A DNA stretch of 64,000 bases from Methanotrichaceae archaeon. Lineage in GTDB: Archaea; Halobacteriota; Methanosarcinia; Methanotrichales; Methanotrichaceae. Position 1 is the first letter of the stretch. Each line of letters opens with the position of its first letter. The DNA is taken from assembly GCA_963803145.1 (NCBI GenBank), contig CAWDLW010000023.1, forward strand, positions 128,001 through 192,000, written 5' to 3'. The position numbers and the translations under genes were made by a program. Below, piece after piece: positions 1-64,000 of this stretch. The notes under the pieces are model-generated. The model was not told where the DNA came from. It was given only the letters and a program-made list of their open reading frames with translations, and searched no databases.

Positions 1-1527
1 TGTTGGAACAAATTCTCGGCGTTTTATGAACGTAACTCGGGGGATGCTCAATATGAGCCATCACCTGTAGGATATATGCTTCAAGGCGGATTGGAGCTAT
101 TGAGAAGCATAGATTCCAAGATAGGACTATTCTTCTTTTTGAACTCTAATCTTGCCGGAGTAAGCAAAGATTCCAAGCTCACGAACATAAAATCATTGGT
201 TTATAACAGAGCTAAGTTCTTGACTAACCACGATCCGATATTAGATAATGAAGCAGATTATTCTGATACGCTTGCAGATTGGTCTTTAGATCATGGATCT
301 TGTGGACTAGCTAATCATGGTGTGCCGGAGTGGGACGGTTCCGCATTTCAGTCTGGAACTAGATTCAATCTGGATAATATTGGCGGTATTCGTAGATATC
401 GTACTGGAGATCCCGACATTCAATCAAATCTAGCTATCGATGAATACAGCTATTCGGGAGAAGATATGTTAACTCATGATTGGCCTGGGTCTTTCATGAT
501 ACTGGTTGATCATGCTTTTCCAACATATCTTAAGCCGGGCGAATTTGAAAAAGGAGATTATCATCTTAGCGTACCATGGCTATTCCATGACGTAGCTAAT
601 CTAGCATTTGATAAATTTTTCTTAAGGCTTGGCTATGAGCTTCAGTTCGAGAATTTGTTAGATGGCTATGTTTATATGAATGCAAAAAGCGAGATCTCCA
701 GAGATACCGGACGCCAATTCATTCATAACATTGATAACGCATATGTCATAAAAAAGATACCTGCAAACCCTGTTCCTAACGAAATTGTAGCCATATCAGC
801 AGTTCCGCAGGCGGTCAGCTCTCTTGAAAGGACATTAACCACTTGGATAACTCAGGTGGTGAATGTTCAAGATATCTCGGGTCCTGACCTTCTGAATTAT
901 ATAACTGATTTGTATAACGATGATCCAGCCCAATACACTATATCAATTCTGGCGGAGGAATGGCTTCTCCGGCCGGGAGATTACATCTGGGTCCAGGCAG
1001 CTAATGAAGGCTTAAGAAAATTGAGGACTCGCCAGGTTACTATTCTGAAAGGCAGATCTGAACTTATTGCAGGCAAGCGGTATCTAGCCTTAAATCCTCA
1101 ATGGGGAGCTTGGAAAAAGGCTTCAGCATCGAAGGAAACAGACCATCTAATTCAGTCTTTGGCCATTGATTTTAACGCGCCGGGAGGTTCAAAAACATTT
1201 GACGTCCTCTATCACGAATTTGGAACAGAGGTTAAGCTATCCCTGAATTGGACTCTCTGGGTAGCTCAAGGCCAAACTGCGCCGATTCTATCTCAAGACA
1301 TTTTCATAGTTGTTAAAGTCGATGGCTTTATAGTAACGCCAGGCAGGATTTATTGTTCAAATACAGGCGGGACGCTTCTTGATTTATCTAGGTGGTGTCC
1401 TCAGGGTGCTACTCATACTATTCAAATTATTATGAAAAACGGCATAGCGCCAGACAGCCGGTACGGGCATAAAATTTCAGGAACGATAAATCAATATGCG
1501 ATAGTTGAGGCCCTTCAGAATACTTAG
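1..1527 (+). CDS. Putative proviral tail/baseplate hub-like protein, 5' end outside window; paralog of the next gene
   Basis: Frame is open from base 1 (CWNKFSAF...). Shares blocks with 1536..3806 (FDKFFLRLGYELQFENLLDGYVYM; WLLRPGDYIWV; LIAGKR; IVTPGRI). Confidence 0.6.
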   Translation, partial: CWNKFSAFYERNSGDAQYEPSPVGYMLQGGLELLRSIDSKIGLFFFLNSNLAGVSKDSKLTNIKSLVYNRAKFLTNHDPILDNEADYSDTLADWSLDHGSCGLANHGVPEWDGSAFQSGTRFNLDNIGGIRRYRTGDPDIQSNLAIDEYSYSGEDMLTHDWPGSFMILVDHAFPTYLKPGEFEKGDYHLSVPWLFHDVANLAFDKFFLRLGYELQFENLLDGYVYMNAKSEISRDTGRQFIHNIDNAYVIKKIPANPVPNEIVAISAVPQAVSSLERTLTTWITQVVNVQDISGPDLLNYITDLYNDDPAQYTISILAEEWLLRPGDYIWVQAANEGLRKLRTRQVTILKGRSELIAGKRYLALNPQWGAWKKASASKETDHLIQSLAIDFNAPGGSKTFDVLYHEFGTEVKLSLNWTLWVAQGQTAPILSQDIFIVVKVDGFIVTPGRIYCSNTGGTLLDLSRWCPQGATHTIQIIMKNGIAPDSRYGHKISGTINQYAIVEALQNT

Positions 1528-1535
1528 GAGGATCT

Positions 1536-3806
1536 ATGGCCGAGGTTTATATTATTGCAATAATATCAAGCAAATCATCTTTAAATGCTGGAGATGCAAA
1601 ATATGATCTGAGCGCTTCGGCGTCTATAGCCAATTTTTCATCAATTTCAGGGATAGCTGAAATTGATATAGAGCCTTATGTACCGATCTATAACCTCAGC
1701 CGGGTTCTTGCTGCAGCCTCGAGGGAGAGAGTTCAGGAATATTCTGCTCTAATTAGCTCCAGGTCCCCAGTTGTTGCGGACTATGAAACGACGCAGCTGA
1801 TATTGATCAATGCAAGCCTATTCTCTCAGTCCTCGGCCAGGGCATCTTTTTATATCGGGCAGCTGCAGGAGATTTCAGCCTCGATAGATAGCATTTCTTC
1901 AGCCCATGCGAGCTTATCATGGTCTGCTTTTCTGGAGTCGATCTCGAGACTCGAGGCCAATGATGAGATTACCATAGAGGATAAATCAAGCATAAAGTCA
2001 GGATCCGGGATTTTAGCCATTCCAGAGATTCTTATTGAGGACTCAGCTGATATCCTATCGATTTCTGATGTTAAGCCTATATTCTCTTATTTCATTGCCT
2101 CCGTAGCTCAAACAATATTAGCTAACGGCTTTTATTTCCGTGGCCTGGGTGGAGGCTCAGATTATCAGCCATTCAAAGCCAAAATCGTAACATACAAGCA
2201 ATATGCCCAGAATCCAATCAAGGCAGATGAGCTTGTTTATACCTGTTCTATACATGAGCCGGCGCCCGCTCTACAGCAGGTAATCTTTGTAGATCAAGGA
2301 GAGCATGTTTTCAATGGTCTCATAACCAAAGCCGAGGATAACAAAAATTTTTGGAAAATAACTTGTCGGTCGATGGCCTATACATTAGATTTCAGAAGAA
2401 TCCCAGAGGTAGTTTATGGAGCAGGCTTAGCGCTAAATGATATACTTTCATCGGATTTGCCTTCATTATCTCCCCCGAAAATAGGTGTCTTATTCTTAAT
2501 TAGTAGCACCATCTCAGAGGGTCTATGGACTGCCTATAATGCGTATGCTCATAAGTTACCTAAGGGAGGCTTAAAGAGTCAAATTCAGGATTCGGACCTT
2601 TATGTATTTACCAGCATGCCATTCATAACCGACTTCGATGCATATGATGGAATTATCCATCTTTCCGAGGTAGGCAACATCCCGCCAGGCCCGAACCAAT
2701 CTTCGAGGGATGAAGATTATCTTTATATCAGGGTCGGAGATGATTCTTACTGGCCTAATGCGTTCCATGTAGCGGCTCCATATAAATTCGATTGCCAAAT
2801 ACGGTTTGGCGGTATCGATATAGGAGAATATACTAACACTATACCATTCTCTTTAGGCGGGTTAGCATCAAAGAATTTCGACGACTTCTTTATCAATATC
2901 GGTCGAGAGCTTCAATTTAAAAATGGTCTTGATGGCTGCGTTTACATGTTTCTTGCTGCAGAATGCAGCAGAGGATCACCGTCAAGTCCAGTTCGATATA
3001 TCAACGATGGCGAGGACGATTTCAGAATTTTAAGGATCAACCAGAAAGATCCTAATGTTCAAGCGGCAATAGGGATAGACTCAAATGATGCAGCCCAGCC
3101 TGAATATTCGATAACAGATTATGATAAGACCTCCGATATCCAGCTTTTCAAAGTATTTGATCGCAAAGGAGCTGAAAAGGATGAAACTCTATTTCAGTTA
3201 CAGCAGATCATAGATAACAACGATGATAGCTTTTCGGCAACCTCAAGAAATGTAGATTGGCATCTGAAAGTTGGAGATTGGCTAGTTTTACATAGGGATG
3301 ATTACGGCACTTTCCAGGTTAGGATCAGAGAGATAGATTATGATAATGGAATTCAAAGCTTAATATGCGGTAAAAGATTATTCACAGTAAGTAATAAATT
3401 TGGCGAGTATCTGAGAAAATCTATTCCATCCAGAGCAACGCCAATACAGACCACTGCGTTAGCAGGCGGAGCAGGAAGTTTTGTAATAAAGGCTTCTGAT
3501 GTCCAGGCCGGAGGCTTGGTAATCTATTTCGAGGACTCATTTGATACCTCTAACGAATCTGATATCTCGGTCCAGGTAGGAAGCTATTGTGATCTTCTAA
3601 TCAATAGTAAGATAGTTCCTCCAGGCAGGATCAAGCTGATCGATCAAACCAGCGTTAAAATCGATATAACGGACTATTGCAATATGTCATCAAGCGTAGA
3701 TACAACAAATACTGTAACAAGGAATTTCTATCAGGCTTCAGGCTGGTCCAGCCAGGGAGCTAAAATCACTCAATGGAGAGCTCTTAAGTTCCTCTCGCCG
3801 TTATAA
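1536..3806 (+). CDS. Putative proviral tail hub (Tal/gp27-like) protein with Ser/Ala/Ile-rich repetitive N-terminus
   Basis: GGAGG RBS; hub-like motifs VFNGLITKAED..WKITCRS and LKVGDWLVL..FQVRIREIDYD; next to an integrase. Confidence 0.6.
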   Translation: MAEVYIIAIISSKSSLNAGDAKYDLSASASIANFSSISGIAEIDIEPYVPIYNLSRVLAAASRERVQEYSALISSRSPVVADYETTQLILINASLFSQSSARASFYIGQLQEISASIDSISSAHASLSWSAFLESISRLEANDEITIEDKSSIKSGSGILAIPEILIEDSADILSISDVKPIFSYFIASVAQTILANGFYFRGLGGGSDYQPFKAKIVTYKQYAQNPIKADELVYTCSIHEPAPALQQVIFVDQGEHVFNGLITKAEDNKNFWKITCRSMAYTLDFRRIPEVVYGAGLALNDILSSDLPSLSPPKIGVLFLISSTISEGLWTAYNAYAHKLPKGGLKSQIQDSDLYVFTSMPFITDFDAYDGIIHLSEVGNIPPGPNQSSRDEDYLYIRVGDDSYWPNAFHVAAPYKFDCQIRFGGIDIGEYTNTIPFSLGGLASKNFDDFFINIGRELQFKNGLDGCVYMFLAAECSRGSPSSPVRYINDGEDDFRILRINQKDPNVQAAIGIDSNDAAQPEYSITDYDKTSDIQLFKVFDRKGAEKDETLFQLQQIIDNNDDSFSATSRNVDWHLKVGDWLVLHRDDYGTFQVRIREIDYDNGIQSLICGKRLFTVSNKFGEYLRKSIPSRATPIQTTALAGGAGSFVIKASDVQAGGLVIYFEDSFDTSNESDISVQVGSYCDLLINSKIVPPGRIKLIDQTSVKIDITDYCNMSSSVDTTNTVTRNFYQASGWSSQGAKITQWRALKFLSPL

Positions 3807-3834
3807 AATAGATACAAAATAGCTATGAGGTAGC

Positions 3835-4989
3835 ATGCCCGAATATATGAAGCTTGGAATTCTTGATTTAACAAATCGAGTCTATGGAGGGTTTAATTTC
3901 TTCGGCGGCCAATGGGAGATCAAGCAGGATGGAGCCAGGTCTTTAAAGACCGGCGCAAGAAAAGATGTTCCAGATGGCACTTATGTAAGGTTCAATGTCT
4001 ATTTCAAGACCGATGCCGAGATGCATACATTCATGCAGTATGTAGCAGGCAAAGACGAGGACGCGAACATCCAGTTATGGGTTCGTACTTCAGATTGGTA
4101 TTTCAAGGTCTGGGGAATCCAGGTCCTCCAGCTGCCGACAAGCCAAGAAAACCCTATGGATTGGATGCTTTACGGCTATCAGGTCACTTGCTATTTATAT
4201 TCTCCATGGACTTATAGCAATAATCCCTTACATTGGGTCCCGTCAAGCCCTGCAACGTTACCTCAAACATATAGCTCCTTGAATAACTCCGATGGACATT
4301 ATAATTCAAGCTTCGACGATCTGATAATTCAATGCTTTTATGATTCAGCCCATGTAAAGGCCCTTGCAGCTGCTATAGCCTCCGGTGGATCAATAAAGAT
4401 AACAGATGAAGCTCTAAGCGACGAAATCTTTGAATTGCTGGCCAATGATAAAAGGTTACTTGAAACCTACGAGGACCTATTTCTTAGCTCTACCAAAATG
4501 ACCCAAGATTCTACGGGTACGGCCAACTTTTCCACTGATCATATGAGGATAGATGACGGCGAATACCAGATTTACAAGCTATCAGGCCCTATTAATGTGC
4601 GATATCCTATAAAAATGACTGCCAACTTTGCCATTGATGCCGGAGGGGCTACGAATAAAGCTTATGTCGATATCTCGCCTGATGGCGAGGCATGGACTAC
4701 GGTAATCGATAGCCGCATGTTTCTTTTAGGACAGGATAACGTTTACTACCTAAATGGCTCAGAGTATATGAAAGACGTTTATGTTAGGTTCAGGTCAGAT
4801 ACAGGTACAGCTGGCAAATACTTCAAGATATATCATCTGAAGTTTGAGGTCGAACGCTGGGTTCCAGCTGGGTCTGCGCCAGTTTTAGCCGTTAACGAAA
4901 TTCAGCCAATGACTATAAGCTGCGATGAGAATTTTTCTAAGAAAGTTGCTATAGATTGCACTTATAGACCTGTTAGGCTTTGGAGCTAG
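3835..4989 (+). CDS. Putative distal tail (Dit-like) protein with inserted jelly-roll domain
   Basis: GAGGT RBS; YQVTCYLYSPWTY resembles the Dit motif; VDISPDGEAWTTV..VYVRFR resembles carbohydrate-binding inserts. Confidence 0.45.
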   Translation: MPEYMKLGILDLTNRVYGGFNFFGGQWEIKQDGARSLKTGARKDVPDGTYVRFNVYFKTDAEMHTFMQYVAGKDEDANIQLWVRTSDWYFKVWGIQVLQLPTSQENPMDWMLYGYQVTCYLYSPWTYSNNPLHWVPSSPATLPQTYSSLNNSDGHYNSSFDDLIIQCFYDSAHVKALAAAIASGGSIKITDEALSDEIFELLANDKRLLETYEDLFLSSTKMTQDSTGTANFSTDHMRIDDGEYQIYKLSGPINVRYPIKMTANFAIDAGGATNKAYVDISPDGEAWTTVIDSRMFLLGQDNVYYLNGSEYMKDVYVRFRSDTGTAGKYFKIYHLKFEVERWVPAGSAPVLAVNEIQPMTISCDENFSKKVAIDCTYRPVRLWS

Positions 4990-5064
4990 ATTCTTCTTTT
5001 TCGGATTTCTACTTTAATATAACAGAAGCTATTGTAGTTGGCTCGCGCGCTTCAAAGTAGCACG

Positions 5065-5129
5065 GTGACATCCTCCCTACCCCTAAAGAGTTAAGGCTTC
5101 CTTCCTCTAGAGGTGGGAGTGGATGTCAC
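5065..5129. repeat. Imperfect inverted repeat with IS200/IS605-like CCCTAAAG motif (mini element or scar)
   Basis: GTGACATCC (5065-5073) / GGATGTCAC (5121-5129) with further imperfect pairing inside. Confidence 0.55.
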
Positions 5130-5292
5130 ATAGCTTAATTCCGGTACCTCGCAGCCTTCTTTGTTGCATTTATGCAAATATCTCAATGGATGTAAGCAAA
5201 AGATTCCATATTCGTAAGGACATAGTTTTTCTTCGTCCATAATATCCTTCATTCGTCGTTTTTTTGCGAGTCATTTTCTAACATTTGATACA

Positions 5293-5532
5293 TTAATCTC
5301 TTCCGGGGATCAGGTCAGCCTCTGCTTTTGCAGCATCCTCGACAGGCACAGATCCGCCGATGCAATATGCGATCCGCCAGGGATACTTCGAGGTCTTCTT
5401 TAGCTTTCGCATATGGCTATCCGCCGCCTGCTTATCGCCGAATATCGCGAAAACAACTGTTCTCTCAGGATTGTTCGGGTCTGGCCTGCGATCGAGTATA
5501 GCTATATCAGCCTTTGCTTCTATTGTTTTCAT
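5293..5532 (-). CDS. Small hypothetical protein (79 aa) directly downstream of the integrase
   Basis: ATG at 5532 just after the integrase stop, which suggests translational coupling. Confidence 0.55.
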   Translation of the reverse strand: MKTIEAKADIAILDRRPDPNNPERTVVFAIFGDKQAADSHMRKLKKTSKYPWRIAYCIGGSVPVEDAAKAEADLIPGRD

Positions 5533-5536
5533 TTTC

Positions 5537-6505
5537 TCACACCCCCAGCTGTGGTATGCATGCCAGATACTTTTCTCTGACAAGTTCCATATCAATTTTA
5601 TTATACCTGTGGAAAGCTAGCCCCCTCATGGAATCTCCCCTCAGGACCATAATATATTCTGTGGGCATACCAGCTCTCCATAAATATGTGGTGAACCAAT
5701 GCCTGCAGCAGTGCGCCGTGAACTGATCCTCCAGTCTGGAAGAGTTCGGATTATGAAGCCCGACACGCTCGGCATGGGCTTTGATGATCTCATTTATTTG
5801 CCAGCCAGTTATACGGCCGGATATCCCTCCTGGAAAGAGAGCCTCGCTGCCATGAGATCTATACTTTCTGGCCTGCAACCAGGCCTCCAGGACATCCGCA
5901 GTCTCGTTGTCGAAGAATAATAGCCTGTTGGAACGCTTAGCTGTCGGCTTCAGAAGGATCTCCATTTTTTCCAGATTGACATCAGATACATCGAGATTGC
6001 GCATCTCTTCTCTTCTCATACCCATCTTCAGAAGACTCCATACGATCGCCCTATCTCTGCTGTTTAATATCGAGTTTGCAAGCTTTGATGCGTCCTTGAT
6101 GCTTATTAGCTGTCTTGACTCCTGATAGCTATCCTCTTTATACCTATGCAAATACCGTTGCTTGAATGGGATAATTGGATTGTAGGCGATCATATGCTTA
6201 TATGCCAAGAACGAATAGAATTGTGATAAGCTGGCAAATATGCGATTCAGGCTAGATGGTTTGAGGCTCCTGGATTTAAGGTCTATAAGATACGCCTCCA
6301 TATCGCTTTCTTCGACCTCCAGAGGAGTCTTTCCACGGGCCTGCAGGAATCCAATGAATGCGCGGGTATATGTCATAGAGGCCTTGGGATTTATACCCCT
6401 CAAAATACAATCAGCCTTAAACTTATTTGCTAAATCTTCGGGAGAGAAAGTATCCTTTTCCAGGCCTTGAAAGTCAATTGTTTTGGCAGCATTCATCTGA
6501 TCCAC
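5537..6505 (-). CDS. Tyrosine recombinase/integrase (XerC/D-like)
   Basis: N-terminal SAM-like domain; GMRREE (R), KPTAKR (K), HCCRH (HxxR), LRGD, catalytic Tyr in HRYNK. Confidence 0.93.
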   Translation of the reverse strand: MDQMNAAKTIDFQGLEKDTFSPEDLANKFKADCILRGINPKASMTYTRAFIGFLQARGKTPLEVEESDMEAYLIDLKSRSLKPSSLNRIFASLSQFYSFLAYKHMIAYNPIIPFKQRYLHRYKEDSYQESRQLISIKDASKLANSILNSRDRAIVWSLLKMGMRREEMRNLDVSDVNLEKMEILLKPTAKRSNRLLFFDNETADVLEAWLQARKYRSHGSEALFPGGISGRITGWQINEIIKAHAERVGLHNPNSSRLEDQFTAHCCRHWFTTYLWRAGMPTEYIMVLRGDSMRGLAFHRYNKIDMELVREKYLACIPQLGV

Positions 6506-6999
6506 TTCCAGCCATTATTAGTTTCCTTCACGAGGCCAAAACGTCTCAACTCCTCAAGCTGATTAGAAACCAATTTAACAGCCATAGAATCGGAAGGGTC
6601 GATTTTTAGGGCCTTGAAGATATCATAATCCGCTATTGCTCTCCCTTTCTTGAGTATCCCTATCAGCTCGGGGCTATATTCTTCAGCTTCGTCGGAAGCC
6701 AACCTTTCGAATGCCTTGTGGCGCAGCTTGAAGAGTTCCGACTCGTTTTGCGCTATTATAACGTTCTTCTGGCGGAGTTCTTCCTGCAGGGCAATGAGGT
6801 CTCTTTTAAGCTCAATATTATCTTGTGCCAAATCGCTTCTCTCTTTAGCCGGAGGCATGGCAGATCTTCCTCGTTCGAACAATTCTAAAATATATTGATT
6901 AGTCGAAGAGCCGCATTTTTCAGCTTCCTTTGCACAATCATCTAAATATTCTTGCGACGGTGGATAGATTGTAAACTGGATCTGCCCTTTCCGAGCCAT
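6493..6999 (-). CDS. Integrase-associated regulator (N-terminal RHH-like, coiled coil, C-terminal wHTH)
   Basis: QFTIYPPS..AEKCGSSTNQYILE RHH-like pattern; LEELRRFGLVKETNNGW wHTH wing; overlaps the integrase start. Confidence 0.7.
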   Translation of the reverse strand: MARKGQIQFTIYPPSQEYLDDCAKEAEKCGSSTNQYILELFERGRSAMPPAKERSDLAQDNIELKRDLIALQEELRQKNVIIAQNESELFKLRHKAFERLASDEAEEYSPELIGILKKGRAIADYDIFKALKIDPSDSMAVKLVSNQLEELRRFGLVKETNNGWKWIR

Positions 7000-7000
7000 A

Positions 7001-7028
7001 ATACCAGATAGCCCATCTGGTATATAAA
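7001..7028 (-). promoter_or_regulatory. TATA box with overlapping 9-bp perfect inverted repeat (operator)
   Basis: ATACCAGAT-N5-ATCTGGTAT at 7001-7023; TTTATATA on the minus strand at 7021-7028; leaderless ATG at 6999. Confidence 0.65.
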
Positions 7029-7039
7029 CTGTACAGGTA

Positions 7040-7153
7040 CTAATCTTCGCTCTTCAGAATGATCATCTTCCTGCGGATAGGATTCTCCAGGGCGTGGTGC
7101 ACCAGGGCCATCTCTTCGGGCGACTGTGGCTTGGCCTTGCGTCCGATTTCCAT
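7040..7153 (-). pseudogene. Truncated N-terminus of an ArsR/SmtB-like HTH regulator (37 aa)
   Basis: MEIGRKAKPQSPEEMALVHHALENPIRRKMIILKSED*; ALxNPxRxxII is the ArsR helix-1/2 signature and the HTH is missing. Confidence 0.7.
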
Positions 7154-7338
7154 ATAAGTTAATTGGGCAGAAGCTATGAATAAAATTTGCTCATTTGGAC
7201 ATCTTTATGGATGCCGTCTTTTCTGACCATAAAAATTAATCGTGTCGAATATTTGGATTAACCCAAAGATAGTAATATTCGCTATAATAGTCTTTCTTTC
7301 GACTAATTGCCTAATAAATTCAAGCTTTGAAGTTTAGT

Positions 7339-7407
7339 CTTTGTGCCTTCGTGTCTTTGTGGTGAGCGTTCAGTGCTTGCCAACCACAAAGGCACAAAGT
7401 CACGAAG
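7339..7407. repeat. 25-bp imperfect inverted repeat built from CTTYGTG subunits (REP-like)
   Basis: CTTTGTGCCTTCGTGTCTTTGTGGT ... ACCACAAAGGCACAAAGTCACGAAG. Confidence 0.7.
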
Positions 7408-7499
7408 AACGCTTAAGGGAATTTGGGATTAAGATACGAAATGTATAAGGTAAAAGAACTGAGAGAAGCACTATAAAAGTAGCATTCGCTATTAACAAG

Positions 7500-8087
7500 G
7501 TGAAATTTATGGATGAAGACTTCAAGAAAGCCGTCGAGTTTCACGGCCACACCTGCCCGGGGCTTGCAATAGGCTACAGGGTTGCAAAATACATCAAGGG
7601 CAACTACCCGAGGTCAAAGGACGAAGAGCTTGTCTGTATTGTTGAGAACAAATCATGCAGCGTCGACGCTATTCAGGCCCTTTTGAGCTGTACCTTTGGC
7701 AAGGGCAACCTTATCTTCGTAGACAACGGAAAGCAGGTCTTCACATTCTATTCTCGCGACAAGGGCAAAGCCCTAAGGATATACTTCAAAGGCGACATCT
7801 TCAAGCGCCTGGACGAGCTGAGACAGAAAGATGCAAATGGCAAGCTTAGTCCTGATGAGAAAAAAGAGCTTGAGGGCATGAGGGAGCAGATAATCCAGAA
7901 GGTACTGAGCGCACCTGATAAGGAGCTTCTATCGGTAAAAGAGGTGGATATTCCAGCGCCTGAGAAGGCACATATCTATCCGTCACTTAGCTGTCAGGAA
8001 TGTGGCGAAAACTTCATGGAGATCAAAGGTAGAACAGCCAACGGCAAAGTGGTCTGCAAGGATTGCTTCGAGAGGCTGGTTTGCTAA
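7500..8087 (+). CDS. fmdE: FmdE family protein with C-terminal zinc finger
   Basis: FHGHTCPGLAIG, CSVDAIQ..CTFGKGNL, CQECGE...VCKDC. Confidence 0.9.
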   Translation: MKFMDEDFKKAVEFHGHTCPGLAIGYRVAKYIKGNYPRSKDEELVCIVENKSCSVDAIQALLSCTFGKGNLIFVDNGKQVFTFYSRDKGKALRIYFKGDIFKRLDELRQKDANGKLSPDEKKELEGMREQIIQKVLSAPDKELLSVKEVDIPAPEKAHIYPSLSCQECGENFMEIKGRTANGKVVCKDCFERLVC

Positions 8088-8174
8088 AATTTGTGGCCAT
8101 TATGTCCGATAATACAGCTTGAGATGTATCACTATCATATTTACTGCCGAACTCTGTAATCATCCCGAGGTATT

Positions 8175-8612
8175 ATGAAAGAAGAGAACAAAAAGCTGGT
8201 CAACGATCTGCTGGATCACAGCAGCTCGCTGGCAGAGGATATATTCGATGATAGCCAGGATATGCTTGGCCTTGTGCCCTTCATCTTAAATATCATGGCT
8301 AAGAGGCCCGCGTTCTTGATCTTCTCCAGCCTAAAGGATTTTTATGCGCTCAGACCAAAAAGCCTGGATGCCAAGACCGCTGAGCTTCTTGCGGTAGCTG
8401 CAGCGGCGAGCGCAGGCGCAGACAACTGCCTGAAGGTGCATATGCAAGCAGCAGAGCGCGCCGGCGCAAGCAAAGACGAAATTCTGGATGCCATATTCAT
8501 CGCTGCTGTTATCGGCCAGTCGAAAGTGCTTGCAACTTCCCTCAGAGCCTTCCAGGAATTTGATGAAAAAGGCGATGGAGAAAAATCGAAGGAAGTTGAT
8601 CTAGATGCATAG
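8175..8612 (+). CDS. Carboxymuconolactone decarboxylase/AhpD-like protein
   Basis: LDAKTAELLAVAAAA...CLKVHMQAA..AGASKDEI. Confidence 0.85.
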   Translation: MKEENKKLVNDLLDHSSSLAEDIFDDSQDMLGLVPFILNIMAKRPAFLIFSSLKDFYALRPKSLDAKTAELLAVAAAASAGADNCLKVHMQAAERAGASKDEILDAIFIAAVIGQSKVLATSLRAFQEFDEKGDGEKSKEVDLDA

Positions 8613-9470
8613 TTGATTCAGATGCCCACACAAACTGCTATACTCTTAGCTGCCTTCGGCTCACTTCAGCCCTCGGCCCTAGACACATACGAAAAAATCA
8701 AGATATTTTACATGCGAGAATTCCCTAACTCAGATGTAAGGATTGCCTTCACATCCGGTTTCATAAGGCACAAGTTGAGAGATGAGAGCATTTACTTCCA
8801 GAGCCCATTGATGGTTCTGGCAGAGCTACAGGATCAAGGTTTTCATGATATAGTCGTTCAACCTCTTCAAATTGTTCCAGGCAGCGAGTTCCATGAGATC
8901 GCATCTTTGGTCCAGCATCTGGAAGGCATTCACGGAAGGTTCAGGTTTCATAACCTTGTACTGGGGATGCCCTTGCTAACGAGCTTCGAGGACTGTAAAA
9001 AGACTTCAGTCGCGTTGAAACCAATCTTTGAGGAAATAGATGAACTAAACAAGTCAAAAGATCGGAATAGGAGTGTAATAGTCCTTGTTGGTCACGGAAC
9101 TGGCCATCCTGCAGATAGCCTTTACTCTCAGATGGCTTCGGTTTTGGCGAACAGCCGCAAAAACATCCTTTTTGGAACTCTGGAGGGTCATCCAGGGCTT
9201 AGTAATGTGCTTTCTTGGCTGATGGAGATTAAGAAAGAGAATAAGATAGAAAAAGTTGTGATAGTGCCTTTTCTACTAGTTGCAGGAGGCCATGTGCTGG
9301 AGGATATCGCAGGGAGTGGACAAAGCTCTTGGAGAACTATCCTTGAACGTCGAGGCCTCGATGTCGAGGTTTGCCTCAGAGGATTAGGCGATGAAGAAGA
9401 GATAATCAAACTGTTCATTGAACATACTTCAGACGCGATGAAGAAGGGTTTTATTCCAGAGCAGCAATAG
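8613..9470 (+). CDS. cbiK: Sirohydrochlorin cobaltochelatase (CbiK type)
   Basis: LLAAFGS, AFTS, VQPLQIVPGSEF, VGHGTGHP, GTLEGHP, PFLLVAGGH. Confidence 0.88.
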   Translation: MIQMPTQTAILLAAFGSLQPSALDTYEKIKIFYMREFPNSDVRIAFTSGFIRHKLRDESIYFQSPLMVLAELQDQGFHDIVVQPLQIVPGSEFHEIASLVQHLEGIHGRFRFHNLVLGMPLLTSFEDCKKTSVALKPIFEEIDELNKSKDRNRSVIVLVGHGTGHPADSLYSQMASVLANSRKNILFGTLEGHPGLSNVLSWLMEIKKENKIEKVVIVPFLLVAGGHVLEDIAGSGQSSWRTILERRGLDVEVCLRGLGDEEEIIKLFIEHTSDAMKKGFIPEQQ

Positions 9471-9527
9471 TACAGGCATAAATTAAGGGTATGAAATAAG
9501 GATATAATGTAAGGTACGATAAAAAGC

Positions 9528-9908
9528 ATGAAGCAAGATAGTCCGAAGCCTAATAACTATTGGGAAAAGCGAAAGTCCTTCTGGACCTCGCCTAAGGGAG
9601 TTGTCATATATATAGTCATATTGTTTGCCTTGCTGGCCGGAGGCCTGATAGCTCTCAATATCTATTCATCGCCTTTTCCTGTCATTGAATCATTTATTGC
9701 TAGACCGGTGGTAATTAGCCCAGGAGGCATCTCCAATCTGAGCTGGGAAGTCATCGGTGCAGAGAGAGTGAAGATAACTCCTGGAATAGGTGCCGTTGAA
9801 CTTAGAGGTTCGAGGCGAATTTCACCTTCCACGACCACTGTTTACACGCTCATCGCTATCAACGGTACGAGAAACAGATCGGCTGAGGCTATGGTTAGGG
9901 TAGAATGA
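9528..9908 (+). CDS. Membrane-anchored protein with small Ig-like domain
   Basis: One TM helix, then LSWEV.GA..V.I.PGIG..TTVYTL.A.N. Confidence 0.75.
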   Translation: MKQDSPKPNNYWEKRKSFWTSPKGVVIYIVILFALLAGGLIALNIYSSPFPVIESFIARPVVISPGGISNLSWEVIGAERVKITPGIGAVELRGSRRISPSTTTVYTLIAINGTRNRSAEAMVRVE

Positions 9909-9960
9909 TAATGCCGGATATATCGATCTCAATGTTTCAATTTATCTATATGGAGGCAGG

Positions 9961-10590
9961 ATGGCTCCCAAAATAATGCTAATAGCATTAGCATTGTCTT
10001 TAATCTTGCTGGAGCTGCCATTGGCTGTGTTGGCCGCCCCTGACGAAACATACGGCAGTGTCATTAATGTAGTCGACGGCAATACCTTTGATATAGCAAT
10101 AGAGAAGGCCGATCCCAGGATAATATCCAGCGTGGAGCGCATAAGGCTGGCCGATATTAGCTCGCCTGATGTAAGCACGCCTGAGGGCCTTCTTGCAAGG
10201 GACTTTACTTCGGCTGTTCTGCTAAATAAAAAGGTTTATCTTGATATCGATGATCTTTCAGTTAGGGACCCTTATGGCAGACTTCTCTGCGTTGTGTACC
10301 TTATAGGGGTATATGGCCAGCCGATTGTAACTCCCTGTTTTAATCGCATGCTCGTTGATTCAGGTTATGCTAAAATCGATAACTCCACAAATAATGAGTT
10401 CGATCCTTCGAAATGGTGGCCAGATATTAAGTCAAATAATACGCTTCTGCCTGAGTCTGGTGACCTTGCTGGGAGATTAGAGAGATATGCTGGGGATTTG
10501 TTAAACCAGCCACCTGAAAAGCAAGTGAATGAACTTGGAGGATTGGCGAAGCAAGCAGAAGACTTGCTTCATAGCCAAGTGGCAAGATGA
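9961..10590 (+). CDS. Secreted thermonuclease (SNase) family protein
   Basis: Signal peptide; VVDGNTF, RIRLADISSP, DPYGRLL, NRMLVDSGYA. The DGDT motif reads DGNT. Confidence 0.8.
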   Translation: MAPKIMLIALALSLILLELPLAVLAAPDETYGSVINVVDGNTFDIAIEKADPRIISSVERIRLADISSPDVSTPEGLLARDFTSAVLLNKKVYLDIDDLSVRDPYGRLLCVVYLIGVYGQPIVTPCFNRMLVDSGYAKIDNSTNNEFDPSKWWPDIKSNNTLLPESGDLAGRLERYAGDLLNQPPEKQVNELGGLAKQAEDLLHSQVAR

Positions 10591-10802
10591 AACCGTCTGA
10601 TGTCGGAAAACATGGATCTCTCGAATGATGGATAGCAGTATACCAAGGATAGCTAGCATACTCAGTCTAAGAATATTTTCGCTTGGCAAGTTAAATAGTC
10701 TCAATCAACTATCACTAATCAGCCCAAGTCAATTCCCAACTAAAACATATAGCTAAAGAAACCGAAAGACAATAGCTACCAAAAAGTAGGGCTAGAGGGG
10801 AT

Positions 10803-11786
10803 TTATCCAGAGAACTGCGCTTTATCTGGCACCTTAAAGCATGAGCAATCGAACATGTCTTCGGTGCTTGACCCAAAGCCCTTCTTGTCAGTAGCATTCA
10901 TATCGTTCCAACCGCCATTGCCGCCATACGAGCCACAGCATGGCAGCCATTTCTCATCCTCGTCTTCTATATCCGATGATTGTGTTAATAGAGCCATTCT
11001 CTTTGTTATGTTGAAGGTCCCAATATAATCTTCGTCCACCACAGTCAAGGGCTTTTCCCATGCCTTCATCGCTAACCCAAGAGGAAGGCTTTCTTCCTCA
11101 GACATCTCCTCTGGAACTTCGTCTACTGGAATTCCCTTAAGTTCAAGAACCCCAAAATGGATCTTGCCGTTGGTTAAGCTCTCATTCACAGTCATTACTG
11201 TGCTGGAATAGTCAGCCTGAATATCAAGCATCCTGTCCAGTTCGTGCGCTCCCTCAGTCATGTAATTCATAGAATTCAAATTATCTCGATTCTTTATCCA
11301 GGCATCATCCTTTAGCAAAGAATTGAAAACAACTGGATGAATGTTATAATATCGCGAATCTATAGCCATAGATAGCGGGCTATAGGCCATTTTACCGTCT
11401 TCTTTAAGCTGGATAATGCTATTTGCATCTTCGAAATCATCATATGGTTGCCCATATTCATCGTATTTGGTATCGGTGTAATTCTCGTATAAGTGATAGC
11501 TTTCTGCGTACATATTAGAATCGGTATCTATTGTGCCGCTCCCATGGTTTTTGCTCTTTGTCTCCGCACCATTGAACATAGCTCCTGTAGGACCGAGGGC
11601 ATCTGGCATAAACGCGTATTTGTAGGTAGAGAAAAAGCCTATCCCGCTAACTTTCTGGTCATACTTAAGAATTAGATGTTTTTCTTCTTTATAGGTAATA
11701 TTGTTTTCTTCTGCACATCCTACGGTCGCCATTCCCAAAATAATAACAGCTGCCAACAGCGTAAAAACAACATCCCTCAGGGCCAT
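10803..11786 (-). CDS. Secreted hypothetical protein with Cys-rich C-terminus (paralog of 56837..57481)
   Basis: GGAGG RBS, signal peptide, GTFNITK...WLPCC motif. Confidence 0.8.
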   Translation of the reverse strand: MALRDVVFTLLAAVIILGMATVGCAEENNITYKEEKHLILKYDQKVSGIGFFSTYKYAFMPDALGPTGAMFNGAETKSKNHGSGTIDTDSNMYAESYHLYENYTDTKYDEYGQPYDDFEDANSIIQLKEDGKMAYSPLSMAIDSRYYNIHPVVFNSLLKDDAWIKNRDNLNSMNYMTEGAHELDRMLDIQADYSSTVMTVNESLTNGKIHFGVLELKGIPVDEVPEEMSEEESLPLGLAMKAWEKPLTVVDEDYIGTFNITKRMALLTQSSDIEDEDEKWLPCCGSYGGNGGWNDMNATDKKGFGSSTEDMFDCSCFKVPDKAQFSG

Positions 11787-12005
11787 CCCTCCTCGAATAA
11801 TAGACGACGTTTTTTACATGCATCTTCTATTATTTAAGATTACTTCCGATAAGAATTGCTTCTTGTTGTTCTAAGCAATGGAGACTTTATGGCACTTTAT
11901 GGTACTTAGCTAACTTTACATCTTTAAGCCAATATAGCAAGTTTTGAGTAGTCGCATAACCGATCAAACGATTAAAGCGCTTCAATTCTGCATTCCTTTG
12001 ATATG

Positions 12006-12054
12006 AGTAATACTTTATCTTGTAAGTAATAAATTTTTCAGATAAAGTATTACT
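12006..12054. promoter_or_regulatory. Perfect 15-bp inverted repeat overlapping a NikR-like GTAATA-N16-TATTAC operator
   Basis: AGTAATACTTTATCT (12006-12020) / AGATAAAGTATTACT (12040-12054); GTAATA 12026-31 and TATTAC 12048-53; upstream of cbiM. Confidence 0.6.
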
Positions 12055-12280
12055 ATAGGATACTAATCGCTCATTGGAAAAGGTTGATTTCAAGCTATAT
12101 TTAATGGAGCATGGTTCCGAACGGCAATGTTATTTATTAGATTGTCTATCCTTTCGGACTGGGACGAATCCGAAATTGGATATACCTAATCAATAGCATT
12201 TTTAAGTAAAATGTTATTACTAGGTATGCGCATCCGACATCTTTTTATAACTATATGAGGCTGTAGCAATAGGTGAGATT

Positions 12281-13000
12281 GTGCATATCCCCGATGGCTA
12301 TCTTGGACCCTACACCTACCTGACATTATGGATCATCATGATTCCAATCTGGATTTATGCCGGGAAAAGATTAAGTGCGGAGCTCAGATCAAGACAGGTT
12401 CCCCTGTTGGCGCTTTCTTCTGCTTTCGCATTCGTGATAATGATGTTCAACATCCCTGTTCCCGGCGGCAGCACAGGCCATGCTGTTGGAGGAGCAATAA
12501 TTGGCATAGTCCTAGGTCCCTGGGCTGCGGTAATATCCATCTCTGTCACTCTAGTGTTGCAGGCATTAATATTCGGAGACGGGGGAATAACTGCCATCGC
12601 CGCCAATTGCTTCAACATGGCGGTTGTAATGCCCTTCTCTGCATATTACATTTATAAGTTTATCAGCGGAAATACAGAGATTGCTTCGTCGCGTAGGATC
12701 ACAGCCTCAGCCATCGCTGGATATATCTCCATAACCCTTGCTGCAGCATCTACAGGCTTCATGTTCGGCATACAGCCTATATTGCATCATGATGCAAGCG
12801 GCATGCCGCTGTACATGCCCTATGGTCTAGGGATAACTTTGCCAGCAATGGTTTTGGAATATGCCCTGGTATTCGGCTTCATTGAGGCGCTCGTGACCGC
12901 GCTGATATTCGCCTACATTCAGAGAACCGACTCGTCTCTGCTTGTGGAGAGCGCAACTAAGTCAAAGGCGAGCAAGTCCAAAGCGTCAGCGCCTGTGTGA
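12281..13000 (+). CDS. cbiM: ECF-type Co/Ni transporter S component CbiM/NikM
   Basis: N-terminal MHIPDGYL metal-binding motif; GGSTGH; QALIFGDGGI; GGTGA RBS. Confidence 0.93.
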   Translation: MHIPDGYLGPYTYLTLWIIMIPIWIYAGKRLSAELRSRQVPLLALSSAFAFVIMMFNIPVPGGSTGHAVGGAIIGIVLGPWAAVISISVTLVLQALIFGDGGITAIAANCFNMAVVMPFSAYYIYKFISGNTEIASSRRITASAIAGYISITLAAASTGFMFGIQPILHHDASGMPLYMPYGLGITLPAMVLEYALVFGFIEALVTALIFAYIQRTDSSLLVESATKSKASKSKASAPV

Positions 13001-13010
13001 GGTGATTTCC

Positions 13011-13322
13011 GTGGACAAGATCATGAGGAACCTTGCGATCGGTCTGTTAATATTAGTGATACTCACACCCCTCGGCCTTTTAGCCACGGGCGGTACCTTT
13101 GGCGAGTGGTCGAATAAAGAAGTCAAGGAGAAGCTCGGCTTTGTGCCCAGCGGACTGGAGCATATATCTTCTCTATGGGGGGCACCACTGCCAGACTATG
13201 CTATTCCAGGTGAGGGCTCACAGCACAGTGCAACGGGGACATATATTCTATCAGCTGTAATAGGCGTGATAGTATGCGCAGGGGTGTTGTACTTTGTGGG
13301 AAGGAGGCTAGCTAAAGATTAA
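13011..13322 (+). CDS. PDGLE-domain (NikN/CbiN-like) membrane subunit
   Basis: GGTGA RBS before GTG 13011; two TM helices flanking FGEW..PSGLE..PLPDY. Confidence 0.85.
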   Translation: MDKIMRNLAIGLLILVILTPLGLLATGGTFGEWSNKEVKEKLGFVPSGLEHISSLWGAPLPDYAIPGEGSQHSATGTYILSAVIGVIVCAGVLYFVGRRLAKD

Positions 13323-13640
13323 AATGCATTTTTGTGCTTATTTGCAAAGGACCTTTAGCGAGTGATCGAATAATGATATTAAGTAGCTCCGTCTAATGCC
13401 CAACGATCCGGAAGTATTTAACTCCGTTTTGGAGCATACTAGCCAGATTATACCATTCAGAAAAAACTGGTCGAAGCATAGCGCTGAAGCCTGATGTTAT
13501 TACTCTAGGCAAAAAGAACCTGTCTATCTTAGATAACCTCGACGAGCCATCTGAATATGCTTGAAGACTCAGATAGATTAGGTTACCGATCCTTATTTTC
13601 GAGAAAGGTAAAATAAAATGGAAGATATAAAATTTGAAAT

Positions 13641-14018
13641 TCATCCGCAGGCGCAGTGACCGCATATCTGTCTGTGCAATTTCTTACATATTAGTGCTAA
13701 ATCGTGTCTGAAAACGGGGTTGGAATGATGAAGTAGTTCGTCAATACGCGCTTGTAAATTGGCCTCAGTAATCCCGGCTGGATAATTTCCGTTAGCCGGC
13801 GGTTGAAATACGCTAGCATCATCTATTACAGTGGGATCAAGCAAACCCGCAAGCAAACCCAATATATACCAAATGTTTTGGGCATCCCAATAAAATGCTT
13901 CGGTCTGTGCTTTAAATTGCGTATTTCTCATATCCCAAAGATCTCCAGCCAGTTGTTGTACTTCAGCTTTTGTGGCCGGTGAAATTGGCGTTTTAACCTT
14001 ACTTCCAGTGGTCGGCAT
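13641..14018 (-). CDS. Hypothetical protein ending in CGHCACG
   Basis: Clean ORF with GGTGAGGGAG RBS; no recognisable family. Confidence 0.6.
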   Translation of the reverse strand: MPTTGSKVKTPISPATKAEVQQLAGDLWDMRNTQFKAQTEAFYWDAQNIWYILGLLAGLLDPTVIDDASVFQPPANGNYPAGITEANLQARIDELLHHSNPVFRHDLALICKKLHRQICGHCACG

Positions 14019-14349
14019 CTCCCTCACCTTTCCGATTACTTCATTTTCTACTAAAACTCGTTAACTAGCCGTATTTGTATTCGTGAAAAGATACATCAAT
14101 GGCTAGTTCCGTTTTTTATATTGAGTTTACGGCAACCCTTGATAAGAACTGCAACTATTTAAGTCTTTTTAAGAACAATTTTTTGATACGGAGCTGATCT
14201 CAATACTCTTGGCAGTATTGCGTTCTCGGCACCTTATTTTTGGAAGCTATGCTGGAATTGATTACCATAATTTAGAAAAATCTATATCTAAAGACTTTGT
14301 ATCCTCCATTATGTGAAAATATTTATGTTCAGAACAATAAAATCAAACT

Positions 14350-14600
14350 GCGTGCGGCCACCCCACCCTAAAGGATGGGGTATGCTTCGGTCCGCACGCC
14401 GATCGGTTTTCAGGAAGCTAGAAACCGTCTAATTTTCGTTGTCTGGATCTCTTGATCTGAATTATTGTAACTTTGCTTTCGGTTTCCAGAGATTTCTTGT
14501 TGATCAATATAAGGAAACATGAAAACCAGGCGAGGGTTCACTTCATCCCCGACCTGAAGGTCTGGGTATTCGTGACCCTCCGCACTCCCAATGTAATAAA
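14350..14600. mobile_element. Non-autonomous IS200/IS605-type palindromic element (MITE/PATE-like)
   Basis: Two similar terminal hairpin modules: CCCCACCCTAAAGGATGGGG inside GCGTGCGG/CCGCACGC, and CCCCGACCTGAAGGTCTGGG inside GAGGGTTCAC/GTGACCCTC. No transposase. Confidence 0.7.
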
Positions 14601-14717
14601 TATTCGTAATGCTGCAATACTTTTCTTATACTTGTTTCAGGATGTCCTCGTACAATAGATAGAACACAATAGTAATCCAAAAGATTTTTAAAGTAGAAAT
14701 GCTTAATAAACACTCGT

Positions 14718-15344
14718 ATGTACAAAAACTCGTCAATTTTGCTAACTTTAATAATGCTGGTTCTATTAGTATCTGGCCAGGAAAACACAGCAGGTTATTG
14801 GTTAGCGAAAGCTAACGAGTTGTCTCAAACGGGGATGTACAACGAATCGATACCATATTACGATAAGGCTATCAGCCTAGACTCAAAAAGCGCAGATGCA
14901 TGGAATAGTAAGGGCTTAGCATTGCAAAATTTAGAAAAATACGACGAATCAATTAAATGCTTTGATACAGCTATCCAACTGAACCATTCATACAAAGAAG
15001 CTTGGTATAACGAAGGTTGGAGTTATCACGAACTTGGCCTATACGATAAATGCATAGAATGCAATAAAAACGCCTTGAAAATAGATCCAAACTATTGTGA
15101 TGCATCTAATGATATAGGCGTTGCCTATTATACAGAACGAAATTATGAAGAGGCTGAGAATTGGTATCGTAAGACACTAGAAATTTGCCCAGACAGAGGA
15201 GAAACTTGGTATAACTTAGGTTTGTTATTAAAGTCTCAAGGCCGCAATAGTGAAGCGTATGATGCTTATCTTAAGTCTAAGAACTATGGTTATACCGGCC
15301 CAGAAGACTGCAACAAAGAATTCGAAAATCTCGCTTCATTCTAG
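14718..15344 (+). CDS. Secreted TPR protein
   Basis: Signal peptide plus about 5 TPR units (AWNSKGLAL..L..Y.E). Confidence 0.88.
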   Translation: MYKNSSILLTLIMLVLLVSGQENTAGYWLAKANELSQTGMYNESIPYYDKAISLDSKSADAWNSKGLALQNLEKYDESIKCFDTAIQLNHSYKEAWYNEGWSYHELGLYDKCIECNKNALKIDPNYCDASNDIGVAYYTERNYEEAENWYRKTLEICPDRGETWYNLGLLLKSQGRNSEAYDAYLKSKNYGYTGPEDCNKEFENLASF

Positions 15345-15415
15345 TGGCCATAATTTTAATTAGCCAAAGGATGAGACCATAATCCTTTTTTATAAGTAAA
15401 TAGTAATCAACATCT

Positions 15416-16708
15416 GTGACAGATCTCTCAAAGAGGGTCTTTGTTATAATGTTGTTTATAATGTTCTTATCAGTAGAAGGATCTGCTATTGAATTAGAGA
15501 GCTCTAGAGTAATCCCGTCTAGCCAAATTTTGGCCCAGATCAGAAATAGTACGCCTGTAGAGTACACCAACATTGAAGTGATGGGTGATCTAGATTTGAG
15601 CAACATATCAGAACCGATAACCTCTCCAATCACAATTAAGGATTCTGAGTTTCACGGTGTAGTGATCTTTAACGATTCTATCATAAAGGAACCAATAAAC
15701 TTTGAAAGGACACTATTTCTTAAACCTGCGTACTTCTTCCAGACTAGGTTTATGGAAGGTGTAAATTTTAATCACGCCCAGTTTAATGAAACAGCGATAT
15801 TTAGGAAATCTCTCATAAACCAAGCGGCTGATTTTGGAGAAGCTAGATTTAATGGACGTGTGGATTTCAGGGATTCTATCATAACTGCAGAGATCGCTGA
15901 CTTTGGGGGAGCTTATTTCGATGATGATGCGCAATTTATTGAAACTGGATTTAGCGTTAAAAATGCTAACTTTGAATGGTCTCAATTCAATAAGTCTGCA
16001 AAATTTTGGCATTCTGTATTTGGCGAATATGCAGATTTCCGGGGCGCACATTTCGGAGATATTGCAGATTTCTATGTAGTTCAGTTTAATGACACTGCAG
16101 ATTTCTGGGGCGCACAATTTGAAAAAGAATTGTTTTTCAATGATGTAAGCTTCAAAACCTTTAGGATTCAATGGGCATCAATAGAAGGTAAATTGAATTG
16201 TAATGGTCCGCCGTATCTTCTGCTGATCAAAAACTTCAAAGATTTAGAGCAGTTTGAAGATGCTGATAGCTGTTACTATCAGTATAGAGACTGGAGAAGG
16301 ACCAACAGGCCCTTAGAATGGGCCATAATTGGCGATTATGTCTCCTGGCTATCCTGTGGATATGGGGTCCGATGGCATTACACTATATTTTCTAGCATTA
16401 TGGTTATAATGCTTTTCGGTTTGTATTATGAATCATTTAACTTTAGACATGTACTGCGAAATTTGTCAAATGAAAGGGGTCAAAAAAATACAAACCAATA
16501 CGAGTTTAAAGAAAACCTTAAAAGAGCCATAACTTTTAGTGCAATAACTTTGTTATCGTTACCCTCCGATTGGTATCCATTTGGAAAAGATGAATATGCA
16601 CAATTTATAAAACAGCACTTAATTTCAGCCATCTTTGAGCGTATTGTTGGTTGGGGCCTTATGTTGCTGCTAATCGGCACTCTGAGCAGACTAATGGTAA
16701 GATACTAG
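15416..16708 (+). CDS. Pentapeptide-repeat membrane protein
   Basis: Signal peptide, ADFxxAxF repeats, C-terminal GYG-containing TM region. Confidence 0.85.
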   Translation: MTDLSKRVFVIMLFIMFLSVEGSAIELESSRVIPSSQILAQIRNSTPVEYTNIEVMGDLDLSNISEPITSPITIKDSEFHGVVIFNDSIIKEPINFERTLFLKPAYFFQTRFMEGVNFNHAQFNETAIFRKSLINQAADFGEARFNGRVDFRDSIITAEIADFGGAYFDDDAQFIETGFSVKNANFEWSQFNKSAKFWHSVFGEYADFRGAHFGDIADFYVVQFNDTADFWGAQFEKELFFNDVSFKTFRIQWASIEGKLNCNGPPYLLLIKNFKDLEQFEDADSCYYQYRDWRRTNRPLEWAIIGDYVSWLSCGYGVRWHYTIFSSIMVIMLFGLYYESFNFRHVLRNLSNERGQKNTNQYEFKENLKRAITFSAITLLSLPSDWYPFGKDEYAQFIKQHLISAIFERIVGWGLMLLLIGTLSRLMVRY

Positions 16709-16828
16709 ACTAGTGTTAAGCTTAGATAGCGCTGATGGCGTAGATATTGCATATAGTTTACATTACTTCTGCCAAAATGCAGTAACAATTTAAGCTTCAA
16801 GAAAATTTAGGGATCGTAGAATTGATCC

Positions 16829-19108
16829 CTATGCGTATATCTCCCCGACTTTCTCGATTTCGCGAGACGCCCTCTTGCGGAGCTCTCCGCCAAGCTTCGT
16901 ATAGTACTTCATCGTGTCGGGAGTAACCGATGGCCCTATCTCCTCTATGGCAGCAATGAAGTGCCTCTGGCTGACGATCTGCGTTTGCATATTCTCCCTT
17001 AGAGCCATGCGCCCAGCCTTACGCACCACAGCGGCTATATCTGCACCTGTATATTGATCGGTTAGACTGACAAGATCATCAATATTAACGTCCTTGTCCA
17101 GAGGCATCCTCTTAAGGTGCACCTCGAAGATGTTGTGTCGGGATTCAGCATCCGGTACGGGCACCATAATCAGCTCGTCAAACCTCCCAGGGCGAAGCAG
17201 TGCAGGATCGATTATATCCGGCCTGTTCGTCGCTCCTATTACTACTACTCCTCTCAGCTCCTCAAGGCCGTCCATCTCGCTCAAGAGCTGGTTCACAACG
17301 CGCTCGGTCACATGAGGCTCTCCCAGGGCCCCGCCTCTGATCGGCACAAGTGCATCAAGCTCATCAAGGAATATTATCGTTGGAGCAACTTGCTTGGCGC
17401 GACGGAAGATCTCCTCGACGCGCTTTTCGCTCTCTCCGTACCATTTGGATAGCAAAGCGCTCCCCTTAACTGTAATGAAGTTAGCCTCGCTCTCATTGGC
17501 CACGGCCTTTGCAAGCATCGTTTTACCTGTTCCCGGAGGACCGTAAAGCAATATGCCCTTTGGGGCATCGATACCCAGGCGCCTGAAGCTTTCAGCATGG
17601 CGGAGAGGCCATTCTACGGCCTCGACCAAAAGGTCCTTGACATTCTCCAGGCCACCTATATCTTCCCATTTCACGTTTGGAATTTCAACCAGGACTTCTC
17701 TTAGAGCCGATGGCTGAACCTCCCTCATAGCATCCTCAAAGTCGTCTCTATGAACAATCAGCCTGTCCAGAATCTCCTTTGGTATTGTCGGCTCATCCAG
17801 ATCGATCTCAGGCAGGATACGCCGCAGGGCATTCATAGCAGCCTCTCTAGTTACAGATGCAATGTCGGCGCCCACAAAGCCGTAAGTTCTCTCGGCCAGC
17901 TCCTCCAGGTTCACATCCTCATTCAAGGGCATGCCCCTGGTGTGGATCAGGAAGATCTCTCTTCGTCCATCTATATCTGGCACACCCAGCTCAATCTCGC
18001 GGTCAAATCGACCGGGCCTCCGAAGGGCCATGTCCAGAGCTTCAGGCCTATTTGTGGAGCCTATCACTATCACATTCTTGCGCTCCTTCAGGCCATCCAT
18101 CAAAGAGAGAAGCTGGGCAACGACACGGCGCTCAACCTCACCTGTAACTTCACTTCGTTTGGGTGCTATAGAATCTAGCTCGTCGAGGAATATAATTGCA
18201 GGAGTGTTCTTCTCAGCCTCCTCGAAGATATCTCTTAGCGCCTTCTCGCTCTCTCCATAATACTTGGACATGATCTCAGGGCCGTTGATGCTTATGAAAT
18301 AGGCGTCACTCTCATTTGCAACTGCCTTGGCCAGCATCGTCTTGCCTGTGCCTGGCGGGCCATGTAGCAGAACACCTTTAGGTGGATCAATTCCAAGTCG
18401 GTCGAATAGCTCAGGGTGCTTCAGCGGAAGCTCGATCATCTCGCGAACTTTAGTTATCGCTGGCTTGATGCCGCCAATATCCTCGTAGACTACTGATGGC
18501 ACCGGCCTATCTGCAGCCTCAATGGCCTGAGGCAGAAGCTCCATCTCTGTGCTTTCCGTAATCTTGACTATTCCACTGGGGCTGGTAGAGATAACTCGTA
18601 GCTTGATCTCTCCAAGGCCGAATGCCTGAGCACCTAAAAAGCCCCTGAAGATCTCCTCGAACATAGTCTCTCGCCCCAGAGAATCCGTAGGAGGCTTCCT
18701 GACACTTGTTGTGGAGATGATATCTCCCTTTGTAACAGGCCTTCCATGGAAGACCTTCGTAAGAACATCGCCCGGCGCGAAGATCTGCATGCCCGGAGTT
18801 ACTGGGGCCAGGGTCACGTGCTTCGCCTCGCTCCAAACAGCCTTTTTGATATCAATGTACTGGCCTATGCTTGTGCCAGCATTTGATCTTATGAGGCCGT
18901 CCATTCGGGCTATATCCGATCCCTGATCTGCTGAATAGGCGTTCACTGCCAGAGCTGCCGTTGCTCTTGTACCTGTGACCTCGACCACATCAAGGGTACG
19001 TGCATTAAGCTTTTCCAGGAAATGCTCGCTGACTCTGATTATGCCCTTTCCCACATCTCCTTGATTCGACTCGGCTACCTTGAGCCTGATGGGTTCTCCG
19101 TTGCTCAT
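16829..19108 (-). CDS. cdc48: CDC48/VCP family AAA+ ATPase
   Basis: N domain plus two AAA modules (GPPGTGKT x2, IFLDELD x2, [16 protein letters not shown]); likely start MSNGEP. Confidence 0.96.
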
Positions 19109-19369
19109 ACTTTCCACACCTGATACCAGATAAAGATATACGGGTTTATTTTTTAAGTAGTTTGCCGTATCCATTGCAAGCAACCTAGCTCGTATCAACT
19201 AGCATGAAGGCGAAAATGTCTCTAGACAGAATTTAGATCTTTTAGGCACAATGAAAATAGTCTCATCACATGATTATTTACAGTTTGATAAGGGATTATC
19301 TTAATTATTTGTAGTACCCGGTTTTTTATATGATTTGAATGTTATAAGATATTATCCATTAGTGATAAT

Positions 19370-20002
19370 ATGAAAATAGGAATAATCGGCTCAGGCAACG
19401 TCGGCAGCGGGCTTGGAAAAATATGGGGGAGAGGAGGTCACGATATCATGTTTAGCTCGCGTCATCCTGAAGAGCTGAAAGGCCTCGCAGAATCGATAGA
19501 CAAGAATGCACGCTACGGCACCCCCACCGAAGCAGTGAAGTTCGGAGAAGTTGTAGTTCTGGCAGTTCCCTGGACACAGGCTAAAGATGCTCTAAATTCT
19601 GCTGGCCCATTCAATGGCAAGATTCTTATCGACTGCACAAATCCCTTGAAGCCTGACTTGAGCGGCCTTGCTGTAGAGCCTAACACATCCGCTGGCGAGG
19701 AAGTTGCCAAAATGGCAAAGGATGCACGTGTCGTTAAGGCATTCAATACAACCTTTGCAGCGCTGATGCAATCAGAGTCCAGGATGTTTGGATCTATGCG
19801 ACCAGTGGACTTCTATTGTGGCGACGATGATTCTGCCAAGGCTGTTGTGTCCGGCCTAATAAGAGAAACAGGGCTTGAGCCAGTCGATGCCGGACCGCTA
19901 ATGAGCGCTCGCTACCTTGAACCTATGGCTATGCTTATTATTCAGCTAGGCTATGTCAGAGGAATGGGCACAGATATGGCCTATGCACTCCTCAGGCGTT
20001 AA
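19370..20002 (+). CDS. NADPH-dependent F420 reductase-like oxidoreductase
   Basis: GSGNVG Rossmann fold, LAVPW, IDCTNP, VVKAFNT. Confidence 0.88.
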   Translation: MKIGIIGSGNVGSGLGKIWGRGGHDIMFSSRHPEELKGLAESIDKNARYGTPTEAVKFGEVVVLAVPWTQAKDALNSAGPFNGKILIDCTNPLKPDLSGLAVEPNTSAGEEVAKMAKDARVVKAFNTTFAALMQSESRMFGSMRPVDFYCGDDDSAKAVVSGLIRETGLEPVDAGPLMSARYLEPMAMLIIQLGYVRGMGTDMAYALLRR

Positions 20003-20076
20003 CAGATGATGTTAAGGCCATCATTCCGATTATTCTATCATTTTGATTATTATAAACATTGTAAGCTCTGTCTGTT

Positions 20077-20595
20077 ATGACTAATATTACAACTAGAAAT
20101 GGGGTGGATCTGGAAAAACTGGTTGCAACTACCAGTGCAATCAGAGCAGATCCAAACATGGCTCAATCGAATTTCCAGGCAAATACAAAATGGCTGAATG
20201 GTGCCAGATCGAGAACAACGATAAGAAATTTCACCATTGAGTCCGATGAGCCGACCTTCCTCTTAGGCAGCGATAAAGCACCTAATGCCGTTGAGATGGT
20301 CCTGGCGGCTTTGGGATCTTGCCTTGCAGTCGGATTTGCATATAATGCCGCCGCTCGGGGAATCGCTCTGGAATCGCTGGAGATCAAGCTCGAAGGAGAT
20401 CTTGATCTTCAGGGATTCCTTGGAACGTCGGACAAAGTTCGACCTGGCTATCAAAATATTAGGGTCGTATGCAAATTGAAGAGCAATGCACCTAAGGAAA
20501 AGATCGAGGAGCTTTTCAAATATGTCCAGCGTACATCGCCGGTAACGGACATAGTCCGCAACTCCATGCCTGTGACTATGAAGCTTGAAGAGTAG
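20077..20595 (+). CDS. OsmC family protein
   Basis: DEPTFLLGSDKAPNAVEMVLAALGSC, RPGY, SPV. Confidence 0.88.
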   Translation: MTNITTRNGVDLEKLVATTSAIRADPNMAQSNFQANTKWLNGARSRTTIRNFTIESDEPTFLLGSDKAPNAVEMVLAALGSCLAVGFAYNAAARGIALESLEIKLEGDLDLQGFLGTSDKVRPGYQNIRVVCKLKSNAPKEKIEELFKYVQRTSPVTDIVRNSMPVTMKLEE

Positions 20596-20652
20596 AGACG
20601 GTAAAAGGATGGTAATATTGGCAAACGATGCTGAAGCAGGCAGATTGGGGTT

Positions 20653-21495
20653 GTGACTGTAAATGGCCTGATGAAAGGCAAGACTGTTCTCATCACTGGT
20701 TCTACAGATGGCATAGGAATGCAGACTGCCATTGGGCTGGCACGCATGGATGCAAATGTTCTCATCCATGGCCGGAACCGAGAGAAGGGCAAAGCAGTTT
20801 TAAAGGAAATCGCCAAGGTTAGCGGCAACAGCGATCTGGAGCTTTTCATTGCGGACCTCTCCTCACAGAAAGAGGTGCGACGCCTGGCAGCAGATGTTCA
20901 GAAGAATCACAATCGTCTGGATGTCTTAATAAATAACGCTGGGATATTCGAAAAGGAGCGCAGGCTTACCGAGGACGGAATTGAGGATACATTTGCGGTC
21001 AACTACCTTGCACCATTTCTTCTCACGAACCTTCTGCTGGATCTGCTTAAGATAAGCGCTCCCTCAAGGATTATAAACGTGGCATCAATTGCTCACAGAT
21101 CAGCGGCCATTGATTGGGATAATCTTCAGGGCGAGAGATATTACGACGACTATAATGCCTATGCTGTATCAAAATTATGTATAATTCTATTCACCTATGC
21201 GTTATCCCGGCGCTTGGATGGCTCAGGAGTTACCGTCAACTGCCTTCATCCCGGTGTCATAAAAACAAAGCTGCTGCGTGAAGGCTTTGGGGATTATCCG
21301 GGAGAGACTCCAGAGAAGGGGGCCAGAACATCAATCTATCTTGCCAGCTCTCCAGAGATGGATGGTGTGAGCGGTAAGTACTTCGAGAACCAGAGGATTG
21401 CTCGTTCCTCTACAATCAGCTACGATGAGGCACTTCAGGGAAGGCTCTGGAAAATCAGCGAGAAGCTCACAGGTTTTGGCATAAGAATTTTTTGA
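20653..21495 (+). CDS. Short-chain dehydrogenase/reductase (retinol dehydrogenase-like)
   Basis: TGSTDGIG, NNAG, YAVSK, HPG. Confidence 0.92.
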   Translation: MTVNGLMKGKTVLITGSTDGIGMQTAIGLARMDANVLIHGRNREKGKAVLKEIAKVSGNSDLELFIADLSSQKEVRRLAADVQKNHNRLDVLINNAGIFEKERRLTEDGIEDTFAVNYLAPFLLTNLLLDLLKISAPSRIINVASIAHRSAAIDWDNLQGERYYDDYNAYAVSKLCIILFTYALSRRLDGSGVTVNCLHPGVIKTKLLREGFGDYPGETPEKGARTSIYLASSPEMDGVSGKYFENQRIARSSTISYDEALQGRLWKISEKLTGFGIRIF

Positions 21496-21872
21496 TTGGC
21501 ACTGATCGACTGGCACTAATCTACACTATAACTACCATCATAAGTGTTTTTTAGAACAGATGATCGTCCTTCAAGTATCCATTCTTTATCATTCTTTGGA
21601 TAATACCCATCCCATCATCTACAGCTAATGCTAAGAAAATCATAAATCTAGAATTGGATTAAATAATATCCACAATTATCCTGCAATCCTGCATGCAATG
21701 GAAAAAGGGATAATCGGCATATTCCAAGTCTTTTGGACCTTAAAGAGGCTGGGCTGGCTCCTATAATATAATTGGAAGCTTAGGAGCAATGCCGTTATTG
21801 ATATTAGCCCCTTCAAGCTGTAAATGATCTAGGAGATCTTGTCGTATGCCTTTTAATATTATTCTTATGCCT

Positions 21873-22244
21873 TTAGCTACTATTATTCTGTCCCAAGCCA
21901 ACAAGCAATCCAAGCCTTAATGGTCTCATGGCGATTTTGCTGATGCCTGCGTCTGAACCGCTATTAAGGAAGCTGTTGATACTTGAAGTATACGGATCGC
22001 CTGATGATAAGCCCCCAGTAACTTTGGCGAATGTGGGACTCTTAAATATCTCAGGATTTACGCCTGAAAGACTGATTACAGGCAGACTATTCAGTGTATA
22101 TCCGGACCCTAATGGATTTATTACAGAGGTATTGGATCGATATCCAACTGTTATGTAGTTTTCATTTAATGCATTTGACGGCAATTCTGCAACAATGAGT
22201 GCTATCAGAATGGCTTTGAGTAGTAATCTAGAGTATCTCTTCAT
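21873..22244 (-). CDS. Secreted hypothetical protein
   Basis: GGAGGTG RBS before ATG 22244; signal peptide. Confidence 0.55.
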   Translation of the reverse strand: MKRYSRLLLKAILIALIVAELPSNALNENYITVGYRSNTSVINPLGSGYTLNSLPVISLSGVNPEIFKSPTFAKVTGGLSSGDPYTSSINSFLNSGSDAGISKIAMRPLRLGLLVGLGQNNSS

Positions 22245-22635
22245 ATAACACCTCCAATGTTCCCATTTCACTTTTCTTCTTCGGTCATTGACGAAATAAA
22301 ACCGAAGTGCAACCTCCCGTACAGATCGCCCAAATCTTAAATACCATTTATTTTTACGGCAAACGACGAGATGATTTTCAGGGTTATAAACCTTACGGTA
22401 GTATACTAACACGCCGAGTTATTATCCCTCGCATCGTATGCTTTTTGGCCCAATACATACAGATATTTCATTTATAAATTATTTTCAAGAATTCTAAGTG
22501 CATTATCTCAATTCACCAACTTATTCAGACTTAAATAGACCATATGGGCGCTGTCTCAGGTTCCCCCATCGTGAGGTATCCATCATGGGGCTACCCCATA
22601 CATACCATACTTGCAATCATAAAGATTAAATATTA

Positions 22636-22942
22636 TTATGTGGCACTTTTACAGGTACAAAATCGATATGCGTAAAGAAAAGTACTAAATTTGCTTCGCG
22701 ACCTCAAATAAAAATATTGCTTGTCTTCTCTTTCCTTCATCATCTCCACCAGCACCGAAAACACGGCAGCTTCAAGGGGATCATCTATGGCATAAAATGC
22801 CTCGCCTGAGTACTTCTTGGCCATCTCCGCGAGCCTTTGCCCGTAAATTTGATCTTCCCTTCTTCAGCGCCTTTGAAGCCTTCAGCCACCTGGCCGAGAC
22901 ATCCCTTGCGGTCATCCTAATGCTCTCAAAGCTTCTGCCCAA
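22636..22942 (-). pseudogene. Frameshifted small protein (MGRSFES..RW..ALKKEDQ..) resembling the PolB2-cassette accessory protein
   Basis: TTG at 22942 gives MGRSFESIRM..ALKK; one extra base near 22858; continues EDQIYGQRLAEMAKKYSGEAFYAIDDPLEAAVFSVLVE in another frame. Confidence 0.65.
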
Positions 22943-22960
22943 CTACTCACCCAGACAGAA

Positions 22961-22981
22961 GGCCACAGGCCACAGGCCACA
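22961..22981 (+). repeat. GGCCACA x3 tandem repeat
   Basis: Directly visible. Confidence 0.8.
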
Positions 22982-23407
22982 AGCCATCAGATGCCGGCAT
23001 TTGCTCTACAGCCCAATTCCTCTCCTTAAGTCTGCTCTTGATCATGTCCTCAATATCCTCAGGCCTGAGCTTCCTGCCTATAATGATCTTAGCAATATTT
23101 ATCCCAACGCTGACTGGAGCATTTCCAGCAGCAGCCGCTCCTAGTAAAAGTGCAAAAAAGATGGATATTGCCCAGCCCATCTTCAACATTAAACGCATAT
23201 AATGATGTGGGTACAGGCCCTAGCATACACTTAAATGATCTGGCAGCTTGGCCAGGACCATTGAATACAATCAAAAAGCCTTCATCAAGGCCCGGGAGCT
23301 CTATCATCTATGCCTACAATAAAGCCGCTAGGCTTAATCCTAAAAAGCATTGGTCAATGAGGCTTTCCAAAAGTACAATCATCAACTTTGATTACCTTGT
23401 CACTTGA

Positions 23408-23557
23408 TTATGAGAAAGCCTCCAATGTGGTCTGGCTCTTCTGTGTCCTCGGAATGGCCTTTGCTATAACTCTCGCCTCAGCCCTAAGCCCCAACGCAGG
23501 AGCTTGATGAATTGAGTATCCTGCAATAAAATCTTTCAGGCTGCTGCATAGGAACAT
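23408..23557 (-). pseudogene. 49-aa C-terminal remnant ending in PIP-like QTTLEAF
   Basis: MFLCSSLKDFIAGYSIHQAPALGLRAEARVIAKAIPRTQKSQTTLEAFS*. Confidence 0.4.
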
Positions 23558-23567
23558 TGGATGCCGC

Positions 23568-24407
23568 TTAAAAGTTTATAATCTTATGATACTCTTCCAG
23601 CAAATCGCTAGCAAGCATGCTCTCTCCATACTTCTTTCCTGCGAGTTCCCCAGCCCTTCCGTTTATATAAGTTGCGGCCAATGCTGCCCTAAAGCAGGAG
23701 ACTTTCCTAGCCATTATTGCACCGCATATTCCTGCAAGAAGGTCTCCAGTACCTCCTTTTGTCATGAACGGCGAGCGCCGCTTATCTATTTCAGTCTCTT
23801 GGCCATCGGAAATAGTATTTTCGATTCCTTTATACAGAATTGTGCATCCAAATTTCCTTGCTGCTTCTTTGGTCGCTTCCATTTCAGCATCAAGCTTTGG
23901 TGATACTCCCGATTTGATCAAGCTCAGGAATTCCTTTCTGTTTGGTGTAAGCAAAAACGATTTACCTTTAAAGATCTCTGGCCTTGAGGCCACGGCATGT
24001 ATCGCATCTGCATCTATCACGCATGGCAGGTCAGTCTTTTCTAGAAACTCACAGACTGCTTCAGCTGTCTCCTTCTCGTTCCCAATTCCGCCGCCAATAA
24101 CACATGCATTGAACCTCCTCTTGATTCCATATATCTCCTTTACATGCTTACTTGTGAAATAATCTCCTTCGAGAGGGTAAGTCACAAGATCCGGCAAGAA
24201 GCCAGCAATAATATCCGCGGATCGCCTTATAGTCACAACAGTTACCATATCAACGCCACACCTCAAAGCTGCAAGAGCGTTTAAAGCCGGAGCGCCTGAA
24301 TACATTTTTGATCCGCCTATAACGAGGAGATGGCCATAATCATACTTGCTGGTGCCGGAATCTCTTTTTGCATAGATACTCTGAACTAATTTAACTACTT
24401 CAGTCAT
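23568..24407 (-). CDS. nnrD: ADP-dependent NAD(P)H-hydrate dehydratase
   Basis: KYDYGHLLVIGGS..YSGAP, VIDADA, LTPN..EF, GGTGDLLAG. Confidence 0.92.
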   Translation of the reverse strand: MTEVVKLVQSIYAKRDSGTSKYDYGHLLVIGGSKMYSGAPALNALAALRCGVDMVTVVTIRRSADIIAGFLPDLVTYPLEGDYFTSKHVKEIYGIKRRFNACVIGGGIGNEKETAEAVCEFLEKTDLPCVIDADAIHAVASRPEIFKGKSFLLTPNRKEFLSLIKSGVSPKLDAEMEATKEAARKFGCTILYKGIENTISDGQETEIDKRRSPFMTKGGTGDLLAGICGAIMARKVSCFRAALAATYINGRAGELAGKKYGESMLASDLLEEYHKIINF

Positions 24408-24459
24408 CTTATGATAATATGCTCGAAGGGTAATATAATAATCACTAATAGTGCTGCAG

Positions 24460-24515
24460 GTAAACTACTCCGGCCTAAAGACCAGAGTCTCCAGCCTTGA
24501 GTTTCTATGAGACTT
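24460..24515. repeat. Isolated IS200/IS605-like end hairpin
   Basis: GTAAACTACTCCGGCCTAAAGACCAGAGT, same CCTAAAG loop as at 5081 and 14366. Confidence 0.45.
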
Positions 24516-24590
24516 CTTGACTTTGGATTATTCATGCAGGCTCTTCGATTTCACTTGTTCTGGTAAAACAAGATAATGGAGTTGAGATAA

Positions 24591-24773
24591 ATGGCTGAAG
24601 AGAGAATGAGAAAAGAAGCAAAAGGCGAGACGACTGTTGCTGAGGCAGGCCATAAGGGCGGAGAGAGAACCGCTGAAACCCATGGCAGAGAGTTCTACAG
24701 TGATATCGGACATTAGGGCGGTCAAAAAGTAAGAGAGCTGATTGAAGCTGGCAAAGATGCCGAGCGAAGATAG
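24591..24773 (+). pseudogene. KGG-repeat general stress protein (GsiB/Em-like) with in-frame TAG
   Basis: MAEERMRKEAKGETTVAEAGHKGGERTAETHGREFYSDIGH*GGQKVRELIEAGKDAERR; TAG at 24714-24716. Confidence 0.8.
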
Positions 24774-24853
24774 GCTAAATTGTTCGTTTGCCCTCCCTGG
24801 TTCAAACAGAGGAGGGCCCTACTAGTGTTGTATAACAGAGGATATGCAATAGA

Positions 24854-25708
24854 TTAATAAACGGGGGAATAAGATGAGATTACCCCTTTTCCTAGCCTTA
24901 TTGTGCCTGATTTATCAGTTGCAACTGTTGTTGCAGTGTTTTTAACATCGCTCGCCTGAGATCCATTATCACCCTGAGTATCTGCTGAATTGGAGGCCGA
25001 AGTCAAAACGCCTATAGGTGCAGAGCCTGCAATATCACCAGACCATGTGGCTCCGCTGGCCGAGTACCCTGAATATGTTCCAATTGTGTGAACGTCGAGA
25101 GATAGATCGAGGTTATATAGATCCTTACTATCTGTGGGCGTCACAGCCAGCATTAATTTGCCACCTTCTTCCAAACCACTAGCTATGATCTTATGAGTTC
25201 CATTATCATCGTTTAAGGTGCCATAGCCAGTGATTGCATCATTATTCTGAACTAAAGCTAGGTTTAGATGCTTAAGACCCTGGTCCAGCGCTATTAGGTC
25301 CAGCGACCATGGGCCACTGACATTTGCATTCTGCGCTGACTCTTTAGGTATATTAACTACATTAGGCACATTAACAGCATTAGATCCGTATCCATAGGAC
25401 CCTGCTGCTGGAGGTGTATTATCAAGATATGTTACCGCAGGTTTGCTAACCACTTTATAAGGTGTATTGGAATCCGTTATTGCATTCCAATCCGTTATTA
25501 TTCCTGCTGCTTGAGCTTGATGTAAAGTATCCTGATCCATAGGCATATCCATTGTCTCGCCTACAAAGCTTGGATCGAGAGGATCTCCTGGATCATTGCC
25601 CGTCCAATCAATATTATTTGAATCTACAAGCATAGGCGGCAGCGCATATGCATGGGCTGTAAGATAGGCGATAGCAATCAAACAGAGTAATACCTTAGTG
25701 TATATCAT
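24854..25708 (-). CDS. Secreted hypothetical protein
   Basis: Signal peptide; C-terminal beta-rich domain (GPWSLDL..LNLALVQ). Confidence 0.75.
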   Translation of the reverse strand: MIYTKVLLCLIAIAYLTAHAYALPPMLVDSNNIDWTGNDPGDPLDPSFVGETMDMPMDQDTLHQAQAAGIITDWNAITDSNTPYKVVSKPAVTYLDNTPPAAGSYGYGSNAVNVPNVVNIPKESAQNANVSGPWSLDLIALDQGLKHLNLALVQNNDAITGYGTLNDDNGTHKIIASGLEEGGKLMLAVTPTDSKDLYNLDLSLDVHTIGTYSGYSASGATWSGDIAGSAPIGVLTSASNSADTQGDNGSQASDVKNTATTVATDKSGTIRLGKGVISSYSPVY

Positions 25709-25956
25709 ATCGGTCTATTATAGGGACGGCCAATCAGGCCAGGGTATTTGCTGATAGCAATTGGCTAATTACGCTATAAGTATATGACGATTTCGGTTTA
25801 AGCAATAGTCGATAATCGGGTGAAAGATATATACATAGCTTATGGCTGAATAAGAAGAAAGTTGAAGGCCATAGTAACCCAACACCCCATATTGCGCCCG
25901 CTAATTTTCATCCATATGCTGGAATATTCACTCCTCTTACGTCCGCTTATTTGCGT

Positions 25957-26508
25957 TCAGCCGATTTGGACTGCCAGCATGGAAACCGAGCCTCCATCTA
26001 TGCCCTTTACAGGAAAGCTGACCTTCTCGCCTCTTTTTTTGCAACCTATGACATAGAGGAGCGGCAGATAGTGATCCGGTGTAGGAACAGATAGCATTGC
26101 ATCTTTGCCCAAATCCTCATAGTTGATGAGCGGACCGTAATCTTCAGCCAAGAGCAATTCTCTGGCGCGTTCCGCAAGGTCTGGATCTCCTGGTGCAGGA
26201 TACTCGACCTCGTAAAGATCCTGAGGAAATCCGCCGAAGTCATGAATCGTTCTAGGTGTCTGCATTGCAGTTACTGCAGTTCTTCCGATGTACCAATGTG
26301 CGGAAATGGAGAGTATTGCTTTTGGCCTGGGAATGCTGTTTCCTATAGCTTCCCAGGCTCTTGTATAATCATTTGATTGCAAGGCATCCATTGGATTTCC
26401 ATGTCCCAGGAAAATGGCTGGCATAGTCTCAATCATTTTAGTAGAGGTACGTGTAACTTGTGAGTTCTCCAACGACTTCTTTTCGATATTTGCCACATAT
26501 CCTGCCAT
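25957..26508 (-). pseudogene. Internally deleted 4,5-DOPA extradiol dioxygenase (YgiD/LigB family) fused to a cupin-like N-terminal stub
   Basis: FLGHGNPM, ISAHW, IHDFGGFP, PTPDHYLPLLY are present; the DHG..YP..DIP and SGN..HN core is absent. Confidence 0.8.
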
Positions 26509-26941
26509 AGAGATCCTCCTGTAGAGATACAACTGTGCTCTCATCACATGGGAGCGTATCTAAAAATTTTCCATAGAATGAAAGGGAGTAGAGCCTTCGA
26601 ACCTGAAGGGGGGAATGATCGATCGAGGCTCTCTATAAGCTAACAGGATTTTATCATATTTAAATTTAATTAATTGTGTGGCGGCCCAATTAAACGCTAG
26701 GAATAGTCATCATAGTAATATCCATGAACAGAATTATTGATAGTAATCTTATGATTAGTATCCCAGCTCCTTTATGGCAACCAGGCAACATTTCAGTTGA
26801 TTATCAGTAAATCCCTATAAAGTCACAGGTATGAGAGCACCACATATAGGATCTCACCTCCAGAATTTTGGGCAAAATAAGTGCGCGCACAGGGCGAAAG
26901 TAATAAAGGAAGCAATAGAGAAGATGTGATAGAGTGCTTGT

Positions 26942-27997
26942 ATGCGGATAATTCTGCATGTCGACCTTGATGCCTTCTATCCCTCCGTAGAAGTTCGGGA
27001 ACATCCAGAGTTAAAGGGTAAACGTGTAGTAGTCGGAGCAGATCCAAAAGGAGGAACCGGAAGGGGTGTTGTGAGCAGCGCCTCTTATGAGGCCAGGAAA
27101 TTTGGCATCAGATCAGCCATGCCTATATCTAAAGCCTGGAGGCTATGCCCGGATTGCGTTTATCTTAGACCCCACTTTGACCTCTATGTTCCTGCATCCA
27201 ATGCGGTAATGGCGATTTTAAAGAGCCATGGCGATAAGTTTGAACAGGGTGGTATAGATGAAGCGTACCTCGACATATCCGGCAAGGTGAAGGATTTCGA
27301 TGAAGCCGGAGAATTTGCAAAAGGCCTGATGGAAGAGGTACTTGAAAGGGAAAGACTGACCTGTTCGATTGGCGTTGGGCCTAACAAGCTGGTTGCTAAG
27401 ATCTCCTCTGATTACAAGAAACCTTACGGACTGACTGTAGTTAAGCCCGAAGAAGTCAGGGACTTTCTATTCCCCATGAAAGTAGGAAAGATCCCGGGCG
27501 TTGGCAAAAAGACTGAGCAAGCATTGAATGAATTAAATATCGAAACCATACGTGATCTTGCTTCATTAACGCCTGATAAGCTGACAAGACTCTTCGGTGT
27601 ATGGGGCAAAAGGCTTCACGATGCCGCCAATGGGATCGATAACATTGAAGTCATAGAGGAATATGAAACAAAATCCATTGGAAGAGATATCACCTTTGAG
27701 AGTGACCTGAGTGACGAAGCCCAAATATTCCAGGTCCTGGATGAACTGGCAAAAGAGGTCCATACCGATGTGATCGCTAATAACTTCAAGTTCAAAACAA
27801 TTACCGTTAGAGCCAGGTATGAGGATTTTGACACGCATACCCGCTCTAAATCCCTTGTATTTCCCACGAATGGTTTAGATATCCTCAAGAACAATGCCAA
27901 GCGACTAATTGCTCCATTTCTTCGGGGAAACAAGAAATTGAGATTGGTTGGTGTCAGGGTATCAACTCTCAGCAAAGGAAATCCAGTTTCAAATTGA
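26942..27997 (+). CDS. dinB: DNA polymerase IV (Y family)
   Basis: HVDLDAFY, ASYEARKFGI, IDEAYLD, NKLVAKI, IPGVG, LRLVGV. Confidence 0.95.
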   Translation: MRIILHVDLDAFYPSVEVREHPELKGKRVVVGADPKGGTGRGVVSSASYEARKFGIRSAMPISKAWRLCPDCVYLRPHFDLYVPASNAVMAILKSHGDKFEQGGIDEAYLDISGKVKDFDEAGEFAKGLMEEVLERERLTCSIGVGPNKLVAKISSDYKKPYGLTVVKPEEVRDFLFPMKVGKIPGVGKKTEQALNELNIETIRDLASLTPDKLTRLFGVWGKRLHDAANGIDNIEVIEEYETKSIGRDITFESDLSDEAQIFQVLDELAKEVHTDVIANNFKFKTITVRARYEDFDTHTRSKSLVFPTNGLDILKNNAKRLIAPFLRGNKKLRLVGVRVSTLSKGNPVSN

Positions 27998-28107
27998 ATT
28001 GGCTATTATGGGTTGGAAAAGTCTTCTTTTGCTCGTAACATTATGGGATGTCAAAAAAGAGGGATTGTGCGTTTAATGCAAGATTATAATGCTTCTCTGG
28101 ATTATCT

Positions 28108-28248
28108 ATCGAGAGTTCTCTTAAGAAGTTAGAAGCCACTGATGCTACGGTTCATATGGATGTCAAGAATGTTGGAGGCGGCTTATTGGTGGCTCAGGTT
28201 GAAGATGCTGATGGCAACATTTTAGGTCTGAGGCAGCAATCGAAATAG
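28108..28248 (+). pseudogene. C-terminal half of a glyoxalase/VOC protein
   Basis: IESSLKKLEATDATVHMDVKNVGGGLLVAQVEDADGNILGLRQ; the N-terminal half is absent. Confidence 0.7.
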
Positions 28249-28428
28249 AGTCTAAGATTGTTCACGGATGTAAGCCAAGAAAGACGCAGATTCTCATGAA
28301 GGCTTTCATACGCCTAACACAGTAAAGGAGAATCCTATTGAGTTTGGATGGAAAGATTTGAAAAGAGATTTTTCTAAGTATTTGATCAATAGGGTCCTTG
28401 GTGAAGAAAGTTAAGAGATTAACTATAA

Positions 28429-28752
28429 TTAAGACCTAATCATAACCAGAAGCATCTTAAATTTGCTCAATGCCTTCAGCGCGTGGGTCTTATTGGCTGG
28501 CAGGATCACCATTTGACCTTGCTCCATTCTATAAGCTTGACCGGCTATTGTTACCTCTGCTTCGCCATCTAAAATGGTAATAAGTGCATCGAATGGAGCT
28601 GTATGTTCACTTAGCCCCTGACCTTTATCGAAGGCAAAGATAGTAACTGTTCCTGTGCTCTTGCGAATTATCTCCCGGCTCACGACAGAGCCATCTTGGT
28701 AGTTTACCAGATCACTAATGAACTCGACTTTGGGTACATTATCATCTGTCAT
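28429..28752 (-). CDS. Cupin domain protein
   Basis: FAFDKGQGLSEHTAPFDA..LPANKTHAL. Confidence 0.9.
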   Translation of the reverse strand: MTDDNVPKVEFISDLVNYQDGSVVSREIIRKSTGTVTIFAFDKGQGLSEHTAPFDALITILDGEAEVTIAGQAYRMEQGQMVILPANKTHALKALSKFKMLLVMIRS

Positions 28753-28773
28753 TCAATATCACTTCTAACAAGC

Positions 28774-29028
28774 CTATTTCTTATCCTTCAATTCTTGCCG
28801 ACCTAAATCTGAGAGATATACTCTTGAAATAGCATTCGGGAGGGTTAGACTCGAGGGATATTCACTGGTCATAAGATCAATGTAACCTGAATTCTTCAAT
28901 AGCATCAGGCGATTTCCAAGCAGTGTTGTATCCATTTTAAGAACTTCATTAACCTTGACTGGACTGATAAATGATTTTGGAGATACCTCATTAATTGCTT
29001 TGAGAATCTTCAGATCGACGTCATCCAT
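28774..29028 (-). CDS. Small winged-helix protein
   Basis: DLKILKAI..LGNRLMLLKNSGYI..LSDLG; GGTGA RBS. Confidence 0.7.
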   Translation of the reverse strand: MDDVDLKILKAINEVSPKSFISPVKVNEVLKMDTTLLGNRLMLLKNSGYIDLMTSEYPSSLTLPNAISRVYLSDLGRQELKDKK

Positions 29029-29184
29029 AATCTCACCAACCCTTACTTAGCTTTGATCGGATTTAAAATGTTAACTCGCATAATTCTTCAATCAGAAAGA
29101 GCTGAAGAAAGTGAGCATGAATTGGCGAGGGAACTATTCCCTCAGGCCTAAAACTTGTTGATAGCAAAACTTCAACCGCGGGCA

Positions 29185-29238
29185 TCATATTTGCCAGTTA
29201 TGAGCGTCCAGAAGATAGCCCTTTAAGTTCTCGTCCAT
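29185..29238 (-). pseudogene. Truncated PIN/VapC toxin start
   Basis: MDENLKGYLLDAHNWQI* overlaps the antitoxin stop; YLLD is the PIN beta-1 motif. Confidence 0.5.
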
Positions 29239-29435
29239 TCATCCCTCAGAGATTTGCTCTCTTTAGCCACATCTACCTTAAAGTTTTTATATATTCCTCT
29301 ATATTTTGAGGGATCCCACTCGCTTTTTTCTTCGCGGGCCAATTTTTCTAGGTTGCTTATTTTGTTCCAGAGTTCGATAGGAACGATAACTCCTGTCCGC
29401 CTGCCTTCTTCATCATAGATGTATTGAACTTCCAT
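29223..29435 (-). CDS. Putative antitoxin (VapB-like)
   Basis: QYIYDEEGRRTGVIVPIELW N-terminus and LRDEW C-terminus. Confidence 0.7.
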   Translation of the reverse strand: MEVQYIYDEEGRRTGVIVPIELWNKISNLEKLAREEKSEWDPSKYRGIYKNFKVDVAKESKSLRDEWTRT

Positions 29436-29516
29436 TTGATCGCCTGAAAGGATTTTGCTTCGCGGTTATGATTAAATTATATCTTCACTTTGTATAAAGC
29501 CTTATTTCGGCTTCCA

Positions 29517-29693
29517 TTACCTTGCTGAATTTCCCTCCACAATCGCAATCTCCTCCTCCGTCAGCCCATACAGCCTGTAAACGATCTCATCAATCAGCGT
29601 ATCCGTATCTTTGATGCGTCCTATCAGCGGCTGCAGCTTCCCAACAGAAGCATCGAACTCCCGCCGCAGATTTTGAATATCCCTTTTCTGTAT
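29517..29693 (-). pseudogene. C-terminal remnant of a type IIG (Eco57I-like) restriction-modification enzyme
   Basis: ...IKDTDTLIDEIVYRLYGLTEEEIAIVEG tail with no upstream body. Confidence 0.75.
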
Positions 29694-30108
29694 GTTGCAC
29701 CCGCCTCAGTGCTGCCATTATTATGCAATACAGGATTGTTCTATGTCATTTTTACTATTTCATAGAAAAATACCATAGAATGATTTCGGAACACTCGCCT
29801 TAGAAGTACTGCATCTTTGGGATCTGATGGGGGAATGTTCCCTTTGGAGCAGCCCGACGTGGACATCTCCAGTATATATTTAGAGAGCGGAACAGTCCTA
29901 CTCCTTTGCATAGTTTTGCCAATTCTCACGATCTTGAGGGGTTTTGAAGTAAATAGTATACTCTCGGCCCTTGACCTCTTTGGGCGGCATGAGCTCTTTT
30001 TAAGCTTTTTAAGCGGTCTCATCATTTGAGCTTGCCTGCAATCGTAAGGTTAAAATATTATTACGTAACTAACTTCAGGTTATCAATAGTAGAGGTAAAT
30101 AAAAAGCC

Positions 30109-31164
30109 ATGGAAACTCTAATTCATACTTCACCGGATAAGATCACGACACCCGAGGTGGTCATCCCTCCAGAAGGAGAATTTCTGGATGCATACTCGAG
30201 AGCAGTGATCAATGCAGCAGAAAGGGTCAAACCGTCGGTTGTGAACGTTGAGGTTTACCACGGATCTGGCAGCGCCAGGCTCAACCCCCAGATGAACCGC
30301 GGGGCGAAGGGCAGCGGCTCAGGCTTCATATTCACACCGGATGGATTCATACTCACAAACAGCCATGTGGTTCACAGGGCTTCAAAGATAGAAGTGACTC
30401 TGCAGGATGGCAAAAAGCTCCAGGCAAAAGTCATCGGCGATGATCCCTACACAGATCTTGCCGTTATCAAGATCGATGCCTCAGACCTAACACCGGTCCA
30501 GTTCGGAGATTCAAAATCGATAAAGGTTGGCCAGCTGGTAATAGCCATCGGAAACCCATATGGATTCCAGTGCACAATTACGTCAGGAGTTGTGAGCGCT
30601 ATGGGCCGCACTCTCAGAACAGACTCGGGAAGGCTGGTGGATGATGTCATCCAGACAGATGCAGCCCTTAACCCAGGAAATTCTGGTGGCCCACTCATAA
30701 CGTCTCAGGGAAATGTCATCGGCGTGAACACTGCCATAATCTACCCAGCCCAAGGCATCTGCTTTGCCATACCCTCGAGCGTTGCACAATCGATTGCATC
30801 AAGGCTTATCAAGGATGGCAAGATCAGGCGCGGCTATATAGGCGTCGTCGGGCAGGATGTAACTCCTGAGAGCTATGTCGTCAAGACCTTCGGCCTGCAG
30901 TGCGATAAAGGCGTGCTCGTTGTTCGCATCGAGAAGGATGGGCCTGCAGATAAGGCCGGCCTGCTAAACGGCGATGTGATCGTGAGCCTTGATGGCAAGG
31001 CGATTACAAACGTCGATGAGCTTCACAAACATCTCACCGAGGACAAGATAAACACGAGGTCGTTGCTCGATGTGCTGAGAATGTCCGATAAGCTCAGCAT
31101 CGAGGTCATACCTGAGGAGCTGAAAGCTGAAAGCGTCTCAGAGCACCTCATCATCGAGAATTAA
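30109..31164 (+). CDS. htrA: HtrA/DegP-type S1C serine protease with PDZ domain (no signal peptide)
   Basis: TNSHVV, TDLAV, DAALNPGNSGGP, PDZ GPADKAGL. Confidence 0.93.
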   Translation: METLIHTSPDKITTPEVVIPPEGEFLDAYSRAVINAAERVKPSVVNVEVYHGSGSARLNPQMNRGAKGSGSGFIFTPDGFILTNSHVVHRASKIEVTLQDGKKLQAKVIGDDPYTDLAVIKIDASDLTPVQFGDSKSIKVGQLVIAIGNPYGFQCTITSGVVSAMGRTLRTDSGRLVDDVIQTDAALNPGNSGGPLITSQGNVIGVNTAIIYPAQGICFAIPSSVAQSIASRLIKDGKIRRGYIGVVGQDVTPESYVVKTFGLQCDKGVLVVRIEKDGPADKAGLLNGDVIVSLDGKAITNVDELHKHLTEDKINTRSLLDVLRMSDKLSIEVIPEELKAESVSEHLIIEN

Positions 31165-31307
31165 TTAAACATTTAGAGACATTAACCGATAAAATCTAAA
31201 TCGGTCTCCAGTGGGCTCTTACTTCAAAGAGTCCCACTTCATACTATTTTGAAACCAATTTATGAGGAAAATATTTTTGTAAGACGAATCACAAATAATT
31301 GTTGATT

Positions 31308-32024
31308 ATGACTATTATTATCAGAACCCCGGAGAGCATCTACCAGGCATACGGCAATATCGAGAACGGCACCTTCCATGGTCGCTGGCACTTCAGCTTC
31401 GGCGATAATTATGATCCAGAGCATATGAGCTTTGGAACGCTAAGAGTATTCAATGATGATACTCTGTCTCCTGGCGCAATCTGGCCGTTACATCCTCACA
31501 AGGAGATTGAAGTTGTGACCTACTGCGCAGATGGCGAGTTCAGGCACGCTGATAAGCATGGTGTGGGAGGAATCCTGAAAAAAGGATGGGTACAGCATAC
31601 AACAGTCGGCAAAGGGATGTGGCACTCAGAGATCAATAACCGCCCAGATGTTCCAATGAGGTTTATCCAAATGTGGTTCGTGCCATCAGCCAGAGGTCTT
31701 AAGCCGTCTGTAGAGCAGAGGGGGATCGAGAAATCAGAGAGGACAAACAGATTTCTGCCGCTTGTATCGAATGCCCATTCGGGAGCTCTACATATAAACT
31801 CCGATGCGAAAGTTTTCTCATGCTTTCTTCAAGGTGGAAGAGATATCGTCCATTCCATTGAGCCGGAGCATGGGAGTTATCTCTACGTGATCGAGGGCGG
31901 GCCTGCAAAAGTTAGCGACGAAGTTGTTGAAACTTTCGGTGCGGCGATGATCTCTGGCGAGTCGACGATTAATGTTAATGCAGAGAATGATGCCGAGCTC
32001 CTGCTGGTTGAGGTGATGCTTTAG
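31308..32024 (+). CDS. Pirin family protein
   Basis: HFSF..Y.P, LRVFNDD, HPHKEIE, HSEIN, IQMW. Confidence 0.92.
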   Translation: MTIIIRTPESIYQAYGNIENGTFHGRWHFSFGDNYDPEHMSFGTLRVFNDDTLSPGAIWPLHPHKEIEVVTYCADGEFRHADKHGVGGILKKGWVQHTTVGKGMWHSEINNRPDVPMRFIQMWFVPSARGLKPSVEQRGIEKSERTNRFLPLVSNAHSGALHINSDAKVFSCFLQGGRDIVHSIEPEHGSYLYVIEGGPAKVSDEVVETFGAAMISGESTINVNAENDAELLLVEVML

Positions 32025-32276
32025 CAATTATTAGCGCATTCTGAAACTGATCAAAAATTAAACAATGCTAGTATCCAAGCTAAACATAATCACGGTTAGA
32101 TGCGTACAAGAATGCAGTATTTATCGAATAAGGAGTTAAAATACTTAATGAATAATTTTATATGTTATATGTTCTATAAGCTTCTAGGATACCCGAATTA
32201 ACGGAATATTAAACAAACACAGGCGGTTAAGTAATCCTCCAGATGCCTGCGAGTATCCCAACTCCGAGGTGATAAA

Positions 32277-32984
32277 ATGAAAATAGTGCTAATATTCCTG
32301 TACCTCCTGATAGCCCTGATAGCTCCTGGCAGCTCTCAGACTGATCTGAGCACAGCGGCTGTTAAAAATGAAACCGTTCAGATCTCCAGCGGAGGCAAAA
32401 TATACCCCGCATATTTTGCAGCTCCCAATGAGGGCAAATGGCCTGCCGTGGTCCTGATTCACTCATTCAATGGCCTTGAGCCCGGCTACAAAACACTATG
32501 CAATAATTTTGCTTCCCTTGGATTCGCAGTGATAGTTCCTGAGTGGCAGACGTTCAATAAGAGTCCCAGAGATGAAGTGGTCGGACAGCTGATCAAGGAT
32601 TCCATTGCATATCTCAAGACCAGGAATGAAGCCAACTCCAGCTCTCTCGGGCTCACAGGATTTTGCGCAGGCGGAAGGTATACTATGCTCTTCCTGCCCC
32701 AAATGCCGGAATTCAAATCTGGCGTTGCCTGGTACGGCTTCCCTTATTCCGGCGGTTCTAACAATCAATCAAAACCTGCTGACTTCATAGGCCAGCTAAA
32801 GACACCGATACTGATGATCCATGGAACACATGATCAGTCCAGCAAGATTTCGGATATCTACCGCTATGCTACTGATCTAAATGCGTCGGGCAAATACTTC
32901 GAGCTGAAGGTCTACTACGGCGAGCCGCATGGATTTATGGTTCAAAACGGCCAGCTCTCGCAGAGCTTCGGCATGGCCATGTGA
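32277..32984 (+). CDS. Secreted dienelactone hydrolase family protein, C-terminal helix apparently truncated
   Basis: Signal peptide, GFCAGG, HG..D, HGF; ends abruptly at FGMAM. Confidence 0.8.
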   Translation: MKIVLIFLYLLIALIAPGSSQTDLSTAAVKNETVQISSGGKIYPAYFAAPNEGKWPAVVLIHSFNGLEPGYKTLCNNFASLGFAVIVPEWQTFNKSPRDEVVGQLIKDSIAYLKTRNEANSSSLGLTGFCAGGRYTMLFLPQMPEFKSGVAWYGFPYSGGSNNQSKPADFIGQLKTPILMIHGTHDQSSKISDIYRYATDLNASGKYFELKVYYGEPHGFMVQNGQLSQSFGMAM

Positions 32985-33150
32985 TTCCCAAATTTGGTTC
33001 TTCCCTGTTTCAAGTGAAGAAAACTGTCTTCCTAAGCTGTATCCGTTAGCCAAAACTAATCACTCTTAGAGTTTATTGCTCCCTAAGATATTTTTAAATA
33101 TTGGTATAGATTACCAGGTCACTAACTAAAGATCCAGGCGGGGAAAACTC

Positions 33151-34386
33151 TTGGAAAATAATGAGATCTACTTTACAGGCATAGGGTTTATTGCACTGGG
33201 TATTGCTATGATGGTCATTACTCTTCCTGCACTTTCCACCAGCTCTTCTTCACAGGAAGCCCTCATCCCCTCCTTAAATATGACTGTTCCCTTTCCACCA
33301 ATCCCCGCACCAAGCGATGGAGTTGTGAATCTTGCATATGAGCTTGAGACATCGAAGTTTGTGGAAAAGGGATGGACTCTAGTGAAAGCGGAAGTGGTGG
33401 ACAAGGAAACTGGAGAGGTTCTGCTATCTCTGGAGGGAGATGACCTAAAACAGAAATACCACCCTGCTTCGAACCTGACCCCACAGGAACTAAAGGGTCT
33501 GACGCGCAACATAAGCATTCCAAGAATCTCTTTCTGGCTGAGGCTCGATGCAAGTAAAAAAATTCCCCAAGCGCTCCTTCACCGTCTCACCTTCACGTCG
33601 GCTGGTGATGGTGGCAATATATCACCCATAATCCTAACCGGCGGCGAAACCCCTGTGCTCTTTGAGGTAAAGCCGGTGGTCCTGGGACCGCCCCTGAAAG
33701 GCGACGGCTGGCTAGCTATGGAAACCACCCAGGGTTATACCCATCACTTCCTCTCCCAGTTCACGTACAACGGCGTGACCCGCGTACCTGAGCGGTTTGC
33801 CCAGGACTGGCTGCTCTTCAATACCACCATGGGCGACTTCGCATACGGTGATGGAAAGAAGAATGAAGAATGGTATGGGTATGGCAAGGAGATCATCGCC
33901 GTTGCTGATGGAACTGTAGCGAAGGTCCGCGATGGCATCCCTGATAATCCAGTGGTGGGTGTCATGGGATCGGATCTCTCAGGCAACTACCTAGTTCTCG
34001 ATATAGGGAACTCCACCTATGCGGACTATCTTCACTTTATCCCAGGAAGCTTCAAGGTAAAGGAAGGCGAAAGAGTTCACGCCGGGGACACCCTCGGGCT
34101 CCTGGGCAACAGCGGCGGATCCCTGGCCCCACATCTACACTTCCAGGTAACCAATGGACCTGAGATCTTTGACGAAGGGGTCCCATATGTCCTGAGATCC
34201 TTTAATGTATCAGGCCGGTTGCCTTCAGGAGGGTGCAGCTACTATGGCATGGTATTGCCTGATGCTCTTGTAAGGCATTTCATCGAGGGGAACTGCTCCA
34301 ACAGCAGCCCAGAATTATATTCGCAGCCTCGGCACCACGAGAATCAGATAGTAGAGAATTTGGCTTTGATATCTTTCCCTAAGTGA
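33151..34386 (+). CDS. Secreted/anchored M23 metallopeptidase
   Basis: N-terminal TM/signal; RFAQDW, IIAVADGTV, YLH, GNSGGSLAPHLHF. Confidence 0.88.
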   Translation: MENNEIYFTGIGFIALGIAMMVITLPALSTSSSSQEALIPSLNMTVPFPPIPAPSDGVVNLAYELETSKFVEKGWTLVKAEVVDKETGEVLLSLEGDDLKQKYHPASNLTPQELKGLTRNISIPRISFWLRLDASKKIPQALLHRLTFTSAGDGGNISPIILTGGETPVLFEVKPVVLGPPLKGDGWLAMETTQGYTHHFLSQFTYNGVTRVPERFAQDWLLFNTTMGDFAYGDGKKNEEWYGYGKEIIAVADGTVAKVRDGIPDNPVVGVMGSDLSGNYLVLDIGNSTYADYLHFIPGSFKVKEGERVHAGDTLGLLGNSGGSLAPHLHFQVTNGPEIFDEGVPYVLRSFNVSGRLPSGGCSYYGMVLPDALVRHFIEGNCSNSSPELYSQPRHHENQIVENLALISFPK

Positions 34387-34476
34387 TGAGATGAAAAAGA
34401 AAATGGGGGAGGTGTGATATTTTATTGTTTACATCGAGACCTCCTTTTAGCCATCCCCTTTGATATTGATAAAGCC

Positions 34477-35985
34477 CTAGTCTCTCAGCGAATCTCTGTA
34501 AAACTTTCTAAGATCGGATATCAGCTCCTTCCTCGCAGCCTTATCCAGATACGGCATATGGCCAGCCAAATAAGTCTTGATCTGGATATTGGATTCAATC
34601 TCTGGGGGCAGATTCATCTGCTTTATATCGAAGAGGACCCTATCGTAGGGCACTGAAAGATCGAAGAGGCCGGAGATGGTGATGACCTTCAGGTGAGGAT
34701 CATCTCTCATGGCCTGAGCCAGATCGTCGCCCGCGTAGGTGTACTTCCCTTCCTCGTCTCTCATACCCCATTTCCAATCAGGGTTATCAAAACCTTTAGT
34801 GTAGTACTTATCCGTTCTGTAGCCCAGATTTTGGAGCAAGGAATTAAAGGTGGTATCGATTCCCGGCTCTGTCCTTTGAATGAGGGGGTCACCCATGGGG
34901 TCATTACTGATGGGGCCTTTGATGCGGCTATCATACCAACTTAATTGTTGACGATCTTTCTTAAAGAGATCATTTACCATATCTGTGAGATTGAGCTTAA
35001 GGTTGTTGTTTACAATGGTGTCCTCATCAAGGCCAGTGTACTCGACCAGCCTTTTTATGACTCCATCCCTCTTCGACCCTTTAAGATCGTTCCCGGACCA
35101 GAGGGCCTGGAGATATTCACCTGATGCCCAGGATCGAGACTCATTGAGGACTTCATCCAGAGTCATATTCAGCAGCCTTGGACTGGTCTTCTTATAATAC
35201 CAGGTCGTCGCCGCCATGACGGGAAGAGAGGTGACGGACCAGCTGAAGTCGGCAGGATCGCCTTGAAGACTTGACGGGTAATCTATGGCGGGCGAGATGA
35301 GAATGGCTCCCGAGGGATAGATCCCCAGCTTGTGGAGCTTCGAGGCCATGCCCGCTGTTCTGAGACCTCCGTAGCTCTCTCCGCCAATAAAGACCGGGGA
35401 ATCTGTCCTGTTATTCCTCTCCAAGTAGACTCTGACGAACTCGGACATGGAGGCGATATCGCTGTCCACGTTCCAGAACTTGGTGTTCTTAGACCTAGGC
35501 ACAGCTTCGCTGAATCCGGTCCCTACGGGATCCATGAAAACTAGATCGGTGATGTTTAAGAGGGTATCGGGGTTGTCCTCAAGCCGATAAGGAGGTCCCT
35601 GGAGAATAGTGCCGTTGCCCAAGGGCAGGGTCTTGGGACCAAAGCCGATGAGATTTACCATCTGAGATGGAAATCCCGGACCGCCGTTGAAGAAGAAGGA
35701 GATAGGTCGGCGGGAATCGTTCCCTTTCTTGATGTACGCCAGGTAGAATATTCGAGCCGTCATGTTCCCGGCTACATCATAGCAGGGCATAAGGCCTGCA
35801 GTCACGTTGTACTCTATGGTATCTCCCCCCAGAACGATCTCCTGGTGGGCCGTGACCGGCATCTCTGGCAAGGCGGCAGAGGAACTAGCATTGGTATTAT
35901 CAATAGCTGCTCCAGAGCCCACTGCCATCAGGGCAAAGCACATTGTTAACACTGTCCAGAATGGCAAGTTCAAACTCTTTATCAA
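34477..35985 (-). CDS. Secreted S10 serine carboxypeptidase
   Basis: Signal peptide; FNGGPG, DPVGTGFS, GESYGG, AGHMPY. Confidence 0.92.
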   Translation of the reverse strand: MIKSLNLPFWTVLTMCFALMAVGSGAAIDNTNASSSAALPEMPVTAHQEIVLGGDTIEYNVTAGLMPCYDVAGNMTARIFYLAYIKKGNDSRRPISFFFNGGPGFPSQMVNLIGFGPKTLPLGNGTILQGPPYRLEDNPDTLLNITDLVFMDPVGTGFSEAVPRSKNTKFWNVDSDIASMSEFVRVYLERNNRTDSPVFIGGESYGGLRTAGMASKLHKLGIYPSGAILISPAIDYPSSLQGDPADFSWSVTSLPVMAATTWYYKKTSPRLLNMTLDEVLNESRSWASGEYLQALWSGNDLKGSKRDGVIKRLVEYTGLDEDTIVNNNLKLNLTDMVNDLFKKDRQQLSWYDSRIKGPISNDPMGDPLIQRTEPGIDTTFNSLLQNLGYRTDKYYTKGFDNPDWKWGMRDEEGKYTYAGDDLAQAMRDDPHLKVITISGLFDLSVPYDRVLFDIKQMNLPPEIESNIQIKTYLAGHMPYLDKAARKELISDLRKFYRDSLRD

Positions 35986-36235
35986 TTTTTCACCTGATTT
36001 TTGACCCTAATCTTCAATAATGATAAGGATTTCGGCTTGATGAAACAGCAATGATCTAAAGAGTTTTCACTTGACACATGAATACAGAAAGCAAATTTCC
36101 AAGCACGGGTCCTTCTTTAAATATCAGTAGTTTTCACGCCACCTCAGATAGAGCTAAGTATTTATAAATGCTCTATCTATTTACAACAAAAAGATTAATA
36201 AAAAGATATTAAGAATATCTGAGGAGAGAATATTA

Positions 36236-38332
36236 ATGATATTATCGAAGACCCCCAGGGGAAACCTCTTTGAAGCGATATTGACGATAGTACTCTTGAC
36301 GCTGATTTTGCAGCCGATGATGCTGTTAGCGACCGCAGCTGACATAGGTACCTCTGCCACAGGAAATGGAGGATCGAAGGCCGTATGGACTATCAACGAT
36401 ACCTTCAAAGTAGCCGGAATCAGTGCTGTGGATGTATCCCCCGACGGCAAGAGGGTGGCCTATGCCGTGAAGAGGGCGGTTATGACCTCTGATAAAAGCG
36501 AGTTCCAATCCCAGATATATTTAACTGATATCGATGGCAATAACACTATTCAGCTTACCCAAGGGAATTCATCGAACGATAATCCTCAGTGGTCTCCAGA
36601 CGGAAAGATGATAGCCTTCACCTCTACAAGATCCGGGAAGCCTGAGATATGGGCGATACCAGTAGATGGAGGCGAGGCTGTTCAGGTTACTGATGTGGAT
36701 ACCAGCGCAGGTGCGTTCAAGTGGTCTCCGGACGGAAAGAACATAGGCTTCCTGACACAAGATAACCAGACAGAAGAGCAGAAGAGAGCTGCTGCTGAGA
36801 AGGATGATCCCCAGGTTGTAGACAAGGATGTCTACGTCTGGGGCCAGCCCATAGCCATGACCCATCTCTGGCTTGCAGAGAAAAACCCCTCAGGCATATA
36901 CGAAGTGCGCAGGATTACCTCTGGGAACTTCAGCGTCTTCGACTGGGATTGGTCTCCGGATGGCAGGAGCATCGCCTTCTCCTATGGTCCAGGGTCCGCT
37001 TTACAGCAAGAGCTTCAGTCCAACATATCCAAGGTGGACGTGGGAACTGAGAAGGTAGTTCCCCTGGTAAGCACCGAGGCCAATGAATATGGTCCCAGAT
37101 ACTCGCCCGATGGCCGGCAGATCGCCTACTGCACGGCTCCATCTCTATCTCTGATAGATAAGGCGCAGGTCAAATTGATTCCTTCCAGTGGAGGTGAATC
37201 CAAGCCCCTGGCCGACGTGGATAACCTTTACCCAGGCGTCTTCTCACCCATAGGCTGGTCTAAAGATGGACAGGAAATTTACTTCCTTATACCTAAGGGC
37301 ACCAAGCAGGCGATAATTGCCCTGCCGTCCAACGGGAGCAGGCCTAGAGAGCTCTTTGAGGGCGGACAAATAGAGAACGTAAAGCTGAACTACAACAGGA
37401 GCATGCTTGGCTTTGAGATGGATAGCCTACTAGAACCCCCTGATGCCTATGTCTCCAGGACTGATGACATGCGCCCTGTGAAGGTCAGCGATATCAATGA
37501 AGGCCTGCCTATCCAGGGCCTTGGAAAGACTGATGTCATAAGCTGGAACTCCACAGACAGCTGGAAAATAGAAGGCCTCTTGACCTATCCGGCCGGTTAT
37601 CAGCCCGGGAAAAAGTACCCATTGCTGCTTATGATCCACGGAGGACCCACTGGAGCCTTCATACAGAGCTTCATAGGCATCAGCGACTTCCTGCCTAATT
37701 TACCCGTCTACCCTCTGGGCGCTTTCTCCTCTCAGGGATATGCCGTGCTCAGATGCAATCCCAGAGGCTCGACGGACAACGGCACCGTGTTCAGGATGGC
37801 CAACAAGGGCGATTTGGGTGGCATGGATCGCCAGGATATCCTGGCAGGCGTAGACCATGTAGTGGCCATGGGCATAGCTGATCCCGACCGCCTGGGCGTG
37901 ATGGGCTGGAGCTATGGCGGTTACATGACCTCCTTCCTTATCACCCAGACAAACATGTTCAAGGCAGCCTCGGTTGGGGCAGGACCTGTAGACTGGATCA
38001 GCATGATGGGTACATGCGACTCTCCCGATGCCTTCCCTAAGCTCATCGGCGCCCAGTTCTGGAATGACTACAGCCGATACTCATCCATCTCGACCATGTT
38101 CCATATCCAGAACGTCACCACCCCAACCCTCATACAGCACGGGTCTGAGGATGTTACAGTGCCCACATCCCAGGCCAGGGAGCTCTACAGCGCCCTCAAG
38201 GCGAGAGGAGTGACGACCAAGCTGGTCATTTATCCCCGAACTGCACACGTCCCTAATGAGCCCAAGCTGTTCAGAGATATCATGAAGGAAAACCAGGAGT
38301 GGTTCAATAAGTATGTGCCCGTAAACGACTAG
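36236..38332 (+). CDS. Secreted S9 peptidase (acylaminoacyl/dipeptidyl peptidase) with PD40 propeller
   Basis: WSPDG repeats, IHGGP, GWSYGG, HG.ED, H. Confidence 0.93.
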   Translation: MILSKTPRGNLFEAILTIVLLTLILQPMMLLATAADIGTSATGNGGSKAVWTINDTFKVAGISAVDVSPDGKRVAYAVKRAVMTSDKSEFQSQIYLTDIDGNNTIQLTQGNSSNDNPQWSPDGKMIAFTSTRSGKPEIWAIPVDGGEAVQVTDVDTSAGAFKWSPDGKNIGFLTQDNQTEEQKRAAAEKDDPQVVDKDVYVWGQPIAMTHLWLAEKNPSGIYEVRRITSGNFSVFDWDWSPDGRSIAFSYGPGSALQQELQSNISKVDVGTEKVVPLVSTEANEYGPRYSPDGRQIAYCTAPSLSLIDKAQVKLIPSSGGESKPLADVDNLYPGVFSPIGWSKDGQEIYFLIPKGTKQAIIALPSNGSRPRELFEGGQIENVKLNYNRSMLGFEMDSLLEPPDAYVSRTDDMRPVKVSDINEGLPIQGLGKTDVISWNSTDSWKIEGLLTYPAGYQPGKKYPLLLMIHGGPTGAFIQSFIGISDFLPNLPVYPLGAFSSQGYAVLRCNPRGSTDNGTVFRMANKGDLGGMDRQDILAGVDHVVAMGIADPDRLGVMGWSYGGYMTSFLITQTNMFKAASVGAGPVDWISMMGTCDSPDAFPKLIGAQFWNDYSRYSSISTMFHIQNVTTPTLIQHGSEDVTVPTSQARELYSALKARGVTTKLVIYPRTAHVPNEPKLFRDIMKENQEWFNKYVPVND

Positions 38333-38462
38333 GGAAGGGTGCCAGATCCTCTGGCACACCTTTTGATCGTTTTGATATCAAAGGCTATCAAAAGAAATAG
38401 AGTCATTAGAGATAAGATATTGATAAAGGATCACTACCTAGATTATATGAGGAGGGACACTT

Positions 38463-39791
38463 ATAAGATATTGGTCATCCCAAGGACTGGCAATCTGCAC
38501 GATTCTTGCCATGTTAGCGTTGATACCGTCAATGCAAATGCAGCCAGGATCTGCAAGGGACGATTTGAAATCCACCGAGATCCAGACGAATTTAGGAGAT
38601 GCATCATCGCCCAAAGTAAATCTGGATCTGATCTCCACCTTCGAAGGCGGTAGGCTCTACAGAGCAGGAAAGTTCAATGTTTTAGTCTTGAACGGGAACT
38701 ATAGAGAGATGGGACGCCAGTACGGCGGACTTTTGGGGCCTCAAATAGAAGCCACGTACCAAGAATCCTTGAATGTTTCATCAAACACGACTGCCTACCT
38801 AGAGAAGGAGATGGGCATGAAAGATCCAGGAGTATCGCTTCAGAACTTCTCCAATTCCCGTTTTCAGACGTATCCCAAGCGTTTTCAGGAGATGATCTTG
38901 GGCATGTCTGAGACCTCTGGGACGTCTGTAGAGAAGATCTGCACCATAAATGAGTTCTTCGATTACTATCTCTGGAGGATAGCCAATCCAGCGGTATCCA
39001 GTTCTGCAAAATTCAATCCCGACCCTGAGCTCCAGGGCCATTGTTCAGCAATTACCGCATGGGGCAACTATACCGGAGGAGAACCTCTGGTCATGGGCCG
39101 CGACTTCGACTTCCCTCCGGTCTACAAAGATTTAGACAAATACATAGAAGTTATAGTTTTTAATCCATCTGATGGCAGCAACTCTGCGGCTGTAATAGCT
39201 TATGCGGGAATGGTGGGAGCCATACAATCCTTCAACAAAGCTGGCCTGGTTTTGGAAGATAATGATGGATCCACCTCGGGTGATATAAACAGGCCATTGG
39301 ATAGAGGCTCTTTCCTGATCATGGATCTTCAGTACATGTTCGATTGCTCAACATTAGCCGGACTTGATGCAGCCATGAAGAGCAGCCGGACATTTTATCC
39401 TCTGGTGTACAACATAGCAGATCCAAAACAGGCCTACTGCTACGAGACTACCACCTTTGATGTCAAGAGGAGAGGTGGCATTGACGGCTTGCTTGTGGGG
39501 GTAAATCACTTCCTGATCCCGGACTGGAGCAAGGAGGGTATTTTTATAAACAATTCCATGGATTCCCTATCACGGCATCAGAACCTGACCGCCCTTGGCA
39601 ATAAGTATAAAGGAAGGATCAACTCGACAGTCATGCGAGCCATCATGGATACTCCCATTGAGAAGGGAGGAGCCACTCTTAATGATACTATCTACCAGTT
39701 CGTAGCTGAGCCGGAGCTAAGAGAGATCTGGCTGAAGGCATCAGGATTTGAGAACTGGACCGAGGTAGATTTAGGCACTTTATTTAATTAG
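38463..39791 (+). CDS. Secreted C45 family Ntn-hydrolase (autoproteolytic acyltransferase/peptidase)
   Basis: GNYREMGRQYG, nucleophile GHCSA, GRDFDF, NH. A full signal peptide needs an ATA start at 38463; the first ATG is 38511. Confidence 0.85.
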   Translation: MRYWSSQGLAICTILAMLALIPSMQMQPGSARDDLKSTEIQTNLGDASSPKVNLDLISTFEGGRLYRAGKFNVLVLNGNYREMGRQYGGLLGPQIEATYQESLNVSSNTTAYLEKEMGMKDPGVSLQNFSNSRFQTYPKRFQEMILGMSETSGTSVEKICTINEFFDYYLWRIANPAVSSSAKFNPDPELQGHCSAITAWGNYTGGEPLVMGRDFDFPPVYKDLDKYIEVIVFNPSDGSNSAAVIAYAGMVGAIQSFNKAGLVLEDNDGSTSGDINRPLDRGSFLIMDLQYMFDCSTLAGLDAAMKSSRTFYPLVYNIADPKQAYCYETTTFDVKRRGGIDGLLVGVNHFLIPDWSKEGIFINNSMDSLSRHQNLTALGNKYKGRINSTVMRAIMDTPIEKGGATLNDTIYQFVAEPELREIWLKASGFENWTEVDLGTLFN

Positions 39792-39887
39792 ATTGCAATT
39801 AAAGCGCAGGCTGCCAGGCTGCTCTGCGGCATCAGTGCCCCTGGCAGACTTCTCTATTTATCTCCTATGAAAGGATTTTTAAGCGGG

Positions 39888-40214
39888 CTAAAGAAGACAC
39901 ATCAGTGGGTAGTTCTTTTCGGGATCATACCTCAGCCTCGCTCGAACAACCTCACCCTGGTAGTCGATCTCAACCTCTGCATCAATCATCCTGCCCTCAA
40001 GCTCCCCATAGCCAAAGAGATTTCGTTTCAGCATATCTCTGTTAATGCTGACTTTGACGGACTTCACATAGGGCTGGAGTGATATGCTTTTCTGGATAGC
40101 CTGCTCAAGGCTGGAGGCCGTTTCGACGCTTACGGGCGTCCCCACGAACTGATGATATAAAGCGCCGAGCTTGATCCCTGCCTCAAAGGCAGCTATCTCT
40201 CTCTTCGCAGGAAT
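39888..40214 (-). CDS. mptD: Archaeal dihydroneopterin aldolase
   Basis: AAFEAGIKLGALYHQFVGTPVS..YPLM; likely ATT start at 40214. Confidence 0.88.
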   Translation of the reverse strand: MPAKREIAAFEAGIKLGALYHQFVGTPVSVETASSLEQAIQKSISLQPYVKSVKVSINRDMLKRNLFGYGELEGRMIDAEVEIDYQGEVVRARLRYDPEKNYPLMCLL

Positions 40215-40861
40215 GGCATCACCACCGGACTTGCTATGTACATTACCATTGTAGTAATAATAGAGTAAGGCAGAACTGCAGCATAATATCCACCCTTCAA
40301 AATCCAAATCGCAAAAATAACTATCAGACAGATCAGGACCAATGAAGCAATAGCCTGAAGGCTGCGGACCTTGGGATAGGGGATGCTGCTTACCATGAGC
40401 GCTGATAACACAATCATTAATGCCAGAGTAAGCTCTGGCCAGTCCAGGAGAACGCTTGCTGCAACGGTAATACCACAGGGGGGTATCGGAAGACCTTCGA
40501 AGAGATGATCGTTTTTGGGCGACAAATTGAACCTGGCAAGCCGGAGCATTCCGCAAGCAAAATAAATAGCTCCGACAGCCACGGTGAGCCAAGATAGTCT
40601 GAAGGCCATAGATACAAAAACAGCTGGTGCAACTCCGAATGAAACAAGATCTGCAAGGGAATCCAGGTTCGCGCCAAGAGGTCCCGATCCAAATCTTCGT
40701 GCCAGAAACCCATCTAAGCCATCTGCAGTCGCTGCTAGAATTATGAGAAGCACACAGATATCGGATCTACCGATATATGCGGCCATTATTGAGCCAAAGC
40801 CGAGAAACGCATTTAGAAGCGAGAGAATGTCCGGCAGCCTTATGATACTTAATATATTCAT
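40193..40861 (-). CDS. pssA: Archaetidylserine synthase
   Basis: DGLDGFLAR..G..LDSLADLVSFGVAP, LRLARFN. Confidence 0.93.
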   Translation of the reverse strand: MNILSIIRLPDILSLLNAFLGFGSIMAAYIGRSDICVLLIILAATADGLDGFLARRFGSGPLGANLDSLADLVSFGVAPAVFVSMAFRLSWLTVAVGAIYFACGMLRLARFNLSPKNDHLFEGLPIPPCGITVAASVLLDWPELTLALMIVLSALMVSSIPYPKVRSLQAIASLVLICLIVIFAIWILKGGYYAAVLPYSIITTMVMYIASPVVMPFLRRER

Positions 40862-41445
40862 TCACGCTTCACCGCTATAATCGATTCGCCTGCATGAACC
40901 TTCTCGCCGTTTTCGACGCAGATCTCAAAACCCGGAGGAATAGTAACCTCAACACGTGAGCCAAAGCGGACCATGCCTATTCTCTCGCCCCTGGAAACAC
41001 TATCTCCTGGACTAACATAACAGATTATATCTCTGACGAGAGAGCCTGATATCTGACGGATCTCTATGTCGCCATAATTTGTCTCGAGCAATATCCTAGT
41101 TTGATCGTTTCTGGTTGCGGACTCCAAAAATGCTGGTGTGTGTCCGCCTTTTTTGCGTTCGACTGCTTTGACAAGCCCGCTCAGTGGCGCCCTGTTTACA
41201 TGCACATCCCAGGGGCCCATGAAGACTGCAATCTTATTCTGTTCAGCCGGCAGCACTCTACCATCGGCTGGCGACAACATTCCATCTCCTTTTGGCGCCC
41301 GATCAGGGTCACGGTGAAAGAATATTATGAAAATTGAACCAACAAGTGCAACCGATGATGCATACCAGTTCCCCACTGCCGCCAGAAGTGCAGTTATGAA
41401 AATGGGAATTGATATCCAGGCGGTTGAATTCTTAGCAAGCTTCAA
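40858..41445 (-). CDS. psd: Archaetidylserine decarboxylase proenzyme
   Basis: FHRDPDR, SPADG, DVHVNRAP, RFGSRV cleavage motif. Confidence 0.93.
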   Translation of the reverse strand: MKLAKNSTAWISIPIFITALLAAVGNWYASSVALVGSIFIIFFHRDPDRAPKGDGMLSPADGRVLPAEQNKIAVFMGPWDVHVNRAPLSGLVKAVERKKGGHTPAFLESATRNDQTRILLETNYGDIEIRQISGSLVRDIICYVSPGDSVSRGERIGMVRFGSRVEVTIPPGFEICVENGEKVHAGESIIAVKRE

Positions 41446-42248
41446 GCAGTGCCTCCAGGATGCCTGATCTCCATTTCGAGTTCATCTATAGTTGTCAAAA
41501 GCTCCGGCAGGAGAATGAAAACAAGATATGCTACCGATAATAGCGCTATCATCGAGCCAAATTTTGCTATAACATTATGAGCCACGTAAAAGCTATCGTT
41601 TCCGAACCAGTTCCATCCATATGCCATGATAACAAAGGCGTTTCTAAATACATTTAATATATATATAGTCAGGATTGATGATACAAGTGCTGTAGCTTTG
41701 CGCTTTATAGGTGCATTTACGGATACAATCACACCTGCGAAGAGCGCTATGCTCTCAATGGCAGTGCAAGCCAATATAATTTCAACAGATCTGCCATTGA
41801 GGATCAGGACATTCCATCCTTCCACTGAGACCGGAATCGAGAATGCTTGTAGTAGCTCTGCCGTGATCATTGTGGTGTGTCCGATAAGCCATGATCTGAG
41901 CGGCTCTAGCTCTGCGAATGGGTAATAGATGATCCCACAGATAGCTGCAGCATATCCCGCCCAGGATGATGCTTGAGATTTTCCTTTAATCAGTATTACA
42001 AAAGCGAGGTAAATGCAGAAGAGCGCTGCAACTACAGCTAGAATTGCGTTGAAATAATCCTCTGTACTCAGATAATTATACGGCTGCTCCAGCCAGTAAA
42101 GGCCGAACATTATCCAGCCGAGGGATGCGATAATACCAGCATCTATCAGTGCAGATGCTAGGAGAAGGATCAAGCTCAGCCAGAGTACATTTGTAGTCAG
42201 CCAGGCTGCGATCATCGAGAGTAAGAGAACCACAGGTTTATTTAGCAT
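41442..42248 (-). CDS. artA: Archaeosortase A
   Basis: Multi-TM; IILACTAIESI, NVFRN, F..AHN. Confidence 0.92.
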   Translation of the reverse strand: MLNKPVVLLLSMIAAWLTTNVLWLSLILLLASALIDAGIIASLGWIMFGLYWLEQPYNYLSTEDYFNAILAVVAALFCIYLAFVILIKGKSQASSWAGYAAAICGIIYYPFAELEPLRSWLIGHTTMITAELLQAFSIPVSVEGWNVLILNGRSVEIILACTAIESIALFAGVIVSVNAPIKRKATALVSSILTIYILNVFRNAFVIMAYGWNWFGNDSFYVAHNVIAKFGSMIALLSVAYLVFILLPELLTTIDELEMEIRHPGGTA

Positions 42249-42318
42249 TGTCTACTTACATCAATCTATCGCGGCCTTCGGCGACTGCGAAAGATCTCTC
42301 CCATAGGTATGATTCAAT

Positions 42319-45300
42319 ATGGAAATACGACAACTGATCCTGATCTCTGCAGTAGGAATTGCGCTTTTGGCTTTGGTAGCGGCTGCACCTTATGCTGATG
42401 CAAGCACTGCCAAAATCGATCCTGCCCTGGCTAAAAGGATAGACAATGGATTGAATGAGAAAATACCTATAATAATGATGCTCAAGGGCAAAAGCACACC
42501 GGATCTAACGGATATGGACGTTAAATACAGATATCGCCTCATAAACGGTATTGCAGGAGGAGCTACACCTTTAACCATAAAACGGCTCTCAGAGAGCGAT
42601 TCTGTTGATGAGATCTATCTGGATAACTCTACCCATATATCCGCTCCAGCCGCAGGTGCTTCAGGAAGCGAGTCGATAAGTCCGGCAAAATATGTCAATG
42701 CTGATAAACTCTGGGCAAAGGGAATAGATGGGAAGGGCATTACAGTCGCCGTTATTGATTCTGGAATCGATAAAAACCATCCGGATCTCGAAGGCAAAGT
42801 TGTGGGCGAGAAAAACTTTGTGGATGATGAGATCTCAGCCGACGATCTTCTTGGCCACGGCACAATGGTCGCGGGCATCATCGCAGGCTCAGGGGCTGCA
42901 TCAGGTGGAAAATACAAGGGAATTGCCCCTGGCGCAAATTTGCTCAACGTTAAGGTTATAGATAGCGGTGGAAACGGAAAGGTCTCTGATATAATCGCCG
43001 GAATAGAGTGGGCCATATATAACGGTGCAAATGTCCTCACCCTAAGCCTAGGCGGCCTGAACCTTGGGGAGACAAATCCGCCGATAACTATGGCCGCAGA
43101 CAACGCAATGGACGAAGGCGTTGTCGTGTGTGTAGCAGCCGGCAACCGCAATAGTACAACAGTACAGAGCATGACCGAGCCAAACACCGCCGCAGATGCA
43201 CCTGTAAATATCCCCGCAGATGCTTCCACAAAAGCGAGCTCCGGATCTATAAGCGCGAGTCAGATAGATCTATCTCAAATAGGACGAAGCGCGAACAGAA
43301 ATGTTCTGCTGCTTGTTGTCCCGATAGTTCTCGCTCTACCGCCAGGCCTGATTGATTCGCCAGGAGACGGCATTAGGGTAATAACTGTAGGAGCGTCCGA
43401 TTATCTGGGGCATGTGGCAAACTTCAGCGGATCCGGGCCTACTAGAGACGGCAGAACAAAACCAGATGTTGTCGGACCCGGCGTAGATGTTATATCAGCA
43501 GTTCCCCCAGGGCTAGAGAAGCCAGAGTACTTGGATATTTATTACGCCAAGGAATCAGGAACAAGTCTATCTACACCAGTTGCTGCAGGTGTTTCAGCCC
43601 TGCTGCTGCAGGCTCAAAAGAATTTGACACCTGCTGGAGTAAAAGCCGCACTTACGAATGGCGCAAAAAATCTCAATGATACTCTTGGTGAGACGTACGA
43701 AGTTTACTATCAGGGGTCCGGCCTTATCGATGCTCTGGGCTCCTATGAAAATCTCAGCAATGATCTATGCGGGGTCGAGCCCAATAAATGGACTCCGGGC
43801 AGATGGGCCTATCTCCCTGCTGGCAAGGGAATATATGTAGGCTTGAATGCTGGAGCAGACCGGCCTCAGAAGAAGCTCTACTCTCTCGCTCCCGGCGATG
43901 AGGACTGGGCTACCCAGTTCACCTTCTTCACAAACAAAGAGAGATCCAATTTGACAACGTCCGTCTCAGGATCAATTGCCAATTGGGTGAGCATTCAGTC
44001 GCTTCCCAAAAGCATTCCTGCCAATGGACAAAGGGTCTTTGGGGCTGCGATAACTGTGCCGAACGGCACAACGCCAGGGATATACAATGGATCCATTGAT
44101 ATCCTTGATGACGGAAAAATGCTAACATCAATACCGGTATCTGTAAATATCGCGGGGCCGATAGTGGTTCAGAGGGGCAGTGGATCTGCGGCCGGTTCCA
44201 TAAAGGGCAGCGATTGGCGTTACTTCTATCTCGATGTGCCTTTAGGCACAAGCGACCTCAAGGCCAAACTGAGCTGGAAGAGCACCAGTACCATTGACCT
44301 ATTCCTGCTTTCTCCAACGAGCGAGTACTACTCCGGCAAGCAGAATGGCAATCTTGAGGATATAGATATCCAGGACCCACCATCGGGCCGCTGGCTGATG
44401 GCAGTCCATGGCGAAAAGCTCTCGGTTCCTGAAAATTATACCCTGAGTATGGAGCGTTCGCTTATCGATAGCTTTCCTAAGAGATGGAACGTAGGGACAA
44501 TATCGCCAGGTGGTACCGCAAATGTTGAATTTACAGTGGAGAACAGAGGACCGCCTCTGAATAACCTGAGCTATCAAGGACTGATCGAAAATATAACAAC
44601 TTCGGACCTGTACGGAAGTGTCGGAAACAAGAAAATATGGGAGAGCAGTCTAGACATCCAGCCTGAGACCAGACGAATATCCGCAAAGCTCAGCAAAGAG
44701 GGAAACAGCAGCGAGCTGTTGTTCTTGTTTGAGGACCCAAATGGGGAGCCAGCTGATGCTGCCCTTGGAACCGAGAACCTAGGGCCGATAGAGGCCCTGA
44801 ATCCAGCTACAGGCATATGGAAGATGAGAGTTTATGGATATAGCGTGCCCACAGTAGAACAGCAGTTCGATGTAAAGCTGACACAATATGCGGATGAGCA
44901 CTGGACCTGGATAGCGACCAATGGCCCTAAGACAATAGATAGCGATTCCAGTGCTACTGTCGATGCAAGCATCGCGGTGCCGAAAAACACGTCTGTCCAT
45001 AATCTTGAGGGGTATATAGAGATCTCCTCTGCCGATGCCAATAGATCAATCCAGATACCTGTTAGCGTGAATGTTGCGAGCTCTTACCTCGAAGGACTGA
45101 ACTACTCAGACGTAGAGGATTCCAATAAAGATGGGTACTTCGATAATCTGGTTTTAGGATTTGGGGTAAATTCGACGACCTCAGGCAGTTACGAAGTTGA
45201 AGGGACTCTTACTGACTGCGCAGGAAATCTTATAGATCAGTTCAACCGCAGTTCAAGGCTTAATGGACACGGCATAATAAATGTAACTGTGAATGGAAGC

Positions 45301-45861
45301 GCGATCTGGAAGATAGGAAAATGCGCGCCTCTAAGAGTTGAGAACCTCCTTCTATACAGCGATCGCGGAGAGTTACTCGACAGATATAACGGCAATATAA
45401 CACTGAACAGAAGCCCTAATGAATTCCAACCGCCTGCAGCATATCTCACAAGCGAATTTACGAATGAAACCGCACCCGGCAAAATAAGAATAGGGGTAGG
45501 CGCAGATGTGATAAAGCCCGGCACCTATCAGGTCAGCGGCAAGCTGGTTGATGATAATGGAGATGAACTCGGCACAGACACAATCTCAAGCAAACTCGAT
45601 GCCGGAAATACGACCCTTTATCTGGAGTTCAATCCTACAAAGTTTGCGATGATGGGAAAAAGCTCTAGGCTGCACCTTGTAGATCTTGCATTAGCTTTGA
45701 ATGGCGCAGAGCTGGAGCGTAGGGATACGGCATGGATCAGCGGACTCATGAATCCAAATGGGCTACTGTCCGGAATCTCTGCTGTTATCAAGACTAATAA
45801 CAGTACCAGCAGCACATCAGGCGTCGTGAAGAGGGAGAACGGCATGGCAGTGATATCCTGA
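42319..45861 (+). CDS. Secreted S8 subtilisin-like protease with PPC and Ig-like domains
   Basis: VIDSGID, GHGTMVAG, AAGN, SGTSLSTP. Confidence 0.92.
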   Translation: MEIRQLILISAVGIALLALVAAAPYADASTAKIDPALAKRIDNGLNEKIPIIMMLKGKSTPDLTDMDVKYRYRLINGIAGGATPLTIKRLSESDSVDEIYLDNSTHISAPAAGASGSESISPAKYVNADKLWAKGIDGKGITVAVIDSGIDKNHPDLEGKVVGEKNFVDDEISADDLLGHGTMVAGIIAGSGAASGGKYKGIAPGANLLNVKVIDSGGNGKVSDIIAGIEWAIYNGANVLTLSLGGLNLGETNPPITMAADNAMDEGVVVCVAAGNRNSTTVQSMTEPNTAADAPVNIPADASTKASSGSISASQIDLSQIGRSANRNVLLLVVPIVLALPPGLIDSPGDGIRVITVGASDYLGHVANFSGSGPTRDGRTKPDVVGPGVDVISAVPPGLEKPEYLDIYYAKESGTSLSTPVAAGVSALLLQAQKNLTPAGVKAALTNGAKNLNDTLGETYEVYYQGSGLIDALGSYENLSNDLCGVEPNKWTPGRWAYLPAGKGIYVGLNAGADRPQKKLYSLAPGDEDWATQFTFFTNKERSNLTTSVSGSIANWVSIQSLPKSIPANGQRVFGAAITVPNGTTPGIYNGSIDILDDGKMLTSIPVSVNIAGPIVVQRGSGSAAGSIKGSDWRYFYLDVPLGTSDLKAKLSWKSTSTIDLFLLSPTSEYYSGKQNGNLEDIDIQDPPSGRWLMAVHGEKLSVPENYTLSMERSLIDSFPKRWNVGTISPGGTANVEFTVENRGPPLNNLSYQGLIENITTSDLYGSVGNKKIWESSLDIQPETRRISAKLSKEGNSSELLFLFEDPNGEPADAALGTENLGPIEALNPATGIWKMRVYGYSVPTVEQQFDVKLTQYADEHWTWIATNGPKTIDSDSSATVDASIAVPKNTSVHNLEGYIEISSADANRSIQIPVSVNVASSYLEGLNYSDVEDSNKDGYFDNLVLGFGVNSTTSGSYEVEGTLTDCAGNLIDQFNRSSRLNGHGIINVTVNGSAIWKIGKCAPLRVENLLLYSDRGELLDRYNGNITLNRSPNEFQPPAAYLTSEFTNETAPGKIRIGVGADVIKPGTYQVSGKLVDDNGDELGTDTISSKLDAGNTTLYLEFNPTKFAMMGKSSRLHLVDLALALNGAELERRDTAWISGLMNPNGLLSGISAVIKTNNSTSSTSGVVKRENGMAVIS

Positions 45862-45876
45862 ATCCTCCTTCACTGA

Positions 45877-46554
45877 TCAGAGATTTCTGGAGATATTTGA
45901 TAGCCTATTTATCAGCCAGTTGGTTATGAACCCTGTCAGGAAGCAGATAAACATCAAGGAGAACTCCTTGTTCTCAGAGTTAATGTTGAAGGCAATTAGG
46001 CCTGAGCTGAAGACCAGGTAGGCTATATATCCAAAGATAAGGCTCAGCAGGGGGATGGCTGTGTACCATGCCCGCTTATATCTAACAACTGTCTTCTCCC
46101 TGCGAAGATCATCTATCACTCCAGAAAGTATCTGCGCCGACGAGCCAAGGCCAGCGAAGAATGGTGCCCAGAGAGGGACTGATAGGATAGTTACATTGGC
46201 GTAACTATAGATAAGATAACTGAAAAGAAGGATTGCCAGCATGCCGAAAATGAGCGCGTATAGCCCATAAAGCTTGAAGAAATAGGCGATGGTCCGAAGG
46301 CTTTGAAACCTAAGACCTCTAACATCAAGCTTGGCATCATTTATCGCAGTTGTCAGCTCATATCTTGAGCGATCGAAATATAGAAATGCATCCGTTAGGT
46401 TGGCCTTGTCGAACTCTTTCAATGCCAGTATGTAGAAGTCATAGCTGCTTTTGATATCGATTGAGCTTCGGTGAGCTGCCTGAAGCATGCGATTTAATCT
46501 CTGGAGATCTTTTTCCAACACATCAGATCCCGTTGGGCAACCTTTCGAATCCAC
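45877..46554 (-). CDS. Hypothetical membrane protein (4 TM)
   Basis: Helical N-terminus and four hydrophobic segments. Confidence 0.75.
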   Translation of the reverse strand: MDSKGCPTGSDVLEKDLQRLNRMLQAAHRSSIDIKSSYDFYILALKEFDKANLTDAFLYFDRSRYELTTAINDAKLDVRGLRFQSLRTIAYFFKLYGLYALIFGMLAILLFSYLIYSYANVTILSVPLWAPFFAGLGSSAQILSGVIDDLRREKTVVRYKRAWYTAIPLLSLIFGYIAYLVFSSGLIAFNINSENKEFSLMFICFLTGFITNWLINRLSNISRNL

Positions 46555-46805
46555 AATTAATTACTTACTGAATTAGTATATATAGCTTTTCATGGACTTA
46601 AGAAAATGGTAAAATAAATATTTTAATATCATTTAAATTTAGATACGACCATAGCTGATGGTTTATGCTTGGCAGCTTATCCATGAACCTGATAAACCTC
46701 GATTAAAATTAAATGTCAATAAATCGTATAAGTTTTAAAGATCCATAAAATAAATTATTAGAAAAGAAATAAATTTGATTATGCAATTATATCTCGCCTA
46801 ATTAG

Positions 46806-47015
46806 CTAGCTCGTGGCAGTTTGCCTTGCCTGCTTTATCTGCCTCATGATCTTTCTCTTGAGAGATCCCTTTCGTCTAACATCGCAAGAGAGGTCCTTTC
46901 CCTTCCTATCGGTCAAGCTGAGGAGATTTATTTCATCTATTATGCTCTCTGCTATATCACAGCACTCATCTACAGCGTCTTTCTTATGCAAGTCGGTCTT
47001 CATAAAGTTCCTCAC
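46806..47015 (-). CDS. Small hypothetical protein
   Basis: GTAGGA RBS-like site; charged helical ORF. Confidence 0.4.
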   Translation of the reverse strand: MRNFMKTDLHKKDAVDECCDIAESIIDEINLLSLTDRKGKDLSCDVRRKGSLKRKIMRQIKQARQTATS

Positions 47016-47294
47016 GGCATTAGTTATAACATCCTACTAAAAAAATTTTTCTGTTTAGAGGAGAAAAAAGTATCCTTAAAAATTCATGTAAATTTAATAG
47101 ATATAGAGACATAGTGATAAAAGCAAACCTATTAACTGTGGTGAATGTTACTGAAAATTATCATGAGAATCAAATGCACAGGATCCATTTTGACTTGAAA
47201 ATCTACGGAATCACTTATTGGCGCTTTTCAGTTGTTCACTTACGTGACGAACCAGGCGGTCATACTTTAATACTTTACCGGATAGTTATATGTC

Positions 47295-47858
47295 ATGCCA
47301 GATGATCAGATCTTCTGCCCCGTCTGCGGCATAGAGACCGAACACAACACTATAAAATCGGGGCAGGAGAAGCTTGTACGGTGTACAGGTTGCGGGGAGG
47401 TCCATTCGCTCCGGAAGGAGCGGGAAAGGGCTGGAGATGTTAGAGTCATTGTGAACAAGGATGGAACATCGATGCCTTATCATATCCGACTCCCATTAAA
47501 TGAAGAGCTGCATGTCGGAAATGAGCTGCTGGTGGATGATGAACGCCAGGACGTTGTGATGACAAAGATCACATCTATTGAAACCGATCGCAGAGTAGAT
47601 GTTGCCTTAGCAGGCGAGATCAAGACGGTCTGGGCGAGAGCAATAGATAACGTGACAGTGAAGGTGGCTGTTTTTAGAAATGGTAAGACACAATCGCTGA
47701 AGTTGCCTACACCAGGGAGTGAGATTTTTGAACTTGGCGAGGTTAGAGATATCGATAGAGTGAAGTTCAGGGTAATGAAGATAAAGCTTCGCGGCGAGGG
47801 ATTCGCGGATAGGGCAGAGGCAAAGGATATCCTCAGGGTATGGGGTAGAGAACTTTGA
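47295..47858 (+). CDS. HVO_0476 family zinc-finger protein
   Basis: [26 protein letters not shown]; adjacent to pcm. Confidence 0.88.
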
Positions 47859-48484
47859 GGATAAACGATTTGCTCGATGGCATGAAGGACCAAATAAATG
47901 AGCGCGTTATAAATGCGATGAAAAAAGTTCCCAGAGATCTGTTTGTGCCTGAAACGCTCAGATCAAGCGCACACGATGACACTCCTCTTCCTATCGGCTA
48001 CGGCCAGACGATATCTGCACCCCATATGGTTGCCATAATGTGCGAGCTACTTGATCTCAAAGAGGGGTTAAAGGTGCTCGATATCGGAGGGGGGAGCGGT
48101 TATCATGCAGCGGTTATGGCAGGGCTGGTGGGCCCCCAGGGGCATGTTTATTCTGTTGAGCGGATACCTGAACTCGCGGAGCAGGCAAAGAAGAACCTCA
48201 AAGAGGCTGGCATTGCCAATGTAACTGTTGTACTCGGCGATGGGAGCAAAGGCCTAGAGGAATATGCTCCTTTCGATAGGATCAATGTGGCTGCCACAGC
48301 GCCCCGTGTGCCTGAGTTGCTCATAAAGCAGCTCAAACCTGGAGGAAGAATGGTCATACCTGTGGGGTCAGGTTTCCAGAATCTCATGCTGGTCACAAGG
48401 AATAATGGATATGTGATCGAGGAGAAGCTGCCTGTAGCTTTCGTGCCTCTTATTGGTGAAAATGGATTTAGGGAATACTTCTAA
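47855..48484 (+). CDS. pcm: Protein-L-isoaspartate O-methyltransferase
   Basis: [36 protein letters not shown]. Confidence 0.95.
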
Positions 48485-48525
48485 ATACCGTCTGAACATC
48501 CCTTGAACTGTTCCGGAATGTGTGA

Positions 48526-50040
48526 GTGATGAAGCCTTTAGCTATCATAATCATGGACGGCTTCGGCGTGAGCCAGGATGAGAAAGGCAATGCCATAGCC
48601 ATGGCACGAAAACCTAATTTTGATAGGTTCTTGCAAAAGTATGCCAGCACGACCTTAAATGCATCAGGTCTGGCAGTTGGCCTGCCAAAGGGTCAGATGG
48701 GAAACTCAGAGGTCGGCCATCTTAACCTGGGTGCTGGCAGGATCGTTTACCAGGGCTATACAAGGATCAACCTGGCAGTTGAGGATAGAACGATTCGCGA
48801 AAATCCTGTTCTCATTAAGGCGATGGAGGATGCTACAGGCGGCAAGCTCCACCTTATGGGTTTGCTATCAGATGGGGGGGTACATAGCCACATCACCCAT
48901 CTATATGCCCTGCTGGAAATGGCTAAGGCGAGTGGGCTAAAAAGGGTTTATGTGCATGCCATCCTCGATGGCAGAGATGTTCCCCCTAAGAGCGCACTGA
49001 CATATTTCCATGATCTCGCTGATAAGATCAAGCAGATAGGCGTAGGCAATGTTGCAACAGTTGCAGGGCGCTACTATACCATGGACAGGGATAAACGCTG
49101 GGACCGAGTGGAAAAGGGCTATCGTGCCATGACCGCGGGCATTGGACTCAAAGCAAAAAGCCCTGAAGATGCCGTGACCAGAGGGTATGAGAGAGGCGAG
49201 ACGGATGAGTTCCTGATGCCGACTGTGGTGGATCCGAAGGGTCTGGTCGAAGATGGCGACAGCATCATATTCTTCAACTTCCGGCCAGATAGGGCACGTG
49301 AGATCACGAGGGCCTTCGTTGATAGTGGATTCAGCGAGTTTTCCAGAAAGCATCTGTTGATACATTTCACCTGCATGACTCAGTATGATGCGACAATAGA
49401 TATACCCGTTGCCTTTCCTGCACAGAACCTGGCTGAAACATTGGGAGATGTGATCAGCAAACACGGTCTGCGACAGCTTAGGATAGCTGAGACTGAAAAG
49501 TATGCTCATATCACATACTTCTTCAATGGCGGCAAGGAGGAGCCCAATCCTAACGAGGACCGCGTTCTTATACCGTCTCCTAAGGTCGCAACCTACGATT
49601 TGAAGCCTGAGATGAGTGCCTACGAGGTAACTGATGCTGTAATAGAGAGGATCAAAAGCGAAGCCTATGATCTCATAGTTATGAACTATGCAAATCCGGA
49701 TATGGTTGGGCATACTGGAATATTTAACGCAGCTGTAAAAGCTGTCGAGACTGTGGATAGCTGCATTGGCCGAGTTGTTGATCAGATACTTGCTCAAGGA
49801 GGCGGAGTGCTACTGATCGCCGATCACGGCAATGCAGAGAAGATGGTCGATGAGGTAACAGGCCAGCCGCATACTGCCCATACCACAAATCCTGTGCCGT
49901 TCGTGCTCATACTGAACGATGGAATAAAGCATGAGCTGAGAAATGACGGAATCCTGGCAGATGTAGCTCCAACAGCCCTTGAACTCCTCCGGGTGCATAA
50001 GCCCGATGTGATGACAGGAAAATCATTGATTGTGAGATAA
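48526..50040 (+). CDS. gpmI: 2,3-BPG-independent phosphoglycerate mutase
   Basis: GQMGNSEVGH, SDGGVHSH, DGRD, ETEKYAH, NPDMVGH, ADHGN. Confidence 0.96.
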   Translation: MMKPLAIIIMDGFGVSQDEKGNAIAMARKPNFDRFLQKYASTTLNASGLAVGLPKGQMGNSEVGHLNLGAGRIVYQGYTRINLAVEDRTIRENPVLIKAMEDATGGKLHLMGLLSDGGVHSHITHLYALLEMAKASGLKRVYVHAILDGRDVPPKSALTYFHDLADKIKQIGVGNVATVAGRYYTMDRDKRWDRVEKGYRAMTAGIGLKAKSPEDAVTRGYERGETDEFLMPTVVDPKGLVEDGDSIIFFNFRPDRAREITRAFVDSGFSEFSRKHLLIHFTCMTQYDATIDIPVAFPAQNLAETLGDVISKHGLRQLRIAETEKYAHITYFFNGGKEEPNPNEDRVLIPSPKVATYDLKPEMSAYEVTDAVIERIKSEAYDLIVMNYANPDMVGHTGIFNAAVKAVETVDSCIGRVVDQILAQGGGVLLIADHGNAEKMVDEVTGQPHTAHTTNPVPFVLILNDGIKHELRNDGILADVAPTALELLRVHKPDVMTGKSLIVR

Positions 50041-50050
50041 TAGTATGTTT

Positions 50051-50101
50051 TATTGCTATTGAACGAGCATTGCTACAGAACGAATATTGCCACGGAACGA
50101 A
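50051..50101 (+). repeat. Three degenerate 17-bp tandem repeats
   Basis: TATTGCTATTGAACGAG / CATTGCTACAGAACGAA / TATTGCCACGGAACGAA. Confidence 0.7.
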
Positions 50102-50221
50102 CGAGGTTCAACTCCAAAATGCTATGGTTCTCAGGTAAAGATTGAACAAGTTCTAACTCGATACCTGCATCATCATTATCTCGTGAAGTCGCTTGCTGCA
50201 TTCCTGCTAGCAGGTCCGATG

Positions 50222-50791
50222 TTACCTTATCGCAAAAGCCTCCAGTGCCTCGGTTAAAACCGCTAGATCGTCTTCAAGCTTCTCTTTGAGGACCGCCATC
50301 GATGATGCATCACCAAGAACCTTTGTCAAGCCCTTTGAAATAGCCGCGAAACCGAATGCGACTATAGCCGCCTCAGGTGTAAGCACAACCTCATCGGTAT
50401 TCTCCCATCCAAATCGTGGACCTTCCGATAGTTCACCATATCGGTGAGTTCTCACCAGCAGACCGTTCTCGTAGAGAATCAGCCTGTATTCGCTGAAAAA
50501 GCCCAGACCATCATCAAGCTGTACTCTCTCCTCTTTTGTTAAAATGACAATCTCACGGTGGTAATACAGCTCGCAGTCTTCGCTCAGCAGGGGCACCAGA
50601 GGCATGATCTTCTCAAGGATCGCTTTGAGGATTGAGGCTTCTTTTTCTAGGGTTTGCTTTTTCAGATCGGTGATCTTGGAGGCGAGGGGCTGAAGTTCGG
50701 CTAGTATTGTGCTCAGTTCCGATAATGTACCTCCAGTCACTAAATCGGTCGCTATCAGACCAGCGTTTTCAAAATGGTTTTGGGTGGCCAT
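50222..50791 (-). CDS. Hypothetical protein (coiled coil plus beta-rich core)
   Basis: GAGGCGG RBS; abuts the upstream ORF. Confidence 0.7.
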   Translation of the reverse strand: MATQNHFENAGLIATDLVTGGTLSELSTILAELQPLASKITDLKKQTLEKEASILKAILEKIMPLVPLLSEDCELYYHREIVILTKEERVQLDDGLGFFSEYRLILYENGLLVRTHRYGELSEGPRFGWENTDEVVLTPEAAIVAFGFAAISKGLTKVLGDASSMAVLKEKLEDDLAVLTEALEAFAIR

Positions 50792-51007
50792 TTAGACCGC
50801 CTCAGTTTCTGTGATTTCCTTAGAAGAACCTCGGATAGAGCCTTCCCAGCCATCGGTGCTCACTATCGCGCCCTCGAAGGGAAATATATAATTAAAAATA
50901 TGCATGGCCTTGGAGAAATCATCAGCACCCAGGCCAATGCTATTCAACTTCTCAGTCGCTTCTTGGACGTCTAAGAGCTTTCTACCAATACGAACCATAC
51001 CGCACAT
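50792..51007 (-). CDS. Small hypothetical protein, possibly DNA-binding
   Basis: GGGGTG RBS; divergent from the RHH gene. Confidence 0.5.
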   Translation of the reverse strand: MCGMVRIGRKLLDVQEATEKLNSIGLGADDFSKAMHIFNYIFPFEGAIVSTDGWEGSIRGSSKEITETEAV

Positions 51008-51118
51008 TGTCGCACCCCTAGGTACTATATGTATCTATGATTATATATTGCTTTCTCTCTATCTATCTATATTACTATGAGGAAAGATTTATATCCATAA
51101 AAAGAGACGTGCATATAT

Positions 51119-51352
51119 ATGGAAACGAAAGGCGAAAAAGAGAAAATAAATCTTTCTCTGGGTAAGGATGTGGTCAGAGCATTACGAAAGTACGCGCTTG
51201 AGACTACAGGACATTCTAGGGGTACATCAGATGTCGCCGAGCAGGCGATAGTTGAATTTCTGGAAAAACATGGCGTCATAATAGGCAGCGCGAAAAACAA
51301 GGAGAGCTTAAACCCTCTGGTGGCCCAAGCCCTTAACCCCGTTTTCGCCTAG
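51119..51352 (+). CDS. Ribbon-helix-helix (CopG-like) regulator
   Basis: KEKINLSL..DVVRALRKYA..SDVAEQAIVEFL. Confidence 0.75.
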   Translation: METKGEKEKINLSLGKDVVRALRKYALETTGHSRGTSDVAEQAIVEFLEKHGVIIGSAKNKESLNPLVAQALNPVFA

Positions 51353-51879
51353 ATTCGCGCCTTGTAGTCGAGAGCTACAAAGCATTAAATCCTTGTAGCT
51401 TAGGCTATTTAATTTCTTTTCTCGGATCAGTTGGGAGAAACTATGTTTCAAGGGCCTCATACTTGCTTTTTGGAGCTAATACTAGCGGTTTACTAGCGCG
51501 CTCAATCGCCGCGCGGGCTACCCCTAGCCCCTCTTCGGGGGAATGTTTCAGAAAACGATAGGTCATAAGGTCGAAGAGAATATATGGACGAATTCTTCTT
51601 GCGTTGATATGAGTATAATGATTCTTTCAAAGGTTAGTTTTCTAAATTGTGACCGAAGGATGAAAATGATCTCTAGCTATTGATAATCTAGTGCTTTCAT
51701 AGCAAGAGCACAAAGGACGCAAAAGTGCTCATGAGCTGGTTGTTAACTATGAAGATAAAAATAGTTCTAGGATATGTTCGATGGAAAATTTTGATATGAC
51801 ACAACAGGAGCTCACAATATAATCGATAAAGACAAATGCAAGTTAGCCCTCCTATAACAGGAACCGAAGTGAAGCTGAA

Positions 51880-54813
51880 ATGCAGGAGAAGATAATTTCT
51901 TCACTGACACCTATCTTAATGATGCGTGTTGTTGCGCATGCTCTCATCTTGTTAGCTTTGCTTATGGGTTTGCTGGCTTGGATAATCGGCATACGTAGTA
52001 TTGGAGACCTTCAGGAATTCATGAATGATCTCAGTGGCATCATGCTTTCCTTTATAACAATTATTATAGTGCTGCTTATCCTCTTTTTCTTATCAATATT
52101 TTTTATTAATATGTTTAAGGAAGAGGGCATAGTGATTCTGCCTTTTGAGACTAGTTCCGTTGGAGATAATAAATACAATGGTAAAGCAATCTCTGATCTG
52201 CTCACTGCTGAACTCCATAGGATTAAGCAAATTCGAAAATATAGATATGAGCAATTACATTCATCCGGACTAGAAAAGCCAACGTATCTCAATCCTGTTC
52301 CTCCAAGGTATATATTGCACAATGGAATGACTCTAAGTTCTTTTAAGCCGGTTCCTCAAACAGAAACGCTATATTATAGCACACCTCTGGATTTCCCCGA
52401 GCTAATTCCTCAAACGGAGGCTCTTAGTTACACACTAGACAAGATAAGCTCAATCGGTGTAGGTTCAAATGCTATCTCTATCGGTCAGCTACTTATAGCT
52501 TTCAAGAGAATGTGTCCGGGATGTAATCCAGGGCGAGTCATTACTGGTAGCATGCAGGCATACGGATCAGTAATCCGTTTAGTTGCCTGCTTAGAACATC
52601 GTGAAATTTATACTTGGGAAGTTAATCGTAAAATCAAAGAAGAGCAGGTATCCGACTTAGTCCGAGATTTAGCTTTCAAGATCGCTTATGATCTAGCAAA
52701 GGAAGAAAATCCACAAAATAATCAAGCTAATACATGGAAAGGATTCAAATATTATACCGAATCGCTACAAAGTTACTATCAATATACGCTTACAGGGAAG
52801 AAAAAGGCTCTAGAGAGCGCTAGAAAAAACTGCATCAACGCAGGAAACTTTGAGCCTGGCTACAAAGAGCCCCTTGAACTACTTGGTATATTAGGGTTCG
52901 CATATATTAACGAAAACAAATATGATATGGCCGAGCAGTTATTTTGTAACATAGCATCAGTCAAACCAGACATTAGCAATTTTGGCATGGGTATTCTATA
53001 TCGAAAACAGAAATATTATGATAAGGCTCTAGATCGATTTGAGAAAGTTATACAATTGTGTCCGCAAAATGTCCAGGCTTGGACTTATAAAGGCAGTATT
53101 CTAGGTAGTCTCGGCAGGCACAAAGAGTCACTCCAGGCTTCTAACAGGGCTATTGAATTGGATTCAGACAGCTCGAATTCAATAGCTTGGGCCAATAAAG
53201 GTAGTGCTCTGTTTAATCTTGGAAGGCATGAGGAAGCGTTACAGGCCTTTAATAAAGCCATCGAACTAGACCCAAATAATGCATTTGCTTGGGCTAATAA
53301 AGGTGCTGCCCTATCTAACCTTGGCAAGCATGAAGAATCACTACAAGTCTTTGATAAGGCTTTCGAACTTGGTTTCAATAGTGCAATTATATGGACCAAC
53401 AAAGGCAGTGCTATGTCTTATCTTGGAAGGCATGAAGAAGCATTACAGGCATTCGATAAGGCCATCAAGCTGGATTCCAAAGATGCAATTGCCTGGATTA
53501 ATAGAGGTAGTGCTCTGCTTAATTTGGGCAGATATGAAGAAGCACTACAAGCTTCTGAAAAGGCTACTGAGTTAGATCCAAATAATGCAATTGCCTGGGC
53601 AAATAGAGGTGGTGTTCTGTCTAATCTTGACAGGTATGAAGAAGCACTCCAAGCCTTTGATAAGGCAACGGAACTGGATTCCAAAGATGCAATTGCCTGG
53701 GCAAGCAAAGGTATTGCTCTGTCTAAGCTTGAGAGGCATGAAGAAGCATTGCAAGCGTTCGATAGAGCTACCGAACTGAATTCCAACGATATAATTGCGT
53801 GGATCAACAAAGGCAGTGCTTTGTTTAATTTGGGCAGGTATGAGGATGCGTTAAAAGCTTCCGAAAAGGCTACTGAGCTAGACCCGAATAATGCAATTGC
53901 CTGGGCCAACAAAAGCGGTTCTTTATATGAACTGGGTAGGTTTACAGAATCGCTACTAGCCGCTGAAAAGGCAATCGAACTGGATCCAAGCGATGCTGAA
54001 GCATGGATCGGCAAAAGCGGTGCTCTACTTAATCTGGATAGGAATGAAGAGGCATTGCAAGCTTCCGAAAAGGCCGCCAGCCTTGGTCCAAATGATATAA
54101 GGGTTTGGCGCAATAAAGGGAGTGCTCTGCTTAAATTAAGCAGATATGAAGATGCACTAAAGGCCTTTGATAGGGCTGTTGAGCTAAATATAAATGATGC
54201 CGAAGCATGGGTCAGCAAAAGTAGTGCTTTGGGAAACCTGAAGAGGTATGAAGAAGCATTTCAGGCTTCTGAAAAGGCCATTATGCTGGATCCAAATAAT
54301 GCAAAGGCTTGGGGCAATAAAGGCAATGCGTTGTTTTACCTACGCAGATATGAAGAGTCCATATTGGCTTCTGAAAGGGCCATCGAACTTAATGCAAACG
54401 ATGCCAATGCATGGATCAACAAAGGCAATGCTCTGTTTAATCTTGAGAGGCGTGAAGAAGCATTACAAGCATTCGATAGGGCTACCGAACTGAATTCCAA
54501 CAATATGGTTGCGTGGATCAACAAAGGTAGTATTCTGCTTACCTTTGGTAGATATGAAGAAGCACTACAAGCTTCTGAAAAGGCCGCCGAACTAGATCCA
54601 AATAATGCAATTGCCTGGACCAATAAGGGTGATGCCTTGTATAATCTTGGCAGATATGAAGAAGCATTACAGGCCCTTGATAGAGCCACCGAATTGGACC
54701 CAAAAAATGCAAAGGCCTGGGAAAATAAAGGCTTTATTCTTAAATATCTTGGCCGTTATGTCGAAGCAAATGTAGCTTCCGCACAAGCCTGGGCATTGGG
54801 GTATATTAACTAG
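51880..54813 (+). CDS. Membrane-anchored protein with long TPR array
   Basis: Two N-terminal TM helices, VILPFE domain, about 17 near-identical TPR units (AWxNKGxALxxLGRxEEAL). Confidence 0.92.
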   Translation: MQEKIISSLTPILMMRVVAHALILLALLMGLLAWIIGIRSIGDLQEFMNDLSGIMLSFITIIIVLLILFFLSIFFINMFKEEGIVILPFETSSVGDNKYNGKAISDLLTAELHRIKQIRKYRYEQLHSSGLEKPTYLNPVPPRYILHNGMTLSSFKPVPQTETLYYSTPLDFPELIPQTEALSYTLDKISSIGVGSNAISIGQLLIAFKRMCPGCNPGRVITGSMQAYGSVIRLVACLEHREIYTWEVNRKIKEEQVSDLVRDLAFKIAYDLAKEENPQNNQANTWKGFKYYTESLQSYYQYTLTGKKKALESARKNCINAGNFEPGYKEPLELLGILGFAYINENKYDMAEQLFCNIASVKPDISNFGMGILYRKQKYYDKALDRFEKVIQLCPQNVQAWTYKGSILGSLGRHKESLQASNRAIELDSDSSNSIAWANKGSALFNLGRHEEALQAFNKAIELDPNNAFAWANKGAALSNLGKHEESLQVFDKAFELGFNSAIIWTNKGSAMSYLGRHEEALQAFDKAIKLDSKDAIAWINRGSALLNLGRYEEALQASEKATELDPNNAIAWANRGGVLSNLDRYEEALQAFDKATELDSKDAIAWASKGIALSKLERHEEALQAFDRATELNSNDIIAWINKGSALFNLGRYEDALKASEKATELDPNNAIAWANKSGSLYELGRFTESLLAAEKAIELDPSDAEAWIGKSGALLNLDRNEEALQASEKAASLGPNDIRVWRNKGSALLKLSRYEDALKAFDRAVELNINDAEAWVSKSSALGNLKRYEEAFQASEKAIMLDPNNAKAWGNKGNALFYLRRYEESILASERAIELNANDANAWINKGNALFNLERREEALQAFDRATELNSNNMVAWINKGSILLTFGRYEEALQASEKAAELDPNNAIAWTNKGDALYNLGRYEEALQALDRATELDPKNAKAWENKGFILKYLGRYVEANVASAQAWALGYIN

Positions 54814-54949
54814 CCGTATCATTTTCGAGCCTATCCACATAGCTCCCGAGAACGTTTTGTTGTGCAATCTGAATCAATCTCAAAGGCAGCTTACAAAATG
54901 GCAGATTAGAGAAGCATTTAATAGCCGATCAAACCCATTAAAGGGTGAT

Positions 54950-56176
54950 ATGATGCCTAACGAATGCCTTCAGCCGGATATGGACTATCTTTTGAATGTG
55001 CTAAAAGATCTCGTGGGTTTTCAAACAGTAGCCCCTCCTGGAAACCTCTACCCCGAGATCGTGGATTATCTAATACCGATCTTCAACGGCATGGGCTTCA
55101 AGACCCATAGGATAGAGATACCCGAGGATGTCTTCCAGGCCAAATGCTCAGACAGAATGCTTGTAGGAGAGAGAATTAACTTAATGGCAAATTTGGATGT
55201 AGGCGCTAAAGAGACCTTAGTAATCTACACCCATCTGGATGTTGTTCCAACCCATGGCGATTGGTCAACAAACCCATTTGAGCTCGTGAAAAAGAACGGC
55301 AGGGTTTACGGCCGAGGAGTTTCAGATTCTAAGGGAGCGGTAGCTGCACTTATTGCAGCACTTCAGGCTCTGCTGAAGGATCGGAAGCCAAAGTATAACC
55401 TGAGAATTCTATTGACTACAGATGAGGAGGTCGGAGGCTACTCAGGTTTGTGCTATTTCACAGACATTGGACTCGTAAAGGGAGACTACATGCTCTGCAT
55501 GGACGGCTTTTCCGATGATATCGTCATAGGAAGCAATGGCGTAATAAACTGGGAGATTGAGGTGTACGGAAAATCATCTCACAGCGGCTCAAGCTTCCTC
55601 GGCATAAACGCCGTAGAGAACTCCCTTCCGGTCATGGAGTCGCTCATGGCACTAAAGAAGGAAGTGCAGTCCAAACGATCGCTGCTGCCTGCGAGCTCAG
55701 CCCTGGCCTCTATGGGTATAAAAAACCTCATGCCCATTCTAAACATCACCGTCATCGAGGGAGGAATCAAGGAAAATATAGTCCCTGATATTTGCACTAT
55801 TCGAGGCGATAGAAGGGTGATACCTGAAGAGGAGATGAAAGATGCCATGGCAGAGATCGAGAGGGCAGTGAAGATCGAAGGCATTGATCTGAATTTGAGA
55901 TTCTTCCCAGGATATCCTCCCATGAGCGTAAACCCCGATCACCATTGGGTAACAGAAGTCCGGGAGGCAGTCCGGAGAGGGATGGGCTTTCTGCCTAATC
56001 TATCGGGAGCACAGGGAAGCCTGGATCAGGCATATGCTACTGATATGACAAATATTCCCACATGCGTCTACGGAGTCGGCCGGCAGCTGGAGAGCAATAT
56101 CCATGGCACTAATGAGAACGCGAGGTTTTCGGATCTTGAGGGCTTTGCTAGGTCTATATTAGAGCTGATTCAGTGA
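54950..56176 (+). CDS. M20 (ArgE/DapE family) metallopeptidase/deacylase
   Basis: HLDVVP, GRGVSDSKG, DEEVG, IHGTNE; GGTGA RBS. Confidence 0.9.
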   Translation: MMPNECLQPDMDYLLNVLKDLVGFQTVAPPGNLYPEIVDYLIPIFNGMGFKTHRIEIPEDVFQAKCSDRMLVGERINLMANLDVGAKETLVIYTHLDVVPTHGDWSTNPFELVKKNGRVYGRGVSDSKGAVAALIAALQALLKDRKPKYNLRILLTTDEEVGGYSGLCYFTDIGLVKGDYMLCMDGFSDDIVIGSNGVINWEIEVYGKSSHSGSSFLGINAVENSLPVMESLMALKKEVQSKRSLLPASSALASMGIKNLMPILNITVIEGGIKENIVPDICTIRGDRRVIPEEEMKDAMAEIERAVKIEGIDLNLRFFPGYPPMSVNPDHHWVTEVREAVRRGMGFLPNLSGAQGSLDQAYATDMTNIPTCVYGVGRQLESNIHGTNENARFSDLEGFARSILELIQ

Positions 56177-56625
56177 AGGTGATAGCGGTTGTCGGAACAA
56201 AAAAGACTGGAAAGACAACGCTCGTAAGCGCTCTAATAAAATCGCTCGTCAAATACGGCAAGGTGGGCACAATAAAAAACATGGCAGGCCACCCGGTTGA
56301 TCATGGCGACACAAAACGCCATTTTGATGCCGGGGCTGAAGAGGTCATCGGCCTTGGGGAGAACCAGCTGAAAGTTACAAGGGGGGGATGCCTTGAATCT
56401 GCCCTGGCTGAGCTTCAGAAGGACGGAATGGATTTTGTCATAGTTGAAGGATTCAAGAGCAGCAGCCTTCCCAAAATTGTACTCGGAGATATCGATGTGT
56501 CCAACATGCTCCAGAGGGTAGCTCTATCAGATTTGAATGATGCCCTGATCGATAATCTGACAGAGATTATCCTTGTTCTGAATGATTACGAGATCGAACC
56601 GGACTGCCTTGAAACTACCTATTGA
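56173..56625 (+). CDS. mobB: Molybdopterin-guanine dinucleotide biosynthesis protein B
   Basis: VVGTKKTGKTT, DT.RH..AGA, VEGFK. Confidence 0.88.
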   Translation: MKVIAVVGTKKTGKTTLVSALIKSLVKYGKVGTIKNMAGHPVDHGDTKRHFDAGAEEVIGLGENQLKVTRGGCLESALAELQKDGMDFVIVEGFKSSSLPKIVLGDIDVSNMLQRVALSDLNDALIDNLTEIILVLNDYEIEPDCLETTY

Positions 56626-56836
56626 TTCTATCCTTTCGACTTTTGCCGAAGATATACGCGCCAAGATAATCATGGCTAGCTTATCAATGTGAAGTAGAAA
56701 CGGATTGAATGCAATTATAATGTGAATCTAAATGCCATTCTTCTCAGATTCATGCTCTTTTTTAGGACTTATTGATAATTTTGGCTATTTATCGACAGAT
56801 TTTTAAATAACGGTGTAGTCCTGTACGCCCGGAGAT

Positions 56837-57481
56837 GTGGGATTGAGTCGGGGGACTCTAATTGTGTTCATGCTAGCCATAGCGCTAGCTAATTCAGCTT
56901 TGGCTGCAGACCATGTCATCGATAGGACGGTGATAAAAGGCGTAGGGTACCTAAGCCATGAGCTCTTCGGCCAGACAGCCATAGGCGGAGGCCAGAGTAT
57001 TGCTGAGCGCATATCGGGCTCAGGGAGCTTTTACGATAAGACCGACTTCGAGATGGATGCAGTAGCGAACACAATAAACTACTCTCAGGATGCCGAGTTT
57101 GAGTATTTCCCGACAAGCTATCAGACAGGCACTTATGATCAGAAATGGACGGACAAACTCACTGTGATCAACCGTGATGCAGGAGCTGCAGTCACTGAGG
57201 ATTATACAAATGCCGAGCATATTGAGAAGAGCACCGATGTCATGACCAGCGGAAACGTTACGAACAACGCTTTGGAGATGCGCATCAACTCAAATGTGAT
57301 AGGCGTGGCACATATCGGCGGGGTCTCGAAGGATACTAAGCAGAGCGAAAAAGGCAGATATGTGGAGATCGGCAAGAGTTCAGAGGATCTTACGGGAACG
57401 TTCTCCGTAGAGAAGTATATCGAGCTGCTGCAGAACTCAACGGATTCTGAGGCACAGGTGGATATGCTGCCCTGTGCATGA
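56837..57481 (+). CDS. Secreted hypothetical protein (paralog of 10803..11786)
   Basis: Signal peptide, GVGY, SGSG, GTFSVEK...MLPC. Confidence 0.8.
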   Translation: MGLSRGTLIVFMLAIALANSALAADHVIDRTVIKGVGYLSHELFGQTAIGGGQSIAERISGSGSFYDKTDFEMDAVANTINYSQDAEFEYFPTSYQTGTYDQKWTDKLTVINRDAGAAVTEDYTNAEHIEKSTDVMTSGNVTNNALEMRINSNVIGVAHIGGVSKDTKQSEKGRYVEIGKSSEDLTGTFSVEKYIELLQNSTDSEAQVDMLPCA

Positions 57482-57688
57482 GTTAAAATATACTTGATCT
57501 AATACTGCCGAATAACCGCAACTGTAGGATTACTTATAGATAGTAGGACGCAATTATCAGTCGTATTTAGAGCCGGGGCAGAAAATGTCCTACCCCCAAG
57601 AATAAACTTTAGAGAAGAGTGAGACAAAAATTCAGCTTCGTTGCCTTAACCTCTTCTAGCTCATGGCTGCAATCCTTTATATAACAGA

Positions 57689-57704
57689 ATATATATATAT
57701 ATAT
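57689..57704. repeat. (AT)8 microsatellite in the kaiC promoter region
   Basis: Directly visible about 135 bp upstream of the kaiC ATG. Confidence 0.8.
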
Positions 57705-57837
57705 TCAAAAAAATGTAGAAAAAGTTTATTAGTACGAACTGCAATTTTCGTAATTATAAAAGACTGATACATATCGATTCGGGCGTTAATCGCCAAGAAA
57801 ACTCAAAGTATTTGCTGCATTAGCGGGAAGTACACCT

Positions 57838-59559
57838 ATGACAAATACGGACCTCCATACTGATAATGTTGTTCCTTATGTAAACCTGCTAGAAAAATCA
57901 CCCACCGGCATAAAGGGCCTGGATGAGATTACAGATGGCGGTCTTCCCAAAGGCCGTCCAACACTTGTTTGCGGGAGTGCAGGCTCGGGAAAGACGCTCC
58001 TTTCAATGCAGTTTCTTGCGCAAGGAGTATTGTTGTATGACGAGCCCGGAGTATTCGTCGCATTCGAGGAGACACCTGATGAACTTACAAAGAATTTCAG
58101 CTCACTGGGCTTCGATCTCAGGAAGCTTCAGGAGACGAATAAGATCCTCATCGATTACATCTACATCGATTCAAGCGAGATCGAGGAGACGGGCGATTAC
58201 GACCTCGAAGGGCTGTTCATCCGCTTAGGAAGCGCAATCGACTCTATCGGAGCAAAACGGGTGGTCTTAGATACAATCGAGGTCCTCTTTTCAGGATTCC
58301 GTAACACTGCTATTCTGCGCTCAGAGCTGCAAAGGCTTTTCCGGTGGCTGAAGAGCAAAGGAGTCACAGCTATTGTTACTGGCGAGAAGGGTGAGAAAAC
58401 TTTAACCAGGTATGGCCTTGAAGAGTATGTCGCAGATTGTGTTATAATCCTTGATAACCGTATGGATAACCAGATCGCCACCCGAAGGATGCGTATAATC
58501 AAGTATCGCGGCTCTTCGCATGGCACAAACGAATTTCCCTTCCTGATAGAAGATGACGGCATCTCTGTTTTGCCAATAACATCCATTGGCCTCGAACATA
58601 TCGCTACCACCGAGAGGATATCATCAGGCATTGAGAGGCTCGATACAATGCTTAGCGGCCAGGGATTCTTCCGGGGAAGCAGCATCCTTCTCACTGGAAC
58701 GGCAGGCACAGGCAAAAGCAGCTTTGCGGCCCATTTCGTCGATGCGGCGTGCCGCCGCGGCGAGCGCTGCATCTACTTCGCCTTCGAGGAATCGCCAAGC
58801 CAGATCTGCCGCAATATGAGTTCGATCGGCATCAATCTCACCCAATGGATGGATGCGGGTCTACTGCATATCTTCTCAGGACGGCCGATGGCACACGGCC
58901 TGGAGATGCACCTGCTGGATATGCGCAGGCTGATCGATGAAGTCCAGCCAAATGTTGTGGTCATCGATCCAACATCGAACCTGGTGAGCGTAGGGACCTC
59001 AAACGATGTGAGGTTCATGCTTACAAGGCTGATAGATTACCTCAAGATAATGGGTATAACATCTTTTTGCACCAGCCTGATAGAGGATGAGACAACTGGG
59101 CATACAGCCGAGAGCGTCTCATCCCTGATGGATACCTGGATATGGCTGCGTATGTTTGATAACGGAAATGAAAGAAACCGCGGAATCACGATAGTTAAAT
59201 CGAGAGGCATGGAGCACTCCAACCAGACACGCGAGTACCAAATTACTGATGAAGGCGTGAAGATACTGGACGTCTACCTCGGCCCGAAGGGAGGACTGGT
59301 TATGGGAACTGAGCGCATTGCTCAGGAGTCAAAGGAGAATGCAGATGCTATTATGAACGATCAGGAGACCCTGAAAAGAAGAAGAGCACTTGAGAACAAG
59401 CTCAACTCCCTGAAGGCTCAGATGGATATGCTCCGCCTGGAATGCGAGACCAGCGAGGATGAGCTAAGTAAGCTCCTATCGGAGGATGAGCTTCGAAGTA
59501 AGGCCATGGCGAACGGCAGAAGAGAGATAGCCAAGCTCAGAAGGGCCGATTCATTTTAA
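57838..59559 (+). CDS. kaiC: Double-domain KaiC with C-terminal coiled-coil extension
   Basis: GSAGSGKT/FEE (CI), GTAGTGKS/FEE (CII), KYRGS, phosphosite loop VSSLMDTW, KSRGM.HSN. Confidence 0.96.
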   Translation: MTNTDLHTDNVVPYVNLLEKSPTGIKGLDEITDGGLPKGRPTLVCGSAGSGKTLLSMQFLAQGVLLYDEPGVFVAFEETPDELTKNFSSLGFDLRKLQETNKILIDYIYIDSSEIEETGDYDLEGLFIRLGSAIDSIGAKRVVLDTIEVLFSGFRNTAILRSELQRLFRWLKSKGVTAIVTGEKGEKTLTRYGLEEYVADCVIILDNRMDNQIATRRMRIIKYRGSSHGTNEFPFLIEDDGISVLPITSIGLEHIATTERISSGIERLDTMLSGQGFFRGSSILLTGTAGTGKSSFAAHFVDAACRRGERCIYFAFEESPSQICRNMSSIGINLTQWMDAGLLHIFSGRPMAHGLEMHLLDMRRLIDEVQPNVVVIDPTSNLVSVGTSNDVRFMLTRLIDYLKIMGITSFCTSLIEDETTGHTAESVSSLMDTWIWLRMFDNGNERNRGITIVKSRGMEHSNQTREYQITDEGVKILDVYLGPKGGLVMGTERIAQESKENADAIMNDQETLKRRRALENKLNSLKAQMDMLRLECETSEDELSKLLSEDELRSKAMANGRREIAKLRRADSF

Positions 59560-59587
59560 AATTGAGTGGATATAATGGAACAATCAG

Positions 59588-59914
59588 ATGAAAGCGCTGA
59601 CAGTAGAAATGGAGCCTTCCGACTATCTGCAGGACGATGAGATCTATATCCTGCGGCTCTATGTGGCAGGCCAGACCAGGAAGAGCCTGGCAGCCTTCGC
59701 CAACCTCAAGAGGATATGTGAGGAGCATCTGAAGGGCAAGTACAGAATCGAGGTCGTCGATCTTCTGGAGCATCCTCAGCTCGCGAAGGGCGACCAGATT
59801 CTGGCTATTCCTACGCTTGTCCGGAGGCTTCCTCCGCCTGTCAGAAAGATCATAGGCGATCTCTCGAACACCGAGAGAGTGCTGATAGGTCTCGACTTGC
59901 GCCCTGCGAAATAA
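59588..59914 (+). CDS. kaiB: KaiB (copy 1, canonical)
   Basis: [36 protein letters not shown]. Confidence 0.96.
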
Positions 59915-59936
59915 GGGTGGTTCAAGATGATATGCA

Positions 59937-60275
59937 ATGGTTGAATCAAATAGATCAATAGAAAAGGTTGAAAAAGCCCTGAAGAGCAAAGGCACCGATG
60001 TATTTGTTTTGCATCTCTACGTAGCGAATATGAATTTCAAGTCTGTTCAGGCCATCAAGAACATCAACGATATATGTGAGGAGAACATCCCTGGGCGGTA
60101 CCAGCTCGATATAATCGATATCTGCCAGCAGCCGATCCTCGCCAGAGAAAACCAGATCATAGCGGCACCAACCCTAATTAAAGAGACTCCTCTGCCTCTT
60201 AGAAGGCTTGTAGGAAATATGTCCGATACAGAGCGTGTGCTGACAGGTCTTGGCCTGCACTCCAAAACAAACTGA
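59937..60275 (+). CDS. kaiB: KaiB (copy 2, divergent)
   Basis: LHLYVANM, IIAAPTLIKETPLPLRRLVGNMS, VLTGLGL. Confidence 0.92.
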   Translation: MVESNRSIEKVEKALKSKGTDVFVLHLYVANMNFKSVQAIKNINDICEENIPGRYQLDIIDICQQPILARENQIIAAPTLIKETPLPLRRLVGNMSDTERVLTGLGLHSKTN

Positions 60276-60280
60276 ATACC

Positions 60281-60673
60281 GTGGTACGAATTGGTGATGC
60301 GATGGGGAATGACGATAATAGAGAGAACGGTGATTCGATAGAGACTGATGCTTATGAAAGCTTCGAGAAAGCTCTGGAGAGAATGGGCACTGAGAAGTAC
60401 GTCCTGCGTCTCTATGTTGCCGGTATGGGTCCAATGTCCATCCAGGCAATTGAGAATATCAAAAAGATCTGCGAGGAGAATATGCCTGGGCGATATCAGC
60501 TCGATATAATCGATATCTATCAGCAGCCTATCTTCGCCAGGGAAGGTCAGATTGTAGCAGCACCAACCCTCATCAAGGAGCTTCCGCCACCCATATCGAA
60601 GCTGGTTGGGAGCATGTCTGACAAAAAGCGTGTCCTCGTTGGCTTGGATCTGCATATCGGAAAACAAGAATGA
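60281..60673 (+). CDS. kaiB: KaiB (copy 3); start may be ATG 60302
   Basis: LRLYVAGM, IVAAPTLIKELPPPISKLVGSMS, VLVGLDL. Confidence 0.92.
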   Translation: MVRIGDAMGNDDNRENGDSIETDAYESFEKALERMGTEKYVLRLYVAGMGPMSIQAIENIKKICEENMPGRYQLDIIDIYQQPIFAREGQIVAAPTLIKELPPPISKLVGSMSDKKRVLVGLDLHIGKQE

Positions 60674-60728
60674 TTTATATCCAGGCAGGAGATAAAACTC
60701 AAGAAACCCGTTAAGATGAGGCAGCATT

Positions 60729-63716
60729 ATGGCTAAATCTAACGAAGAGCTTGTAGCTGAGAACGAAGAGCTGCGTAGAAATTTAGATGAATCTCAAGAG
60801 CTTCTGCGAGCCATAACAGGTGGTGAGGTAGATGCTCTGGTCGTCTCTGGATCGCAAGGTGAGCAGGTTTTCACTCTCGAAGGGGCAGATCGCGCCTACC
60901 GTATTCTCATTGAGGCCATGAACGATGGCGCAGTCACCATGACCTCAGACGGAACTATTCTCTACTGCAACCGCCATTTTGCAGATATGACGAAGTCGCC
61001 TCTGGAAAAAGTGATAGGCTCATCCATCTACCGTTTCATCCCACAGTCTGATCAGGCATCATTCAGAGTTCTTCAGCAGGGCCTCGGCAGGGGTGAACTG
61101 ACTCTTCAAGCTGAAGATGAAAGCATAATGCCTGTTTATATCTCCATTAATTCCATCCAGCTTTCAGAATCCCAGGAAGCTTTTTGCGTTGTTTTCACCG
61201 ACCTGACAGAGCAGAAGCGAAAAGAAGAGATTGTTGCTGCAGAGAAGCTGGCTCGTTCCATCATCGAGCAGACGGCTGAGGCAGTCATAGTCTGCGATGA
61301 GAGAGGAAAGGTCATCCGTTTCAGCAATGCTGTACTCAGGATCTTGGGCTGTGATCCATCGCTCCAGAGTTTTGAGGACTTATTCGACCTGCGGATCCCG
61401 GTCGGCAAGAAGCTATATCCTATCTCGTCGGCTCTGGGAGGTGATGTTCTACTGCAGGTCGAGGCAAGTCTTAAGCGAAGTGACGGCATGCTGTTTCACT
61501 TGCTCCTGAACGCCGGACCTCTGAAGAGTACGAATGGCAGGATCATAGGCTGCGTGATCACCCTTACGGACATCACCGAGCGTAAGCGGATGGAGGATGC
61601 CCTACAGGATAAGCAGGAAGAACTCGAAGTACAGGCCGAGGAACTTGTTGCCCAGAACGAAGAGCTGCGCGTCAATAACGACGACCTCTCAGAGACGACC
61701 AGAATGCTGCAAGAGAGCGAAGCGCGCTTTCGAGCAACCTTTGAGCAGGCAGCAGTCGGCATTGAAATGCTGAATCTTGATGGCCAATTCTTGCGAGGCA
61801 ATGGAAGGCTGGGTGAACTACTGGGCTATAGCCAAAAGGAGCTACAGTGTCTCAACTTCGCCGATATCACCTACCCTGATGATCTTGTCCGAGAGCTGCC
61901 GTTGCTGGAAGACCTACTGGCCAGGCGAATCGGTCACTATACTATTGAGAAGCGTTACCTGCGCAAGGATGGCCAGGGCGTATGGGTGCGCGTTACATCA
62001 TCGCTTGCTAATGTTAAAGAGCCATATCGGATCTCGGTTATCGAAGATATCACAGAGCGCAAGCAAGCCGAGGAGGCGCTAGAGAGGCTACTGAAAGAAG
62101 TCGAGGCACAGCGTGCCAGGTTGCAGGCGATCCTCGACGCCCTGCCTGTTGGTGTAACGATCGCCGATGCTACAGGCAGCATCCTTGTGAACAACGATGC
62201 ATTACGCAAGATTTGGGGCGGTAAGGCGCCGTTATCTAAGTGTGTTGAGGAATATGCGGAATATAAGGGCTGGTGGGCAGATACTGGAAGGCCTATCAAA
62301 CCTGAGGATTGGGGGCTGGCACGTGCCATTAAAAATAGCGAGACAAGCGTGGGCGAGGTCATAGATATACAGCGTTTCGATGGCACACGCGGCACAATAC
62401 TCAGCTCGGCTGCCCCCGTCAAAGACGCCAGCGGGACCATCATCGGCGCCGTAGTCATCCAGCAGGACATCACAGAGCGCAAGCAGATGGAAGAGGAGCT
62501 GCAAAAAGCCCGTGATGAGCTGGAACAGAGGGTCACTGAGAGGACTGCAGATCTGACAAAAGCCAAGGAAGCCGCCGAGGCTGCAGTCGAGGCCAAAGCT
62601 GCGTTCCTTGCGAATATGAGCCATGAGCTTAGGACACCCCTGAATGCAGTGATTGGTTTCTCCAGCCTTCTCCTTGCTGATAATCTCACACCGGATCAGA
62701 AGGAGGACATTGAGAGAATCAGGAAGGGTGGTGAAGCTCTCCTATCAATCATAAGCGATATCCTTGAATTTTCGAGAGCTGAAAAGGAGAAAGTAACACT
62801 AGAGCTTCAGCCTCTCAGCCTCAAGCGCTGCATCGAAGAATCTCTTGATATGGTTGCAGTGCAGGCCATCGATAAGGGCCTGAACCTGGCTTATACCGTC
62901 GCTTACGGCACACCGGATACAATCATTGGTGATCCTGGAATGCTTCGTCAGATTTTGGCTAATTTGCTTTCCAACGCTGTCAAGTTTACCGATAAGGGGG
63001 ATATATCAATATCCATTTCCTCCAAAATCATCGAGGGTAATGAGCGCCAGATAACTTTTGTAGTCAAGGATACGGGCATCGGCATGCCCCATGATAAGAT
63101 GGACAGGCTCTTCAAGCCCTTTACACAGCTTGAGTACACCCTAAGCCGTAAACGTGATGGCGCAGGACTCGGACTCGCCATATCCAAGAAGCTCGTAGAA
63201 CTTATGGGTGGAGAGATCTGGGCCAAAAGTGAGGAAGGCAGAGGTTCGACCTTCTGGTTCACTATTCCCGTAGAGACTCTCCCAGGAAAGCAATTGGACT
63301 TAGAGGAGAAGGATATAGCTGAGTATGAGAACCTCTCGAGCCAAAAGCCTCTGGCAATTCTTGTAGCCGAAGATAACCCTTCAAACCAGAAGGTACTCGT
63401 CGAGATGCTGAAACGCCTAGGCTATAGGCCCGATGCCGTGGCAGATGGCGTTGAGGTTCTGCAGGCCCTCCAAATCCGGTCATACGACCTGATCTTCATG
63501 GATATCAAGATGCCTGAGATGGATGGCCTTACCGCTGCCAGGGAGATACGAAAGCTCTGGCCTGAAAATGGTCCGAAGGTAGTGGCCATCACAGCTTTCG
63601 CAATGGATGGCGATCAAGAGAAGTGTCTTGAAGCAGGAATGGATGGATATATCGCAAAGCCTGTGAAAGTGGATGATCTCGCAACGCTACTACGCAATAT
63701 TAACCACACAGAATAA
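60729..63716 (+). CDS. Cytoplasmic multi-PAS hybrid histidine kinase/response regulator
   Basis: 4 PAS/PAC (DITERK), H-box MSHELRTPLN, N-box NLLSNAVKFT, DTGIG, GAGLGL, REC (AEDN, FMDIKMP, AKP); no TM. Confidence 0.95.
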   Translation: MAKSNEELVAENEELRRNLDESQELLRAITGGEVDALVVSGSQGEQVFTLEGADRAYRILIEAMNDGAVTMTSDGTILYCNRHFADMTKSPLEKVIGSSIYRFIPQSDQASFRVLQQGLGRGELTLQAEDESIMPVYISINSIQLSESQEAFCVVFTDLTEQKRKEEIVAAEKLARSIIEQTAEAVIVCDERGKVIRFSNAVLRILGCDPSLQSFEDLFDLRIPVGKKLYPISSALGGDVLLQVEASLKRSDGMLFHLLLNAGPLKSTNGRIIGCVITLTDITERKRMEDALQDKQEELEVQAEELVAQNEELRVNNDDLSETTRMLQESEARFRATFEQAAVGIEMLNLDGQFLRGNGRLGELLGYSQKELQCLNFADITYPDDLVRELPLLEDLLARRIGHYTIEKRYLRKDGQGVWVRVTSSLANVKEPYRISVIEDITERKQAEEALERLLKEVEAQRARLQAILDALPVGVTIADATGSILVNNDALRKIWGGKAPLSKCVEEYAEYKGWWADTGRPIKPEDWGLARAIKNSETSVGEVIDIQRFDGTRGTILSSAAPVKDASGTIIGAVVIQQDITERKQMEEELQKARDELEQRVTERTADLTKAKEAAEAAVEAKAAFLANMSHELRTPLNAVIGFSSLLLADNLTPDQKEDIERIRKGGEALLSIISDILEFSRAEKEKVTLELQPLSLKRCIEESLDMVAVQAIDKGLNLAYTVAYGTPDTIIGDPGMLRQILANLLSNAVKFTDKGDISISISSKIIEGNERQITFVVKDTGIGMPHDKMDRLFKPFTQLEYTLSRKRDGAGLGLAISKKLVELMGGEIWAKSEEGRGSTFWFTIPVETLPGKQLDLEEKDIAEYENLSSQKPLAILVAEDNPSNQKVLVEMLKRLGYRPDAVADGVEVLQALQIRSYDLIFMDIKMPEMDGLTAAREIRKLWPENGPKVVAITAFAMDGDQEKCLEAGMDGYIAKPVKVDDLATLLRNINHTE

Positions 63717-63770
63717 AATTTATAAGATAAAATTAGCATCATCCTTTTGGATGCTCCTTGAATCCTATAT

Positions 63771-63884
63771 GCTGAGAAAGCCAAGAAGCATTCAAGCGAT
63801 GCATTCTATGCGCTCGATGATCCTCTAGAGGAGGCTGTGTTTTCGGTGCTGGTGGAGATTACAAAGCTAGTACTAGCTGAATAA
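63771..63884 (+). pseudogene. 5'-truncated second copy of the small protein at 22636..22942
   Basis: AEKAKKHSSDAFYALDDPLEEAVFSVLVEI; DNA shares GTGTTTTCGGTGCTGGTGGAGAT with the minus strand near 22742-22764. Confidence 0.7.
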
Positions 63885-64000
63885 ACTTAGCTGAAGGGTA
63901 ACTTATAGATAATAAAACATAATAAATCTTCCAGTTAGTGCCGGTGTAGAAATGGCGATTGATAACCTCTCTCAAAAGATCTCTGAGCTTTCACAGCGAT

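What the first reader, a model, noticed from the sequence alone, without database searches (positions are those of the whole stretch)
57838..63716. Archaeal kaiC-kaiB-kaiB-kaiB-hybrid kinase operon: candidate KaiA-less timer wired to its own output kinase
Seen: five tightly spaced co-oriented genes. KaiC has both P-loops, both catalytic EE pairs, an SS phosphosite loop (VSSLMDT, versus ST in Synechococcus KaiC) and an ~80-aa coiled-coil tail; it is followed by three kaiB copies and a soluble 4-PAS HK-REC. No kaiA is in the window. Established: Rhodobacter sphaeroides KaiC has SS sites and a coiled-coil tail and works with KaiB as a KaiA-independent, ATP/ADP-driven timer; most archaeal KaiC-like ATPases have no KaiB. 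kaiBC-kinase operons are known genomically in bacteria and some methanogens, so the novelty is the three-KaiB layout and its unknown function. Inference: an energy-state timer or switch in a dark anaerobe.
Basis: partly seen in the sequence, partly recalled or inferred. Interest (0 to 1): 0.85.

Follow-up and report, generated by a model that had tools for sequence, protein, structure and literature searches.

The report
Methanogen KaiBC switch with tagged kinase
A methane-making archaeon carries three copies of a known bacterial-type clock-protein cassette; its third KaiB is a recent duplicate, and the kinase begins with an unnamed tag found almost only beside kaiB genes, which may be the missing output link of such timers.

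Summary
The five genes are real and intact. KaiC is a Rhodobacter-type KaiC2 (SS sites, coiled-coil tail), and no kaiA was found in the genome. The host is a Methanotrichaceae MAG holding three paralogous copies of the operon. The usual layout is kaiC-kaiB(A)-kaiB(B)-kinase (72 of 91 operons). The middle kaiB is a lineage-specific, faster-evolving duplicate of type B, so three KaiBs is a local variant. kaiC-kaiB-PAS-kinase operons are in print. The more useful feature is a ~55-residue helix-plus-hairpin module before the kinase's first PAS domain. It lies within 400 bp downstream of kaiB in 70 of 74 metagenome loci and 25 of 30 archaeal loci. It marks exactly the 3 kai-linked kinases among 37 kinase-like ORFs here. 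It is also on the R. sphaeroides kinase, sits on varied outputs, and is fused to a KaiB in one single-contig archaeal genome. Best reading: an ATP/ADP-sensing switch, with type-B KaiB as an adaptor to the kinase ('split SasA'). Binding is not shown; the complex prediction could not be run. This scan already noted the module on other DNA and the cassette on another contig of this genome.

The parts
57838..59559 (+). kaiC, KaiC2 subgroup, 573 aa; SS phosphosites S428/S429; C-terminal helical tail
59588..59914 (+). kaiB type A (groups with R. sphaeroides KaiB; 84% mean column identity across 60 paired operons); inferred KaiC-CI binder
59937..60275 (+). kaiB type B' (middle): lineage-specific, faster-evolving duplicate of type B; dN/dS 0.16-0.33 between the three paralogues
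60281..60673 (+). kaiB type B, with an N-terminal helical extension; the class that directly precedes the module-bearing output gene
60756..60914 (+). Kai-linked N-terminal module of the kinase (residues ~10-62): long helix plus beta-hairpin before PAS1; Pfam hits begin only at residue 57
60729..63716 (+). soluble hybrid histidine kinase: module, 4 PAS, HisKA (H632), HATPase, REC (D925); no Hpt or DNA-binding domain hit

Best explanation
A KaiC2-KaiB nucleotide-state switch wired to its own hybrid kinase. (1) Inferred from R. sphaeroides: KaiC autophosphorylates S428/S429 without KaiA, and binds fold-switched type-A KaiB on its CI ring when ADP-loaded, so its state follows the ATP/ADP ratio. 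(2) Shown here genomically: the gene after kaiB carries a dedicated N-terminal helix-hairpin module, and the type-B KaiB travels with it. (3) Inferred, my commitment: type-B KaiB is an adaptor, like the KaiB-like head of SasA but encoded separately, linking KaiC's state to the module, which tunes the kinase dimer through PAS1. The other three PAS domains add further inputs, and the phosphate passes to the kinase's own REC and then to unknown partners. (4) The middle KaiB is a diverged second adaptor kept under purifying selection, probably tuning rather than essential. Rough odds by step: (1) 0.8; Kai state controls the kinase through the module 0.65; KaiB rather than KaiC is the direct partner 0.5.
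For: Step 1: motif, site and tail conservation against 8DBA/8FWI; KaiB-RS binds ADP-bound KaiC-RS and binding falls with ATP/ADP (PMC10076222, passages). Step 2: kaiB lies within 400 bp upstream of the module in 70 of 74 metagenome loci and 25 of 30 archaeal loci, and directly upstream in 5 of 5 plasmid hits inspected of 13, including C. sphaeroides 2.4.1. In this genome 3 of 37 kinase-like ORFs carry it, exactly the three after kaiB. In a 401-genome phylum sample all 22 genomes with the module (E<=1e-6) are among the 32 with a full-length KaiB, and none of the other 369 has it at that level. The module heads HisKA, HisKA_2, HisKA_3, HWE kinase, sigma-54 activator and HD-domain proteins. Step 3: an in-frame KaiB-module-PAS-kinase fusion in single-contig genome G343 (L157) and apparent fusions P0150, P0156, P0159. 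55 of 60 type-B versus 22 of 60 type-A KaiBs match the SasA model, and only the type-B profile finds the SasA head in PDB. Module distances track type B (partial r 0.34) more than type A (0.05) (weak, kin not independent). Step 4.
Against: No binding, activity or expression data. 4 operons, including R. sphaeroides, have the module with type A only, and 9 have a single B-like KaiB, so neither class is indispensable. In one archaeal family, the kinases examined after kaiC2-kaiB(A) begin with a REC domain instead (8 proteins), so the module is not required for KaiC2 operons. 3 of 74 metagenome loci have no kaiB upstream, and 5 of 30 archaeal loci lack an adjacent kaiB. Type B is far closer to KaiB (E~1e-34) than to SasA (E~1e-5). 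Three of the fusion-like proteins look like frameshift artefacts (P0125, P0130, P0135), so the other metagenome fusions may be too. Only 18 of 105 family genomes have KaiB over the cut-off and several copies are broken, so the cassette is accessory.
Confidence: 0.45

Rival explanations
1. The module (or PAS1) binds KaiC directly; the extra KaiBs only modulate KaiC or compete for the CI ring.
For: In P. putida, which has no KaiB, KaiC co-precipitates with its neighbouring kinase and the N-terminal PAS domain is sufficient (bioRxiv 10.1101/2022.01.26.477890, section 21). The module occurs with either KaiB class alone. The same linkage data apply, since kaiB and kaiC travel together.
Against: The fusions join the module to KaiB; no KaiC-module fusion was searched for. 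Extra kaiB-module units without their own kaiC follow some operons (L022, L085, L093).
Confidence: 0.25
2. The kinase is an input: its PAS domains sense redox or ligands and the module acts on KaiB/KaiC to reset them.
For: An input role for the PAS kinase beside kaiBC in purple bacteria is suggested in PMC10931921 (passage). The kinase has four PAS domains.
Against: The same module heads sigma-54 activators and HD-domain enzymes, which are outputs by nature.
Confidence: 0.1
3. No physical coupling: the module is a dimerisation element of one PAS-protein lineage that hitch-hikes with a mobile kai cassette; the role is general stress signalling and the third KaiB is a neutral duplicate.
For: Patchy distribution and broken copies; archaeal KaiC2s fall in several separate clades among metagenome sequences; the same-genus genome G001 has a truncated type-B gene; kai operons are linked to stress fitness in Legionella and Pseudomonas (cited in PMC11372060).
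Against: The module is kept while everything behind PAS1-2 is swapped, its hairpin residues are among the most conserved of the region, and dN/dS of the middle KaiB is 0.16-0.33.
Confidence: 0.14
4. A self-sustained oscillator in which the extra KaiB classes supply the delayed feedback that KaiA sequestration provides in cyanobacteria.
For: Two ancient KaiB classes are kept side by side in most operons.
Against: No KaiA; the closest studied system is an hourglass without temperature compensation (PMC10076222); no obvious daily cue for a methanogen (inference).
Confidence: 0.05

Closest known systems
Rhodobacter (Cereibacter) sphaeroides KaiBC hourglass (PDB 8DBA, 8FWI, 8FWJ; PMC10076222) and its kaiC-kaiB-PAS/HWE-kinase operon
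   Same: KaiC2 with SS sites and helical tail, type-A KaiB, no KaiA, downstream PAS kinase that carries the same N-terminal module (34% identity over residues 10-162).
   Different: Two additional type-B KaiBs, a HisKA-REC hybrid rather than an HWE kinase, three operon copies, non-phototrophic archaeal host. 'histidine kinase' has 0 occurrences in the main text of that paper.
Rhodopseudomonas palustris kaiC-kaiB-PAS kinase operon (PMC4794148)
   Same: Same gene order, SS-type sites, longer C-terminus (passages).
   Different: Single kaiB drawn; light-driven metabolism; whether its kinase has the module was not tested.
'Orange group' kaiC-kaiB clusters followed by a kinase or GGDEF/EAL gene (PMC3164672)
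   Same: Describes this genomic arrangement generally (passages).
   Different: Its defined N-terminal consensus (RtaNt) belongs to the KaiB-less group; two KaiB classes are not described in the passages seen. Its Fig. S6 legend mentions an N-terminal region on a hybrid kinase; the figure could not be seen.
Cyanobacterial SasA
   Same: KaiB-like domain coupled to a kinase; type-B KaiBs match the SasA model more often.
   Different: Here the KaiB-like part is a separate gene that remains much closer to KaiB, and PAS domains and a REC are present.
Pseudomonas KaiC-kinase pairs (bioRxiv 10.1101/2022.01.26.477890)
   Same: KaiC beside a kinase; direct interaction shown there.
   Different: No KaiB in those genomes (section 17).

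Membership tests
KaiC2/KaiB (Rhodobacter-type) | Two RecA-like domains with Walker A and catalytic EE pairs | tested here: met
KaiC2/KaiB (Rhodobacter-type) | SS phosphosite pair | tested here: met
   S428/S429 align to the Glu-substituted pair of 8FWI
KaiC2/KaiB (Rhodobacter-type) | C-terminal coiled-coil extension | tested here: met
   aligns to 8DBA through residue 553; best heptad register 55% hydrophobic versus 24-38% in the others
KaiC2/KaiB (Rhodobacter-type) | Adjacent kaiB of the KaiB-RS class and no kaiA | tested here: met
   first KaiB groups with KaiB-RS (98 SH-like support); PF07688 0 matches; no KaiA3-specific model was searched
KaiC2/KaiB (Rhodobacter-type) | Dodecamer, KaiA-independent autokinase, ATP/ADP-driven dephosphorylation | not testable with these tools
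   needs purified proteins
KaiC2/KaiB (Rhodobacter-type) | Daily resetting by a day-night ATP/ADP swing | not testable with these tools
   host is a methanogen-family archaeon; cue unknown
Cyanobacterial KaiABC oscillator | KaiA present | tested here: not met
Cyanobacterial KaiABC oscillator | KaiC1-type sequence with ST sites | tested here: not met
   SS sites; TIGR02655 357 bits versus cut-off 546
SasA | KaiB-like domain fused to a kinase | tested here: not met
   separate genes; PRK09303 scores 24-30 (KaiB2/3) and 136 (kinase) versus cut-off 342; a fused form exists in G343
SasA | KaiB-like part binds KaiC-CI and activates the kinase | not tested
   complex prediction could not be run
Archaeal single-domain KaiC-like ATPases | One ATPase domain, no KaiB | tested here: not met
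   two domains; TIGR03877/03880/03881 below cut-off

The most novel reading that the evidence does not exclude
KaiA-less KaiBC2 systems across bacteria and methanogens have a general, undescribed output route: a second KaiB class acts as a free SasA-like adaptor that docks on a conserved helix-hairpin tag, putting any fused enzyme (kinase, sigma-54 activator, HD-domain enzyme) under KaiC control. In this methanogen two adaptor variants and three KaiC-kinase sets form a small energy-state signalling network.
Probability: 0.33. Interest if true: 0.75.

Novelty: new variant of a known kind. Interest (0 to 1): 0.45.

Why it matters
How the Rhodobacter-type KaiBC timer passes its state to the cell is open: PMC5520375 (passage) concludes that non-cyanobacterial systems must use a different output path from SasA-RpaA. 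The module names a ~55-residue target, present on the R. sphaeroides kinase itself, that can be tested with proteins already purified in that system. The archaeal operon adds a non-phototrophic test case for what KaiC2 senses. The three-KaiB layout by itself is a minor local duplication.

Tried and rejected
Complex prediction of the module dimer with type-B KaiB was never obtained (queue full or no answer); no verdict. Folding a natural KaiB-module-PAS fusion (P0150, mostly unpaired alignment with about 6 misaligned residues per module row) gave pTM 0.48 and hairpin pLDDT 54-58, no better than the module alone (59-66); uninformative on binding. The idea that the hairpin mimics the KaiC B-loop came from a visual resemblance; profile-profile alignment found nothing (probability 0.4%), so it is rejected as homology. 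Foldseek on the module model returned only generic PAS/LOV domains in the rows shown. The profile search of 1.84 billion proteins was dominated by the PAS part, so its counts do not size the module family. ESM Atlas: nearest clusters were unnamed hypothetical proteins (0.97, 0.91, 0.90). Sigma-70 promoter and terminator scans were at chance level and do not suit archaea. No RNA holder listed. The first KaiC tree did not finish and was redone with FastTree; no root or clade test, so no donor is claimed. 'Three KaiBs as a conserved design' rejected (3 of 91, one genome). 'Contamination explains the three operons' is unlikely: two lie on one 565-kb contig and the three KaiCs form one clade, although the MAG has 6.8% contamination. 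I first took the kinases after divergent (37-41%) KaiCs as module-free controls; they carry a weakly similar N-terminus (14, 9 and 5 bits), so they are not clean controls. Makarova 2017 (mBio) and a PNAS survey recalled as Dvornyk 2003 were not held.

Full report
OBSERVATION. The five ORFs are at the stated coordinates, co-oriented, with gaps of 28, 22, 5 and 55 bp. KaiC has both Walker A motifs, both EE pairs and both arginine-finger motifs. It passes NCBIfam PRK09302 but not the cyanobacterial TIGR02655 cut-off. Its best structural relative by sequence is R. sphaeroides KaiC (8DBA, E 3e-179), aligned through the tail, with S428/S429 on the two phosphosite positions. The three KaiBs pass Pfam. 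The kinase is soluble, with four PAS stretches, HisKA, HATPase and REC, catalytic residues intact. KaiA was not found in the 99.3%-complete genome.

HOST AND COPY NUMBER. The closest named records carrying the kinase N-terminus are Methanothrix/Methanotrichaceae MAGs, and a same-family handle's locus shows the same genes at the same identities as one of them. The genome holds three kaiC-kaiB-kaiB-kaiB-kinase operons (C23:185838-191716, C8:102559-109161, C8:425414-430829), 83-88% identical in DNA over their kai parts. Their KaiCs form one clade (99 SH-like support), sister to the same-genus genome, inside a 100-support group of Methanotrichaceae and a sister family of the same class (FastTree, 82 rows, midpoint root only). 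KaiB over the Pfam cut-off occurs in 18 of 105 family genomes; several of those operons are frameshifted.

THE THREE KAIBS. They are not equivalent. In a tree of 136 rows the first KaiBs of all paired operons group with R. sphaeroides KaiB (type A, 98 support); the last KaiBs lie outside that group (type B; its backbone is poorly resolved on 90 columns). The middle copies form a long-branched 100-support clade inside a 99-support group of type-B sequences from this class. The middle copy has six residues seen in none of 60 type-B sequences, at positions that are 82-100% conserved, and dN/dS of 0.16-0.33 between paralogues, against 0.06-0.21 for type A and 0.10-0.14 for type B. Of 91 operons in which kaiC and the module gene were both visible, 72 were C-A-B, 9 C-B, 4 C-A, 3 C-A-A-B and 3 C-A-B-B, the last all from this genome. 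That tally was made by hand: known duplicate loci were dropped, broken genes were counted, one A-A-B case is fragmentary, and the typing profiles were built from overlapping sequences. So the three-KaiB layout is a recent local duplication of the widespread two-class layout.

THE KINASE'S FRONT END. Residues ~10-62 precede the first Pfam hit and are predicted as a long helix plus a beta-hairpin leading into PAS1 (hairpin pLDDT ~60). Among 345 relatives of residues 1-170 (120 listed), the C-terminal outputs include HisKA-REC, HisKA_2, HisKA_3, sigma-54 activator and HD domains; plasmid hits add HWE kinases. Invariant residues concentrate in the pre-PAS part. Linkage tests follow. Metagenomes: the best 80 of 562 confirmed matches gave 79 loci; 5 with under 250 bp upstream were dropped; 70 of 74 have kaiB within 400 bp upstream, one at 562 bp, three none. 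Archaea: 30 loci from 32 matches, 25 with adjacent kaiB; of the five without, three are second copies within about 3 kb of a kai operon, one is elsewhere in a kai-bearing genome and one is a borderline hit (E 8e-4). At genome level all 22 module-bearing genomes (E<=1e-6) are among the 32 of 401 with a full-length KaiB (kin are not independent). Own genome: 3 of 37 kinase-like ORFs, exactly those after kaiB. Plasmids: 5 of 5 inspected among 13 hits, including the C. sphaeroides 2.4.1 kaiC-kaiB-HWE kinase operon. The converse is not universal: ten KaiB-bearing genomes lack the module; in eight, from one family, the downstream kinases examined start with REC.

WHICH PARTNER. A single-contig archaeal genome (G343) has an in-frame KaiB-module-PAS-PAS-kinase gene away from its main kai operon; three metagenome proteins look similar, and three others look like frameshift artefacts. 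Type-B KaiBs match the SasA model more often than type A (55 versus 22 of 60) and only their profile retrieves the SasA head from PDB, though both are much closer to KaiB. Module distances correlate more with type B than type A after partialling (0.34 versus 0.05), which is weak evidence. The 'split SasA' wording comes from an earlier scan note on another copy in this genome; these tests are mine. No binding evidence exists: the complex prediction was not obtained and the fusion fold was uninformative.

MECHANISM. Shown: anatomy, paralogy, two KaiB classes, module-kaiB linkage. From the literature: KaiC-RS autophosphorylates without KaiA, forms a coiled-coil dodecamer, binds KaiB in the ADP state and behaves as an ATP/ADP-reset hourglass (PMC10076222, passages). 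Inferred: the same chemistry here reports energy charge; type-B KaiB relays KaiC's state to the module; the kinase integrates this with its other PAS inputs. The final target is unknown: the kinase ends in REC, no Hpt was detected, and no regulator lies in the operon. Rivals are direct KaiC-kinase binding as in Pseudomonas, an input role, mere hitch-hiking, and a true oscillator.

PRIOR KNOWLEDGE. kaiC-kaiB-PAS/kinase operons are described for R. palustris and R. sphaeroides (PMC4794148, passages), R. rubrum (PMC10931921, passages) and generally (PMC3164672, passages). KaiB2-like genes in a few archaeal genera are noted in PMC5520375 (passages), and hybrid kinases as typical of Methanothrix in PMC5847659 (passages). 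Also seen as passages: PMC11372060, PMC11665890, PMC4858521, bioRxiv 10.64898/2026.04.01.715469; bioRxiv 10.1101/2022.01.26.477890 as abstract and two sections. Five full-text searches, read as listings plus those passages, showed no description of the module, of two KaiB classes in these operons or of a methanogen Kai system studied experimentally. The library lacks most subscription papers, two key surveys were not held and no supplements were read; the Pitsawong tree datasets and PMC3164672 Fig. S6 could bear on this. Earlier AI notes of this scan report the same module on other DNA and this cassette on another contig; they are leads, not independent support.

VERDICT. Real and intact; a new variant of a known kind. 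The testable value lies in the Kai-linked module and the second KaiB class as a candidate output route. Interest 0.45.

Noticed in passing
window 60830-61580 versus L041 (G000:C8 kinase, 102559-106245): About 700 bp of the two kinase genes are 99-100% identical while the operons average 87%, then diverge abruptly after PAS2: recent gene conversion or domain shuffling, or an assembly collapse.
   Followed up: partly
window 63952 onward (G000:C23:191952-195101): A second co-oriented PAS hybrid kinase (1049 aa) starts 235 bp after the operon; it lacks the module. Another hybrid kinase and a split transposase-like gene (IS630-like by recalled motif) lie upstream of the C8:109161 copy.
   Followed up: no
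L014:4384-7146, L025:2221-4521, L027:5426-8746: A second, divergent kaiC (37-41%)-kaiB-kinase operon type in Methanotrichaceae whose kinases begin with a weakly similar helix-plus-VD motif (5-14 bits), possibly a second subfamily of the module.
   Followed up: partly
L160-L162, L165, L167-L170 (family f13): kaiC2-kaiB followed by REC-PAS-kinase genes without the module; some REC domains score low and may be pseudo-receivers, a possible alternative Kai docking domain.
   Followed up: no
L157:5574-7604 (G343): Stand-alone in-frame KaiB-module-PAS-PAS-HisKA kinase, a SasA-like architecture in an archaeon.
   Followed up: partly
L173, L174 (G227, G193), L172 (G208): A second module-bearing gene sits divergently upstream of kaiC or in tandem behind the first, so one Kai set may serve two outputs.
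   Followed up: no
whole genome G000: 37 kinase-like ORFs, nearly all hybrid, and 17 REC-only ORFs, far more than the 8 kinases reported for Methanothrix soehngenii in PMC5847659.
   Followed up: no
window 51880-54813: 977-aa protein with an N-terminal hydrophobic segment and a long TPR array.
   Followed up: no
window 56837-57481: 214-aa protein with a signal-peptide-like start and no Pfam match just upstream of kaiC; a similar-looking ORF lies at C8:419643-420095 near the third operon.
   Followed up: no
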